Assembly: GCA_965215365.1 (NCBI GenBank)
Contig: CBDCDS010000003.1
Span: 2,400,001 to 2,464,000 of the forward strand
DNA length: 64,000 bases
From: Gammaproteobacteria bacterium
GTDB lineage: Bacteria; Pseudomonadota; Gammaproteobacteria; Eutrophobiales; Eutrophobiaceae
Direction of reading: 5' to 3'
Position 1 is the first letter of the stretch. Each line of letters starts with the position of its first letter. The position numbers and the translations under genes were made by a program. Shown here piece by piece: positions 1 to 64,000 of this stretch. Below the pieces are notes generated by a model. It saw only the letters and a program-made list of their open reading frames with translations. It made no database searches and was not told the DNA's origin.

Positions 1-200
1 CAACTAATTCCAACTGCTTCAAACGACCGAGCGCGTCAGCATCGGTAGTATCATCGACGCGCCAACTGCGATATGATTTCACCCGCAGGCTTTTGATCTG
101 CATCGGGTAGTCCTCCTGTGTAAGTTAATCGAAATCACTTTACACACAGACTACCCGATTTCTTTATCTAAAGAGTCTCACTTGTTTCTGAACCCGGACA
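1..200 (-). mobile_element. IS481-family element, left end of a diverged third copy cut by the window edge; transposase 5' end at 103 reading toward position 1
   Basis: 1-200 is nearly identical to about 43572-43771 and ends in the reverse complement of TGTCCGGGTTCAGAAACAAGTGAGACTC. It differs at a few codons and in the hairpin loop upstream of the ATG. Confidence 0.9.
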
Positions 201-205
201 GCGCT

Positions 206-1590
206 AGAATTTTCCAATATGAAATGAGCCTGAAGGGCGGGTGTGATTCCAACATGAAATGAGCCTGAACGAGCCGGTATTCCCGTTCATGATACGAGGA
301 TGAAAACGATCATGAATGCGAATGACTTAACGCGTATTGAGCAGGTGCGCGATTTTCTGGCCGGGACCCAGCGGGTGATGTTTGAGGTTGCCAGCGACAA
401 GCAGAGTCGGTATGACTGGATACGGCGCACCCTGGTGACGTTTGATTACCTGGGCTGCAGCAAGGCGGACAAAGGGGCGCTCACGGCGTACCTGATGAAG
501 GTGAGCGGGTATTCCCGGGCACAGGTCAAGCGGCTGATTGGGCGCTACCGGGAGACCGGTACGTTAGCGGTGCGCCAGTGTACGGCGCGGGGCTTTGTCC
601 GACGCTACACGAAGGCCGATATCCGCCTGCTAGCGGCCATGGACGAGCGCCACAATACCCCGAATGGGTTGACCCTAAAGAAGCTCTGTGAGTGAGCCTA
701 TCAGGTGTTCGGCCAGGTCGAGTATGAACGCTTGGCCGGGATCTCGGTCTCGCACCTGTACAACTTACGGCGCTCGAAGACCTACCAACGTCAGCGCCAC
801 ACGATAGACAAGACCCGCCCGGTGGTGCGTGAGATCGGTGTACGGCGCAAACCGCAGCCGGACGGGCGCTGCGGTTATATCCGCATCGATACCGTGCATC
901 AGGGCGATTTAGACGGTGAAAAAGGGGTCTATCACATCAATGCGGTCGATGAGGTGACCCAGTTTGAAGTGGTCGTCAGCGTCGAGCGCATCACCGAGGT
1001 CTACCTCATCCCGGCACTTGAATACCTGCTTGATGCGTTCCCCTTTGTCCTCCTGGGCTTCCATGCCGACAACGGCTCGGAGTACATCAATAAACAGGTG
1101 GCCCAACTGTTAGAGAAGCTGCATATCGAACTGACCAAGTCCCGCCCCCGGCACAGCAACGACAACGCCCTGGTGGAATGCAAAAACGGACACGTGGTGC
1201 GCAAGCTCTTAGGCCACGCCCACATCCCGCGCCGCTGGGCCGGCCCGTTGAACGACTTCCACCGCCAGCACCTCAACCCCTATGTCAACTACCACCGACC
1301 CTGCCTGTTTCCACAAACCATCACCGACAACAAAGGGAAACAACGCAAGCGTTACCCCTACAAGAACCTCATGACCCCCTATGAAAAACTTAAATCCTTG
1401 GATGATGCCCAGACCTGTTTGAAACCGGACTTAAGCTTTGAGATACTGGATAAGGTCGCTTACCGAGTCAGCGACAACGCGGCCGCGGACGCCCTACAAC
1501 AGGCGCGCCGGGCCCTCTTTACCACCATCCATGAACAGGAATACAAACGGGCTTGAGATCGGGGCAGACTCTCTCTACTTCAGGCTCATT
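206..1590 (+). mobile_element. Degenerate IS with an rve/DDE integrase-type transposase (ISNCY/IS481-like)
   Basis: Left end AGAATTTTCCAATATGAAATGAGCCTGAA (206-234), with a second copy of the core at 247-269. Partial inverted right end CTTCAGGCTCATT (1578-1590). Encloses the transposase ORFs. Confidence 0.7.
300..1556 (+). pseudogene. Transposase/integrase (HTH plus rve DDE core) interrupted by one in-frame TGA at 693-695
   Basis: ORFs 300-695 and 705-1556 are in the same frame (..LCE*AYQVFG..). DDE motifs: RIDTVHQG, FHADNGSEY, NDNALVECKNG. Probably CGA>TGA. Confidence 0.85.
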
Positions 1591-1613
1591 GTCTGGCGCA
1601 ATGTCAATATCGC

Positions 1614-3080
1614 TTACCCTGAGACAGCACGCTGGCGCGGTGCCACAATGCTCACCAGCGTGCCCTGGCCCTGTTGCACGTCAAAACTCAGGCTCCAGCC
1701 GTGGCTCTGGCAGATTTTGAAGGCGATGGGGATGCCGAGGCCGGTGCCGAAGCGTTTGGTGGAGGGGCCGGGTTCGAGGTTGCCCGATTGCGGCTGGAAC
1801 GGCAGACCGGGGCCCTCATCGCGGATGCCGATGGTGACGCTCTGCGTGTTCTCGGTGATCGTCAGTAACAACCCGGTGCCCACCGGCGAGGCATCGACTG
1901 CGTTGGCCAGCAGCCCGTAGAGCGCCTGCTCCATCAGGTCGGGATCCACGCTCAGGGCCAGCGGCGCTGCCCCGTAGTCCCGTTTGACATCCAGACGTTT
2001 TTCCGCAATTTTTGCCTGCAACAATTCCAACGCGGTATCCAGCAAGGTAGCCACGCTGACCTCCCGGAACACCGGCTTTAACGGATGCAGGTAAGACACC
2101 AGCGCGTTCACCCAACGCCCCAGGCGATCGATGGTATCGACGATGGCCTGTTTACCTTCTTTCAGTTCCGCCTCGTTATCCACATCGTCCAACACCTGGG
2201 CAGTCGCCCTGATACTGGCCAGAGGGTTGCGAATGTTGTGGGCGACGACGGGGATCAGGCTGCCCAGCGCGGCCTGCCGTTCATGTTCAACCAGGGCGTC
2301 GCGGCTGGTTTTCAACTCGCCGGCCATCTGGTTTATGGAAGCGGCCAGTTCCGCCACCTCCTGCACACCCTGTTCCGGGATCCGACGCGCTAACCGCCCC
2401 TGGCTGATCTGTGCAGCACCGGCCATGATCGCGGCCATGGGGCGCACGAAACTGTTGCGGATTACGCGACTGCTGAAGATCACGATCACCACCGCCAGCA
2501 GAAACAGCACCGGGATCAGCACGGGCGCGTAGCGCGTCCACAGGGCAATAGTCCGTTGCAGTGCCTGATGCTGCCCGGTATATAACGCTTTCAGCTCTAG
2601 GTACTTATTCTCAAATTCATTGAACATGTCCCCGGTATCGCGAAAATCCAGGATAAGCGGTCTTGAGCCTGCGTCTGCCTGGTCCGGTTGTTCGACAATC
2701 CGGTAAATGTCTATTTGTATCTTGCGGTAAGCCAGTTGCAACGCCTGTATCACCTCGTCTTCATCCCGAGTCAGAGACGTGCGCCGCAACTGGTTGAAAT
2801 GACGACCAATTCGCTTTGAATATTCATAATATACTTGCAGCGCTTCGGCGTCTCCCAACCAGCGCGCCCCGGATACTTCCTGCAGTTGCCGATACAACTC
2901 GCCGCGCAGCTGCTCACTTAAATAAATGGAATTGTTGATACGCACCGACGCCGCAGAGGTTTTCTGCCAGATATAAGCAGACACCCCGGTCAACAACCCG
3001 GTCACCGCCACCAGGAATAAAAAAGCCACCTCATGCACCAGCAACAGGCGACCGAGGGAACGTTTGTGCGCGCGGGTCAT
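1614..3080 (-). CDS. Membrane sensor histidine kinase (2 TM, HAMP, HisKA, HATPase_c)
   Basis: H-box VAHNIRNPL, N-box LLANAVDA, G1 DEGPG, G2 GTGLG. Confidence 0.9.
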   Translation of the reverse strand: MTRAHKRSLGRLLLVHEVAFLFLVAVTGLLTGVSAYIWQKTSAASVRINNSIYLSEQLRGELYRQLQEVSGARWLGDAEALQVYYEYSKRIGRHFNQLRRTSLTRDEDEVIQALQLAYRKIQIDIYRIVEQPDQADAGSRPLILDFRDTGDMFNEFENKYLELKALYTGQHQALQRTIALWTRYAPVLIPVLFLLAVVIVIFSSRVIRNSFVRPMAAIMAGAAQISQGRLARRIPEQGVQEVAELAASINQMAGELKTSRDALVEHERQAALGSLIPVVAHNIRNPLASIRATAQVLDDVDNEAELKEGKQAIVDTIDRLGRWVNALVSYLHPLKPVFREVSVATLLDTALELLQAKIAEKRLDVKRDYGAAPLALSVDPDLMEQALYGLLANAVDASPVGTGLLLTITENTQSVTIGIRDEGPGLPFQPQSGNLEPGPSTKRFGTGLGIPIAFKICQSHGWSLSFDVQQGQGTLVSIVAPRQRAVSG

Positions 3081-5524
3081 TGCTGCATCTTATCATGCCA
3101 GAAACGCCGTTGCGCTTGCCGGTGTGCGGTCACTGTTATGCCCGTAACGTCCACCTTAACATGAATTGCTCCTCCCTGTGCGGTACTGAACAGCTGCACC
3201 CCACGTTCCCGATAGCGCGCCAGCACGTCCTCATGCGGCTGGCCGAAGCGGTTGCGGTAGCCGACCGGGAAAATGGCGATGGTCGGGGCAACCGTTGCCA
3301 CGAACTCTGGTGTTGATGAAGTCCTGCTACCGTGGTGCGGGACGACCAGCACCTTAGCTTGCAGGGCGGCGCCGTAGCGTTGCAACAGGTCTTGCTCGGC
3401 GCGCTGCTCTATGTCGCCAGACAGCAACAAGGTGTGTTGCCCGGCGCGCACCTGTAATACACAGGAACGGTCATTGGCGGACAGGTCCATGGCCGGCGGC
3501 GGGTGCAATACCCGGAATTCCACACCGTCCCAGCGCCAGGCTTGTCCGTCCTGACAGTGTGTCACTGGCTTATCCATAATGAACGGCAGTGCCGGCGCCG
3601 GCCGGGCTGTTGGCTGTGTCCGCCGTGCCATGCCGTCCAGGCCCACGCGCGCGCCCGCTGCGGGAGGCCGTAGCTGCGCCGCCGGAATCATTTCCGGCAC
3701 ACTGCTGATGACCTGTGCCACGGGGACTGCTTCCAGCACCGCCGGCAGGCCGCCGATGTGGTCGTTGTCGCCGTGACTTTGCACCAGCAAGTCCAGCGCG
3801 CCCACGCCGACACTGCGCAGGAACGGCGCTACCACCGCGGCGCCGGTGGTGAACCCGGAGGGAAAAGCCGGACCGGTATCGTACAGCAGGTTGTGGTTTT
3901 GCGTGCGCACCACCGCAGCGAGACCTTGCCCCACATCCAGTACATGCAACTCCACCGCGCCGAACCCCGGCCCCGGTTTGGCGGGGAAAAACAGCGGAGC
4001 CAGCCACACCAGTCCCAGCCACCGGGGCGCGCTGCCGCGCGGCAACAACAGGATCAGGACACCGATGCCAATCACCATCAGGGTCAACAGGTCCGGCTGA
4101 GCGACGGCAAGCAGCCGGAAGTCCCAAGCGGCAATAACTTCCAGCACCCGCCAGAGCACATGCAGAGACAGCAGGGCAAGTTGCAGCAACCAGTCTATCC
4201 CGACCAGCAACAACAGGCAGCCACCAAGCACTAGGGGTATCACGATGAAACTGACCCAGGGCACTGCAAACAGGTTTGCCGGCAGGCTGAACACCGGTAA
4301 CTGCTGGTAATACCAGGCCAACGCCGGTATCAGGCCCAGGGTGACGATGTATTGCACCCGGCCCCATTCCCGCAGGCGCCGTTGCGACAAGTGCACGCGG
4401 TAGCCGATACCGTAAAATATCACCGCCACCGCGCCGAAGGACAGCCAGAAACTCGCGGCCATGGCCGCAAACGGGTCCAGTATCAGCGCCGCCAACAGCG
4501 CCAGCCCCAGCACCTCGCCCAACGGCGCCGTGCGGTTGCACAGTTTCATGCCGAAATATACCCACAGCATGACCAGCGCGCGTTGGGTGGGGAGCGCAAA
4601 GCCAGCCAGCAGCGCGTAGCCCAGCGCCGCCAGCATGGCGCAGATTGCCGCCACCCGGATGGCCGGCGCCCGGCTTAGCCCCCGCCCCGGCATCCAACCC
4701 GGCAGGCCGGACGCGTACGCCTGCAACCCGCCCCAGCACTTCAACATGAGCAGGTACACCAGACCCGCCACCAGGCCGATATGCAGGCCGGAGATAGCTA
4801 TCAGGTGATTGGTACCGGTGGCGCTTAACGTGTCCCATTGTGCCGCGCTCAAGCCGCTACGGTCGCCAACCGCCAACGCCGGCACGAGGCCGGCCAGCGG
4901 CTCGCTCCCCAACGCCTGCCGCAGCCGTTCCCTGAGATGATAGCGCAATGCTGCGGGGCTGAAGCGGGCGGCGGCGCGCAGCCGCATATTATCCTCGCTC
5001 ACCACCACGTAGCCCGTTGCCCGCAAGCGGTTCTGGAACAGCCAGGCCTCATAATCAAAACCGCCGGGATTCATATACCCATGCGGCCGTTTCAGCCTGA
5101 CCTTGAGCCGCCAGCGCTCGCCGGGGCGCAACGGTTGGGCCTGGTCATACCAGCTCAACCTGACTAATCCCGGGTCGGATGTAATGGGCCGCCCGTAGTG
5201 ATGCAGGCGGTCGATACGGAAATTAAAGCGTAGCGCGCGCACATCCGCCTGCGGCAATGACGTTACCACGCCTTCGACAAACAGCGACTTGCCCTCGTCC
5301 TCGGGCAACAGTTCCCGCGGCAACAGCAGGTGTGCATGGAGCAGTGCCCACAGCAACCCGCCGAGCAGACAGACTGGCAGCCAGAGCGGGAATTTACCGC
5401 GACGCCAGCGCCAGCCCAGCCAGATCACCAGCGGTAACCCCGCCACAACCCAGAGCGGCGGCAACACGGGAACGCGGAAACAGGCGACAACGCCGAGCAG
5501 AAATGACAGTCCCTTGAAGAGCAT
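3077..5524 (-). CDS. comEC: DNA internalization competence protein ComEC/Rec2
   Basis: NPGGFDYE, HLIAISGLH, DVGQG, SHGDNDH, HHGSRTSS, NRFG motifs; follows lolD as is typical. Confidence 0.95.
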   Translation of the reverse strand: MLFKGLSFLLGVVACFRVPVLPPLWVVAGLPLVIWLGWRWRRGKFPLWLPVCLLGGLLWALLHAHLLLPRELLPEDEGKSLFVEGVVTSLPQADVRALRFNFRIDRLHHYGRPITSDPGLVRLSWYDQAQPLRPGERWRLKVRLKRPHGYMNPGGFDYEAWLFQNRLRATGYVVVSEDNMRLRAAARFSPAALRYHLRERLRQALGSEPLAGLVPALAVGDRSGLSAAQWDTLSATGTNHLIAISGLHIGLVAGLVYLLMLKCWGGLQAYASGLPGWMPGRGLSRAPAIRVAAICAMLAALGYALLAGFALPTQRALVMLWVYFGMKLCNRTAPLGEVLGLALLAALILDPFAAMAASFWLSFGAVAVIFYGIGYRVHLSQRRLREWGRVQYIVTLGLIPALAWYYQQLPVFSLPANLFAVPWVSFIVIPLVLGGCLLLLVGIDWLLQLALLSLHVLWRVLEVIAAWDFRLLAVAQPDLLTLMVIGIGVLILLLPRGSAPRWLGLVWLAPLFFPAKPGPGFGAVELHVLDVGQGLAAVVRTQNHNLLYDTGPAFPSGFTTGAAVVAPFLRSVGVGALDLLVQSHGDNDHIGGLPAVLEAVPVAQVISSVPEMIPAAQLRPPAAGARVGLDGMARRTQPTARPAPALPFIMDKPVTHCQDGQAWRWDGVEFRVLHPPPAMDLSANDRSCVLQVRAGQHTLLLSGDIEQRAEQDLLQRYGAALQAKVLVVPHHGSRTSSTPEFVATVAPTIAIFPVGYRNRFGQPHEDVLARYRERGVQLFSTAQGGAIHVKVDVTGITVTAHRQAQRRFWHDKMQQ

Positions 5525-5538
5525 GATCCTTCAGGTTT

Positions 5539-6231
5539 TCAGTTAACCCGCCTGATTCCCAGCCTCCCCTCACTCAACTCATACACCTTATCCAGTCGCT
5601 GCAGCAGGCGGGTGTTGTGGGTCACCATCACCAGGCTGATGCCGTGGGTCTTGTTCAGCTCCAACATCAGTGAGAAGACCCGCTCGGCAGTCTGTTCGTC
5701 CAGGTTACCGGTGGGCTCGTCCGCCAGTACGCAGCGCGGGCGGGTCACCAGTGCCCGGGCAATGGCGGCGCGTTGTCGCTCGCCGCCGGACAATTCCCCC
5801 GGTTTGTGTTGCAGGCGTGCGGCCAGCCCCACTTGTTGCAGTATATCCGTGGCCGCGGCGGCGGCGGTTGGTGGCGCCTCCCCGCGCACCAGCAATGGCA
5901 ACGCCACGTTCTCCAGCGCGGTAAACTCCGCCAGCAGATGGTGGAATTGATAGACAAACCCCAAGGTCCGGTTGCGCTGGCGACCGACCTCCGCCTCGGA
6001 CAGCGTCGCCAGCACCACCCCATCCAGCGTTACTGTCCCGGCACTGGTTTTATCCAGCCCGCCCAGCAGGTGCAGCAAGGTGCTCTTGCCGGAACCGGAC
6101 GAACCGACAATACCAATACAGGCGCCGGCTTCCACTTTCAGCTCAATGCCTTTTAATACCTCCACATGCAGGTTGCCCTGGCTGAAGGTCTTGCGCAGGC
6201 CGGAACAGGCCAGGGTAATGGGATTACTCAT
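5539..6231 (-). CDS. lolD: Lipoprotein-releasing ABC transporter ATP-binding protein
   Basis: [35 protein letters not shown]. Start moved to MSNPITL (6231), overlapping the upstream stop. Confidence 0.95.
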
Positions 6232-7483
6232 GACGCAATGCCTCCGCCGGGCGCGTGCGGGCCGCGCGCCAGGCCGGGTACAGGGTCGCCAGCAGCGCAC
6301 ATGCAAATGCCGCGCCGGCAATCACGGCGACATCCGTCCAGTACAGGTCGGAAGGTAATTCACTGATAAAATACACCTCCGGCGCGAGGAATTGTACTTG
6401 CAGGTAATGTTCCAGCGCCGCCACAATCGTGTCGATGTTAAGCGCCAGACCGACGCCGCCGGCGACGCCCAGCAGCGCGCCGGCGCCGCCCAGCGCCGCA
6501 CCCTGGATGATAAAGATCTGCATGATGTCCGCGGGCGCCGCGCCCAGAGTGCGTAATACCGCAATATCCGCTTGTTTGTCTGTGACCATCATCATCAGGG
6601 TGGAAATGATATTAAATGCCGCCACGGCAACGATCAGGACCAGGATGACAAACATCATCTTCTTGGTCATTTGAATCGAGTGAAAGTAATTCACATGCCG
6701 TTGCGTCCAGTCGATGATACCGAGGCGCTCGACCAGGTGTCCGGGCAGGTCGCGGAACGCCTCCCGGCTGAGGCGCGGCGCCTGCCGCGCGTCTGTAGTC
6801 TTCAGGCGCAGGCCGGTGGCGCCGCCGGTGCGAAAAAACCGGGCCGCATCGTCCAGATGGATAAACACGACGGCGCTGTCGAACTCGTACATATCGGTGT
6901 CATAGACCCCCACCACAGTAAAGCGCTTGAGTCTGGGCAGGATGCCGGCGGGCGTTATTCTTGCCGTCGGCGCGACCAGCGTCACCTTGTCGCCCGGCTG
7001 TGCCTGCAGCCGCGCCAGCAGGTCTGCGCCCAGGATGATCCCGTACTCTCCCGGCGCCAGCGCAACCAGCTCCCCGGCGATCATTTTCTCCGCCAAAAAC
7101 GACACCTGCGCTTCCGTTTGCGGCAAAATCCCGCGCGCCATCACCCCTTTCATCTGTTCCTTGAATGTCACCATACCGGTCGCTTCCACGTAAGGCGAAA
7201 CGCCTGTGATGTCCTCATGTTGTTGCGCCAGGGCTGCGAGCTCCTGCCAGTGTGCAAGCGCATCGTCGTAACCGATGACTACCGCTTCGGCCTCCATGCC
7301 GACCAGGTGTTCGGTCAGCACTCGCTCAAACCCATTGACCACGGACAATACTGTGATGAGCACGATGACCCCCAAGGCAATGCCCAGCGTCGCCAGCAGG
7401 GAAATAAACGAGATAAACCGGTTGCGACGCTTCGACATCACGTAGCGCAACCCGATAAAGCTGCGGTAAGACCCCGCCCTCAT
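6224..7483 (-). CDS. lolE: Lipoprotein-releasing ABC transporter permease LolC/E family
   Basis: [48 protein letters not shown]. The C versus E assignment is uncertain. Confidence 0.85.
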
Positions 7484-7501
7484 TGCTCACGCCCGACCAT
7501 T

Positions 7502-8746
7502 TTACTCATATCTGAGCGCCGTCGCCGGCTGTACTTGCGCGGCGCGCCAGGCCGGATAAATCGTGGCGGCCACGGCCAGCAGCAAGGCCAGCGCCACGGT
7601 CACGCCCACATCTTGCCAGCGCAATTCGGCGGGCAGCTCGCTGATGTAATACACGTCCGGTGAAAACAGCCTGACGTTCAGTAACTGTTCCGCCGCCAGC
7701 ATGATGGCGTTGATGTTTTGCGCCAGCCACACCCCGCCCAGCGCCCCCAGCATGATCCCAGCCAGACCGATCACCGCGCCCTGGATGATGAAGATCTGCA
7801 TAATAGCGCGCGGCGTAGCGCCCAGCGTGCGCAACACGGCAATATCCGCCTGCTTGTCGGTCACCACCATCATCAGGGTGGCAATCACGTTGAAGGCCGC
7901 CACCGCAATGATCAACATGAGAATGACCGTCATCACCTGCTTCTCGGTCTTCAGCGCGCGGAAAAACAGCGCATGACGGCGGGTCCAGTCAACCACCTCA
8001 TACTGCTCTGGCAACGCCTGCACAGCCGCCCTGCCGAGCGCCGGCGCCTGCATCACGTCGGCAGTTTTCAGCCTGAGCCCGGCCGGACCCGGCCGGTTGA
8101 ACAACAACAAGGCATCGTCTAGGTGCAGCAACGCCAGACCGCTGTCGAACTCGTGCATGCCGGCGCTGAAAATGCCGACTACGGTAAACCGCTGCAAACG
8201 TGGCAGGAAACCCGCGCCACCACCACCGATCCGGGGCGCAACCAGAGTAATGGTGTCACCGACCATGACTCGCAGTTTGTGCGCCGCCTCAGCGCCGATG
8301 ATCATGCCAAACCCGCCCGGCTTCAGCGCAAAGAACTCGCCCGCTTCCATCTTTTCCGCAACCAGGGACACGGTGGTTTCCGCCGCCGGGTCAATACCGC
8401 GCAACGCCACCCCATGCACACGCTGCTCGTGCACCAGCATCCCTTCCGCTCGAAAATACGGCGCCACCCCGACGATGCCCTCGCCCTGCGCCAGGGTCGC
8501 AGCCACTGTACGCCAATCACTGAGGGCGCTGTCGTTGCTGATGACTTCGACATGGGACGCCATGCCCAGGATACGCCCGGTGAGTTCCTGCTGAAACCCG
8601 TTCATCACCGATAACACAGTAATCAGCGCCAGCACCCCGATGGCAATGCCCAGCATGGATACCAGCGATATGAACGAAATAAAATGGTGGCGCCGCCGGG
8701 CCCTGAGGTAACGCAGTCCAATAAAGGCTTGGAAGGGGTTGAACAT
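7502..8746 (-). CDS. lolC: Lipoprotein-releasing ABC transporter permease LolC/E family
   Basis: FIGLRYL, FISFIS, LSVMNGF, YPAWRAA; likely start MFNPF (8746). The C versus E assignment is uncertain. Confidence 0.85.
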   Translation of the reverse strand: MFNPFQAFIGLRYLRARRRHHFISFISLVSMLGIAIGVLALITVLSVMNGFQQELTGRILGMASHVEVISNDSALSDWRTVAATLAQGEGIVGVAPYFRAEGMLVHEQRVHGVALRGIDPAAETTVSLVAEKMEAGEFFALKPGGFGMIIGAEAAHKLRVMVGDTITLVAPRIGGGGAGFLPRLQRFTVVGIFSAGMHEFDSGLALLHLDDALLLFNRPGPAGLRLKTADVMQAPALGRAAVQALPEQYEVVDWTRRHALFFRALKTEKQVMTVILMLIIAVAAFNVIATLMMVVTDKQADIAVLRTLGATPRAIMQIFIIQGAVIGLAGIMLGALGGVWLAQNINAIMLAAEQLLNVRLFSPDVYYISELPAELRWQDVGVTVALALLLAVAATIYPAWRAAQVQPATALRYE

Positions 8747-8812
8747 GCGTTTAGTATAACCGTATCGGGTAGGGGTCAAGGAAAAAAAGAGAATAGACTA
8801 TAATAGTCAACC

Positions 8813-9553
8813 ATGAACATCCTCGCGCTGGATACCGCCACGGAAGCCTGCTCTGCGGCCCTGCTGTCAGGACCTGCCGTGCACGAACGCCACGAAGTCG
8901 CGCCGCGCCGCCATGCGGAGTTGATCCTGCCCATGGTGGATGCCGTGCTGGCAGACGCCGGACTGAAGCTGAACGATCTTGACGCCATTGCCTTCGGTCG
9001 GGGGCCCGGGGCCTTCACCGGCGTGCGCATCGCAGCCGCAGTAACCCAGGGCCTGGCCACCGGCGCCGGCCTGCCGGTACTGCCTGTTTCCTCGCTGGCC
9101 GCGCTGGCACAAGGGGCGCTGAACAATGCCGCAGCCGCCAGACTTGCAGGCCCACCCACCGCACCCGGGCCGGCGCTACCCCACACCACACCCGGTCAGG
9201 ACACTATCGTGCTGGCCGCTATCGACGCGCGCATGGGGGAAATATACTGGAGCCTGTACGAACCCGACGCAGACGGCCTGGCAACGCCGCTAGCCGCGGA
9301 ACAGGTCACCGCGCCGGCGGCGCTGAAGGCACCCGGCGACCGGCAAATTTTCGCCATCGGCAGTGGCTGGAAGACTTACTGCGAGCCGCTGCAACGCATT
9401 CTGTCAGAGCGAGTCACCGGCGCCGACCCGGAGCGCTTGCCGCTGGCAAAGGACCTGCTGCCGTTGGCAGCAAGAGAGTACCACGCCGGCCGCAGCGTCA
9501 ATGCAGAACAGGCGTTACCTGTTTACCTGCGGGACAAGGTGGTGAGCGGTTGA
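8813..9553 (+). CDS. tsaB: tRNA threonylcarbamoyladenosine biosynthesis protein TsaB
   Basis: ILALDTATEACS, GRGPGAFTGVRI, IDARMGEIY, PVYLR. Confidence 0.95.
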   Translation: MNILALDTATEACSAALLSGPAVHERHEVAPRRHAELILPMVDAVLADAGLKLNDLDAIAFGRGPGAFTGVRIAAAVTQGLATGAGLPVLPVSSLAALAQGALNNAAAARLAGPPTAPGPALPHTTPGQDTIVLAAIDARMGEIYWSLYEPDADGLATPLAAEQVTAPAALKAPGDRQIFAIGSGWKTYCEPLQRILSERVTGADPERLPLAKDLLPLAAREYHAGRSVNAEQALPVYLRDKVVSG

Positions 9554-9630
9554 CGCATTTTGTGGTGTTTTCCAGAGCCCGAACCAGGCGGCATTCCCGT
9601 TCATGCGGGGCGCGCTGCAGGTGTGAGCCC

Positions 9631-10011
9631 TCAAAGTTCCTTCACAAACTCCAGATAAACGTCTTCATCCATAAACTGCTCCAGTTCGCCCGCATCATCA
9701 GGCACTATTTTGAAAAACCAACCGCTGTTCATGGGGTCGAAATTGACTGCTTCGGGCTTGTCTGCCAGGGCGCCATTTACTGCCAGCACTTCGCCATTGA
9801 TGGCCGCCTTGATCTCGCCGGCGGCCTTGACTGATTCGATGACCGCGGCGTCACTGCCAGCGCTTAGAATTTCGCCTGCGTTGGGTAACTCGACATAGAC
9901 TACATCGCCCAGCTGCTCCTGGGCGTAATCAGTGATACCGACCGTCACTGACCCGTCATCTTCCAGCCGCAGCCACTCATGCTCTTCGGTAAACTTGACA
10001 GTACCACTCAT
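9631..10011 (-). CDS. gcvH: Glycine cleavage system H protein
   Basis: HEW, GITDYAQEQLGDVVYVELP, lipoyl-Lys ESVKAA, GWFFK. Confidence 0.95.
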   Translation of the reverse strand: MSGTVKFTEEHEWLRLEDDGSVTVGITDYAQEQLGDVVYVELPNAGEILSAGSDAAVIESVKAAGEIKAAINGEVLAVNGALADKPEAVNFDPMNSGWFFKIVPDDAGELEQFMDEDVYLEFVKEL

Positions 10012-10225
10012 GCGACAATCTCCTCGTTGAACTGTGTTATGACCACCTGTAAAAATCAGCGGCGTGCTTTTTCGCTATTTTGACGTATAACCCCGGTGGA
10101 TACAATAATTAAAACGTACTCAGCCTGGCCAATGTACCAGACGCAGCACGCAGCACGCCCGGATGCTGACAAGGCAGTTCAATTTGCTGTAGCATAGTGT
10201 TAACCACAAAGTCAGAGGTGACAAG

Positions 10226-10432
10226 ATGACTACAGATACCATCACACTTGCAGAAGAACTGGAATCCTCCGGACTGGATACGGCTCCGGCCAAAAGAATT
10301 GCCAAAGCGATTCATGAGCATCAATCTGAGCATTTTGCCACAAAAGCGGACCTGGCAGAGTTAAAAATCTCGTTAATGATCTGGAACGCCGTGCTGGCGG
10401 GGCTGGTTGTAGCTCTGATTAAACTTATCTGA
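10226..10432 (+). CDS. Small coiled-coil membrane-anchored protein (DUF1640/CCDC90-like)
   Basis: DT..LAEELESSG, ATKADL motif and C-terminal TM helix; GAGG RBS upstream. Confidence 0.65.
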   Translation: MTTDTITLAEELESSGLDTAPAKRIAKAIHEHQSEHFATKADLAELKISLMIWNAVLAGLVVALIKLI

Positions 10433-10451
10433 GTCTCCCCATCTTCCGGCT

Positions 10452-11825
10452 ATGCGAGTCAACTCCCTGCTCAATGCCACCGCTCCGGTGCAGGATGTGG
10501 AAGTATCCGGCTGGGTCAGGACCAAACGGGATGCGAAGGACTTTTCCTTTATTGAGCTGAACGATGGCTCCTGTCTGGCCAATATTCAGGTCATTGCCGA
10601 GGCGCGGCCGGAGCATTACGAGGCGCTCAGGCACATCGGCACCGGCGCTGCGGTCAAGGTGCGAGGTGACCTGGTGGAGTCGCCGGGGCAGGGGCAGCAG
10701 TGGGAGCTGAGGGCTAGCGCGCTGGCGATCATCGGCGCCGCGCCGGAGGACTATCCGCTACAAAAAAAACGGCATTCCGACGAGTTCCTGCGCGGCATTG
10801 CCCATCTGCGCCCGCGCACCAACAAGTACGGCGCGCTGTTTCGCATCCGCTCGCAGCTGGCGCACGCCATTCACAGCTTCTTGCAGGCGCGCGGCTTTAA
10901 CTGGATTCACACGCCTATCATCACCGGCGCTGACTGCGAAGGCGCCGGGGAACTGTTCAAGGTGACGGCGCTGGACCTGGAGCAGGTGTCACAGCAGGCC
11001 GGCAAGACGGACTTCAGCCGGGATTTCTTTGGCAAGGAGGCGAACCTGACGGTATCGGGGCAACTGGAGGTAGAGGCGTACTGCCTGAGCCTGGGGCGGG
11101 TATATACCTTCGGCCCGACGTTTCGCGCCGAGAACTCCAACACCTCGCGCCACGCCGCCGAGTTCTGGATGATCGAACCGGAAATGGCATTTTCCGACCT
11201 GAATGACAACATGGACTTGAGCGAGGCAATGATCCGCCACTTGGTGAACTTTGTGCGGGAAGAATGCCGCGCCGACCTGAACCTGTTCTGCCGCTTCGTG
11301 GACCAATCCCTGCCGGCCACGCTGGATAACATCGCCGATAACGACTTCGTGCGCCTGCCATACACGGAGGCTGTGGAGATCCTGCAACAAGCCGGGCGCA
11401 GCTTCGAGTTCACCCCGGCCTGGGGCAAGGACCTGCAATCCGAACACGAGCGCTTTCTGACCGAGCAGCACTTCAAGCGACCGGTGATCGTATATGATTA
11501 CCCAAAGGACATCAAGGCGTTCTACATGCGCGGCAACGATGACGGCCGCACGGTGGCGGCCATGGATGTGCTGGCGCCCGCCATCGGCGAGATCATCGGT
11601 GGCAGCCAGCGCGAAGAGCGTTATGACCACCTGCAACAACGCCTGCGGGAACTGGGCTTGGACCCTGCCGATTACTGGTGGTATCTGGACTTGCGCAAAT
11701 ACGGCAGCGTCCCCCACAGTGGCTTTGGCCTGGGCTTCGAGCGGCTGCTGATGCTGCTCACCGGCGTCAGCAACATTCGTGACGTCATCCCATTCCCGCG
11801 CACGCCCGGTAATCTGGAGTTTTGA
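10452..11825 (+). CDS. asnS: Asparagine--tRNA ligase
   Basis: LTVSGQL, FGPTFRAENSNTSRH, EFWMIEPE, GEIIGGSQRE, PHSGFGLGFER. Confidence 0.97.
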   Translation: MRVNSLLNATAPVQDVEVSGWVRTKRDAKDFSFIELNDGSCLANIQVIAEARPEHYEALRHIGTGAAVKVRGDLVESPGQGQQWELRASALAIIGAAPEDYPLQKKRHSDEFLRGIAHLRPRTNKYGALFRIRSQLAHAIHSFLQARGFNWIHTPIITGADCEGAGELFKVTALDLEQVSQQAGKTDFSRDFFGKEANLTVSGQLEVEAYCLSLGRVYTFGPTFRAENSNTSRHAAEFWMIEPEMAFSDLNDNMDLSEAMIRHLVNFVREECRADLNLFCRFVDQSLPATLDNIADNDFVRLPYTEAVEILQQAGRSFEFTPAWGKDLQSEHERFLTEQHFKRPVIVYDYPKDIKAFYMRGNDDGRTVAAMDVLAPAIGEIIGGSQREERYDHLQQRLRELGLDPADYWWYLDLRKYGSVPHSGFGLGFERLLMLLTGVSNIRDVIPFPRTPGNLEF

Positions 11826-11864
11826 GGGTCAGCAGGGATGGACAGGCGCTGTAGCCGGCGCCAT

Positions 11865-13913
11865 TTACCTGCCGGTATTACCGTCAAGCCGACCTTCATG
11901 CCCGCGCAAAAACACTTCCACCGCCGCTAACTCGCTGGTATGTCCCATCTTTGGCAGGCTGTTCAGGAAAGTTCTGCCGTAGGGCTTGGCAGTCAGCCTG
12001 GGGTCGCCGATCATCAGGATGCCGTAGTCGTTGCGGTCACGCAGCAGGCGGCCGATACCTTGTTTCAGGGTCAGCACTGCTTCGGGGACCTGGTATTCCA
12101 AGAACGGATTACGGCCCTGCTCCCGCATGCGGGTCAGCCGGGCGTTCAGGACCGGGTCGCCGGGGGACGCAAACGGCAATTTGTCGATGATCACGCAGGA
12201 CAGCGCCTGGCCGCGCACATCCACGCCTTCCCAGAAACTGCTGGCGCCCAGCAACACCGCATGGGGGGTAGTCCTGAAGGTTTCCAACAGTTCGGTGCGC
12301 GGCGCCTCTCCCTGCACTAGGGTGGGGTAATCCAATGCCGCGCTGACCTGCTCGGCAGCTTCCCGTAGCGCCCGGTGGCTGGTGAACAGGAAAAACGCCC
12401 GCCCCCCGGTCAGGCGTAGTAGCGGCAGCGCTGTTTCCACCAGTCTTGCGGTGAACTGCTGCGATTTGGGCTCGGGCAGGCCCCGGGGCAGGTACAACAG
12501 AGACTGAGCCCGGAAATCGAACGGGCTCTCCCAGCCGCGTGCCGGCGCCTGCTGCAGACCCAGTCGCGCGGAAAAATAGTCAAACCGTTGTGCCACGCTC
12601 AGGGTGGCCGAGGTAAACACGTTCACGCACTTCAGCTCCTCCATGCGCGCGCGGAACAGGTCGGCCACATCCAACGGGGTCTGGTGCAGGTAAAAATGCC
12701 TGCCGCGCAGCTCCAGCCAGTGGATACAGTCGGGCGGCGCGCCCGGCGCGGACAAAGCCTCAGACTGCGACAACAACGCCCGCTGTTCCGCAGCCGCCAG
12801 CGTGCCTGACGCAGGCATGTCCGCTCCTTTTGAGGGTGCGGGGTCAGCATTCTTCACAAACCGCCCCAACAAGGCCAGCGCCGCGCCGGCCCGCTTGCAG
12901 CAGTTATCCAGCGACTTGCCTCTGGCGGCAAAGTCCGATAACGCCTGGCGCACCTTGCCCAGCTGCGCCACCAGCCCCGCCAGCACCGCAGCAACCTCTG
13001 CCCGCTCTTTCACCTCGGCCCAGACCAGCCGGCTGTCCTCCCTGGGAAAGGCCAGACGCAGGTCACGCGCGGCCTTGTCCAGGCCATCCAGCAGCGCTGG
13101 AAAATCCGGCAGGTCTGCCGCTTCCTCATAGTACGCAGTGCGCGCGTCAGACACCAGCTCCAGCAGTTGACGGCTGCTCAAGGTCTCACTGAAAAACTGT
13201 GAGGCCAGTTCCGGCAACTGGTGCGCCTCATCGAAGATGAGCACCTCGACAGACGGCAGCAACTCGCCGTAGCCGGCCTCTTTCAGCACCATGTCAGCCA
13301 GAAACAGATGGTGGTTGACCACGGCCAGATCCGCGTCCACAGCCCGACGGCGGGCGCGGAACACGAAACAGTCGTCGTAGAAATCACACTCCTGGTTCAG
13401 GCAGTTATCCGCGCTGGAAACACAGGCCGTGCGCACCGCTGAGTCTTCCGGGATGTGGGTCAACTCGGCCAGATCACCGCTGTCTGTGCGTTGTGACCAG
13501 GCGCGCATATCAGCCAGATAGCCGCGCGCCTGCCGGCCCAGCCGGTGCCCATCCAGCTCTGCCAGTTGTAACCGGTGCCAGCACAGGTAATTCGCCCGCC
13601 CCTTGAGCAACGCCACCTTGAGTGCCCGCCCCACGGCCTTGCGCACCAGCGGCAGGTCGCGGCTGAACAACTGGTCCTGCAAGTGCTTGGTGCCGGTGGA
13701 GATGATCACCTTATGACCGGACTGCAACGCCGGCACCAGATAGGCAAACGTCTTGCCGGTGCCGGTGCCGGCCTCGCAAATCAGCGTTTCCCCGGCGTCA
13801 ATCGCGGCGCGAATAGCCTCAGCCATTTCCACCTGCTGCGGCCTGACGGAGTAGTCATCGATTAACTCCGCAAGAATCCCTTGCGCGCCCAAGATGTCGG
13901 CTGGTGTTTGCAT
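11865..13913 (-). CDS. yoaA: ATP-dependent DNA helicase, DinG/YoaA family
   Basis: EAGTGTGKT, Fe-S cysteines, DEAH, SAT, WEGVD, QGIGRLLR. Confidence 0.9.
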   Translation of the reverse strand: MQTPADILGAQGILAELIDDYSVRPQQVEMAEAIRAAIDAGETLICEAGTGTGKTFAYLVPALQSGHKVIISTGTKHLQDQLFSRDLPLVRKAVGRALKVALLKGRANYLCWHRLQLAELDGHRLGRQARGYLADMRAWSQRTDSGDLAELTHIPEDSAVRTACVSSADNCLNQECDFYDDCFVFRARRRAVDADLAVVNHHLFLADMVLKEAGYGELLPSVEVLIFDEAHQLPELASQFFSETLSSRQLLELVSDARTAYYEEAADLPDFPALLDGLDKAARDLRLAFPREDSRLVWAEVKERAEVAAVLAGLVAQLGKVRQALSDFAARGKSLDNCCKRAGAALALLGRFVKNADPAPSKGADMPASGTLAAAEQRALLSQSEALSAPGAPPDCIHWLELRGRHFYLHQTPLDVADLFRARMEELKCVNVFTSATLSVAQRFDYFSARLGLQQAPARGWESPFDFRAQSLLYLPRGLPEPKSQQFTARLVETALPLLRLTGGRAFFLFTSHRALREAAEQVSAALDYPTLVQGEAPRTELLETFRTTPHAVLLGASSFWEGVDVRGQALSCVIIDKLPFASPGDPVLNARLTRMREQGRNPFLEYQVPEAVLTLKQGIGRLLRDRNDYGILMIGDPRLTAKPYGRTFLNSLPKMGHTSELAAVEVFLRGHEGRLDGNTGR

Positions 13914-13976
13914 GTGCTGGTTATAAAATCCTTTTGCAGAGTTGGTGACAATTTGCGTGTTTTTGACTTACTGCGT

Positions 13977-16900
13977 TCAGGCCGGTCCGGGTGGGGTGCA
14001 ATCTACCGCGCATACGGAAATTTTTTTTCGTTCCTCATCACTATCAAGCAACCGGCTCAATCGTGCTTCGAGTTCTCTCGGTGTTGCGGGTTTGGGGCCG
14101 CCTTCGGGAGGTGGCGTGGTCTTTTCAGGCCCGAACCAGAATACCAGATATATGCCGTAGCCGTATGCCGTTGGGTCTATGGTGTAGCACTCGATCAGTT
14201 GCTTTTTGAGCCCATGCCAGAGGTCTTTGCTGTCATTGCATTTGATCTCGATGGGGAGGTTATAGCTACCCAATGAAACCCGGATATCCGCCCGTCCTTC
14301 ATTGGCATAACGCCCTTCAGGCTGCGTGTCGACTTGCATGTTTTCGAGCAGCGGCCTGAGGTCGGACAGGAATCGATCGCGACAGGTTTCTTCATGTTGG
14401 CGAGTGACAGGATATTCTCTCCAGTATTGTCGAAAATCATTTGTGTTGCCGTGTTTTATTCGCTCGGCCAATTCCCGAATGCACTCGTGTGTTATGCCAG
14501 CCAGATCGGCAACATTGGCCGGAGGGCCATTATTCAGGGCAGAACGCACCTGCTCCAGGTCGGCATATCTGAACATGGCCTCACGTTTGGCCGTGCGTTG
14601 GCTATGCAGCGTCCGTCTTAACATGGGATGCCATTTTGACAATTGGCCTGATTGGAGCAAAGATTGAATTGCGTCAGTACCTTCGTCCCCCAAGAAAGTG
14701 GCCAGTCGGGAAACCAGTTGCATAACTACCTCTGAGGCATCATCCGAGGTCGAAACAGGCGTATAATAAGGACCCAGCAGCGCCACCATTAGCGACACCC
14801 CCGGTAAAGACAATTTGTCGACAGGCTGCCATTGCTCGCTACGACAGGACAGGAATCCGCTTAAATAACTTATGCATGCTTCTTTCCCTGAGACAAATTC
14901 GGTCAGCCGTTGGGCGAATTGTTCCGGCGCAAGAATGATGCCGGCAGCCATCCATAGTGTGCGCTGTGCCGCGTCCATACTTTTCAAAGAGAGTTTTTTC
15001 TCGGTTAATTGTTTAAGGCTATGATGATCTGCATACTGCAGCGCGGCCGCTAACAGGTCATAAAGCGGAGCAAGTTGTACTGATGTGCTTCGTGCCCGAA
15101 AACTCTCAAGTAGCGGTAGCGCAACAGCGGCGGCCAGCTGTCGGTGATTGTCATCAAAAGCAAGAGCGTAACTGCCGGCAAGATGCGTCTTGCCTGCTCG
15201 CAACGCCATGGTGCCATACATGGTGTAAACTCTGGCTACGAGCTGTGGTCGCTGCAGCAGCAGGGTTTCATACCATTCGCTTTTCTCTGTTGCATCGACG
15301 AAATAGAAGGCCAGCGCTTTTTCGATTTTATCTTCGCTCAGTTGCAGCAGTGTTTGCATCCCGGACCTTGCCAATTCATCCATTCCTGCTCGATAAGGGT
15401 GAGAAGAAACCAGATATTTATTATCTGCGTGCGCTTGTAGTATTTCTTTGACATCCGGGATGTCTTCCCGCTGGATGAAGCGTTGCAGGCCGCTTAACGT
15501 GCTTTGAACCAAGCCAATATCGTTATTAAAAAAGTGTGTCAGGCGTGCGCGCGGATGATCACCTCTCGACTCGATAAAATAACCATAATAGGCTGAGGCT
15601 AATTTGCTGAATAGCGCGGGTTCTGCCGTACCTGCTTCAATCTCTCTTAAGTTGTTCTGCAAATATTGCAGGAACGCCTGTTTGGCCTGTTCTCTCTCAT
15701 TTCTGAGGCGTTTGCGCGCACGGTTGGACTGGCCGTACTCGGGGCTGATTTCCCTTACCCGGTTTACCTCCCAATACTGTTTGAGGCAACGGTCCCTTGC
15801 CACAGCTTCTTCTACCCGTTCTAGGGACATGCCAGCACTTCCGTTTTCTGAAAACAGAGTTGAGAGGCTCTGTGAAAAAAAATATTTACGGGTGTTTTCA
15901 TCATCACAAGTCACAGCCTGAGCAAGACACCAACGGCCATAGTCTTCCGGCAAATCCGAATTAAACAACTGCGCGCTGATTTTAGAGACATAACAGTGTA
16001 AGTCATCTGCCTGCCCGCATTTGTCCAGCAGGGAAGCAACCAGATCTTTTTGAATTTCCGGGTGTTGCTCCAACCATTTTCTAATGCGCGTGGCATCCGG
16101 GCGCCAAAGTAAAATCGAGTCGTACTCATCAAGCCCCAGCCCAAGCCAGCCCAGCAGTCTTGTCGTTGCCACATCGGCGCCGTATTTTTCAACGCCTCTT
16201 GCCAGCAGGTTGCCGACCATGGCCTGATAAGTATCTTCATCAGAATCGCGCCGCGCCGGCACCGGCATCGTTACCAGGGCATCGAGAAGCCGGGGTATCT
16301 GACTATCAGTGGACAGTCTGGTTAACTCATCGCCCCAGAAGGAGTGATATGTGCCAATATAATCCAGCTTTTTTGGGGTTCGATAATAATTGAATATCTC
16401 GTCCGGGGTAATCCGGTGCGGATATTGAGAAAGCAGTAATTGCCCCAAGAGCTCATCATCCGGGTCAGGGATAATATCCCGGTGGATATCCGCCAGGATT
16501 TCCTGCACAGTCTGTTTATCATTGAAACGGAGCAACACTGCTAGCGCCCGTTTCCTGTTTTTCGACCAGCAATCGCGATTTTTAAGCAGACTGGTCAATG
16601 CGCCTGCTAATCCCGGCAGCGCCACGCCGTGAATCATGGACGCCAGCACATAAGCAAGCAGGTATTGATGCGTATCACTGTGGTCACGGGATTTAAGAAT
16701 ACTCAGATATTCCTGCTCCATATCAGTCTGACAAAACGCGCCGAAAGACTGTGTGTTCCGATAATCAACGCCAATATTCCCTGCTTGTTCGGCATAGTTG
16801 CTCAACTCGTGCAATAGTTTAAGACGGTCTCCTTTATTGAACAGACTGACATCGCCGTACAAAACCACTCCGAGCGGGTCGCGTTGCATCAGTTTATCCC

Positions 16901-17585
16901 GCTCAGTATGGCAAAGCGCAGCAATCCAGGCATAAATACCGCGCAATTCGGAAACTGTTCCACCGTCGGCTCCCGTTATGAGCGCTAACACCCGCCCGAC
17001 TGGCAACGCCTCCTGAACGATTTTATTCGATAAATAATAAGCGCCCAGGTATTCCGCAAAAATACGGTGGCTGTATTCAGTGTGTCCATCATGCGTGACG
17101 AACAATCGTGTTCCTGCTACCCGTTGCAGTAAAGCCGGACTGCCATCTGCCAGGTCACCTATAAAGGGATAATCATCATTTGCATTGGACCTTATTAAAG
17201 CAAAGCCTGATTTGCGCGCCAGCAGCATCACTGCGCACAGCATACCGGAGGCCTGCATCAGTTCTTCAGCGGGAGGAGTTTGATTACGGTGAGCAATGTT
17301 ATGAGTTGGATTTTTTTCCAGTAACAATTTTTCGCAGGCCAACCGGAAAACATCTGCTTTCCTTTCAGGCCACTGGCCTCCTTCACCCACGGCTACCACC
17401 AGCATTTCCAGGATTTGCGGGTTTTTGATTAACTCACTCAATCCTCGGTGTTGTGCCCCTTGCAGAAATGAAGATGCGTTAGGCTCTGTTTTATGGTGAT
17501 TCCTGATCAGGACTTGCAGTAAGTCTTCCTCTGTGAGCTCATCTAAGAACAATTCCTTAGTCGGCGCATAATAATTCATAGTCAT
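13977..17585 (-). CDS. Large STAND/NACHT-like protein lacking the N-terminal P-loop; helical body and C-terminal PD-(D/E)XK-like nuclease
   Basis: Begins with the post-Walker-B region (NPQIL helical motif, SHRIFAEYLGAYYL winged-helix motif). C-terminus EETCRDRF...RADIRV...PIEIK...GYGIYLVFWFG. ATG at 17585 overlaps the upstream TGA (ATGA). Confidence 0.7.
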   Translation of the reverse strand: MTMNYYAPTKELFLDELTEEDLLQVLIRNHHKTEPNASSFLQGAQHRGLSELIKNPQILEMLVVAVGEGGQWPERKADVFRLACEKLLLEKNPTHNIAHRNQTPPAEELMQASGMLCAVMLLARKSGFALIRSNANDDYPFIGDLADGSPALLQRVAGTRLFVTHDGHTEYSHRIFAEYLGAYYLSNKIVQEALPVGRVLALITGADGGTVSELRGIYAWIAALCHTERDKLMQRDPLGVVLYGDVSLFNKGDRLKLLHELSNYAEQAGNIGVDYRNTQSFGAFCQTDMEQEYLSILKSRDHSDTHQYLLAYVLASMIHGVALPGLAGALTSLLKNRDCWSKNRKRALAVLLRFNDKQTVQEILADIHRDIIPDPDDELLGQLLLSQYPHRITPDEIFNYYRTPKKLDYIGTYHSFWGDELTRLSTDSQIPRLLDALVTMPVPARRDSDEDTYQAMVGNLLARGVEKYGADVATTRLLGWLGLGLDEYDSILLWRPDATRIRKWLEQHPEIQKDLVASLLDKCGQADDLHCYVSKISAQLFNSDLPEDYGRWCLAQAVTCDDENTRKYFFSQSLSTLFSENGSAGMSLERVEEAVARDRCLKQYWEVNRVREISPEYGQSNRARKRLRNEREQAKQAFLQYLQNNLREIEAGTAEPALFSKLASAYYGYFIESRGDHPRARLTHFFNNDIGLVQSTLSGLQRFIQREDIPDVKEILQAHADNKYLVSSHPYRAGMDELARSGMQTLLQLSEDKIEKALAFYFVDATEKSEWYETLLLQRPQLVARVYTMYGTMALRAGKTHLAGSYALAFDDNHRQLAAAVALPLLESFRARSTSVQLAPLYDLLAAALQYADHHSLKQLTEKKLSLKSMDAAQRTLWMAAGIILAPEQFAQRLTEFVSGKEACISYLSGFLSCRSEQWQPVDKLSLPGVSLMVALLGPYYTPVSTSDDASEVVMQLVSRLATFLGDEGTDAIQSLLQSGQLSKWHPMLRRTLHSQRTAKREAMFRYADLEQVRSALNNGPPANVADLAGITHECIRELAERIKHGNTNDFRQYWREYPVTRQHEETCRDRFLSDLRPLLENMQVDTQPEGRYANEGRADIRVSLGSYNLPIEIKCNDSKDLWHGLKKQLIECYTIDPTAYGYGIYLVFWFGPEKTTPPPEGGPKPATPRELEARLSRLLDSDEERKKISVCAVDCTPPGPA

Positions 17586-18886
17586 ACGAACCACTCTTTC
17601 GGGTCGGTCAGCAAAAAAAAGTCCAGCGGCACACCTTGGGGCCCCACTAAAACTCTATTGTGTGGCTTGAACTGCCGGGTAAAACTGTCCAGCCCGCGAG
17701 CGGGTACTGTGCTGCTTGAGGACTTTACCTCTATGGCGACAATTCGATTCCCCCTGGCCAGGATAAAATCCACTTCGTCATGTCCATGCCGCCAGTAGTA
17801 GAGCTTGCAATCCGGGATGGTGCAGTTATAAAGATGCGCGCCCACGGCGCTTTCTACCAATCGTCCCCAGTAGCTGCGGTCTTGTTGTGCCTCTGCAAAT
17901 GAATAGCCGGATGCTGCACTCATCAACGCCGTATTGAGCACATTGAGTTTAGGGCTGGAGGCACGCCGACGCTGTGGTTGATTGGCATATTTTTCCAGCC
18001 CTGCCAGCAATCCTGCCTGGGTCAGCAAATCCAGGTAATGCGCCAGTGTCGTGGTATTGCCCGCGCCCTGGAGTTGTCCCAGCATCTTGTTGTAGGACAA
18101 CTCCTGCCCTGAATAATGACACCCCAGCTCAAACAGGTTTTTCAACAATATTTTCTTGTCAACCCGGATCATCATGAAAATGTCTTTCCTGATATTCGGT
18201 TCGATTAACGAATCCCGCACATAGCTCGCCCAACGCTGTTCATCGCGAATGTACTGAATGCTGCCGGGATAGCCGCCATAATAAATGTACTGCAGCAGGT
18301 CGATATCAAAGGCGCCATTCATTTCCTCAAATGACCAATGCGTCATGCGTAGCAGTTCAAACCGGCCGGCCAGACTTTCCGTCAGGCCTTGTTGCACCAG
18401 CAGGGGGGCAGAGCCCAGTAAGACGACATGCATGGACCTTTCCAGGGCACGGTCGGCATCCCACAGACCTTTTACCGTCTCCGACCAGTTCTTGATCTTC
18501 TGTATCTCATCCAGTACCAGAACGAAATTTCTTTGCGGGATAGCTTCTGCTTGATTGAGAGGGTCGGGGGGCAGGATGAATTCATCAGCAGCAACACGCG
18601 CCTTTTCCCATTGCGTTACCAGCCAGGTCACATCGTGTTCTGTTGTTCCTGAAGTGATAGCTTTATCGACATCATGCAGAGACGGATAAAGGGTCGGTAG
18701 AGCCGGTTCGCCGATATTATGGTAATGGTAGCAATCAGGCGGATAGTGTTCAGCCAAGGCTCGTTTGACCAGGGTTGTTTTACCAATCTGGCGCGGGCCG
18801 GCAACGATAATTATCCGGCTGACCGGTTCTCGAAGCCGGTCTATTAAGGTTTTTACATGTGTCCGTTGATACGCCATAAACGCCAT
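17582..18886 (-). CDS. AAA_14 ATPase with wHTH and DUF4143 PD-(D/E)XK domain
   Basis: GPRQIGKTT, LVLDEIQ, ESLAGRF, GGYP, EVDFIL...AIEVKS. Confidence 0.9.
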   Translation of the reverse strand: MAFMAYQRTHVKTLIDRLREPVSRIIIVAGPRQIGKTTLVKRALAEHYPPDCYHYHNIGEPALPTLYPSLHDVDKAITSGTTEHDVTWLVTQWEKARVAADEFILPPDPLNQAEAIPQRNFVLVLDEIQKIKNWSETVKGLWDADRALERSMHVVLLGSAPLLVQQGLTESLAGRFELLRMTHWSFEEMNGAFDIDLLQYIYYGGYPGSIQYIRDEQRWASYVRDSLIEPNIRKDIFMMIRVDKKILLKNLFELGCHYSGQELSYNKMLGQLQGAGNTTTLAHYLDLLTQAGLLAGLEKYANQPQRRRASSPKLNVLNTALMSAASGYSFAEAQQDRSYWGRLVESAVGAHLYNCTIPDCKLYYWRHGHDEVDFILARGNRIVAIEVKSSSSTVPARGLDSFTRQFKPHNRVLVGPQGVPLDFFLLTDPKEWFV

Positions 18887-18923
18887 TTTACATCATTGAG
18901 TAAAATTACTCAATGATGTAAAA
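18886..18923. promoter_or_regulatory. Perfect 18-bp inverted repeat (probable operator) abutting the AAA/DUF4143 start codon
   Basis: TTTTACATCATTGAGTAA-AA-TTACTCAATGATGTAAAA. Confidence 0.6.
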
Positions 18924-18947
18924 AAAACGTATTGAGCTGGCGTTATT

Positions 18948-19517
18948 TCAACTTTTTACCCGACTCACGTACTCCCCCGTGCGAGTATCCACCTTGATCT
19001 TTTCTCCCTGCTCCACGAACAGCGGCACCTTGACGGTGGCGCCGGTTTCCAGGGTGGCGGGTTTGGCGCCGCCGGAGGCGGTGTCGCCGCGTACGCCGGG
19101 GTCGGTTTCGGTGATGGTCAGCTCAACGAAGTTAGGCGCTTGTACGGATAGCGGGGCGCCGTCCCACAGGGTTATTGCGCATAGCTCCTCGCCCGTTAGC
19201 CACTGGCCGGCAGCGCCTAGCGCGGCGCTTCCTGCCTCGACCTGTTCATAGGTGTTCAGATCCATGAAATACCAGAGCTCGCCGTCGTTGTAGAGGTACT
19301 GTAACTCCGCATCAACCACATCCGCAGCGGGGACGCTATCGCCGGACTTGTAGGTTTTGTCCAGCACCCGGCCGCTCTTCAGATTGCGGATCCTGATACG
19401 CGTGAACGCCTGCCCCTTGCCCGGCTTGACAAACTCGCTGTCAAGTATGATGCAAGGGTCGCCGTCGATAAGTAACTTCAGGCCCGGCCTGAATTCACTG
19501 GTGCTGTGGTTAACCAT
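18948..19517 (-). CDS. efp: Elongation factor P (PGKG, lysine type)
   Basis: [35 protein letters not shown]; likely start MVNHS (19517). Confidence 0.97.
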
Positions 19518-19772
19518 TGTGTTCCGTGATAAAAAGAGAAACTTAAAAACTGTCGGCGAGCGCATGGTCACGCAGGCGCAATAGTCAGTTACGACCGCTC
19601 CGTGCTGTTATATAAGGTCACCTCTATTAATCAGATGCGCCCTTATGCTCCCGGCGACGCCCGACTCACTGATGGGACTAACCATACCACGATATAAATA
19701 AAATGCCAGCCGGACGTCATACGAAAACAAGGCATGTGGTAAGATCATGCGCCTGAATATAGAAAGCAAGTA

Positions 19773-22421
19773 ATGCAACACTCAAAAGACAATTTTGCTC
19801 ATGGTAGCGCTTGGTTCCGAGCTGATTTTCATCTGCATACTCGGGCGGATAAAGAATTTAGCTACGCTGGAGAGGATAATTATTACTATTCAAATTACAT
19901 CCAGGCTTTGAAAGGAGCCGAAATTGGCATTGGAGTTATAGCCAACCATAACAAATTTGACTTTGAAGAGTTTAAGGCACTGAAAAAAACCGCTCTGAAA
20001 CAGGGAATTTTTCTCCTACCCGGTGTGGAATTGTCGGTTAACGACGGCAGTAATGGCATCCATACTCTGGTCGTGTTTGCCGATGAATGGATAGAAAATA
20101 ACCACGACTATATCAACCAGTATCTCAATGTCGCCTTTGCAGGGAAAACACCCAACGAATACGAGCATGAAAACGGTCGCAGTTCATTGGCATTGCTCGA
20201 TACCATTAAGAAGCTCAATGGTTATCAGAAAGATTTTTTTCTAATTTTTGCTCACGTTGAGGACAGAAGTGGCCTATGGCATGAGTTGGAAGGCGGCAGG
20301 CTTCAGGAACTGGCTGACAATGAACTCTTCTGCAATCATACGCTGGCTTTTCAGAAGGTGCGAACCCATGATGTCTCAGACCGTAAATGCCGGCTCAAAG
20401 TACAGGACTGGTTGAAAACAGCTTATCCGGCCGAGGTAGAGGGTTCTGATCCTAAGTCTGTTGCGGAGATTGGAAGGGGTGAAAAGTGCTATCTCAAAAC
20501 CGGCGCGTTTACCTTTGAAGCGATCAAGTATGCGCTTTTGGATCACGAAAATCGTCTGGTTTCGGAGCCACCTGAATACAAACATTCACATATCTCGAGC
20601 ATATTCTTTGAAGGCGGCATACTGAACGAAGAGATCATCAGGTTCTCTCCTGAACTTAATACATTGGTTGGCATTCGCGGCAGTGGTAAATCTTCCGTCT
20701 TAGAGGCGATTCGGTACGCGCTTGATATCCCATTTGGAGAGAAAGCGCTGGATACAGATTACAAAGCCGATCTTATTGAACATGTATTGGGCAGCGGAGG
20801 CAAAATAACACTTAATGCAGTCGATCGATGGGGACAGCAATACGAAATACGGCGCATCAGCCGGGAGCGGCCGGATGTTTATGTTGACGGCAAGCTCCAA
20901 CCCGGCATTTCCATTCGGCAGACTGTTGTACATAAACCTGTTTATTTTGGACAGAAAGACCTCTCTGCTACCGGAGAGGGCTTCGAAAGCGATCTCGTAG
21001 AAAAACTTGTGAGCGAAAAATTGACGGGGATACGTTCTGACATCGCCGAACAACGTCAAAAAGTGATCGATCTCGTTAACAGGTTGAAGAAACTTTCAAA
21101 CACAGAAGAAAAGAAAAGGGAGTACGAAGGCAAAAAACAGGATGCTGAATTCAGGCTGGATTTCTATAAAAGACATGGGGTTGAGGAAAAGCTCCAAAAG
21201 CAGGTTGATTTTGACGCTGACTCCAGAAAATGCAGGCAGCTCACTTCCTTTATCAAAGGTTATATTGAGGATTTGCAAGCGTTTATAAATCAATATGAAG
21301 ATGACTTGAAAAATCAGCAGAGCTATACCTCCAGACAGAACATTGCATTCTTTGACGAGTTTTTTTCTCACTACAAAAAACTGCTAATTTCTTTTGACAA
21401 CATAAAAACGGAATTGACGGTAAGCAGGCAAGTATTGAACGGACTCGATAAAAAAGCGCAAAAATTTGACTCATTCAAGGAAGATCTAAAGGAAGAATTT
21501 GCCCGGGTAGAAAGACAACTTGCCGACCACCTGAGAGAAGGGGGAGCGCAGGCCATTCACACTGGCGAGTTCCACCTGCTCAGAAAAACTGTAGAAGATG
21601 CCACAAAAATACTCAGGGAACTGGCAAAAGAACAGATAATTCGGTCTGAACTGGAAGGTAAACTGATAACGGAACTCACCGAATTTAATAATCTCCTGCA
21701 CAAGGAATTTACCGCGATAAAAAGTGAACTGGAAAAAATCAATCAGAACCATTCGACCATCCGGATTGAAGCCGAATTTAAGGGAGACAAAGATGCTTTT
21801 CTCTCATTTATGCAGGATATATTTCGAGGAAGCCGGCTGCGGGAAGCGACCTTAAAAAATCTTGTTGGTAGCTTCGCTGATTTCGGCGCCATGAAAAAAG
21901 AATGGGCAAGAGTTAAAAGCAACTTAGGGACTTCTCTGCAGATATTTGAGCAATTTTTTGAAGATAACTTGGAGACTCTGCTAACCTGGCAAGTGCCCAA
22001 TCGCTTTGTCATTAGCTACCGTGACAAGGAACTTAAACGACATTCTTTGGGGCAACGAGCCTCAGCATTGATCCTCTTTATTCTCAGCCAGGAAGAGCAT
22101 GATATTTTTATCATAGATCAGCCGGAAGATGACCTGGATAACCAGACTATTTACGAAGATGTCATTAAATCCATCCGGTATTTGAAGCCGGGAACACAGT
22201 TTATTTTTGCCACCCACAACGCCAACTTTCCAGTGTTGGGTGATGCAGAGCAGGTTATCGCCTGCTCTTATTCCGATGATAAACTCGATAAAATTGAAGG
22301 AAGCATCGACCAGCCTGAGCTCCAGCAGAAAATTATCGACATCATGGAAGGCGGCAAGGAAGCATTCAGACAACGCAAACGCAGATATGAAACATGGAAA
22401 CCACAGAACTCCTCGAAATAA
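19773..22421 (+). CDS. PHP-like phosphoesterase fused to a coiled-coil ABC/SMC-type ATPase (TrlF/Ppl-like)
   Basis: DFHLHT, NHN, GVE, AHVE, GSD metal-binding motifs; Walker A GIRGSGKS; signature SLGQR; IIDQPEDDLD; ATHN. Confidence 0.85.
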   Translation: MQHSKDNFAHGSAWFRADFHLHTRADKEFSYAGEDNYYYSNYIQALKGAEIGIGVIANHNKFDFEEFKALKKTALKQGIFLLPGVELSVNDGSNGIHTLVVFADEWIENNHDYINQYLNVAFAGKTPNEYEHENGRSSLALLDTIKKLNGYQKDFFLIFAHVEDRSGLWHELEGGRLQELADNELFCNHTLAFQKVRTHDVSDRKCRLKVQDWLKTAYPAEVEGSDPKSVAEIGRGEKCYLKTGAFTFEAIKYALLDHENRLVSEPPEYKHSHISSIFFEGGILNEEIIRFSPELNTLVGIRGSGKSSVLEAIRYALDIPFGEKALDTDYKADLIEHVLGSGGKITLNAVDRWGQQYEIRRISRERPDVYVDGKLQPGISIRQTVVHKPVYFGQKDLSATGEGFESDLVEKLVSEKLTGIRSDIAEQRQKVIDLVNRLKKLSNTEEKKREYEGKKQDAEFRLDFYKRHGVEEKLQKQVDFDADSRKCRQLTSFIKGYIEDLQAFINQYEDDLKNQQSYTSRQNIAFFDEFFSHYKKLLISFDNIKTELTVSRQVLNGLDKKAQKFDSFKEDLKEEFARVERQLADHLREGGAQAIHTGEFHLLRKTVEDATKILRELAKEQIIRSELEGKLITELTEFNNLLHKEFTAIKSELEKINQNHSTIRIEAEFKGDKDAFLSFMQDIFRGSRLREATLKNLVGSFADFGAMKKEWARVKSNLGTSLQIFEQFFEDNLETLLTWQVPNRFVISYRDKELKRHSLGQRASALILFILSQEEHDIFIIDQPEDDLDNQTIYEDVIKSIRYLKPGTQFIFATHNANFPVLGDAEQVIACSYSDDKLDKIEGSIDQPELQQKIIDIMEGGKEAFRQRKRRYETWKPQNSSK

Positions 22422-23539
22422 TCAGCGGTGGCGAAGATAGCCGGCACCAGTTCAAAGCAAATGTGACCAATGAAACAACATTGGCTCAGGAAATGGTTGC
22501 ATTCAGTAACTCTGGCGGGGGTTCTGTTTTCATTGGAGTCAGCGATGACGGAACGTTAGCCGGTCTCGATGGAAACGATATTGCGCGTCTCAATCAACTT
22601 GTTTCTAATGCTGCCTCTCAGCATGTCAAGCCGGCGATCAATCCTCGGACAGAAAACAAGATAATTGAAAACAATCATGTAATACGGGTAGTCGTCCCTG
22701 ATGGTATTCGTAAGCCCTACATGGATATAAATGGAGTAATCTGGGTAAAGTCGGGATCAGATAAACGTAAGGCCACTTCCCATGAAGAAATTCAGCGTAT
22801 TTTTCAAAGTGCAGGCTTGATTTATGGAGACAAAATTCCCGTGTCGGGGACGAGCTTGACAGATATTGATTTAGATTATTTCAAAAAGTTCTTTGACAAG
22901 CAGTTTGGTACACCGTTGGAACAGCAGGAAGTATCACTGCCACTTCTCCTGCAGAACATGAGTCTGATGAAGGATGGGAGACTGAATATCACTGGCGTGT
23001 TACTGTTTGCCAGAGAACCGGGTTTCAAACTGCCTGTCTTTATTATAAAAGCTATTGCCTTTCCCGGTGACAAAATCCACGCCACCAACTACCGCGACAG
23101 TCGTGATATAACCGGGAAGCTAGCGGATGTTTTCCAGCAAGCAAGGAGCTTTGTTCTTGGAAACATCAGGCACAAGCAGGGAAGGCAGGGTGTAAACGCG
23201 CCCGGACTTCCAGAGATTCCCGCGGTTGTGTTGGAAGAGCTCATTGCCAATGCTCTTATTCATCGTGATTACTTCGTGTCTGCACCTGTGCGAGTTTTTG
23301 TGTTTTCCGATCGGGTGGAAATCATAAGTCCCGGTCATCTGCCCAATAATCTCACAGTTGAGAACATTAAACTGGGAAACTCAAATATTCGTAATCCTAC
23401 TTTAGCGTCCTTCGCGACAAAATTGCTCCCCTATCGCGGACTAGGCAGCGGTATTATCCGCGCACTGCAAGCATACCCACATATTGAGTTTGACAATGAC
23501 CGCGATGGGAATCTTTTTAAGGCCACCATCAGACGGTGA
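22394..23539 (+). CDS. Schlafen/AlbA_2 domain plus HATPase_c_4 (RecG-C-like) protein
   Basis: GEDSRHQFK, VAFSNSGGGSVFIGVSDDG; EELIANALIHRDY, IISPG, NIRNP, GLGSG. Overlaps the upstream gene by 28 bp. Confidence 0.85.
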   Translation: METTELLEIISGGEDSRHQFKANVTNETTLAQEMVAFSNSGGGSVFIGVSDDGTLAGLDGNDIARLNQLVSNAASQHVKPAINPRTENKIIENNHVIRVVVPDGIRKPYMDINGVIWVKSGSDKRKATSHEEIQRIFQSAGLIYGDKIPVSGTSLTDIDLDYFKKFFDKQFGTPLEQQEVSLPLLLQNMSLMKDGRLNITGVLLFAREPGFKLPVFIIKAIAFPGDKIHATNYRDSRDITGKLADVFQQARSFVLGNIRHKQGRQGVNAPGLPEIPAVVLEELIANALIHRDYFVSAPVRVFVFSDRVEIISPGHLPNNLTVENIKLGNSNIRNPTLASFATKLLPYRGLGSGIIRALQAYPHIEFDNDRDGNLFKATIRR

Positions 23540-23564
23540 GATCTGCGGGTTAACCATAAGCTCT

Positions 23565-25814
23565 TTAATCCGGTCGTATGGATGAAACCTGTCGATACCC
23601 CCGCGGCAGGATGTGGCCGCGCCGGCCGCGCGCGTTATGGTAATGGCTCCAGTCCTTCGGTTTCAAGGTCAGGTGGCGTTTGCCGGCTTGCAGGCGCAGT
23701 TTGTCGTTGCGACCGAGCGCGGTGACAGTGGTCAGGTATTCGTCCCGGTTTTTCAGTTGTGCCGGCGGGATTTGCATGATCTTCACGCCTTTGCCCCGCG
23801 CCAGTTGCGGGAACCCGGCCAGGTCTGTCACCAGCAGGCGTCCTGCGGAACTGACGGCGGCCACCAGGCCCTGCTGCGGGTCGGGCACCGGCGCCGGGGG
23901 CAGGATCAGCGCCGGGGGCGTCACGTTCAGTGCGCTCTTGCCGGCCTTGTTCTTCACATACAGGTCACCGAGCCGGACGACAAACCCGTAGCCGGCGTCG
24001 GTGGCCAGGAAGTAGCGCGCGTCGGCCTCACCGAGCATCACGCCGACCATGGCGGCGCCGTCCGGTGGCGTTATCCAACCGGATACCGGCTCACCGTGGC
24101 TACGCGCCGAGGGCAACAGGTGCGCTGGCACCGCATAACAACGGCCGGTGGAATCCAGGAACACCGCCAGCTGGTTGCTGCGCCCCATGGCGGCCTGTCG
24201 GAAACCGTCGCCGGCCCGGTAATTGAGGGTCTGCGGGTCGATATCATGGCCTTTGGCAGCCCGCACCCAACCCTTCTCCGATAATATCACTGTCACCGGC
24301 TCGGTGGGCAGCAGGCGCGCCGCATCCATGGCCCGGGCCTCTGCGCGCTGTGCCAGCGGTGCGCGGCGGGTATCGCCGTACTGCTCCATATCGGCCCGAA
24401 TTTCCTCTTTCACCAGCTTTTTCAAACGTGCGCTTGAAGCAAGCGCCTGTTGTAACGACTCGCGCTCCTGCTCTAATTCATCCAGCTCGGCGCGAATTTT
24501 AATCTCCTCCAGCTTCGCTAAGCGCCGCAGCCGCAGGTCGAGGATGGCTTCGGCCTGGGTCTCGGACAACTCAAAGCGCGCCATTAATTCCTGCCGGGGA
24601 TGATCTTCTTCACGAATGATGCGGATCACCTCGTCGATGTTCAGGTACGCCACCAGCAGCCCTGCCAGCACATGGATGCGTTGTTGCACCTGTTCCAACC
24701 GGTGTTGCAAACGCCGCCGCACCGTTTCCGTGCGGTACTGCAACCACTCGGTAAGAATGGTCTTCAAATCCTTGACCTGGGGACGCCCGTTGGCGCCGAT
24801 CATGTTCAGGTTGACCCGGTAACTGCGCTCTAGGTCGGTGGTGGCGAACAGGTGCGACATCAGTTCGGCAAGGTTGATCCGGTTCGAACGCGGGATCAAC
24901 ACCAGCCGGGTGGGGTTTTCATGGTCGGATTCATCACGCAGGTCTTCCAGCATGGGCAGTTTCTTCGCCTGCATCTGCGCCGCCACCTGTTCCATGATGC
25001 GGTTGCCGGAGGTCTGGTACGGCAGCGCGGTGACGATCGCGTTGCCGCCCTCCTGCTCCCAGCGCGCCCGCAGTTTCACGGAACCGTTACCACTGCGATA
25101 CAGTGCCAGCAGCTCCGCCGCGGGGGTAATGATCTCGGCCTCGGTGGGAAAGTCCGGCCCCTTGACGTAGTCGAACAACTCCTCCAATGTGGTCGCGGGC
25201 TGCTCCAGCAAACGGATGCAGGCGCCGGCCACCTCGGCTAGGTTGTGCGGTGGAATGTCCGTCGCCATCCCCACGGCAATGCCGGTGGCGCCGTTCAGCA
25301 GGATATTGGGCAGACGCGCCGGCAGCAGCTTCGGCTCCTTCAAAGTACCGTCGAAATTGGGTATCCAGTCCACAGTGCCCTGCCCCAGCTCTGCCAGCAA
25401 GGCCTGGCTGTAGGGCCGCAGTTTTGCCTCCGTGTAGCGCATGGCCGCGAACGACTTGGGGTCATCGGTAGAGCCCCAGTTGCCTTGGCCGTCAATGATA
25501 GGATAACGGTAACTGAATGCCTGCGCCATCAGCACCATGGCCTCGTAGCAAGCACTGTCCCCGTGCGGATGAAACTTGCCGATGACATCGCCCACCGTGC
25601 GCGCCGACTTCTTGAACCTGGCGGTTGCGCTCAGGCCCAGCTCCGACATGGCATAGATGATGCGCCGTTGCACCGGCTTTAAGCCATCGCCGATATGTGG
25701 CAAGGCCCGATCGAGGATGACGTACATGGAATAGTCCAGGTACGCCCGCTCGGTAAACTCGTATAGTGGCTGAGCTTCCCTGTGTTCAAACTCCAGACTC
25801 AGATTTTCCTGCAT
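23565..25814 (-). CDS. parC: DNA topoisomerase IV subunit A
   Basis: [41 protein letters not shown]. Confidence 0.97.
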
Positions 25815-25862
25815 ATCGGGGGTTCATCGGCAACTGACGCAGAGGTGTTGCCACTAAGCCAT

Positions 25863-26207
25863 CTACTTACCCAGCCTGGACAGCTTCTTGTCAATCTCTT
25901 CTGAAATGTACCTGGATTGAGCGGCAAACTGGGCTGCCATGTTCTGGTTCGTGGTCTCAATGTTTTTCTCCATCGAGTCCATCCGCTGCTTCATTGATCC
26001 CATGTCTTGCTCCATCGAATCCATTCTTTGCTCCATTGAGCCCATGCTCTGGTTCATTGAACCCATTTCCTGCTCGATCCGATCTATTCTATCCCCCAGT
26101 CCATCGATCTTTTCATACAACGGACTGACTGCTTCCACAATAACATCCCGGAAAGCATAAGCCAGCGTCTCCACGCTACCGTTAAGTTTATCGTTAGTCA
26201 TTTCCAA
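25863..26207 (-). CDS. Small coiled-coil protein with Met-rich heptad repeats
   Basis: AGGAG RBS upstream; MGSMNQS-MGSMEQR-MDSMEQD-MGSMKQR-MDSMEKN. Confidence 0.7.
   Translation of the reverse strand: MEMTNDKLNGSVETLAYAFRDVIVEAVSPLYEKIDGLGDRIDRIEQEMGSMNQSMGSMEQRMDSMEQDMGSMKQRMDSMEKNIETTNQNMAAQFAAQSRYISEEIDKKLSRLGK
25965..26075 (-). repeat. Degenerate 21-bp coding tandem repeat (about 5 units)
   Basis: Units such as CTCCATCGAGTCCATCCGCTG and CTCCATCGAATCCATTCTTTG on the + strand. Confidence 0.75.
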
Positions 26208-26334
26208 TTTCTCCTAGTTAATGTATTCCGAACAACGGGTGCAATATAGACATGATTCGAGCGCCGGTCAAGGAAAATTTCCGACAAAGAATACAGGCCA
26301 ACCTGGGGGTGAAGCCCGTGGCAGAGCGGCTGGG

Positions 26335-28239
26335 TTAAAGCAGTTCCTGGAAGACTGTAATATCTGCTGCGGCTTTCAGATTGTCATTGTAGGCTTCCCA
26401 GGCGGCGGTGACCTGTGCTTGCAGCAGCTGGGCACGCACTGCATCGAACTGTTCTTCCTCCAGTGTATCCGGGTCAGCCGGGGTGACCGCATGGACAATG
26501 ACAACGGCATAGTCCCCAGTGCCCATGGAAGCGCCGTCGTACACCGGCTCCGACGCGGCGGGTATGCCGGCCCGAAACGCGGTGCGCAACACCGCCCGGT
26601 TGACGCTGTCGTCGTCCTGTGTGACAGCCTGCACCGAATTCCAGTTCAGGGCGAACTCCAGAGCCAGATCATCTTTTGACTCACCCTGTTGCAGCCGTTC
26701 CAGTAGCGTCTCCCCCTGGGTCCGGGTCTGGTCTCTGGCCTGCTCAAACTTCAGGCGCGTAATAATTTCCGCGCGTACGTCATCAAGCGGCTTCTTGAAA
26801 CTGCTCAGGTGCTCGAGTAACCGCAACACGATATAGCGGTTATTGTCCAGTTCAATCAGCTCACTATTACTCTCTTCCAGCAACACTTCATCACTGAATG
26901 CCGCCGCGATGACACCCGGCTCAGAGACAATGCCGGCACCGGGATCGGTCCGGGTCAGGTAATCACTGGTTTGTATTTCCAGCCCCAGCTCCGCCGCCGC
27001 CACTTCCAGGGTATCGGGGTTGGCAAAAGTCAAGTCTGACAGGCGGTCGGTCAACTCGTAGAGTTGCTGTTCGGCCAGTTCCTGACGCAAGTCCTGTTCC
27101 ACCTCGTCGCGCAGACTGTCCAGGTCGGCCTGCGCGCGTCCTTGGACTTCATCTACCGCCATGATATGGAAGCCCAGCGGTGAGGTTATCGGTTCACTGA
27201 CGGTGCCACTTTCCATGGCAAATACCACCTCGTCCACTTCCGCTTCCATCACGCCCTTGCTGAGAAAGCCGAATTCACTGAACTCGACCGCGTTCTCATA
27301 GTCGCCGGATTGATTGACCACGATGCTTTCCCAATCCTCGCCGGCCTGGACTTGTGCGTACAGCTCGTCAGCTTTTGCTTGCATCTGCGCGCGCAGTTCA
27401 TCCGTAGGCTCCTCGGGCAGCTTGACTAAAATCTGTCTGACCTTGCGGGTTTCCTCCACTTCGTAATTTTGCCTGTTATCGGCGAACCAGGTTTCCAGTT
27501 CACCCTCTTCCAGGTAAACCTCCTCGGCGACTTTGGCTGCGGACAATACCAGATAGGCGATCCTGACCCGTTCCGGCTCCAGGTAACGGCCCTCCTGTTC
27601 ATAATAGGCCTGAACCTGCTCATCCGTAACCGTTATGGTTTCCTTGAGCTCGTCGGAAGACAACACGGTGTATGAAAAATCACGGGTCTGGTGCAGTAGG
27701 CCCGCATACCCCGCCACTTCGGGTTGTGTCACAAAATCCGTAGCCAGCAACGCGGTGCGCAGCTGCTCCACCGCCAGGTCCTGCTTGATCCGGTCCATAA
27801 ATCCGGCCGGCGTTAAGCCGCTCTGGCTCGCCGCCACTTCAAACGTCATCATGTTAAAGCCGTTGTCGTCGTTGAACACGGGTATCTGCCGGACAACCTC
27901 CCAGGCCTCGACATCGCCTACCAGCAGCCCGGCCTTGTCTCCGGCCTGCTGCAACAACTGCGCCCGGATCAGGTCTTCGGTGGCCCGTTGTTTGAGCAAC
28001 GGCTCAGCCTCCTCGGTCACCGGCGCGCCGGATCTGGCCTGCCACTGCTGGCGCATATCCTGGTAGGCGCGCTGAAAGTCAGCCAGGGTAACGTCCTCGC
28101 CATTCACTTCAAGCGCGACCACCCCACCCGACTGTTCGAAGTAATAGTTGATACCCCAGAATGCAAAGGGAATGATCAGGATAGAAAAAATAACAACCGC
28201 CACCCAGCCTTTCAACTGGTCCCTTATCGCCTGTAACAT
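26335..28239 (-). CDS. ppiD: Periplasmic folding chaperone PpiD (SurA-N plus parvulin domain)
   Basis: N-terminal TM IIPFAFWG, VNGEDV, parvulin-like region SPLGFHIM; located after tRNA-Asp as is typical. Confidence 0.9.
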   Translation of the reverse strand: MLQAIRDQLKGWVAVVIFSILIIPFAFWGINYYFEQSGGVVALEVNGEDVTLADFQRAYQDMRQQWQARSGAPVTEEAEPLLKQRATEDLIRAQLLQQAGDKAGLLVGDVEAWEVVRQIPVFNDDNGFNMMTFEVAASQSGLTPAGFMDRIKQDLAVEQLRTALLATDFVTQPEVAGYAGLLHQTRDFSYTVLSSDELKETITVTDEQVQAYYEQEGRYLEPERVRIAYLVLSAAKVAEEVYLEEGELETWFADNRQNYEVEETRKVRQILVKLPEEPTDELRAQMQAKADELYAQVQAGEDWESIVVNQSGDYENAVEFSEFGFLSKGVMEAEVDEVVFAMESGTVSEPITSPLGFHIMAVDEVQGRAQADLDSLRDEVEQDLRQELAEQQLYELTDRLSDLTFANPDTLEVAAAELGLEIQTSDYLTRTDPGAGIVSEPGVIAAAFSDEVLLEESNSELIELDNNRYIVLRLLEHLSSFKKPLDDVRAEIITRLKFEQARDQTRTQGETLLERLQQGESKDDLALEFALNWNSVQAVTQDDDSVNRAVLRTAFRAGIPAASEPVYDGASMGTGDYAVVIVHAVTPADPDTLEEEQFDAVRAQLLQAQVTAAWEAYNDNLKAAADITVFQELL

Positions 28240-28302
28240 GGTGTAATCCTGATGTTTTCGATTTTTGAACCGCGCCCGGATAAATGAGCGGGACCGAACG
28301 TA

Positions 28303-28379
28303 TGGCGGAGTGGACGGGACTCGAACCCGCGACCCCCGGCGTGACAGGCCGGTATTCTAACCAACTGAACTACCACTCC
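28303..28379 (-). tRNA. tRNA-Asp(GTC)
   Basis: GGAGTGGTAGTTCAGTTGGTTAGAATACCGGCCTGTCACGCCGG...GGTTCGAGTCCC...CCA. Confidence 0.97.
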
Positions 28380-28389
28380 GTAAACCAAA

Positions 28390-28465
28390 TGGTGGGTGCT
28401 GAGGGGCTTGAACCCCCGACCTCCGCCTTGTAAGGGCGGCGCTCTCCCAACTGAGCTAAGCACCC
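28390..28465 (-). tRNA. tRNA-Val(TAC)
   Basis: GGGTGCTTAGCTCAGTTGGGAGAGCGCCGCCCTTACAAGGCGG...GGTTCAAGCCCC...CCA. Confidence 0.97.
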
Positions 28466-28471
28466 TAGGTA

Positions 28472-28490
28472 CCCGCGGCGGATTATAACA
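28472..28490 (-). promoter_or_regulatory. Extended -10 promoter with GC-rich discriminator for the tRNA pair
   Basis: Minus strand TGTTATAATCCGCCGCGGG. Confidence 0.6.
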
Positions 28491-28515
28491 AAAAAGTGCG
28501 TGTTCAGGGGAAATT

Positions 28516-28731
28516 TTATCGTTCGGGCTGCAACGCCTGCTCCGGCAGTTGCCATCCGTACCTGCGTTTCAGTGCGGGTGGGTGCGTGGCTTCATCGAGT
28601 TTTTGCAGTGTCATGACTGCCGCGGGGAGCTCCTGGGGCGAGTGGATTACCAATGCCCTAGCGTCCCGGTCCAGTTCCCAGCCCAGATACAGCAGGTTGG
28701 CGACCAGCAATGACAATGCTATCCATCTCAT
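28516..28731 (-). pseudogene. Short membrane-anchored ORF, probably the truncated SPOR-domain gene usually found after coaX
   Basis: MRWIALSLLVANLLYLGW leader; only 71 aa with no SPOR domain. The call relies on synteny. Confidence 0.5.
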
Positions 28732-28749
28732 GGCGCTATACTACCATCT

Positions 28750-29538
28750 TTATTCATCGTTGGAGTGAGTATGAAGGTTTGCTTGCTTCAGCCCTTCCAG
28801 CACCAGGTGCGGTTCGTGCAGGGTTTGTTCTGGCAGTAATGGCAGGAGCTGTGCCGCGGCACCGCCGGTGACGATGAACAACGGTTCGGCACCCTGCTCT
28901 TCCTTGCCCTGATCTTCCTTGAGCTTACCGGCGCAGTATGCCAGCAGGCCGCTGAGCGCGCAGGCAAAACCATTGTTGATACAGGCTGCGGTGGAACAGC
29001 CGAAGTCCGCTTGCAGGGCTTGCTCCCGATGTTCATTGATGCCCTGTTCATGGATGCCGTGAGTCTCCCGCACCAGCGTCGCCGCGGTGAGCGTCAGTCC
29101 GGGCAGGATGAAGCCGCCGGCGTGCCGGCCGCTGCCGAGGATAACGTCTATCGTGAGCGCGGTGCCGCAGTCCAGCACACATAACGGTCGGTGGTGTCGG
29201 TGCCAGGCTGCCAGCAACGCCAGCCAGCGGTCCACGCCCATAGTATTGATGTCGTGATAGGCATTGCGCAAGCCGGCCTGTTGCCGGGCAGTGACGGCCA
29301 GCTGCGCTTCCAGATTCCAGGTGGAACGCACATATCCGCACAGCGCGGCCGTGGTGGCGGTAGCGGCCACGCTGGCAACGTGAACCTGTTGCGGCGCTTG
29401 CAGAGCGCGCCAGTGCAGCGGCAGCAATGCGGCCAACGTATCTGGCGTGTAGGCACACGCGTTGTGCCCGAACAGGACGTTATCTTCCGCACAGGCCCAC
29501 TTGACCCGGGTATTGCCGATATCTACCAGTAACTTCAT
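28750..29538 (-). CDS. coaX: Type III pantothenate kinase
   Basis: DIGNTRVKW, MGVDRW, DCGTALTID, GGFILPG, LVLEGL. Confidence 0.95.
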   Translation of the reverse strand: MKLLVDIGNTRVKWACAEDNVLFGHNACAYTPDTLAALLPLHWRALQAPQQVHVASVAATATTAALCGYVRSTWNLEAQLAVTARQQAGLRNAYHDINTMGVDRWLALLAAWHRHHRPLCVLDCGTALTIDVILGSGRHAGGFILPGLTLTAATLVRETHGIHEQGINEHREQALQADFGCSTAACINNGFACALSGLLAYCAGKLKEDQGKEEQGAEPLFIVTGGAAAQLLPLLPEQTLHEPHLVLEGLKQANLHTHSNDE

Positions 29539-30503
29539 GTTATTGCCCTGACGCGCAACTCGCCACTGCTGAACCTGCTGAGGCTGGCACCGGTCTTTAG
29601 CAACAACAAACCGTTATCGTCCACGCCCCGGACGCGCCCGCTGAGCGTCTGCTCCGGCAGCTGCAGTTCCACCTGTCGCTCATAAAGATAGTCCCGTGCG
29701 CGCCAGGCTGCCACATAGTCGGCCATCCCGCCGGCCGCGACGCGCGCCAGCGTGGTCAGTTGTTCCACCAGGATGCTGCTTGCCAGCCGACTGCGGCCGG
29801 GGGGGGCGCGGTAGTGGGAGGCCAGATCTGTGACCGGTTGCTCCAACGCGGTTTTCAGCGCGCACGGCAGGCGCACATTGAGACCGATGCCGATGACCAC
29901 ATCGCAGGTGGACGCGGTTTCACTACGCGCCTCCAGTAGAATGCCACCGGTTTTTTTTTCGTCCAGCATCAGGTCATTGGGCCATTTAAGTTGTATGCCG
30001 TCCAGGCCCAGCCCGGCCAGCGCCTGCGCCACGGCCACCCCGCAAGCCAGGGACAGCGCGTTCAAGGAGGTCGGAGCCATATCGAAATGCCAGCCCAGCG
30101 ACAGATACAGCCCGCCGGCAAAAGGCGATGCCCACACCCTGCCCCGGCGACCCTTGCCACCGTGTTGATGCTCGGCCAGGACTATCTGCTTATGCAGGTG
30201 CGGTTGCCCGAACCGGTCGGTGAGACATTGGTTGGTTGATGCGGTTTCCAGCAGGATCTCGAGGCGGCAACCGTTGGCCGCTACGCCCATGCCGTCGAGG
30301 ATTTCAGACCGGTCCAGCAGGTCAATCTCATCTAGCAGGCGATACCCCTTGCTGTGCCCAGCCTCAATATCCAGGCCCAGCGCGCGCAAGCGTTTGATGC
30401 TTTTCCAGATAACGGTCCTGCTTACACCCAGTTGCGCCGCCAGGGCCTGACCTGAGTGCCAGGCGTTGTCCAGCAGGCAACCTAATAGCACCCTTCTATC
30501 CAT
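29535..30503 (-). CDS. birA: Bifunctional biotin ligase/repressor
   Basis: N-terminal HTH SGQALAAQLGVSRT, STN, GKGRRGRVW, KWPND, KTGGIL; start MDRR at 30503. Confidence 0.95.
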   Translation of the reverse strand: MDRRVLLGCLLDNAWHSGQALAAQLGVSRTVIWKSIKRLRALGLDIEAGHSKGYRLLDEIDLLDRSEILDGMGVAANGCRLEILLETASTNQCLTDRFGQPHLHKQIVLAEHQHGGKGRRGRVWASPFAGGLYLSLGWHFDMAPTSLNALSLACGVAVAQALAGLGLDGIQLKWPNDLMLDEKKTGGILLEARSETASTCDVVIGIGLNVRLPCALKTALEQPVTDLASHYRAPPGRSRLASSILVEQLTTLARVAAGGMADYVAAWRARDYLYERQVELQLPEQTLSGRVRGVDDNGLLLLKTGASLSRFSSGELRVRAIT

Positions 30504-31356
30504 TAAGGCCCGTATCCTGAGGCTCGTATCCGACCGCAACCGGTCGCGCCGGCTCTGCGCACCATTCGCTCCAGGAACCGGCATAGAGCCTAGGTAGCGG
30601 GTAACCGGCATGCACTGCGGCCAGCAGGTTGTGGCAGGCCGAGACGCCGGACCCGCAGTAAAAGGTAACGTCCGGCGCGTCGACGCCGGCATACAAACCG
30701 GCAAAGGCTTGGCGCAGATGTTGTGGCGACTGAAATTTACTCTGTGCGTCCAGGTTATCTTTCCAAGGGCGATTCCAGGCGCCGGGGATGTGGCCCGCCA
30801 CCGGGTCTATCGGCTCTGCCGCGCCGGCATAGCGGGGGGCTTCGCGCGAGTCCACCAGACGGGGGACGGCATGCACTTCCTGCAGCTGCACCAGACGCCC
30901 GCTGTTCAAGGTGGCGGTGAAGTACCCGTCAGTGACTTGCGTCTGTGTTGCAGCCGTTGCATAACCGGCCTGCTGCCAGGCTTGCAGTCCACCGTCCAGC
31001 ACTGCCACCCGCTCATGCCCGGCGTAGTTCAGCAACCACCACAGGCGCGCCGCAAAGGCGCCACCGGCATTGTCATAAGCTACTACCTGTTTGTGGTTGC
31101 TGATTCCAAGCGCCGAGAGTTTCTCCTCCAGTTGCACCGCGGACGGCATGGGGTGCCGGCCACAGTCGGTCACAGGATGGGAGCTGCTGAGGTCGCGCTG
31201 CAAGTCTGCATACACGGCACCGGGGACATGCTGCGCCAGATAGTGCCGGTAGCCGGCGCTTTTATCCATCAGGTCATACTGGCAGTCCACAATCAGCCAG
31301 TCCGGTGCGGTGCGGTTTGGTGCCAGTGTCTGCGCGTCGATCAAGGTGTTATACAT
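30496..31356 (-). CDS. Two-domain rhodanese/sulfurtransferase (SseA-like)
   Basis: HVPGA, GRHPMP, AARLWW, GHIPGA, YCGSGVSA, LYAGSWSEW. Confidence 0.9.
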   Translation of the reverse strand: MYNTLIDAQTLAPNRTAPDWLIVDCQYDLMDKSAGYRHYLAQHVPGAVYADLQRDLSSSHPVTDCGRHPMPSAVQLEEKLSALGISNHKQVVAYDNAGGAFAARLWWLLNYAGHERVAVLDGGLQAWQQAGYATAATQTQVTDGYFTATLNSGRLVQLQEVHAVPRLVDSREAPRYAGAAEPIDPVAGHIPGAWNRPWKDNLDAQSKFQSPQHLRQAFAGLYAGVDAPDVTFYCGSGVSACHNLLAAVHAGYPLPRLYAGSWSEWCAEPARPVAVGYEPQDTGLNG

Positions 31357-31514
31357 AGTTGCCGGTCGCCTGCAAGACAGGTCAGGATATACCCAAAAAG
31401 AATAACAATAGCTTTTCTTATTATTGATTGGAATAGAAAGCATGGTTAAAATGCCGCCCTTTTAACAGTTGCTCGCTGAGCATACTTGTAGGCATAGCTG
31501 TGACCATACACAGT

Positions 31515-31569
31515 ATTTTGCCCATACACAATTTTACCCACATGCAATTTTACCCACGTACAATTTTAC
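31515..31569 (+). repeat. 16-bp tandem repeat (about 3.4 units) in the cysH leader
   Basis: ATTTTGCCCATACACA ATTTTACCCACATGCA ATTTTACCCACGTACA ATTTTAC. Confidence 0.8.
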
Positions 31570-31570
31570 T

Positions 31571-32296
31571 ATGACAAATACATCATTTGACATCGAAGCC
31601 CACGCTAGGGACTTCCAGGACAAAGGGCCGACTGACATTCTGCGCTTTGCTTTTGATAATTTTGACAATATTGCCATTTCCTTCAGTGGCGCCGAGGATG
31701 TGGCGCTGATCGACATTGCCAGGCGCATCAACCCGGAGGTCAAGGTGTTTTCTCTGGATACCGGGCGCCTGCATAGTGAAACCTACCGCTTGTTAGAGCA
31801 GGTGCGGGAACGTTATGGCGTGGAACTGGACGTATTGTCCCCGGATGCGGCGCAACTGGAGACTTTGGTGCGGGAAAAAGGCTTGTACAGTTTCTACCAG
31901 GATGGACACAAGGAGTGCTGCGGCATCCGTAAAATCGCGCCCTTGCGCCGCAAGCTGGAGACGCTGGACGCTTGGGTCACCGGGCAGCGCAAGGACCAGA
32001 GCCCGACCCGCGCCAACGTCAGCGTGATGGAAACCGATGCGGCGTTCTCCGGCCCTGGTCACACTCTGCACAAATTCAATCCTCTGGCAAACTGGACTTC
32101 AAAACAGGTATGGAGCTATATCCGCACCAACGATGTGCCCTATAACGAGCTGCACAGCCGTGGCTACATCAGCATCGGTTGCGAACCCTGCACCCGCCAG
32201 GTGCTGCCTAACCAGCATGAACGCGAGGGCCGTTGGTGGTGGGAAGAAGAAACCCTGAAGGAATGCGGGTTGCACGCGGGAAATTTGGAGAGTTAA
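31571..32296 (+). CDS. cysH: Adenosine 5'-phosphosulfate reductase (4Fe-4S type CysH)
   Basis: [37 protein letters not shown]. Confidence 0.95.
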
Positions 32297-32303
32297 GCCC
32301 CCC

Positions 32304-33308
<1,005 letters not shown>

Positions 33309-33432
33309 TCAGCACCGTACCAGAGTACATCTATTATATCATTTAGTTCTAAAAATAGTGAAAATTATCACTTTTCAGTATAGATGATTAGCATTAGAGT
33401 GACAATCTTTTTGCTTCGGACATGTTCCAGCC

Positions 33433-34218
33433 GTGGATTTTGCATTTACATTGGCCGGTTTTGTGGTCGGCTTTGTCATTGGTCTTACCGGTGTCGGCGG
33501 CGGTTCCCTGATGACACCGGCGCTGGTGCTGATATTCGGCGTCAAGCCGGCAGTGGCGGTGGGCACCGACCTGTTGTACGCGGCGATTACTAAAGGGGGC
33601 GGGATTTTCCCTCACCACAGGCAGGGAACCATCGACTGGAGAGTCGTCCGGCTGTTGGCAACGGGCAGCATCCCGGCTACCTTGATGGCACTGGTAGTAT
33701 TGAAAAAACTGGCCGCCATGGGCATCAACTATGAATCCGTCATCACCTCCACGCTCAGCATTGCCCTGATTTTGACCTCCCTGGTGATCCTGTTCAAAAG
33801 CCAGTTGCAGTCTCTGGGCAAGGCCGAGCCGTTCCAGTTCATACGCGTCATACACAGACGGTTACGCGTGCCGATAACCATTCTCGCCGGTGTTATCATC
33901 GGCACCTTAGTCACGCTCTCGTCGGTCGGCGCCGGCGCCCTGGGCGCGGCCTTCCTGTTTTTTCTCTATCCCCGCTTTAACACCGTCAGGATCGTAGGCA
34001 CCGATCTGGCTCATGCAGTGCCAATCACCGCAATCGCCGGCCTGGGTCACTGGCACCTGGGTTCGGTGGATTTCCAACTCCTGCTCAGCCTGATCATCGG
34101 CTCGCTACCAGGTATCTACCTGGGCAGCCATGCCGGGGTACAGTTGCCGGAAAAATTCATGCGCACGCTGCTGGCGCTGATGCTGCTGCTGATTGGCGGT
34201 CGCCTGGCAGTGGTGTAA
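33433..34218 (+). CDS. TauE/SafE sulfite exporter family protein
   Basis: GLTGVGGGSLMTP, AVGTDL, VGTDLAHAVP; multi-TM. Confidence 0.9.
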   Translation: MDFAFTLAGFVVGFVIGLTGVGGGSLMTPALVLIFGVKPAVAVGTDLLYAAITKGGGIFPHHRQGTIDWRVVRLLATGSIPATLMALVVLKKLAAMGINYESVITSTLSIALILTSLVILFKSQLQSLGKAEPFQFIRVIHRRLRVPITILAGVIIGTLVTLSSVGAGALGAAFLFFLYPRFNTVRIVGTDLAHAVPITAIAGLGHWHLGSVDFQLLLSLIIGSLPGIYLGSHAGVQLPEKFMRTLLALMLLLIGGRLAVV

Positions 34219-34243
34219 AAAAACCCCGCTCAGGCGGGGTTTT
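34217..34243. terminator. Bidirectional intrinsic terminator
   Basis: AAAAAAACCCCGC-TCAG-GCGGGGTTTT between convergent genes. Confidence 0.8.
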
Positions 34244-34269
34244 GCATATAAACGCCAGCACCGCAGACC

Positions 34270-34497
34270 TCAGCCGGTATGCGCTTGGCGGTATTGACTG
34301 ATCATTGCCGCCATCTGGTCCTTCACGTGCAGTTTTTCTTTCTTCAGATTGTCCAGGTCATACGCATCCACGGGTGTTGCGCCGGAATTGGCCTGGTTGA
34401 CTTGTTGCTTCAATTCGCCATGCCTTGAATGCAGTCGCTTAAAATTTTCGCTTTCGTTCAATAACACATCGACTATCTCCTGCTCATATTCAAACAT
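34270..34497 (-). CDS. YdcH/DUF465 family small protein
   Basis: FKRLHSRHGEL...LKKEKLHVKDQM; GGAGG RBS. Confidence 0.8.
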   Translation of the reverse strand: MFEYEQEIVDVLLNESENFKRLHSRHGELKQQVNQANSGATPVDAYDLDNLKKEKLHVKDQMAAMISQYRQAHTG

Positions 34498-34632
34498 AGA
34501 GGCCTCCTTCAGGTCAGGTTTTCAGGGTTTACTTATAGCCCGCAGGCAGAACCAATCCGGCTAGTGCCTACAACCTTAAAGTTAGTCCAAATTTTCCCGG
34601 ACTACAAGGAAAAAATTTTTTATCATGGGACC

Positions 34633-35571
34633 ATGCGCGCGGCAATGTTCATCAACATCGTGTTTTATCTGCTGTCTGCTTCAGGCGAATACCTCCATGC
34701 TGCTGAAAAACATGATAAAACGTTCAACCTCACCGAGGTCAGTGCCGGTATTTACGTACACCAGGGCCAGCATGCAGGGCTGGAGCATGACCACAGCGAC
34801 GATATTGCCAACATCGGCTTCATCGTCGGCGAGCAATGTATTGCCGTGATCGACACCGGCGGGTCGGTGGCCATTGGTCGAGCCTTGCAAAAAGCCGTTC
34901 GCAGCGTCTCGTCGCTGCCTGTTTGCTACGTGATCAATACCCATATACATTTTGACCATGTATTGGGCAACGCCGCTTTCAAGGCCACCGAGCCGGTCTT
35001 CGTCGGGCACGAAAACCTGGCCCTGGAAATGGCGCATAACCGCGCGTTTTTCCTGTCAGAGTTTCGCCCCAACCTCGGTGAGAATCCCTCGGCAGACTCG
35101 ATCATCGGCCCGGAGCTCACTGTTACCGATACGCTGGAACTGGACCTGGGTAACCGGATCATTACCCTGCGCGCTTACCCGCCCGCCCATTCCCATACGG
35201 ATGTATCGGTGTATGACCACAACACTGCGACATTATGGCTCTCTGACCTGCTGTTCGTGGACCGGATTCCCGCTCTCGATGGCAGTCTCAAAGGCTGGCT
35301 GGAGACGCTGGACCGGCTAACCACACGGCCGGCCCGGCGCGTTATTCCCGGTCACGGCCCCGTCAGCCTGCCTTGGCCGGATGCAGCCAGCACCCAGCAC
35401 GCCTACCTGCACCTGTTGCTGACCCGTACCAGAGAAGCAATCGCCAAGGGAGCCTTCATGGAAGACATCATTGAGACCGTCGGTAAAACAGAGCAAACCC
35501 AGTGGCTGCTGCACGAGGAAAACCACCGACGCAACGTTACCCGGGCGTTTACTGAGTTGGAGTGGGAGTAG
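34633..35571 (+). CDS. Metallo-beta-lactamase-fold hydrolase (SoxH/quinoprotein-relay-like); start uncertain
   Basis: ANIGFIVG, VIDTGGS, NTHIHFDHVLGN, AHSHTD, IPGHG, ELEWE. Confidence 0.8.
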   Translation: MRAAMFINIVFYLLSASGEYLHAAEKHDKTFNLTEVSAGIYVHQGQHAGLEHDHSDDIANIGFIVGEQCIAVIDTGGSVAIGRALQKAVRSVSSLPVCYVINTHIHFDHVLGNAAFKATEPVFVGHENLALEMAHNRAFFLSEFRPNLGENPSADSIIGPELTVTDTLELDLGNRIITLRAYPPAHSHTDVSVYDHNTATLWLSDLLFVDRIPALDGSLKGWLETLDRLTTRPARRVIPGHGPVSLPWPDAASTQHAYLHLLLTRTREAIAKGAFMEDIIETVGKTEQTQWLLHEENHRRNVTRAFTELEWE

Positions 35572-35573
35572 CC

Positions 35574-37226
35574 TTACATCTCCGGATAGTTTGGCCCACC
35601 GCCACCTTCCGGGGGCACCCAGACAATGTTCTGGGTGGGGTCTTTGATATCGCAGGTCTTGCAGTGCACGCAGTTCTGGGCGTTGATGCGCAATGCGGGC
35701 GCATCGTCTTCGGTAATAATCTCATAAACACCCGCAGGGCAATAGCGTTGCTCGGGCGCGGCATAGCGTTGCAGGTTGGTGGTAGTCGGGATAGTCTCAT
35801 CTTTCAGCGTAAGATGACAAGGCTGATCTTCTTCGTGGTTGGTGTTGGAGATAAAGACCGATGAGAGTTTGTCGAAACTCAGCTTGCCGTCCGGCTTGGG
35901 ATAATCAACAGATTTGCAGGCCGCGGCGGCCTTCAGGCATGCGTGGTCCGGGCGTCGATCATGCAGGGTGAATGGCAGTCGGCCGGCAAAAACGGACTGG
36001 TCCGCCAGATTGAACGCGGCGCCCAGGTACAGGCCGAACCGGTGCAGGGCGGCGCCGAAATTGCGGGAGCGATAAATATCATCATAGGCCCAGCAGGCGC
36101 GGAAGTTGTCGTCGAATGCCGACAGGTCTGCGGCCGCTTGCTCGGCCCCGGCGCCACTATCGGCTTGCAGCGCGGCGCTCAGGGTTTGCGCGGCGACCAT
36201 ACCGGATTTCATGGCCGTGTGCGTACCCTTGATCTTGGCGAAATTCAAGGTGCCGGCATCACACCCGACCAGTAACGCGCCAGGCATGGACATTTTCGGT
36301 AATGAGTTCAAACCGCCTTTGGTGATGGAGCGAGCACCGTAGGCCAGACGCCGGCCACCGGCCAGGGTCTGCGCAATCAAGGGGTGGTGTTTGAAGCGCT
36401 GGAATTCATCGAATGGGCTGAGGTAGGGGTTAGCGTAATTCAGGTCGATAATTAAACCGACTGCGACCTGATTAGGTGCCAGGTGATACAGGAAAAAACC
36501 GCCGGAGGCCTGTTTGGACAGCGGCCAACCGGAACCATGCACGACCAGGCCGGGCCGGAAGTTGTCTGCGTCCACTTCCCATAACTCCTTGATACCCAAC
36601 CCGTAATGTTGCGGATCACGGCCCTGGTCAAGCTGATACCGGTCAATAAGCTGGCGACCCAGGTGTCCGCGGCTGCCCTCGGCAAAAACCGTGTAGCGCC
36701 CGTGCAGTTCCAGTCCCGGCTCGAAGCTGTCTTTCTCGGCGCCTGTTACGGTGCGCCCCATGTCTCCGGTGGCGACGCCCCGGACCCGCCCCTGGTCGTC
36801 GAACAGCGCTTGGGCGGCGGCAAAGCCGGGGTAAATCTCCACCTCCAGCGCCGCTGCCTGCTCGGCCAGCCAGCGACATACGTTGCCCAGACTGACAATA
36901 TAATTACCCTGGTTGTGCATGCTCGCGGGCACCAACGGGCCGGGAATCTTTATAGCTGAGTGATGACTGGTCAGGAAATAGACCTGGTCCTGGCTGACCG
37001 GCGTGTGTAACGGCGCGCCACGCTCTTTCCAGTCCGGGATCAGCTCATCCAAGGCACGCGTTTCCAGCACCGCGCCGGAAAGGATATGGGCACCGATCTC
37101 AGAGCCTTTTTCCAGCAGGCAAACGCTGAGCTGCTGCGCCAGGGTCTTGAGGTGAATGGCTGTTGCGAGTCCTGCCGGGCCTCCTCCTACGATAACAACA
37201 TCATATTCCATGACCTCACGTTGCAT
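35574..37226 (-). CDS. Electron transfer flavoprotein-ubiquinone oxidoreductase
   Basis: GGGPAG, GAHILSGA, KIKGTHTAMKSG, CPAGVYE, NCVHCKTCDIKDP. Confidence 0.95.
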   Translation of the reverse strand: MQREVMEYDVVIVGGGPAGLATAIHLKTLAQQLSVCLLEKGSEIGAHILSGAVLETRALDELIPDWKERGAPLHTPVSQDQVYFLTSHHSAIKIPGPLVPASMHNQGNYIVSLGNVCRWLAEQAAALEVEIYPGFAAAQALFDDQGRVRGVATGDMGRTVTGAEKDSFEPGLELHGRYTVFAEGSRGHLGRQLIDRYQLDQGRDPQHYGLGIKELWEVDADNFRPGLVVHGSGWPLSKQASGGFFLYHLAPNQVAVGLIIDLNYANPYLSPFDEFQRFKHHPLIAQTLAGGRRLAYGARSITKGGLNSLPKMSMPGALLVGCDAGTLNFAKIKGTHTAMKSGMVAAQTLSAALQADSGAGAEQAAADLSAFDDNFRACWAYDDIYRSRNFGAALHRFGLYLGAAFNLADQSVFAGRLPFTLHDRRPDHACLKAAAACKSVDYPKPDGKLSFDKLSSVFISNTNHEEDQPCHLTLKDETIPTTTNLQRYAAPEQRYCPAGVYEIITEDDAPALRINAQNCVHCKTCDIKDPTQNIVWVPPEGGGGPNYPEM

Positions 37227-37242
37227 GAGGGTTGTTCAGTTA

Positions 37243-37302
37243 TCCGCAGATGACGCGGATAATATCAACTGCAGCTCTGCGTTCATCTGCGTCATCTGCG
37301 GA
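37243..37302. repeat. Palindromic REP/MITE-like element
   Basis: TCCGCAGATGACGCGGAT ... ATCTGCGTCATCTGCGGA (17 of 18 paired). Confidence 0.7.
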
Positions 37303-37307
37303 CAATA

Positions 37308-38660
37308 TCAACTGCGGCGGCGTTGTTTCAGGCTCTCTTCCAGTTGTCTCTTGCGTTCTTTTTCGCTGTTGACGTAGCCCAGCCAGGTTTGTGCGGCCTT
37401 GTAGCTGCGCTTGTCCTTGCTGGCTTCGGCGAAGGCTGCGATAGATGCTTCGAACTTCTGTATCTCAAACAGTGCCAGACCCAGCATGATGTTGGCCTGA
37501 TCGCTGCGCTTGAGGCCGCCTTTCCTGAATGCCGTGCGCAATGATGCCACGGCTTCGTCATACCGGTACAGGTTGATATAGGCCTGGGCCAGACGCATAT
37601 CCAATTCGCCGTCCTTGGACAGCCTAGCAGCCTGTATCAACGGCGGGAGTGATTTTTCATTTTCCTGGGCTTGCAACCAGGCTTGCGAAAGTAGCCTTAA
37701 GTTCCTGATATTCTGCTCTATTTTTTCTTCCTTCATACCCTTGTCCAGCAATACTGCTGCCTTGTAGGGTGCTTCATGCAGCAGGTACAGGTTGGCCAGA
37801 TTCAACTGCTGGTTGCCCCGTTGCAGATGACCGGCTTCATACAGCATCTCCAGGATGGACATCTGCTTGTCCAGACGCTTGAGCTCGGAATAGGTGCCGG
37901 CCATGGTCAACCAGTATTCCGGTTTGGGATAATATTCGACCAGCTCCTTGAGTACTGCCAGCATGTTCTCATAATCATTGAGATTGAAATAATCCACGCG
38001 CAACAGCAGCAACAGGTTTTCCCTGGGTATGTCGCCGCGCTCCTTGACCATAGCGTAAGCCTTTTTCAACGGCACCAGCGAGTTCTCATATTCTTCTAGC
38101 TGGTAGTAGCCCTGACCCAGCAGCATGTAGGCATTTTCAGTGGGTTTTTCCGTCACCGCAAACCACTGGTTGATGATGTCCACCGCCTTACGGTAGTTCT
38201 CGATAATAAAATACAACTGGGCCAGGGTATATAAAGAATTGGTCTCCAGTGCTTCGGGCAGGTCGGGCTGTGCCAGCACCTGCTCATACGAGGCAATGGC
38301 ATCTTCGTATCGTTCCAGGGTGAAATACGTGTAAGCAAAGTAATTGTACAACTGTGCCTTTTCGTAGTTCGACAGCTTGGGCTCCCGGGCTAGGTCATTC
38401 AGGGCCGCCAGACCCTCGTCGTAGTTTTTGGCCTCGATCAGTTCCTGCGCTTCGGTCAACTTCTTGTAAACCTTCTCGCTCATGGAAGGGGTTTTGCGGG
38501 TTTTGCGCTTCTTGCCCGAGTCCGCCCCCTCCTGCGCGCTCACAGCCGGCGCAGTGGTCGCGATGAACAGGGGGGAAGTCAGCAGCAATGCACAGGCCAG
38601 CAATGCGCCACGCATCAGAAACGATTTAACCGTCGTATAACCAGTACCCATAAGCATCAA
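37308..38660 (-). CDS. TPR protein of a TonB2-type operon (TtpD-like)
   Basis: Signal peptide and multiple TPR helices; directly after tonB. Confidence 0.8.
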   Translation of the reverse strand: MMLMGTGYTTVKSFLMRGALLACALLLTSPLFIATTAPAVSAQEGADSGKKRKTRKTPSMSEKVYKKLTEAQELIEAKNYDEGLAALNDLAREPKLSNYEKAQLYNYFAYTYFTLERYEDAIASYEQVLAQPDLPEALETNSLYTLAQLYFIIENYRKAVDIINQWFAVTEKPTENAYMLLGQGYYQLEEYENSLVPLKKAYAMVKERGDIPRENLLLLLRVDYFNLNDYENMLAVLKELVEYYPKPEYWLTMAGTYSELKRLDKQMSILEMLYEAGHLQRGNQQLNLANLYLLHEAPYKAAVLLDKGMKEEKIEQNIRNLRLLSQAWLQAQENEKSLPPLIQAARLSKDGELDMRLAQAYINLYRYDEAVASLRTAFRKGGLKRSDQANIMLGLALFEIQKFEASIAAFAEASKDKRSYKAAQTWLGYVNSEKERKRQLEESLKQRRRS

Positions 38661-39286
38661 TCTTCCAGTTCAAAGGTAATTTTGTTCTGCACGCCCGGCA
38701 CTTCGATGGGCTGTCCCTCAACAATGCGCGGCTTGTACTTGAACTTGGCCGCCGCGGCCATGGATGCCCTTTCAAAATAACCCCTCGGCACCGCCTCGAC
38801 CACCCGGATATCCTTGGTAGTACCCGCTTTGGTCACGGTGAACTCAACGATTACGTAGCCCTCGATACCGCGTGACTGCGCGCGGCGCGGATAAATGGGT
38901 TGTACCTTGACGATAGGCAGGTACTCACCGTCGCTGGGCGCCAAACCGAAACCGCTGGCATCCAGGTTGATATTGGTGTTCACCGGCGCTGCCGACACCT
39001 GTACACTCTGCGCTTCCGGCGTGATGTTATCCATGGAGGGCGGTGGCGGTTCCGGTGGTGGCTGATCCGGCGGCGGGGGTTTCTTAGGCGGCGGTTTGCG
39101 GCGGTTGACTATCTCTTCCGGGTCGATCCGCACAAACTCCAGCATTCTGCCCGGATCATCCCGATCCAGTTTCCGATCGGCGATATTAATCAGGTATTGC
39201 ATCAGCCAGAACAGGCTGAATACGACCGTTAGCGCACAGGCGCCGGCGATGAGGTAACGGCCAACAAGAAGTGAACTTGCAACCAT
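38657..39286 (-). CDS. tonB: Energy transducer TonB
   Basis: TM, Pro-rich linker, QPIYPRRA...EGYVIVEFTV, FKYKP. Confidence 0.92.
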   Translation of the reverse strand: MVASSLLVGRYLIAGACALTVVFSLFWLMQYLINIADRKLDRDDPGRMLEFVRIDPEEIVNRRKPPPKKPPPPDQPPPEPPPPSMDNITPEAQSVQVSAAPVNTNINLDASGFGLAPSDGEYLPIVKVQPIYPRRAQSRGIEGYVIVEFTVTKAGTTKDIRVVEAVPRGYFERASMAAAAKFKYKPRIVEGQPIEVPGVQNKITFELED

Positions 39287-39301
39287 CGGGATAACCTGCG
39301 C

Positions 39302-39703
39302 TCAGTTCTCGGCCGCCAGCGCGATATTGAACACGCCGGCCTGGCGCACCGCATCCATGACCTCAACCAGCATCTTGTTCTTGGATTCCTCGTCCGCTTG
39401 TATCACCACTGACCCTTGCGGGTTCTCGGCGCGCAAGCGTTTGATGTTCGGATAGACGGAACGGACATCGATCTTGCGGCGATCCAGCCAGATATTGTTA
39501 TTGGCGTCAATCGCGATCAGTATGTTCGCCTTTTTCTTCACTTCCGCGGTCGGCGCATCGGGTTTGTTGACGTCGATGCCGGTTTCCTTGACGAAGGTTG
39601 CGGTGACGATAAAGAAGATCAGCATGATGAAAACAATGTCGATCAGCGGCGTGATGTTCACTTCTGATTCGTCATCGGCGGCAACACTGGTGATTCTACG
39701 CAT
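39302..39703 (-). CDS. exbD: Biopolymer transporter ExbD
   Basis: NITPLIDIVFIMLIFFIVT, VIQAD. Confidence 0.93.
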   Translation of the reverse strand: MRRITSVAADDESEVNITPLIDIVFIMLIFFIVTATFVKETGIDVNKPDAPTAEVKKKANILIAIDANNNIWLDRRKIDVRSVYPNIKRLRAENPQGSVVIQADEESKNKMLVEVMDAVRQAGVFNIALAAEN

Positions 39704-39742
39704 AGTTATATTCCTCGTTTACCTTCTCCACGGGATGTTGTA

Positions 39743-40324
39743 TCAATGGTCCATAGTCAGGCGCTCACTCAGTTTTTCAACCTCGGAGTCAGCCCTGCTC
39801 TGTAACCAGACACTGATAAAGTAACCGGACAACGCCGCCACCATGCCAGCCATGGTCGGCACCGTCGCCTGCGACACGCCGGCGGCCATGGCCCGGGCAT
39901 TGCCGGTGCCCAGGAACGCCATCACCTCGAACACGGTAACCATACCGGTCACCGTGCCCAGCAAGCCGACTAGCGGGCACAACGCAACACAGACCTTGAT
40001 CGTGCCGAGGAACTGGTTGGCTTGGACCTTGACGTCGGAGAGCATCGCTTCCCGTACCCGGCGGGCGTTCCAGGACACTCGTTCGGCGCGCGCATCCCAG
40101 CGTTTAACTACGTCCCCAGACAGTCGCGGTTGCTGCGTGGAAAAGAAAATCAGCCGTTCCACGATACACAACCACATGACAGCTAGCACTACCGCTACCA
40201 GATACAGCACCGGCCCGCCCAATTCTAGGAAGTCCCGAATGGCTTCCCACATGTCGATGAAGCCTTGCTCCAGACCCACCAGAGAGGTGATGCCGCGCAG
40301 GATTGAATAGATCAGATCAGTCAT
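39743..40324 (-). CDS. exbB: ExbB/MotA-TolQ proton channel (small)
   Basis: PLVGLLGTVTGM, MAAGVSQA; start MTDLI (40324). Confidence 0.88.
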   Translation of the reverse strand: MTDLIYSILRGITSLVGLEQGFIDMWEAIRDFLELGGPVLYLVAVVLAVMWLCIVERLIFFSTQQPRLSGDVVKRWDARAERVSWNARRVREAMLSDVKVQANQFLGTIKVCVALCPLVGLLGTVTGMVTVFEVMAFLGTGNARAMAAGVSQATVPTMAGMVAALSGYFISVWLQSRADSEVEKLSERLTMDH

Positions 40325-40352
40325 TATGTCGTTAGCTGGTGCGGCGACGCCT

Positions 40353-41729
40353 TTACGCAGCCTTGTGCTGCCGCTCTGAAGCCTGGGCCACAAAGCCGGT
40401 AGCCTGACCTTCCAGTATTTCAATAATCCTGCGGCTCTGGCCTGCCATCATGCTGTGCAGGAACACTGTGGGAATAGCCACGCACAAGCCCAGCATGGTA
40501 GTGATCAAGGCCTGGGAAATACCGCCGGCCATGAGTTTCGGATCGCCGGTGCCGAACAAGGTGATCGACTGGAACGTAACGATCATGCCGATCACCGTAC
40601 CTAACAGGCCCAGCAACGGTGCCACCACGGAGATCACCTTGATCAACGTGTTCAAACGACTCAGCTTGGGCACTTCCCGCAACACCGCCTCGCCCATCTT
40701 CAATTCCAGCGATTCCACATCGATATCCTTGTTCTCGTGGTAGGTCAGCAACACGCGACCCAACGGATTTTTGGCGGAAGGATCATTCAGGTTGCGCACC
40801 TGATTGTTCACCGACATGCTGACGATCAGCATATAGAGAATCCTGAGCAGGGCCACGGCAATGCCGAAAATACCTAAGCCGATGATGATCCAACCGACCG
40901 TACCGCCCTGGGTGGTGGAGCGTTCGTACCAGCTCGGCACGTCCACCAGTTGCGCCAGCAACTGGCCCTTGGTCGGGTCCAACCCGATAGGAATGAAACC
41001 CGCTTCAGTCCCGGTCAACTCCTCAGCGCCTTTAACAAACCGATCCTCGGGCTGGCGCAGCAACTCGGAGATAGTCTGCGTTTCCGGGTCGTATTTCAGG
41101 TACTTGCCGTCAGCAATCAGGTTAAATACACCTACCCGAATAATTTCCTTTTGCAATTCCTCCCCGTCCGGCATGATAACGTTGCCCTGGAAACGCTTGA
41201 CCTTGCCGGTTTCAGTCATTTCCCGTTGGATCTCGAACCAGAGTTGCTCGATCTCTTCCAGCGACGCCAACTCGCTGCCGGAACCCATCTTCTCAGCCAG
41301 TTCAGTGAGGAAATCACCGCGCCCGGGGTATTCGATATTAGTCAATGAGGCATCGAACGTGGCACGGGAATCGCCGGCCGCAGTCTGCAACACGCCAAAC
41401 AGTTCTTTCAATGAACCCAGTGCCTGCTGCAAGTCCTGCTTCAACAGGTCTATGTCGTCCTGGTTGGCTTCAAACTGCTTTTCCAGGGCTTCACTGATTG
41501 CCTCCTGTGCAGCCCGTTCGTTATTGGCCTGTTGCAGCAGGCCGGACTGTCTGGCCTTGTCCTGTTTGAATTCTTCCTCCCGGGCCTGATTTTCCTTTGA
41601 TTCATCGATCCGGCCCTGTTGCACCTGTTGCAGCAACGCATCTAGGGACAACGCCTCTTGCGCCGCCGCTGCCGGCACCAGCAAGCAGGCAACCAAACCG
41701 CTGAAAACTGTGTGTCTGAAGATTGTCAT
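40353..41729 (-). CDS. Large MotA/TolQ/ExbB family protein (TtpC-like)
   Basis: Signal peptide, coiled coil, LDPT, APLLGLLGTV, GTGDPKLMAGGISQAL. Confidence 0.88.
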   Translation of the reverse strand: MTIFRHTVFSGLVACLLVPAAAAQEALSLDALLQQVQQGRIDESKENQAREEEFKQDKARQSGLLQQANNERAAQEAISEALEKQFEANQDDIDLLKQDLQQALGSLKELFGVLQTAAGDSRATFDASLTNIEYPGRGDFLTELAEKMGSGSELASLEEIEQLWFEIQREMTETGKVKRFQGNVIMPDGEELQKEIIRVGVFNLIADGKYLKYDPETQTISELLRQPEDRFVKGAEELTGTEAGFIPIGLDPTKGQLLAQLVDVPSWYERSTTQGGTVGWIIIGLGIFGIAVALLRILYMLIVSMSVNNQVRNLNDPSAKNPLGRVLLTYHENKDIDVESLELKMGEAVLREVPKLSRLNTLIKVISVVAPLLGLLGTVIGMIVTFQSITLFGTGDPKLMAGGISQALITTMLGLCVAIPTVFLHSMMAGQSRRIIEILEGQATGFVAQASERQHKAA

Positions 41730-41742
41730 GTCCGTGTCTCCT

Positions 41743-42522
41743 CTATTCCGCGGCACTGACCGGCAGGATAAAAATGTCGGGGGGAAGTTGCTTCCTGGCG
41801 ATTTTCAAGCCTTGGCGGATGTAGTTGCGGAACTCCGGGGCTGCCAACGGCATCCACTGGCGCGTGGCCTGGTCCCAGACGCCGTTCTCCTTGCCGTCTT
41901 CGGTCTGATAAACCAGCACCAGACGGCCAAAGCGAAGGATGTTCACCGGCCGCTCCTGGCCGTTGATTTCCAGCACTTCGCTGTATTCGTCCAGGTCGCT
42001 ACCATAGCTGGTCTCAATGCGATAAGCTTCCAGTACCAGACGCAGTTTTTCCGCAGCACTGATGCCGGCATCGCCGATATAGGCTTTCAGGTCGGCGACG
42101 CGTTTACGGCGTTCTTCCAGATGGAACGGGCGGTCGAGTTCAACAAACTGTTCTAGGGTATTTGCCATTCTGAGCATGAGCGGAAAGATCTGCCGTTCCA
42201 CTACTGCGATCTCATCGATGGATTCACGAATCGTGAGCTTTTCCTGATTCTGATCATCCACCTGCTTCTGCAGCAGCGCGTTATAGACCTTGAGGCCATC
42301 GATCACTTTCAATTCACGCCGGTAGCGCGAGGCCAGCTTTTCCGTCTCACCGGCAGTGGCATCGATGCGCTGTTGTGACTCCACCGCATCCTGATTGCGG
42401 GCCAGTCCTTCACCCACAACCTGTTCAATCTGATCCTGGGCTGACACAGCCAAACTGAATCCGATCAGCAAACCCAACATTAATAGCTTTCTGCAAGCTA
42501 CTAACAGTTTAGTAGTATCCAT
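41743..42522 (-). CDS. DUF3450 family protein (TtpB-like)
   Basis: Signal peptide, coiled coil, PLMLRM...DRPF...AEKLRLVLEAYRIE; first gene of the TonB2-type operon. Confidence 0.8.
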   Translation of the reverse strand: MDTTKLLVACRKLLMLGLLIGFSLAVSAQDQIEQVVGEGLARNQDAVESQQRIDATAGETEKLASRYRRELKVIDGLKVYNALLQKQVDDQNQEKLTIRESIDEIAVVERQIFPLMLRMANTLEQFVELDRPFHLEERRKRVADLKAYIGDAGISAAEKLRLVLEAYRIETSYGSDLDEYSEVLEINGQERPVNILRFGRLVLVYQTEDGKENGVWDQATRQWMPLAAPEFRNYIRQGLKIARKQLPPDIFILPVSAAE

Positions 42523-42639
42523 AAGACAATAACCTCCCCGGGGGATTATTCAGAGTCAATTACAAAAACCTGTTTCAAAACGATCTGCGTTCCGTTCCGT
42601 GCGCCACTTTACTATAAACGACAAAGCCGTGCAAACACA

Positions 42640-43771
42640 TGTCCAGGTTCAATACATATGAGACTCAGAGGCAGGCTGTGTGAGTTGTTGATAATACTCC
42701 ATTGGGGTTAATAAACCAATACCGTCATGCGGGCGGTAGGTATTGTAGTATTGCTGATACTCTGCCAGTTTGCGGTTGATGGCGGCCACGGTCAGTGGGC
42801 CCTCGTAGAACGGATAGAACTCATAGCGGCTGGTGGCATTGGCGCGTTCTACACAGCCGTTGTATTCGGGTTTTTTCGGGGGCAGCACGTACAGGGGGAT
42901 TCCTAAGTCCTGGCAAGCCTGCTCGAACTCATCTCGGAACTCCGAGCCGCCATCGACCTGGATAGAACGGATGGGAAACGGCGCCTCACCGAGCAGCGCT
43001 TTTAAGAAGCGCCGGGCATTGCCACTGGTGGCCCGACTGTAGGCTCGCAGCGCACTCCATTTGCTCACCGGACAGACGGCCTTGAACTCCTTCACCGTGA
43101 TGCCGTCCGTGAAGCCGACACTCATGTGGTCTATCTGCATCAACTCCCCTGGCGCCTTAGCCTTCATCCCGTAGCGCCAGCGCTTGGCATGATGGGTAAA
43201 CGCCCGGCGGCGCTTAGGCTTCACCCGGCCATAGTAAAACGCCACCGGCTTGACCCGACCCAGCCGCACCAGCTTCGCCACGATGCGCCCGACCGTACTC
43301 CCGCTCAAAGTCCAGCCCTGCTCGCGCACCCCCACCCGCCAGAGCTTACGCTTACCCCATAACGGATAACGTTGGCGAAGGTGCAAGACCTGCTGCTCGT
43401 GCTGGCGCGTCCATTGCGGCACACGCCGCCGCCGCGGCGCACGAGAGCCACACCCCAGACCCTTCAGCCCATGTTCACGATACCGCTTCAACCAACGGTA
43501 GTAGGTCGCCCTCGACCAACCTACTGCTGCCAGTGCCGTCGCCTCACCACACCCATCCTCGCGTAACGTCGCAACCAATTCCAACTGCTTCAAACGACCG
43601 CGCGCGTCAGCATCGGTAGTATCATCGACGCGCCAACTGCGATATGATTTCACCCGCAGGCTTTTGATCTGCATCGGGTAGTCCTCCTGTGTCAATTAGT
43701 TGAGATTAATTCACACACAGACTACCCGATTTCTTTATCTAAAGAGTCTCACTTGTTTCTGAACCCGGACA
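42640..43771 (-). mobile_element. IS481-family insertion sequence (1132 bp), 5-bp TSD ACACA
   Basis: TGT...ACA ends; imperfect IRs TGTCCGGGTTCAGAAACAAGTGAGACTC and TGTCCAGGTTCAATACATATGAGACTC; ACACA at 42635-42639 and 43772-43776. Confidence 0.92.
42649..43674 (-). CDS. IS481-family transposase
   Basis: HTH (SRATYYRW) plus rve DDE core (QIDH, QVDGGSEF, NGCVERAN, YNTYRPH). Confidence 0.92.
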   Translation of the reverse strand: MQIKSLRVKSYRSWRVDDTTDADARGRLKQLELVATLREDGCGEATALAAVGWSRATYYRWLKRYREHGLKGLGCGSRAPRRRRVPQWTRQHEQQVLHLRQRYPLWGKRKLWRVGVREQGWTLSGSTVGRIVAKLVRLGRVKPVAFYYGRVKPKRRRAFTHHAKRWRYGMKAKAPGELMQIDHMSVGFTDGITVKEFKAVCPVSKWSALRAYSRATSGNARRFLKALLGEAPFPIRSIQVDGGSEFRDEFEQACQDLGIPLYVLPPKKPEYNGCVERANATSRYEFYPFYEGPLTVAAINRKLAEYQQYYNTYRPHDGIGLLTPMEYYQQLTQPASESHMY

Positions 43772-43799
43772 ACACAAATCCGGGAATTGCACAAAGTCT

Positions 43800-44876
43800 A
43801 TGTGTGTGCGATTCTTCCCTGTCATGTCAGGAACTGCTCACTCCGCACAAATCCGGGCGGTGCTGGCGGCTTACGCCCTTGAGCCGCTGCGGCTGCGACC
43901 GCTTGCGGCCGGATTGGTCAACAAAACCTACCAGGTCACGACCGCATCCGGCCATCATTACATATTGCAGGCCGTCAATGCGATGTTTCCGGCCGCGGTC
44001 AACCTGGATATTGATGTGGTTACCCGCCACCTGGAGCGGTCGGGTCTGCGCACCCCCAGGTTACAGCAAAACCGGTGGGGTGAATTGTATTACCGACATG
44101 ATAACCAGCTGTGGCGGCTGTTCAATCACATCAACGGCAACACCCATAAACGCCTGCGCCAGCCGGTGCTGGCCGCGGCCGCCGGGGCACTGTTGGGACG
44201 CGTGCACGCGTCTCTCAAACACCTTGAGTATGAGCTGCGCTCACCCAGACCGAATGCGCATAATACCCCGCGCTATATGCAACAGCTGCAACAAACCCTG
44301 GCGACGCGCGGCGCCCACCGCAACTATGCGCGCATCAAACCCCTGGGTGAGGCCATCCTCGAACGTTTACGCCAGACACCGGCACTGCCGGATACGGTCC
44401 CGCGGCTGCTGCACGGCGATCCCAAAATTTCCAACTTCATATTCAGCACTGATGACCGGGAAGCGCTGTGCATGGTCGATTTCGATACCCTGAACCGGGC
44501 GCCCGTTTACCTGGAACTGGGTGACGCACTGCGTTCCTGGTGCAATCCGTGCGGAGAGGATCACGCGCACAGCTGTTTTTCCATGGCGCATTGCCGCGCG
44601 GCGCTGACCGGCTATGCCCACCATGCCAAAACGCTGCTCACACCGGCGGAGTGGCGCGCGCTGCCGGCCGCGACCCTGGTCATCTGCCTGGAACTGGCTG
44701 CCCGTTTCTGTGCCGATGCCCTGAATGAAGATTATTTTTCCTGGGATCCGCAACGTTTCACCAGCCACAGCAAACACAGTGAAACCAGGGCGAAGAGCCA
44801 GTTCAACATGGCCGGCTCCCTGCTGGAACAGTACGATGAAATGACCGCTATGGTCATAAAAACAGCAGATTTGTGA
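43800..44876 (+). CDS. Aminoglycoside phosphotransferase/choline-kinase-like enzyme; start may be 43824
   Basis: GLVNKTY, HGDPKISN, VDFDT, ELGDALRS. Confidence 0.85.
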   Translation: MCVRFFPVMSGTAHSAQIRAVLAAYALEPLRLRPLAAGLVNKTYQVTTASGHHYILQAVNAMFPAAVNLDIDVVTRHLERSGLRTPRLQQNRWGELYYRHDNQLWRLFNHINGNTHKRLRQPVLAAAAGALLGRVHASLKHLEYELRSPRPNAHNTPRYMQQLQQTLATRGAHRNYARIKPLGEAILERLRQTPALPDTVPRLLHGDPKISNFIFSTDDREALCMVDFDTLNRAPVYLELGDALRSWCNPCGEDHAHSCFSMAHCRAALTGYAHHAKTLLTPAEWRALPAATLVICLELAARFCADALNEDYFSWDPQRFTSHSKHSETRAKSQFNMAGSLLEQYDEMTAMVIKTADL

Positions 44877-44877
44877 G

Positions 44878-44906
44878 TTGACACGTAATTTGCGCCTATT
44901 CACAAT
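44878..44906 (+). promoter_or_regulatory. Putative sigma70 promoter for the cyclase-crp pair
   Basis: TTGACA-17 bp-CACAAT. Confidence 0.45.
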
Positions 44907-45127
44907 GCCGCGAAACAAGGGGGACTGCTTGCTTGGGGACTCTTGGACAGGAGCCTTCAGGCCACTTCTAAAACCAATAATGATGCTGTTGCTGATGGAA
45001 ATGCTAGGAGTATGCTACAAAAAAATGGAGCTGCCCGTATTGCATCCTGACAGACCGGCGCAACGCCGTAACCTGTTGCTGCGCCCGTAAACACGCGTTT
45101 ATTCCTGTTACCGATAATCCTGGCGCC

Positions 45128-46315
45128 ATGACCGCAACGGAATGCCCCCTGCCTCGCACCCCGGCCTGCCGGTCACACACGCCCACGCCTGCTCACTACC
45201 ATCACCCCGAACGTCGCTACCTGACCATACTGTTCTGCGATCTGGTCAACTCCACGCGTCTGGCCGCCAGCCTGGACCCGGAAGACCTGCTGCAACTGAT
45301 CCGGTTATACCGGCACCTGTGCACCGAAATTATCACTCATCATGGCGGTCGCATCGCCCATTTTGCCGGGGACGGCGTCATGATTTATTTTGGTTATCCC
45401 CGCACCCGTGAAGATGACACGGCGCGGGCAGTACGCGCGGCGCTGGATTTACTCAACACGCTTAATGCCTGTCACTGTGCCCCTGAGGGCGCATGCCGTA
45501 ACAGTATTTCTATACGCATAGGCATCGCCTCCGGCCTAGTGCTGCTCGATGCCGCCAACGCAACGGTTATCGGGGAAACACCGAATCTGGCCGCCAGACT
45601 CCAAACCGCGGCACAACCCGACACCATCGTCATCAGTGACGCGACCCGCAATCTGGTCAAGCACCTGTTCAGGCTGCAAAACGTCGGCAGGTATTCGCTG
45701 CGCGGCTACGAACAACCCATCAGGTTATGGCGGGTTATCAGCAATACCTGCACGCGCAGCCTCGCAACCGCGCCGGTCAACCTGTCCGAACCGCTGAGCC
45801 GTCCGGGCGCGGCGGCACTGATCCGACGCGTTGCCGGCAGCCGCCGTTTGCCGGCTCACATCACTCAGAAAATTATCATCAGGAGTGATGGCATCCCCCT
45901 GTTTCTGAAAGAATTGACCAAGGCGGCGCTACAGGTACCGGGCACCGGCGGCGCGCCGTTGCCGGCACCGGCGGGAGAACCTGCAATACCTGAAAAGGTC
46001 CGCTTCACGTTGATGGCCAAACTGGACCGGCAACCGCTTCAGGCTCGCCGCGCGGCACAGATTGGCGCAATCCTGGGACGCGAGTTCGGTTACGCACTGC
46101 TGGCGACACTGTGGCCGTACCCGCGCACGCAACTCGACCATGCACTGGAGCTGCTGTGCCGCGCCGAAGTGCTGGCGCAAACGGGAACGGGCAATGATGC
46201 CAACTATCGGTTCAAATGGGGCTTGATGCAGGAAGTGGTGTATCAGGGCACGTTAAAAGAGGTGCGACAAGAGTTGCACAGGCAGATAGACCGGCTCAGT
46301 ACAACTTCAGCTTAA
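45128..46315 (+). CDS. Class III adenylate/guanylate cyclase fused to residual STAND helical domains (AAA core absent)
   Basis: FCDLVNST, GDG, GETPNLAARLQ; then SDGIPLFLKE, AKLDR, GAILGREF, YRFK; no Walker A. Confidence 0.8.
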   Translation: MTATECPLPRTPACRSHTPTPAHYHHPERRYLTILFCDLVNSTRLAASLDPEDLLQLIRLYRHLCTEIITHHGGRIAHFAGDGVMIYFGYPRTREDDTARAVRAALDLLNTLNACHCAPEGACRNSISIRIGIASGLVLLDAANATVIGETPNLAARLQTAAQPDTIVISDATRNLVKHLFRLQNVGRYSLRGYEQPIRLWRVISNTCTRSLATAPVNLSEPLSRPGAAALIRRVAGSRRLPAHITQKIIIRSDGIPLFLKELTKAALQVPGTGGAPLPAPAGEPAIPEKVRFTLMAKLDRQPLQARRAAQIGAILGREFGYALLATLWPYPRTQLDHALELLCRAEVLAQTGTGNDANYRFKWGLMQEVVYQGTLKEVRQELHRQIDRLSTTSA

Positions 46316-46337
46316 AAGTTTACCGGAGGGGATACCA

Positions 46338-47072
46338 ATGACAAAAACAGCCGTTGAAATATCGGCAGGTTTGTTATCCGCAGTTGAAGTGTTTTATGAC
46401 CTTTCCAGCTATGATCGAAAGGTGATAGCAGAACGGTGTCGCGGGTTCCGGTTCGGATATGGGGATACCATCACCGCTTGTGACGACAGTTACAGCGACG
46501 TTTATTTTATCATCAGCGGCAAGGTGCGCATCACGTTTTATTCATCTGCAGGAAGGGAAATCTATTTTGGCGAACAACGAGCCGGTGGCATGTTCGGTGA
46601 AGTCGCGGCGGTGGACCGGCAACCCCGCTCCGCCTGTGTGGTCAGCGAGGACGAAACCATACTCGCAGCCATGACCGCCGATAACTTTTCCTGGATCATG
46701 CAGCTTTACCCCTCGATTATGACCCGTACCCTGATCCGTTTTGCCGGGCTGGTCAGGCACTTGTCGCAGCGTGTGGTTGAGTTCAGTTCCCTAGATGTCA
46801 GAAACCGACTGCATGCAGAGCTGTTGCGACTGGCCTGGGACAACCTGAACGGCGCCGACAACACTGCAACCATTTCGCCGGCGCCCAGACAACTGGAACT
46901 GGCCAGACGTATCAGCAGCCACCGCGAAGCCGTTTCGCGCGAGATGACGGAACTCACCTCAGCCGGCGTGATACGCAAAGGCCAGAACTGCCTGCGCATC
47001 AACGATGTTGATCGCCTGGAGAATATGGTGCATGAAACTGCGGTGAGGTATAAGGCCACCTCTAAAAATTAG
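46338..47072 (+). CDS. Crp/Fnr family transcriptional regulator
   Basis: cNMP pocket FGEVAA...PRSA; HTH QLELARRISSHREAVSR. Confidence 0.9.
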   Translation: MTKTAVEISAGLLSAVEVFYDLSSYDRKVIAERCRGFRFGYGDTITACDDSYSDVYFIISGKVRITFYSSAGREIYFGEQRAGGMFGEVAAVDRQPRSACVVSEDETILAAMTADNFSWIMQLYPSIMTRTLIRFAGLVRHLSQRVVEFSSLDVRNRLHAELLRLAWDNLNGADNTATISPAPRQLELARRISSHREAVSREMTELTSAGVIRKGQNCLRINDVDRLENMVHETAVRYKATSKN

Positions 47073-47079
47073 GTTCCCT

Positions 47080-48351
47080 TTAGCGAAACGGCGCCGGCAG
47101 CGATTTTTCCCCGGCATAGTACGGGCGCCAGAACTTGATCGCCAGGGGCACCGCCACGTTCAACCAAAAGATGGTGAACATCAGTGTGTAGAAGACTTCC
47201 TCGGTAAAGATGCCGTGTTGCGTATAGGCAATGTTGATGACCACAAACGCCAGTTCTGCCCGACCCAGCATACCCAACCCGATCATGGTGGCATCCGGCC
47301 AGTTGAAACCACCGGTATAACGCGCCGCCAGGGAGGCAGCAAGTATCTGGGCCACCGCCACACAGCCAAGCAGGATCAGGGTTTCCTCCAGCACTGTGGT
47401 AAAAATTGCCGGATCGAAGATAAGTTGCGCGCCGAGGTTGACAAAAAAGATGGGGCCAATCCAGGAGAAAGCCACGTCGTCGATGATCCTGCGGGTGTCT
47501 CGATACAGCGTGCGCTGATTTTCCTTTTTGCCGAAATGAAAATATTCCTCCCTGATGATCAGGCCCGCCATGTAAGCACCGATGGCTGCGTGCAATCCCA
47601 GCTGATGGGCCAGCAGGCTGATGGAAACGGCGACCAGTAAAATAACCAGGGTGGCTTTGCTGCCGTCATCTATGGCAAGCAGGTTGACCATCCCGAACCG
47701 TTGCAATACAGGGTAACGAGACAACAACCCCTGCTCGGCACTGTGCGGCATGAACCAGACCGCAATAATGATGACCAGGATAAAAAATAACAGCGCGCGC
47801 AGTAATGTCATCCCGATCCCGGCGGCGGACAGGTCACCCGGGCCGGTGGCGAGGGGTATCACCACCGCAACCAGCGCCAGGGAGACGAAGCTGTCTATTA
47901 CCGCCGCCGTCATGATGCCACTGGCGGCGCCGGACCGGTGCAGGTTTTCGCTGCGCAACGAAACCATGGTCAGGGATACCGCCGTGGCGGTCATGGTCAG
48001 GCCGCACAGCAAGGCAATTTTGTCATCTCCCCAGAAATACTGCGCGCAGGACCAGGCCGCGAGGCCCGGCGCCAGCGCCCCGAACAGGGCAATCCCCCAA
48101 CTGCGTCTGGCGCTACGCAGAAAATGCCCGGGGTTGGATTCAAACCCCAGCGCGAACATGATCAGGATCAGACCCACCTCAGACAAGCCCTGTATAAAAG
48201 GCGAGCTGTCGCTGGGCAGCCAGCCCAGATTAGCCATGAGGCAACCGGCGGCCAGGAAATACAGCACCGAGGTCAGCCTGGTCTTCGCCGCCAGCCAGGA
48301 AGCGATAAATACGCTGGCCCAGATCAGAGCCAGTTCTTGCAGGTCATGCAT
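47080..48351 (-). CDS. Cation:proton antiporter (CPA2)
   Basis: Multi-TM; ATAVS, AAVID, IGAYMAG, PIFFV, GRAE. Confidence 0.88.
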   Translation of the reverse strand: MHDLQELALIWASVFIASWLAAKTRLTSVLYFLAAGCLMANLGWLPSDSSPFIQGLSEVGLILIMFALGFESNPGHFLRSARRSWGIALFGALAPGLAAWSCAQYFWGDDKIALLCGLTMTATAVSLTMVSLRSENLHRSGAASGIMTAAVIDSFVSLALVAVVIPLATGPGDLSAAGIGMTLLRALLFFILVIIIAVWFMPHSAEQGLLSRYPVLQRFGMVNLLAIDDGSKATLVILLVAVSISLLAHQLGLHAAIGAYMAGLIIREEYFHFGKKENQRTLYRDTRRIIDDVAFSWIGPIFFVNLGAQLIFDPAIFTTVLEETLILLGCVAVAQILAASLAARYTGGFNWPDATMIGLGMLGRAELAFVVINIAYTQHGIFTEEVFYTLMFTIFWLNVAVPLAIKFWRPYYAGEKSLPAPFR

Positions 48352-48460
48352 AGTCAGAGGTTTTTTGGGGACGTTGTGTGGTGCGTCTGTCAGTCTTCCC
48401 GAATAGTATCATCATCGGCGAGACAATGCTGCTGGAACAGGATGGAAAAGATCGGTACCA

Positions 48461-48490
48461 TAAGGGTGCCTCTATTAATTAGAGGCACCC
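48461..48490. repeat. Miniature palindrome of a dispersed family
   Basis: GGGTGCCTCTA-TTAAT-TAGAGGCACCC; a relative lies at 19613-19645. Confidence 0.65.
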
Positions 48491-48576
48491 GTGCTGCACA
48501 GGGATGTGCTGCCATTTTTAATCACGTAAGTGATTGAAAATGAAGGAAATGAAAAATCACACTTTTTCATTTCCGT

Positions 48577-48614
48577 CTCTAAAAATACCACGGAGGGTAT
48601 TTTTAGAGGTTCCC
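48577..48614. repeat. Miniature palindrome of a dispersed family
   Basis: CTCTAAAAATACC-ACGGAG-GGTATTTTTAGAG; its reverse complement matches 58513-58544. Confidence 0.65.
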
Positions 48615-48618
48615 ATAA

Positions 48619-49758
<1,140 letters not shown>

Positions 49759-49786
49759 GGCACCGGGTTGGCAAATCACCCCTTCG

Positions 49787-49821
49787 CCGCCCTTCAGGCT
49801 CATTTCATGTTGGAAAATTCT
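49787..49821 (-). repeat. Solo terminal repeat of the ISNCY-like element
   Basis: Reverse complement AGAATTTTCCAACATGAAATGAGCCTGAAGGGCGG matches 206-240 at 34 of 35 positions. Confidence 0.85.
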
Positions 49822-49826
49822 TCGCC

Positions 49827-50958
49827 TGTCCGGGTTCAGAAACAAGTGAGACTCTTTAGATAAAGAAATCGGGTAGTCTGTGTGTGAATTAATCTCAACT
49901 AATTGACACAGGAGGACTACCCGATGCAGATCAAAAGCCTGCGGGTGAAATCATATCGCAGTTGGCGCGTCGATGATACTACCGATGCTGACGCGCGCGG
50001 TCGTTTGAAGCAGTTGGAATTGGTTGCGACGTTACGCGAGGATGGGTGTGGTGAGGCGACGGCACTGGCAGCAGTAGGTTGGTCGAGGGCGACCTACTAC
50101 CGTTGGTTGAAGCGGTATCGTGAACATGGGCTGAAGGGTCTGGGGTGTGGCTCTCGTGCGCCGCGGCGGCGGCGTGTGCCGCAATGGACGCGCCAGCACG
50201 AGCAGCAGGTCTTGCACCTTCGCCAACGTTATCCGTTATGGGGTAAGCGTAAGCTCTGGCGGGTGGGGGTGCGCGAGCAGGGCTGGACTTTGAGCGAGAG
50301 TACGGTCGGGCGCATCGTGGCGAAGCTGGTGCGGCTGGGTCGGGTCAAGCCGGTGGCGTTTTACTATGGCCGGGTGAAGCCTAAGCGCCGCCGGGCGTTT
50401 ACCCATCATGCCAAGCGCTGGCGCTACGGGATGAAGGCTAAGGCGCCAGGGGAGTTGATGCAGATAGACCACATGAGTGTCGGCTTCACGGACGGCATCA
50501 CGGTGAAGGAGTTCAAGGCCGTCTGTCCGGTGAGCAAATGGAGTGCGCTGCGAGCCTACAGTCGGGCCACCAGTGGCAATGCCCGGCGCTTCTTAAAAGC
50601 GCTGCTCGGTGAGGCGCCGTTTCCCATCCGTTCTATCCAGGTCGATGGCGGCTCGGAGTTCCGAGATGAGTTCGAGCAGGCTTGCCAGGACTTAGGAATC
50701 CCCCTGTACGTGCTGCCCCCGAAAAAACCCGAATACAACGGCTGTGTAGAACGCGCCAATGCCACCAGCCGCTATGAGTTCTATCCGTTCTACGAGGGCC
50801 CACTGACCGTGGCCGCCATCAACCGCAAACTGGCAGAGTATCAGCAATACTACAATACCTACCGCCCGCATGACGGTATTGGTTTATTAACCCCAATGGA
50901 GTATTATCAACAACTCACACAGCCTGCCTCTGAGTCTCATATGTATTGAACCTGGACA
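49827..50958 (+). mobile_element. IS481-family insertion sequence (1132 bp)
   Basis: Near-identical inverted copy of 42640-43771; flanks TTCGCC and ATCGCC. Confidence 0.92.
49924..50949 (+). CDS. IS481-family transposase
   Basis: Identical to the other copy except SESTV versus SGSTV; AGGAGG RBS before ATG 49924. Confidence 0.92.
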   Translation: MQIKSLRVKSYRSWRVDDTTDADARGRLKQLELVATLREDGCGEATALAAVGWSRATYYRWLKRYREHGLKGLGCGSRAPRRRRVPQWTRQHEQQVLHLRQRYPLWGKRKLWRVGVREQGWTLSESTVGRIVAKLVRLGRVKPVAFYYGRVKPKRRRAFTHHAKRWRYGMKAKAPGELMQIDHMSVGFTDGITVKEFKAVCPVSKWSALRAYSRATSGNARRFLKALLGEAPFPIRSIQVDGGSEFRDEFEQACQDLGIPLYVLPPKKPEYNGCVERANATSRYEFYPFYEGPLTVAAINRKLAEYQQYYNTYRPHDGIGLLTPMEYYQQLTQPASESHMY

Positions 50959-51025
50959 ATCGCCTTGACAGTAACTATTAAAATAGTACATACTTAACAT
51001 GTAATAACTCTTTGAGGAGTAAGCC

Positions 51026-51136
51026 ATGTCAAAATATGCGCCCTTAACCGGTTATCTGTCCTCCTCCGGGATGGATTACATTCCCATTACGCAAGATCCG
51101 GCCAGCTGCGAGCACTGGCATGTTAGCTTGAACTGA
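51026..51136 (+). pseudogene. Truncated small gene (MSKYAPLTGYL..., DUF7662-like N-terminus)
   Basis: Strong GAGGAG RBS and upstream TTGACA...CATACT; only 36 aa. Family call is from memory of the MSKY.PL..YL motif. Confidence 0.4.
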
Positions 51137-51347
51137 TAGCAAGCTGTAATTCCCTCCGCCATCAGTGAAACCGCTCGGCGCCTCTAAAAAGTCATGGGGT
51201 TAAGTCACTCCACTACCCCCTACGAGCTCAAACAGCCGGTCGCTGAGAACGCCGATATAGGGCAATTGTAGTGCCTACGGGTCAGCGCGCCTTAAATAAA
51301 ATCAATCAGTTAGAGAAATAAACCGTCGAAGTCAGGGAATAACCGAG

Positions 51348-52670
51348 CTACTGGCTGGGCGCCTGATCAAACTGTTCCTCTTCCGTGGAACCTGTCAGCG
51401 CCGTGACTGAAGAGCGGCCACCCTGGATCACGGTGGTGACGTCGTCGAAATACCCCGCGCCCACTTCCTGCTGGTGTGAGGCAAAGGTGTAGCCTCGTTT
51501 CGCCGCGGCAAATTCGGGTTCCTGGATCATCTCCACATAGGCGGTCATGCCGCGTTGCACATAGTTTTGCGCCAGATCGAACATGTGGTACCACATGTTA
51601 TGAATGCCCGCCAGGGTGATGAACTGGTATTTGTATCCCATCGCGCCCAGTTCACGCTGGAACTTGGAAATGGTAATGTCGTCCAGATTCTTCTTCCAGT
51701 TGAACGAGGGCGAGCAGTTATAGGCCAGCAGTTGACCCGGATACTCGGCGCGGATGGCTTCGGCAAAGCGTTTTGCCTCGTCCAGGTCCGGCACTGCGGT
51801 CTCGCACCAGAGCAGGTCTGCATAGGGTGCATAAGCCAGCCCGCGGGCAATGGCCTGATCCAGGCCGGCGTGAGTCACGTAAAACCCTTCAGCAGTGCGC
51901 TCACCGGTGATGAACGGGTGATCGCGCGCGTCCACATCGGAGGTCAGCAAGGCCGCGGCATTGGCGTCGGTGCGCGCCAAAACGATGGTCGGCACCCCCA
52001 TGACGTCCGCCGCCAACCGGGCCGCCGACAGCTTGTGCACAGCCTCCTGGGTGGGCACCAGCACTTTCCCGCCCATGTGTCCGCACTTCTTCACGGAGGC
52101 CAACTGATCTTCGAAATGCACGCCTGCAGCGCCGGCCTCGATCATACCTTTCATCAGTTCAAACGCGTTCAACACGCCGCCAAACCCGGCCTCGGCATCG
52201 GCTACGATGGGCGCAAAGTAATCGACATTACCCTCGCCCCGGGCACACTGGATCTCATCGGCGCGTTTGAAGGCGTTGTTGATGCGTCTTACCACGGTAG
52301 GCACCGAGTCGACCGCATACAATGATTGATCAGGATACATGGTCTCGGAGGTGTTGCCATCCGCCGCCACCTGCCAACCGGACAGATAGATGGCCTTCAC
52401 CCCGGCCTTCACCTGTTGCACGGCCTGACCACCGGTCACCGCGCCCAGGCTGTTGATATAGTCTTCCTCGTTGACCAGCTGCCACAACTTCTCGGCGCCA
52501 CGCCGCGCCAGGGTATGCTCAATTTGTACCGACCCGCGCAACCTCACCACATCGGCCCCGCGATAGTCTCTGCTGACATGGTTCCAACGCGGGTTTTCCG
52601 CCCAGTCCCGTTCGATCTGTATTGCATTATCAGCCATTTTTTGCCCATGTCCTGTTGGTAAATTCGCCAT
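51348..52670 (-). CDS. aceA: Isocitrate lyase
   Basis: [44 protein letters not shown]; GGAGAG RBS before ATG 52670. Confidence 0.97.
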
Positions 52671-52772
52671 TTTACTCTCCGTTTTGTTGCTTTGCAATAT
52701 CAAATTCCGCATGGTTATGCAAATCCATAGTTCAACCTTGGTTTTACATAATAATGAGTTATACTGGCGCGT

Positions 52773-53948
52773 ATGATCCCTAGGCAAGTAGCTGCTTTTA
52801 TCCTGGATGCTTTTCGCAAGTATCCGGTTGTCACCGTGACCGGGCCGCGTCAGTCCGGTAAAACCACCTTGTGCCGGCATATCTTTGCCTCGCTGCCATA
52901 CATCAACTTGGAGGCGCCGGACCAACGGCAGTTTGCACAACAGGACCCGCGTGACTTTTTGTCGGGTTTCCCGGCTGGCGCCATTATTGATGAGGTACAG
53001 CGAGTGCCAGAGCTGACATCTTACCTTCAGGTGTTGGTGGATGAGCGCGGGCGCGCCGGGCAGTACGTGTTGACCGGCAGCAGTGACTTCAGCCTGCGTG
53101 CCGCCACCAGTCAGTCACTGGCCGGGCGTACCGCTCTGTTTACGCTGTTGCCACTCAGCCTGACCGAGTTATCTGCCGGTGGCGCTGATAAGGCTGATCT
53201 CAACGAGGTATTGTTACACGGCGGCTACCCGCGTATTTATGATCGGGAACTGATACCGGCCGCGTTCTACCGGGACTATATCGGCACTTACGTGGAACGG
53301 GATTTGAGACAACTGAGCATGATTAAAGATTTGGCTCAATTTCAAACCTTCATGCAGCTTTGTGCCGGCAACGTGGGCCGTATATTGAACCTGCAACGGT
53401 TGGGTTCTGATTGTGGCATCAGCCAGACCACTGCCAGGGAATGGCTGAACCTGCTGGAAGCCAGCTATGTGGTATTCCGCTTGCATCCCTTTCATGCCAA
53501 CACCCGCAAACGCCTGGTCAAGAGCCCCAAGCTTTATTTCTACGACGTTGGCGTGGCTGCGTTTCTGCTCGGTATTTCGGCGCCGGGACACCTGCAGGCG
53601 CATCCCCTGCGTGGTGAACTGTTTGAAAACCTGATAGTGACTGAAATCATTAAAACTGTCTTCAACCACAACCAACGCCCGCAGGTATGCTTTTACCGCG
53701 ACAGTAACGGCAACGAGGTGGACTTGCTGTTACAATCCGGCGCCGGCTGGCTGCCCATAGAGATCAAGGCCGGCAAAACTGTTAACCGGGATTATTTCAA
53801 GGGGTTTCACCACCTTGATAACAAGGTAACCATGCCCGCCGGCAAACTGCTCGTCTATGGCGGTGAGGCGTTGCTTGCGCGCAGGGACGTAAAAATTGCC
53901 ACTGCTTATCAGGTTGCCGGGCACGTCACTCGATTTCTGGACGGATAA
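52773..53948 (+). CDS. AAA_14 plus DUF4143 ATP-binding protein
   Basis: [36 protein letters not shown]...PIEIK. Confidence 0.9.
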
Positions 53949-54032
53949 TCCAGCGCCACTATTTTCTCCATCAGCCAAGGCGCCACGCCTGCCGTTGGCT
54001 GTACATATCGGCTACCGGCTTGATTGTGCAAC

Positions 54033-54048
54033 TGGCACAAAAATTGCT
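54033..54048 (+). promoter_or_regulatory. Sigma54 -24/-12 promoter of the urease operon
   Basis: TGGCAC-AAAAA-TTGCT, an exact consensus match; NtrC-like half-palindrome CGCGCTAAATTGGTGCA near 54086-54102. Confidence 0.75.
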
Positions 54049-54147
54049 GATTAACTGCTCTGCTTATTGAACGGTTATACGAGGTCGCGCTAAATTGGTG
54101 CATGAAACGACACTGTACACTCTTGCCAATACAACTGTGGCGCCCTG

Positions 54148-54993
54148 ATGTCAGGCGCGACACAAACTTGGCCGGCCAGTGTTGAACTGCGGCTGTGCTC
54201 CGAAGCCGGCAGAACGCGCTTGGCTCGGTGCGAGCATCAGGGCCCCTTGTACGTGCAAAGACCGTTTTATCCGGAAGGGCCGGCTCACCCGCATTTTTAC
54301 CTGCTGCACCCGCCCGGTGGTATTGTGTCAGGCGACCGGCTGCAGATACGAGTGGACCTGGCCACCAACAGTAGCGCCCTGATAACCACCCCCGGCGCAG
54401 CCAGGGTTTACCGCGCACGTGACCACAACCCCCAACAATGCCAGAGCAGCAGCTTGCGACTGGACACCGGCGCAACCCTGGAGTGGTTTCCCATGGAGAC
54501 TATCGTCTATGATGGCGCTTCGGTGGCATTGGAAACAACGGTAGAACTGGCCGAGAGCAGTCGTTTTATCGGCTGGGAACTGAGCTGTTTTGGCCTGCCT
54601 GCGAGCAACCAACCCTTTGCCAACGGGCGCTTTTCGCAACGCTACCGCATTATGCGAGAGGGGGCGCCGGTCTTTGTTGACAATTTTTCCCTGGATGACA
54701 GCAACCACTCCTTGATGTTGAACGGGCCGGCCGGACTACGCGGACAACCTGTTACCGGCCTCTTCCTAGCGGGGTCCTTTGCCGACGGAGATTGCGCGTC
54801 CCTGTTGCGAGCGTTGCGCGACGCCACGCCCGATAGCGGCGTGGCGCTGAGCTGGTCGGATGATTGGCTGGTTGGCCGCTACCTGGGCGCCAGCGCTGAG
54901 CAGGCGCGCAAACTGTATCGGGCCTGGTGGCGCATCTTGCGTCCGGCGCTGCTTGGGCGCGCTGCCTGCGTGCCTCGAATCTGGTTTACATAA
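54148..54993 (+). CDS. ureD: Urease accessory protein UreD
   Basis: HQGPLYVQRPFYPEG, LHPPGGIVSGD, TTPGA, PRIW. Confidence 0.95.
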   Translation: MSGATQTWPASVELRLCSEAGRTRLARCEHQGPLYVQRPFYPEGPAHPHFYLLHPPGGIVSGDRLQIRVDLATNSSALITTPGAARVYRARDHNPQQCQSSSLRLDTGATLEWFPMETIVYDGASVALETTVELAESSRFIGWELSCFGLPASNQPFANGRFSQRYRIMREGAPVFVDNFSLDDSNHSLMLNGPAGLRGQPVTGLFLAGSFADGDCASLLRALRDATPDSGVALSWSDDWLVGRYLGASAEQARKLYRAWWRILRPALLGRAACVPRIWFT

Positions 54994-55005
54994 CGGTAAC
55001 GTAAC

Positions 55006-55308
55006 ATGGAACTGCTGCCCAGAGAAAAAGACAAACTGTTGATATTCACCGCCGCGCTGCTGGCGGAACGCCGACTGCAACGGGGACTCAAGCTCAACTA
55101 CCCGGAGACGGTAGCGTACCTGAGCATGGAGATTATGGAGGGTGCCCGCGCCGGCAAAACCGTGGCGGAACTGATGAGCTACGGCAAAGGCCTACTACGC
55201 GCCGACCAGGTCATGGATGGCGTCACGGCCATGTTGCGCGAGGTGCAAGTGGAAGCCACCTTCCCCGATGGCACTAAACTGGTCACCGTGCATGACCCCG
55301 TGAGCTGA
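55006..55308 (+). CDS. ureA: Urease gamma subunit
   Basis: [25 protein letters not shown]. Confidence 0.97.
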
Positions 55309-55310
55309 GC

Positions 55311-55652
55311 ATGAGCGGTCCTATAATACCCGGCGAAATGTTTCCGGCAGCGAGTGACATTAACCTGAACCAGGGGCGCGACACACGGGTGGTGCTGGTA
55401 AAAAACAGCGGCGATCGTCCGATTCAGGTGAGCTCCCACTACCATTTCCTGGAAACCAACCCCGCCCTGGTGTTCGCGCGTGAACAGACCCGGGGTTATC
55501 GCCTCAATATCCCTCCCGGCACTGCGGTGCGGTTTGAGCCCGGCCAGGACCGGGAGGTGGAACTGGTTGCCTACGCAGGCATCCGCAGGATCTACGGTTT
55601 TCGCGGCGAGATTATGGGTGCGCTGGATGAGCCCGCGGAAAGTGGGCATTAG
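55311..55652 (+). CDS. ureB: Urease beta subunit
   Basis: [26 protein letters not shown]. Confidence 0.97.
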
Positions 55653-55690
55653 AAAACAGGTGCCGAAACTCAGGCAGCAAAAACTGAAAC

Positions 55691-57394
55691 ATGAAAACCA
55701 TTGACCGCGAAACTTACGTATCAATGTTCGGGCCCACCACCGGCGATCGGGTGCGGCTAGGTGACACCGCGTTGATTATCGAAGTGGAGAAAGACTTCAG
55801 CCAGTACGGGGAAGAGGTGAAGTTTGGTGGCGGTAAAGTGATTCGCGACGGTATGGGGCAGGGGCAACTCGGCGGCCGAGGCTGTGTGGACACGGTGATC
55901 ACCAACGCCTTGATTCTGGACCACTGGGGGATTGTAAAAGCCAATGTCGGCATCAAGAACGGGCGTATCTACGCCATCGGCAAGGCCGGGAACCCGGATA
56001 TACAGGACGACGTCAAGGTAGTGATCGGCCCCGGCACCGAGGTCATTGCCGGCGAGGGACAGATACTGACCGCCGGCGCGATAGACGCCCATATCCATTT
56101 CATCTGTCCGCAACAGGTTGACGAAGCCCTCATGTCCGGGGTGACTACCATGATCGGCGGCGGCACCGGACCTGCCACCGGCACCAATGCCACCACCTGC
56201 ACCCCTGGTCCCTGGAATATCGGCAAGATGTTGCAAGCCGTTGACAGCCTGCCCATGAACTTCGGACTGCTTGGCAAGGGTAATGCCAGCTTACCCCTGG
56301 CATTGGAAGAGCAGTTGACGGCCGGCGCCTGCGGGCTCAAGCTGCATGAAGACTGGGGTACCACGCCCGCGGCCATAGACACCTGCCTGAGAGTGGCCGA
56401 GGACTTCGACGTACAAGTGGCTATCCATACCGACACCTTGAACGAATCGGGTTTTGTTGACGATACCCTGGCGGCATTCAAAGGCAGAACCATACACACC
56501 TACCACACGGAAGGCGCCGGGGGCGGTCATGCGCCTGACATTATCCGCGCCTGCGGCGCGCCCAATGTGCTGCCTTCATCGACGAACCCCACCCGGCCCT
56601 ATACGCGCAACACCGTGGATGAGCATCTGGACATGCTCATGGTGTGCCACCACCTAGACCCTGCCATACCGGAGGATGTGGCTTTTGCCGATTCACGTAT
56701 TCGCAAGGAAACCATCGCAGCCGAAGACATCTTCCATGATTTGGGCGCGTTCAGCATGATCGCTTCGGATTCACAGGCTATGGGGCGCGTGGGAGAGGTC
56801 ATCACCCGTACCTGGCAGACTGCGCATAAGATGAAGCTGCAACGCGGCGCGCTGGCCGGAGACAGCGAACGCAACGACAACCTGCGGGCGCGCAGATATG
56901 TCGCAAAATATACCATCAACCCGGCCATTGCGCACGGCATCTCCAGGGAAGTGGGTTCCATTGAGGTCGGTAAACTTGCTGATCTGGTATTATGGAAGCC
57001 GGCTTTTTTCGGCATAAAACCGACGCTGATCATCAAGGGCGGGTTTATCGCCGCGGCCGCCATGGGCGATCCCAACGGGTCGATACCCACTACGCAGCCG
57101 GTGCACTACCGCCCCATGTTCGGCGGTTACGGCGGGGTGCCGCGCAGCACCTCGGTCACGTTCACCAGCGCCGCGGCCATTGAGTCCGGTGTCAGACATC
57201 ACTTGAACCTCGGGCGCCGTCTGGTTGCCTGTCAGGATTGCCGTAGCGTGACCAAAACCGACATGATCCACAATAACTGGATGCCGACGGTGACGGTGGA
57301 CCCGCAAACCTATGAGGTACGGGCCGACGGCGAACTGCTGACCTGCGAGCCACTTGACACCCTGCCGCTGGCGCAACTCTACAATCTATTTTAA
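55691..57394 (+). CDS. ureC: Urease alpha subunit
   Basis: [47 protein letters not shown]. Confidence 0.98.
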
Positions 57395-57398
57395 CCCG

Positions 57399-57851
57399 AT
57401 GCTGGAAGTCTGTGAGCGATTGCCTTCGCTGGCACCGGGTTGCGTGGCGGCGGAGCTGGCGCTTGACCACCTGCAACGCGAGAAAGGACGCTTCAAATCC
57501 CGTCTGGCGGATGGCACCGAGGTGCGCGTATTGCTGGAACGGGGTCGCACCCTGCCCATCGGCCAGGTTTTGCGTAGTGTCTGCGGCCGCTATCTGGTAG
57601 TCACAGGGACGCCGGAACCGGTGACGCTGGCGCGCGCGCGTGACTGGACGATGTTCGCCCATGCCTGTTACCACCTCGGCAATCGGCACGTTCGGGTACA
57701 GATAGGAGAACGCTGGTTGCGCATCATGCCCGACCATGTGCTGGAGCTTATGCTGGCGCAACTGGGCCTTGAAGTGTTGTCTGAGCAGGCCGTATTTGAG
57801 CCGACATCCGGCGCCTACAGGGGGAGTGGCCATGTCCATCACCACCACTGA
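57399..57851 (+). CDS. ureE: Urease accessory protein UreE
   Basis: YHLGNRH, DHVL, FEP..GAY, His-rich tail. Confidence 0.93.
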   Translation: MLEVCERLPSLAPGCVAAELALDHLQREKGRFKSRLADGTEVRVLLERGRTLPIGQVLRSVCGRYLVVTGTPEPVTLARARDWTMFAHACYHLGNRHVRVQIGERWLRIMPDHVLELMLAQLGLEVLSEQAVFEPTSGAYRGSGHVHHHH

Positions 57852-58509
57852 CGGCGCGTTATTGCGCCTGCTGCAACTGAGCAGCGCCACCTTGCCCGTG
57901 GGCGGCTATTCTTTTTCCCAGGGGCTGGAGGCCGCCGTGGAGCAGCACTGGTTGCGCACGGATCGGGAGCTGCGCGCCTGGCTGTCAGCACAATTAAGCG
58001 AGGGACATGCCAAAGTCGATTTGCCCTTGCTGTTGCGCCTGTTCGATGCCGCCCGGCATCGCGATGCCGATTGTTTACGGCGCTGGAATGCCTGGGTTCT
58101 TGCCTGCCGGGACACCACCGAACTGCGTGCTGCAGAAATTGCCATGGGTGATGCGTTGTTGCGTCTGGTACCCCCTCTTGGTATTGACGTGCCCTGGCAG
58201 GAGCAAGGTAAAACCGCATTCGTGACAGCGTTTGCGATGGTAGCCGCCAACTGGCAGATCAAACCCCGACTCGCCTGCCATGGCTATCTTTGGAGTTGGC
58301 TGGAAAACCAGGTCGCCGCCGCCACGCGCCTGATGGCGCTGGGACAGACAGCCGCCCAACAGTTACTGGATGCACTGATGCCGGAACTACCGGCAACCGT
58401 CAAGCGCGCGAGTACGCTTGCCGACGACGCCATAGGCAGTTCCCTGCCGGCCTTGTCCATAGCCAGTTGTCGGCACGAACAACAATACTGCCGGTTATTC
58501 AGATCCTGA
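57832..58509 (+). CDS. ureF: Urease accessory protein UreF
   Basis: LPVGGYSFSQGLE, LGQTAAQ, RLFRS. Confidence 0.95.
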   Translation: MSITTTDGALLRLLQLSSATLPVGGYSFSQGLEAAVEQHWLRTDRELRAWLSAQLSEGHAKVDLPLLLRLFDAARHRDADCLRRWNAWVLACRDTTELRAAEIAMGDALLRLVPPLGIDVPWQEQGKTAFVTAFAMVAANWQIKPRLACHGYLWSWLENQVAAATRLMALGQTAAQQLLDALMPELPATVKRASTLADDAIGSSLPALSIASCRHEQQYCRLFRS

Positions 58510-58582
58510 ACAGAACCTCTGAAAATGCCCTCTATGGTATTTTTTCATGCGCCCTGAACAAAAACGAACCCCGAGATATTCC

Positions 58583-59215
<633 letters not shown>

Positions 59216-59329
59216 CACACCTTGCATGACTAATGTCGCATAGTGTACAATAAGCATGCTGCTTGGGATTAAGGTACGCATCCCGTTCGTCATCATCACA
59301 CTAATCAGGTATAACCTAGGGGGGACTGT

Positions 59330-62218
59330 ATGTCAAAGCCGCTGGACATCAAGCGCAATAAACTGAACCAAGCCATAGTCACCGCCATCGCCGCAACGGC
59401 TGTCAATACTCCCGCCAACGCCCAAATCGAAGAGCTCATCGTCACTGCCACCAAGCGCGCCGAATCCACCCAGGACATCCCGGTCGCAGTCTCCGCTTTG
59501 AGGGGAGATGACCTAGAAGAACTGCGCATCAGCAACTTTGATGATTACGTCCGCTACCTGCCTAACGTGGTAAGCATGGGCACCGGCCCGGGGCAGAGCG
59601 AGCTTTACATCCGCGGCGCCGCTACCGAGCAATCAAAAAACACCATCGCGGCCATTCAGGGGTCAGCCCCGGCAGTGGCGCTGTATGTGGATGAGATGCC
59701 GGTCGCATTCGGCGGCCGCAACCTAGATGTGTACGCGACCGATCTGGCGCGCGTCGAGGTATTGCCCGGCCCGCAAGGCACCCTGTTCGGCGCCAGCTCG
59801 CAGTCTGGTACGGTGCGCCTGATTACCAACAAACCGGTGCAGGGCGAGTTCCAGGCCGGTGCCAGAACGGATGTATCCGTCACCAGAGGCGGCGGTGTCA
59901 ACAACTCTCAGGAGGCTTATTTGAATCTGGCCGTCACTGATGAGCTGGCGCTGCGCATTGCGGCCTACCATGATGAGCAAGCCGGCTGGATAGATAACGT
60001 CAGCAATCTGGACGCAAACGGCAACGTCATCCCCGGCGGTTGGGACACCAACGGCGGCGGCCTCATTGAGGTGATCAACCGCAATGATATATCGGCTGCG
60101 CCGGTAAATCCGGACAGCCGGTTTGAGCTTGCCGATAACAGCCAGCTGGTGGAGGAAGACTTCAACGACGCCAGGTATATCGGTGGACGGTTCAGTCTGG
60201 CCTACCAACCCACCGACAGTTTCGGTTTGCTGGCACAACATACCCAACAATCCCTGGAGGCCGACGGCGTGTTCGCCTACGACCCCAACCTGGACGGCCG
60301 CAGCAGCGTCACCCGTTTCACCGACGATACCAGCGAGGATGAATTCGGGCTGACCACCCTGACCCTGAACGGCCGCATCGGCCAGCTGGACCTGATTTAC
60401 ACGGCCGGTTATCTGCAGCGCGACATGGATGCACGCATCGACTATTCATCCTATACCACCGGCGGCGGCTATCAGGTGTATTACCTGTGCCCGGATGTCA
60501 GGGCCGGCGCCGGTGTCAGCCCCAATGATATTGCACCGGTGACCTGCTACGACCCGGAGTCACAATATACCGACAACAATTCAAACCAGCGCGTCACTCA
60601 GGAGTTCCGGGTGTCCATGCCGGATGAGTTCCGTATGCGGGTGACCGCCGGTGCGTTCTTCGATGAACAGACTACGCGCGGCACCGCCGCCTTCGAGCTG
60701 GCCGGCACCCGGGATGACGGCGACGGCGCCTGGCCGGCACTCGGACTGGTAGGCGATGCAGTGGAAGGAACCAATGCCGGGGGGAAATTATTCAACCCCA
60801 GAGTCAGTTTCGTCAACGACTATACTCGCAAAACCGAGCAGCTGGCCTTGTTCGGCCAGTTGGATTTTGACATTACCCCCACGGTGACCGCCAGTTTCGG
60901 CGCGCGCTGGTATGACATTGATTTTGATTTCAAGGGCGCCAGCAGCTTCTCCTTCCGCTGCAAGGGTGGCGAAGACGGCTGTGATAATTCCGACCAGTAC
61001 CCGGAACGAACTCGTTTTCCCGATGCCCCCAGAGGTTCCGATGTGTTTGATCCTACCACCCCGGCTGGCGGCAATAACGTGACGGCGCGGCTGCGCGCCT
61101 TGGGCTGCGGGGAAGCAGGCCTGCGGGCAATTCAGGCTGCCGGCGGTAACGGCACCGGCGGCGGCGACTTCAGGACCGAAGCCAATATTGCCGCAGTCAT
61201 GGCCGATATTGAGGCCGGCCTCTTAAATGTGGACGGTCTGAATTGTGATGGCGTTTTGAATGAGTCCGATGTCATATTCCGCGCCTCGCTGGACTGGAAG
61301 GTAACCGATGATATCCTATTGTTCACTACTTTCGGTCAGGGTTTCCGGCCACCGGTGACTAACCGAAACGCCGGCAGAGCCGCGCTTAATCCACGCGCCG
61401 AACCGGTTTATGACAACTACCGGGTGCCAGCTGTGGCCGTCACCGACAAAATGGACAACTACGAGTGGGGCATTAAGGCAGACTTCTTTGACCGCACCTT
61501 GCGCGTGAACGCCACCGGCTACTATTCCGAGATTGACGACCTGCAGGTATCCCGTTTCGACCCGGCCAATGTGGCCTTTCTGGTATTCATTGAGAATGTG
61601 GGCGATGCCGAGATCCTGGGCGCCGACGGCGATTTCACCTGGGCGCCGACCGACAACCTCACGATTGCCGGCGCCTTCAGTATTGTCGATAGCGAAATTA
61701 CCCGTTTGAACGCGCAGCTGGACGGTATTGCCGTGCCGGTGGGCAGCGAACTGCCGTTCACCCCGGACTTTTCCGGCAACCTGCGTGCGCGCTATGAGTT
61801 TGACGTGCCGCTGCTGGGCGGGGCAAGCGCTTATCTGTCGGGCGGCATCAGTTATACCGGAGCAAGCAAATCCGGCATCGCCGGCAGCGCGTTTCAGGTC
61901 GAGGATACCCTGGTGCGCGCCCACGGTCGTGGTTCGGGGCTCGACATCGCCGCCGAGGGCGGCGACTTTGCCGGCGGTAATTGCGGTACGGTCAGCGCTC
62001 CCGTCATCTGTAAAAACGGCCGCTATATACAGGATGACTATGTGCTGCTGGATTTAGCCGTAGGTATGAAGAGCGCAAGTTGGGGCGCCGAGTTATTCGT
62101 CGATAATGTCACCGACGAGCGGGCCGAACTGCATGTCGATACCTTGCAGTTCATCCCCAAGGTAGTCACCAACCGCCCGCGTTCCTTTGGCGTCCGGTTT
62201 TCCTACGACTATCACTGA
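59330..62218 (+). CDS. TonB-dependent receptor
   Basis: Signal peptide, EELIVTATKR TonB box, RVEVLPGPQGTLFG plug motif, C-terminal beta strand. Confidence 0.93.
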   Translation: MSKPLDIKRNKLNQAIVTAIAATAVNTPANAQIEELIVTATKRAESTQDIPVAVSALRGDDLEELRISNFDDYVRYLPNVVSMGTGPGQSELYIRGAATEQSKNTIAAIQGSAPAVALYVDEMPVAFGGRNLDVYATDLARVEVLPGPQGTLFGASSQSGTVRLITNKPVQGEFQAGARTDVSVTRGGGVNNSQEAYLNLAVTDELALRIAAYHDEQAGWIDNVSNLDANGNVIPGGWDTNGGGLIEVINRNDISAAPVNPDSRFELADNSQLVEEDFNDARYIGGRFSLAYQPTDSFGLLAQHTQQSLEADGVFAYDPNLDGRSSVTRFTDDTSEDEFGLTTLTLNGRIGQLDLIYTAGYLQRDMDARIDYSSYTTGGGYQVYYLCPDVRAGAGVSPNDIAPVTCYDPESQYTDNNSNQRVTQEFRVSMPDEFRMRVTAGAFFDEQTTRGTAAFELAGTRDDGDGAWPALGLVGDAVEGTNAGGKLFNPRVSFVNDYTRKTEQLALFGQLDFDITPTVTASFGARWYDIDFDFKGASSFSFRCKGGEDGCDNSDQYPERTRFPDAPRGSDVFDPTTPAGGNNVTARLRALGCGEAGLRAIQAAGGNGTGGGDFRTEANIAAVMADIEAGLLNVDGLNCDGVLNESDVIFRASLDWKVTDDILLFTTFGQGFRPPVTNRNAGRAALNPRAEPVYDNYRVPAVAVTDKMDNYEWGIKADFFDRTLRVNATGYYSEIDDLQVSRFDPANVAFLVFIENVGDAEILGADGDFTWAPTDNLTIAGAFSIVDSEITRLNAQLDGIAVPVGSELPFTPDFSGNLRARYEFDVPLLGGASAYLSGGISYTGASKSGIAGSAFQVEDTLVRAHGRGSGLDIAAEGGDFAGGNCGTVSAPVICKNGRYIQDDYVLLDLAVGMKSASWGAELFVDNVTDERAELHVDTLQFIPKVVTNRPRSFGVRFSYDYH

Positions 62219-62277
62219 GCAGCAACCCGATACCAACCCTCAACCAATCAGCGCGTCCTCCCCGGCCAGAATACGGG

Positions 62278-63165
62278 CTAACCAATCCAGCCGGTGATGG
62301 TCATCAGACCGAGGACGATCAACCAGACGATCAGGGTGCGGTTGATCAAGCCCATGGTGTCTTTGATGCGGCTGATGAAATCGGCGTTGTCCTTGTCCTG
62401 CGCCGCGGTGCCGATCGGTTCGTAGTTCAGCGCGCCCAAACCGGCCCGGGCGATCACGTCGCGGCTGCTTGCCAGGGTGTGGCCAGATACCGTGCGCCAG
62501 CTGTCCAGAGCGCTGACCAGACTGCCGCCCAGGGCAAACCCCAGGGCCAGCAGGCGCGCCGATGGCCACATCAGTATCCGATGCAGGGCCCGTACTGCGT
62601 CGGCATAACCGTCTGCGCGCGGCTCGTGACGCAGCGCCAGATTCACCACCAGACAGTACAGCAGCGCACCCACTGCGCCCAGCAGCAGGAACCAGAAGAC
62701 GACGGCAAACAGGTACTCATGCGCGCGTAACATAAGGGCAGTGAGTACCTGCTGCTCAGCAACGGCGCCGTCTTCGGGCTGATCGTACAGTATCTCTGCC
62801 AGGATTTTCTCGGCGGCAGCTTCATCAGCGTTGCCCAGCGCCGCGGTATAGCTGTCCACCCGCGCGCCTAGGGCCGGGCCGAAGCTGTACACTAGCACTA
62901 GGAAGGATAACAGGAACCCCAGCAGAAAACTCACCTCACCCGCCAGATAAACCAGTGTCGCCAGTGTCGCCAGCGGGATGAACAAGGTCAGCAGCAGGCC
63001 GCAAGGTCCCTGCCACCACGCAACGCCCGCCAGCCTGCCCCCCAGCCAGTCACTGTAACGCACAAACCAAGACAGATTCCGATAACGGTCGAAACCTCCC
63101 AGCCAGAATTCCACTCCCAACGCAATCAGTACTGTGATCAGGTTCATAGAGTCATAATAGTACAT
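62278..63165 (-). CDS. ampE: AmpE-like membrane protein
   Basis: Multi-TM, FAVVFWF, WPSARL; directly downstream of ampD. Confidence 0.7.
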   Translation of the reverse strand: MYYYDSMNLITVLIALGVEFWLGGFDRYRNLSWFVRYSDWLGGRLAGVAWWQGPCGLLLTLFIPLATLATLVYLAGEVSFLLGFLLSFLVLVYSFGPALGARVDSYTAALGNADEAAAEKILAEILYDQPEDGAVAEQQVLTALMLRAHEYLFAVVFWFLLLGAVGALLYCLVVNLALRHEPRADGYADAVRALHRILMWPSARLLALGFALGGSLVSALDSWRTVSGHTLASSRDVIARAGLGALNYEPIGTAAQDKDNADFISRIKDTMGLINRTLIVWLIVLGLMTITGWIG

Positions 63166-63209
63166 TTACTGAAAAAATGATATGTGTGGAACTGCTGCGT
63201 TCGGAGTTT

Positions 63210-63779
63210 TTACTCTGACCTCATACTTTTCAGCCTTGCATACAAGCGCTCCCAATCGAAGGCCGGGCCGGGGTCGGTCTTGCGACCCGGGGCGATGTGG
63301 CAATGCCCCCTGATGGTTTCCGGGGTCAGCTGCGGCCAGGCCTGTTGCAATGCTGTTATAACCCGAACCAGAGTGTGATACTGCTCGGGCTGGTAGGCGA
63401 TATCATCCGCACCTTCCAGTTCGATGCCGATGGAGAAGTCGTTACAGTTCTCCCTGCCGTTAAATTCCGAGCGACCGGCATGCCAGGCGCGCCGGTGGAA
63501 TGGCACGAACTGCACGACGTTCCCCGGTCGGTCGATTAACAGGTGCGCGGATACCCGCAAGTCTTTGATATCCTGCAACCGGGGATACGCGTGATAGTCT
63601 AGGGCGTTGCAGAACAACTGCTCGATGCAGGGCGTGCCGAACTCCCCCGGCGGCAGACTGATGCCGTGAATAACGAGCAGGTCTATCTCAACCCCCTGCG
63701 GCCGGTCGTCGCAGTTCGGCGACGGCGCACGCCGGGCGCCGCACAGCCACTGCGCCTTGTCGTCAAGTAACATGTTCAT
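63210..63779 (-). CDS. ampD: 1,6-anhydro-N-acetylmuramyl-L-alanine amidase
   Basis: SPNCDDRP, HGISLPPG, VSAH, AWHAG, SIGIELEG, RKTDPG. Confidence 0.95.
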   Translation of the reverse strand: MNMLLDDKAQWLCGARRAPSPNCDDRPQGVEIDLLVIHGISLPPGEFGTPCIEQLFCNALDYHAYPRLQDIKDLRVSAHLLIDRPGNVVQFVPFHRRAWHAGRSEFNGRENCNDFSIGIELEGADDIAYQPEQYHTLVRVITALQQAWPQLTPETIRGHCHIAPGRKTDPGPAFDWERLYARLKSMRSE

Positions 63780-63890
63780 GTTATACAGGATGTTACCGGC
63801 TGCCCACCGTGAAATAAAGTATCATGTTCGTTATTCCGGGCTTGGCCGGTTCAAGACATCATTCCTCAAAGTTGAGTAAAATGACAGGCT

Positions 63891-64000
63891 ATGCCAGACA
63901 CTACGAACAGGCCGCCGCTGCCGGCCGATATTGGCAGCGCCGTGCGCCGCGCCTTGAACGAAGACCTAGGTACGGGCGATCTGACTGCCGGGCTGCTCCC
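63891..64000 (+). CDS. nadC: Quinolinate phosphoribosyltransferase, 5' part cut by the window edge
   Basis: AVRRALNEDLGTGDLTAGL; divergent from ampD as is typical. Confidence 0.8.
   Translation, partial: MPDTTNRPPLPADIGSAVRRALNEDLGTGDLTAGLL

Follow-up and report, generated by a model that had tools for sequence, protein, structure and literature searches.

An Erebus (EruA)/Avs10-like gene without most of its nucleotide-binding core, in a predicted two-gene anti-phage cassette

The window analysed here, a stretch of DNA of 64,000 nucleotides, most likely (with a probability of roughly 70%) carries a two-gene anti-phage cassette of the partnered Erebus (EruA)/Avs10 subfamily in which the second gene has recently lost its function by deletion. 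The first gene would encode an AAA_14/DUF4143 ATPase-nuclease, intact in the window's genome, while the second, coupled to it, would ancestrally have encoded a NACHT NTPase that continues into a long helical sensor and ends in a PD-(D/E)XK nuclease. A clean in-frame deletion of 402 nt has stripped nearly the whole nucleotide-binding core from this second gene and, by analogy with the general STAND mechanism, its product would no longer be an NTP-gated phage sensor. The anti-phage role of the clade is predicted from the representatives of the family. For the window locus, this corrects the tempting notion of a split architecture, put forward in the first-pass annotation, in which a NACHT protein that has no P-loop by design is served in trans by its neighbour.

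The larger gene (positions 13977–17585, reverse strand, stop codon at 13977–13979) was described earlier as intact over 3.6 kb, and it does translate into 1202 amino acids without a stop. The protein is an EruA (Erebus)/Avs10 family member, a NACHT antiphage sensor that ends in a PD-(D/E)XK nuclease. The source cited for Erebus is reportedly van den Berg et al. 2024 (Cell Host Microbe 32:1427). The match to NCBIfam NF058535 (antiphage EruA) has an E-value of 6e-241 and 803 bits, and covers profile positions 131–1317 of 1318. This model is an equivalog with a curated cut-off of 1000 bits, and the window protein scores below it mainly because about 130 profile positions are missing; besides, the clade itself straddles the cut-off, its full-length members scoring 921, 941, 1000 and 1040 bits. 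The lowest of these belongs to the full-length sister protein of 1337 residues (P0007; profile positions 17–1317), to which the window protein is 80% identical. Pfam gave no significant match for the large protein, either in the window copy or in a full-length relative, no PADLOC model matched it, and a sequence search of PDB chains returned nothing useful for it or for its partner. The names Erebus, Hypnos and Avs10 appear in PMC12803255 and PMC13581612, the latter of which groups Erebus (EruA)/Avs10 with Hypnos (HyoA) and bNACHT64 and describes Avs10 (Erebus/Hypnos/bNACHT64) as sensing the phage major capsid protein.

The motifs NPQIL, HRIFAEYL and ADIRV...PIEIK are all found in the window protein, and alignment to relatives places N55/P56/Q57, H173/R174, D1100, E1113 and K1115 in family-invariant columns. 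The remnant of the NACHT module (16851–17558, reverse strand, with an approximate lower boundary, from alignment to relatives) comprises the last core strand, the helical domain and the winged-helix region that carries NPQIL and HRIFAEYL. These post-NBD elements, including the conserved His of the winged helix, and the long helical sensor are kept in continuous alignment. The C-terminal domain (13980–14393, reverse strand), delimited by alignments and by a structure model, bears out the PD-(D/E)XK (restriction-endonuclease-like) assignment first suggested by the end motif: D1100, E1113 and K1115 are invariant, and the domain model (pLDDT 84.4) is nearest to PD-(D/E)XK nucleases, with Can2 (Z 8.1, rmsd 2.9 over 113 residues) and BamHI (Z 8.0, rmsd 4.5 over 147 residues) in the top rows of VIA-align. 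Foldseek alone was weak on this model (best E 7e-3).

A pattern search of the 1202 residues found neither Walker A nor Walker B, in agreement with the first-pass annotation, which also had the protein start at what is normally the end of a NACHT core. This start is not a simple one: the first eight residues (MTMNYYAP) are the native N-terminus of the family (MSLNYYAPR in relatives), and the break comes after them, between codons 8 and 10. Relative to the sister species' syntenic orthologue (L001), approximately 134 residues (402 nt, 134 codons) are gone after residue 8. In a pairwise DNA alignment, bases 5597–5998 of L001 have no counterpart in the window; this is the sole gap, with about 87–89% identity on both sides, and it places the deletion junction at 17560–17561 (reverse strand), where a hybrid ACT (Thr) codon is left. 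By comparison with the sister sequence, the two ends of the deletion share at most 1 nt of microhomology, and no repeat-mediated mechanism is evident there. The N-terminal 520 residues of the orthologue, modelled with AlphaFold (pLDDT 91.8), match the NACHT structures of NOD2, NLRC4 and NLRP3 (Foldseek probability 1.00, E 1e-8 to 1e-5). The orthologue residues that were removed (9–143) hold the N-terminal hairpin, both Walker motifs and the sensor-1 strand; in the model, the Walker A strand (37–42), the Walker B strand (82–86) and strand 117–122 all lie within the deleted part, which takes in four of the five NACHT core strands.

The deletion, its extent and its reality are established, and the remaining gene is undecayed. 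In three sequencing runs from three studies (X1, X5 and X6), contigs run across the junction with 0 differences and offer no alternative joint over it; the Logan contigs of X1 and X5 span 16800–18300 in one piece, and that of X6 spans 17423–18300. One of these runs may be the source sample, and one run with the allele holds only 0.89 of the sampled words. The window's genome, 97.6% complete, is assembled into 3 contigs, and no second EruA-like copy or N-terminal fragment was found elsewhere in it. Measured against the orthologue, the dN/dS values are 0.25 (large gene), 0.24 (partner) and 0.215 (helicase gene downstream). The window branch has 71 unique amino-acid changes and the sister branch 84; of 115 highly conserved columns, the window protein deviates in 3 and intact relatives in 0–3. 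No stop, frameshift or excess substitution has gathered across the 3.6 kb, and the relaxed selection that the first-pass annotation had named as an argument against its own proposal left no sign in dN/dS, branch changes or conserved columns. Given that the deletion is in frame and that the start codon and the partner coupling are kept, the protein is probably still produced; the sequencing runs listed as containing the sequence include no RNA run.

How rare is the core-less form? A scan with the single protein as query found no relatives and an alignment-based scan was needed, which gave at least 476 EruA-family matches, 80 loci being kept. Among these 80, Walker A is present in 75 of the 76 assessable loci, and all 119 other protein relatives, among the matches listed, keep at least one Walker motif, which makes the P-loop-less form close to a one-off deletion. 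The only other P-loop-less copy among the loci kept (L009) lies 45 nt from a contig end, and no partner is visible there because the contig stops. The same genus includes six other genomes with copies that match over the full length, one with an internal TGA. P-loop-less homologues beside AAA_14/DUF4143 genes, whose recurrence the first-pass annotation had set as a check, were found in 0 of the 74 partnered loci among the 80 kept of at least 476. The same annotation would have abandoned its proposal if homologues were full length and never adjoined DUF4143 genes; they are indeed full length, yet they do adjoin such genes. As judged from these comparisons, the missing P-loop is a lineage-specific deletion within a known antiphage family and no recurring architecture.

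The partner gene lies directly upstream (17582–18886, reverse strand, with a longest ORF of 434 residues), and its product matches Pfam AAA_14 with 82.2 bits (cut-off 27) and DUF4143 with 92.7 bits (cut-off 28.1). Its true start is likely Met4 at 18877; in most loci, the alignments start at residues 4–6. The protein matches the PADLOC PDC-S01 model PDLC04791 over the whole length (532 bits, E 1.4e-160), as well as six further PDC-S01 models, and it has similarity below the Pfam cut-offs to AAA_16, NB-ARC and ATPase_2, that is, to STAND-like or ORC-like ATPases. Across 71 sequences, Walker A, D123 of Walker B and E383/V384 of the C-terminal (D/E)xK motif are invariant, and K385 is present in at least 90%. 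The overlap with the large gene that was noted at the outset is confirmed: the ATG at 17585–17583 overlaps the TGA at 17584–17582 (ATGA, 17582–17585, reverse strand). A stop/start overlap occurs in 66 of 73 related loci (4 nt in 58 of them, 1 nt in 8 more), and 74 of 79 related loci from many phyla, among the 80 kept of at least 476 EruA-family matches, have a DUF4143 gene immediately upstream, the other five being cut by contig ends. In a phylum-wide sample, such a gene accompanied no more than 3 of the 16 other EruA-family loci, and 0 of the 4 loci over the NF058535 cut-off. By its motifs and gene arrangement, the partner is a predicted ATPase-nuclease, translationally coupled to the EruA-like gene. 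The earlier idea of a two-gene, two-nuclease module stands, on the PD-(D/E)XK tail of one protein and the conserved (D/E)xK motif of the other, but not its description as unrecognised, in view of the EruA match. DUF4143 and AAA_14 have 0 occurrences in the main text of the Avs10 preprint (PMC12803255), Avs10, Erebus and DUF4143 have 0 occurrences in the accessible text of six supplements of the Nature paper (PMC13581612), and the literature searched, including PMC13069673, yielded no description of a NACHT sensor paired with a DUF4143 partner.

In STAND proteins, the nucleotide-binding domain is needed for switching and oligomerisation, and oligomerisation brings the effector domains together; with the core lost, the product should therefore not act as an NTP-gated phage sensor. 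Some observations count against a dead allele: an in-frame outcome has a 1-in-3 chance for a random deletion, an undecayed 3.6 kb is also expected under selection on the truncated protein, and the allele persists in nature, identical over the junction in the runs of three studies. An active Avs8 with degenerate Walker motifs is noted in the legend of Extended Data Fig. 11 (PMC13581612), so ATP hydrolysis is not always needed, although in that protein the domain itself is still there. It is nevertheless unlikely that the P-loop-less sensor-nuclease is functional and that the partner ATPase gives it an NTP-dependent switch or assembly in trans, as a natural split NLR-like system. The in-frame deletion with its start codon and ATGA coupling kept, the unrelaxed selection on the remaining 1200 residues and a partner that is intact, accompanies the clade, keeps the residues of both Walker motifs and of the (D/E)xK motif and weakly resembles STAND-like or ORC-like ATPases would all fit such a system; against it, the NACHT protein has its own Walker A in all but one of the assessable loci, which argues that the partner evolved beside a P-loop-bearing NACHT and is no substitute for the P-loop, and this form arose by deletion in a single lineage, as the comparison with the full-length syntenic orthologue shows. 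The loss also extends beyond the P-loop, since the removal of four of five core strands leaves no surface for NBD–NBD oligomerisation. A complex prediction of the partner with the NACHT remnant and the nuclease domain weakly supports an interaction, with a median score of 0.32 (runs 0.00, 0.32 and 0.45; best of 3 controls 0.00), from three chains and custom alignments, unlike its calibration. In that calibration, 116 of 157 solved complexes passed the mark, as did 2 of 215 mismatched pairs; at 0.60 or less it was passed by only 18 of the 157 and by both of those mismatches. The runs share at least 4% of their contacts, with a partner pLDDT of at least 73.

Related to this, there is a slight chance that the core-less allele is under selection and that its sensor-nuclease depends for licensing or assembly on the STAND-like partner translated with it, which would amount to a two-polypeptide NLR. 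If so, sensing and the NTP switch would reside on different proteins, and the partner in the Avs10 subfamily would be a second switch rather than an accessory. It is also improbable that the truncated protein is retained in some other role, not as an NTP-gated sensor but as a decoy or damper that binds capsid and keeps the autoimmunity of a related sensor in check, or as a subunit of the partner with nuclease or DNA-binding function: reading frame and conserved residues have been maintained, neither the sensor nor the nuclease domain lacks a part and the allele persists across several samples, but the genome has no second EruA-like copy to modulate, no other lineage has such a form save the ambiguous contig-end case, and nothing positive sets this role apart from a recent neutral deletion. 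An artefact of assembly or sequencing, with a gene that is really full length in the organism, is hardly credible; a mis-assembly can produce deletions, also in an assembly of 3 contigs, but the junction is spanned without differences in contigs of three studies and the N-terminal fragment is absent from the rest of the genome. As regards loss of function by deletion, the preferred explanation, the idea that autoimmunity against a resident prophage capsid had selected for the inactivation found no PF05065 match, the only capsid family searched, in the window's 97.6% complete genome.

Compared with Erebus/Avs10, the window protein is similar from end to end over the profile positions that it covers and has the same order of parts, from NACHT through the long helical sensor to the C-terminal PD-(D/E)XK domain; it differs in the absent nucleotide-binding core, which comes with a score under the cut-off, and in the upstream AAA_14/DUF4143 gene of its clade, which few of the other EruA-family loci sampled have. 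The partner resembles the PADLOC candidate PDC-S01 (AAA_14 + DUF4143 ATPase) over its whole length. PDC-S01, however, is catalogued as a stand-alone, single-gene candidate, whereas the window partner is coupled to a NACHT sensor-nuclease and has a conserved putative promoter/operator in common with the sensor gene. In the model, the 520 residues of the orthologue superpose on the NACHT modules of NOD2, NLRC4, NLRP3 and the bacterial Avs4 at 10–15% identity; unlike these, the EruA-like protein has a C-terminal effector and a helical sensor, not an LRR, and the window allele has lost the nucleotide-binding part. Taken together, the related loci describe a large, phylum-spanning Avs10/Erebus-like subfamily whose sensors always come with two companions, a co-translated ATPase-nuclease and a palindrome conserved as a putative promoter/operator. 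The window allele is a natural domain-deletion mutant; paired with its full-length syntenic orthologue, with which it shares about 88% DNA identity, it lends itself to probing the contributions of the NACHT core and of the partner.

The cassette is inserted between efp (elongation factor P; 18948–19571, reverse strand; Pfam EFP_N, EFP and Elong-fact-P_C), upstream, and a DinG-like helicase gene (11865–13913, reverse strand; Pfam Helicase_C_2, DEAD and DEAD_2), downstream. In 5 of 5 cassette-less genomes of the same genus efp adjoins the helicase gene, and the helicase side of the locus is syntenic with two related loci (L001 and L082). As the first-pass annotation had seen, the cassette is richer in AT than its surroundings (GC 0.49–0.52 across 14000–18999, 0.60–0.65 in the flanks) and begins with a perfect palindrome, TTTTACATCATTGAGTAA-TT-TTACTCAATGATGTAAAA (18886–18923), whose arms of 18 nt (18886–18903 and 18906–18923) are 100% complementary and separated by a 2-nt spacer. 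The motif occurs in 54 of 70 related upstream regions, while 1.02 Mb of sequence from the same loci gives 6 matches; the palindrome can be anchored in 68 of 71 upstream regions, and its variable inner positions keep their complementarity. A consensus scan, as a pattern match only, places a Sigma-70-like promoter within it (18885–18913, reverse strand; TTGAGT, 17 nt, TAAAAT). The palindrome is thus a conserved putative promoter/operator element, and the cassette would consist of this element of its own and the two coupled genes. The mRNA is predicted to be leaderless or nearly so, with its start near the second ATG at 18877.

The cassette is made up of two co-directional genes on the minus strand. 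The upstream one, the partner (17582-18886), encodes a protein of 434 residues with AAA_14 and DUF4143 domains above the Pfam cut-offs, which matches the PADLOC candidate PDC-S01 across its full length (PDLC04791, E = 1.4e-160). The downstream one (13977-17585) encodes an EruA-like protein of 1202 residues with no significant match in Pfam or PADLOC models. This large protein matches NCBIfam NF058535, "NACHT domain-containing antiphage protein EruA", with E = 6e-241 and 803 bits, below the cut-off of 1000 bits, and the match begins only at position 131 of the 1318 in the profile. The start codon of the large gene and the stop codon of the partner overlap (ATGA, 17585-17582), GC content is 0.49-0.52 over the pair versus 0.60-0.65 in the flanks, and a perfect palindrome with 18-nt arms (18886-18923) lies just upstream of the partner start codon. 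Every element recorded by the first-pass annotation (the reading frame, the overlap, the low-GC cassette, the palindrome at its start and the lack of Walker motifs) is thus confirmed.

The 119 other best relatives listed from a collection of 5.8 billion proteins are nearly all of 1300-1420 residues, and the closest among these matches (P0007, 1337 residues) is 80% identical to the window protein. In the alignment the latter has the N-terminus of the family (MTMNYYAP vs. MSLNYYAPR), lacks the block holding GxPGxGKT, LFIDGLDE and RLSCREADW, and picks up again at ELFLDELTEEDL. At the DNA level, the window and L001, the syntenic locus of a sister species (genome G006), are colinear, at approximately 87-89% identity, over the stretch that runs from the helicase gene to efp and includes both cassette genes, and 402 nt (134 codons; L001 bases 5597-5998) are unmatched in the window. 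The junction falls between window positions 17561 and 17560, where a hybrid Thr codon is formed; the ATGA overlap is identical in both loci, and microhomology at the deletion ends, judged against L001, does not exceed 1 nt. By this comparison, the P-loop was lost through an in-frame deletion inside the gene. Logan contigs from runs X1 and X5 span 16800-18300 in one piece and that from X6 spans 17423-18300, all with no differences from the window; no alternative joint appears in the contigs of these runs, which belong to three studies, one possibly the source sample. The deletion is real and an assembly artefact is extremely improbable, although such contigs would not reveal a rare full-length allele. 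The genome of the window (2.73 Mb, 97.6% complete) is at the small end of the genus, whose listed genomes at least 90% complete measure 2.8-5.0 Mb, a size that would fit a tendency to lose DNA.

The AlphaFold model of the first 520 residues of the L001 orthologue (pLDDT 91.8, pTM 0.88) matches the NACHT modules of NOD2, NLRC4 and NLRP3 (Foldseek probability 1.00, E down to 1e-8). In this model the deleted residues, 9-143, comprise the N-terminal hairpin, the Walker A strand (37-42) and its helix, the second strand, the Walker B strand (82-86), and strand 117-122 (RLSCR, presumably sensor-1) with flanking helices; of the core, nothing but its last strand (144-148) is retained, together with all that lies downstream of it. 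It is well established that STAND effectors, like NLRs, are activated by an NTP-dependent switch and oligomerisation; by analogy, the large protein should be unable to make this transition, since its nucleotide-binding core is missing.

The core-less form is rare. Among the 120 listed proteins, the window's is the only one in which both Walker motifs are absent; P0010 and P0074 carry a variant form of Walker B, and the called start of P0029 and P0030 (1308 residues each) is a Met that lies within Walker A (MGKTT...), either a mis-call or another N-terminal truncation. The recurrence of P-loop-less homologues beside partner genes, which the first-pass annotation had proposed as a check, was not found: among the matches listed, 79 related loci of species-representative genomes, Walker A is present in 75 of the 76 whose N-terminal region can be seen. 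The sole exception, L009, has 26 unrelated residues at its N-terminus, aligns with the family from approximately residue 136 onwards and has a stop codon upstream, in a reading frame 45 nt from the contig end, which limits its interpretation. This Sedimenticola MAG locus (L009:1-300) joins near the end of the window's deletion, and could represent either a rearrangement or a second copy that lacks the P-loop. The window's genome has a single EruA-like copy and no N-terminal fragment elsewhere. Full-length-matching copies are present in six other genomes of the genus, one with an internal TGA; L084 (genome G012), a full-length match 49% identical with one in-frame TGA, is possibly another decaying copy. 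In G013, G020, G011, G004 and G009 of the same genus, and in loci L088 and L089, open frames of 800-1100 residues match only EruA-like residues ~700-1067 (or to 1335) at 40-62% identity, and may represent proteins that combine this sensor region with another N-terminus.

By dN/dS, relative rate and conserved columns, the 1200 codons left after the deletion are undecayed. Compared with the G006 orthologue, with G018, a third member of the genus, as outgroup, dN/dS is 0.25 for the deleted gene, 0.24 for the partner and 0.215 for the helicase, so that relaxed selection on the large gene is not seen; unique amino acid changes on the window and G006 branches number 71 and 84, 21 and 13, and 18 and 8, respectively. 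The branch of the deleted gene is not accelerated, given a relative-rate chi-square of 1.1, and, of 115 columns conserved at 95% or more, the window protein differs from consensus in 3 and each of 13 intact relatives in 0-3. Two readings are compatible with these data: that the deletion happened recently compared with the divergence from the sister species, or that constraint on the shortened protein persists.

In the most likely reading (probability about 0.7), the locus is a partnered Avs10-like system whose allele here was disabled recently. The first-pass annotation had proposed that the partner ATPase supplies the NTP switch in trans to a P-loop-less protein, a model in keeping with an in-frame deletion in an undecayed gene and with the persistence of the allele. 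Complex prediction of the partner with the window's NACHT remnant and nuclease domain lends it weak support (median 0.32, best control 0.00; contact agreement at least 4%, partner pLDDT at least 73): of 157 solved complexes, 116 reach that mark, as do 2 of 215 mismatches, but no more than 18 of the 157 score 0.60 or less, as do both of the mismatches that pass. However, all other partnered relatives but one keep their own P-loop, which makes this model unlikely and, to the same degree, a different role retained by the truncated protein.

The pairing proposed in that annotation does recur in independent genomes: of 79 loci, 74 have a partner homologue (50-87% identical) immediately upstream, and in the remaining five less than 150 nt of upstream sequence is available. 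These loci span Gammaproteobacteria, Alphaproteobacteria, Nitrospirales, Latescibacterota, Binatia, Dehalococcoidia, Spirochaetia, Opitutales, Gemmatimonadota and others. The stop/start overlap is 4 nt (NTGA) in 58 of 73 loci and 1 nt in 8 more. In all 71 partner sequences compared, Walker A, D123 of Walker B and E383/V384 are unchanged, and at least 90% of them have K385. An EruA-family match is present in 23 genomes, the window's included, of 401 sampled evenly from the phylum; the partner is present in only 3 of 16 assessable other loci, those most like the window's clade, and in none of the four above the NCBIfam cut-off, so the partnered form is a distinct subfamily, with pairing conserved only in its clade. 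Its full-length members score 921-1040 bits against NF058535. Erebus (of which EruA is the protein), Hypnos and bNACHT64 have been grouped as Avs10, for which the reported trigger is the HK97-fold major capsid protein, enveloped by the helical sensor of Avs10 (PMC13581612; PMC12803255); a DUF4143/AAA_14 partner is unmentioned in the main text of PMC12803255 and in six supplementary files of PMC13581612.

The model of the last 215 residues of the large protein (pLDDT 84.4) gives only weak Foldseek rows (best E = 7e-3). Exhaustive VIA-align rows are mostly PD-(D/E)XK nucleases (Can2, Z 8.1; BamHI, 8.0; OkrAI, BstYI, PaqCI, McrC, HamA), Z near 8 being middling by the program's own note; together with invariant D...ExK residues, these matches support a restriction-endonuclease-like effector.

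The palindrome follows the element TTAC-N5-TTGAGTAA-NN-TTACTCAA-N5-GTAA, whose strict pattern matches 54 of 70 upstream regions versus 6 occurrences in the remaining 1.02 Mb of locus sequence. It is anchored in 68 of 71 regions, the window's included; equivalents in 67 related loci are conserved across phyla. Core and outer positions are conserved, and the variable inner ones stay complementary between the arms, with up to four pair types. By consensus match it contains sigma-70-like -35 (TTGAGT, in some loci TTGACT) and -10 (TAAAAT in the window) elements separated by 17 nt, which predict a transcription start at about the second ATG (18877), to which the first ATG of most relatives' partner proteins is equivalent; the mRNA is probably leaderless. 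The palindrome is thus a predicted conserved promoter/operator, for which the partner's own DNA-binding region would be the obvious candidate binder.

In the window, G006 and G018 the cassette is flanked by efp and the DinG-like helicase gene, and efp adjoins the helicase gene, 52 to ~1100 nt apart, in all five genus genomes without it; judged from this synteny, it is an insertion at a variable spot. A second defence-like pair (19773-23539, plus strand) lies in a block (19517-23548, GC 0.41-0.47) wholly absent from the sister genome's syntenic site, and encodes an 882-residue TrlF-family/Ppl-like ATPase (NCBIfam NF045780, 555 bits; PADLOC Ppl, 8.5e-39) and, with a 28-nt overlap, a 381-residue Schlafen AlbA_2 and HATPase_c_4 protein.
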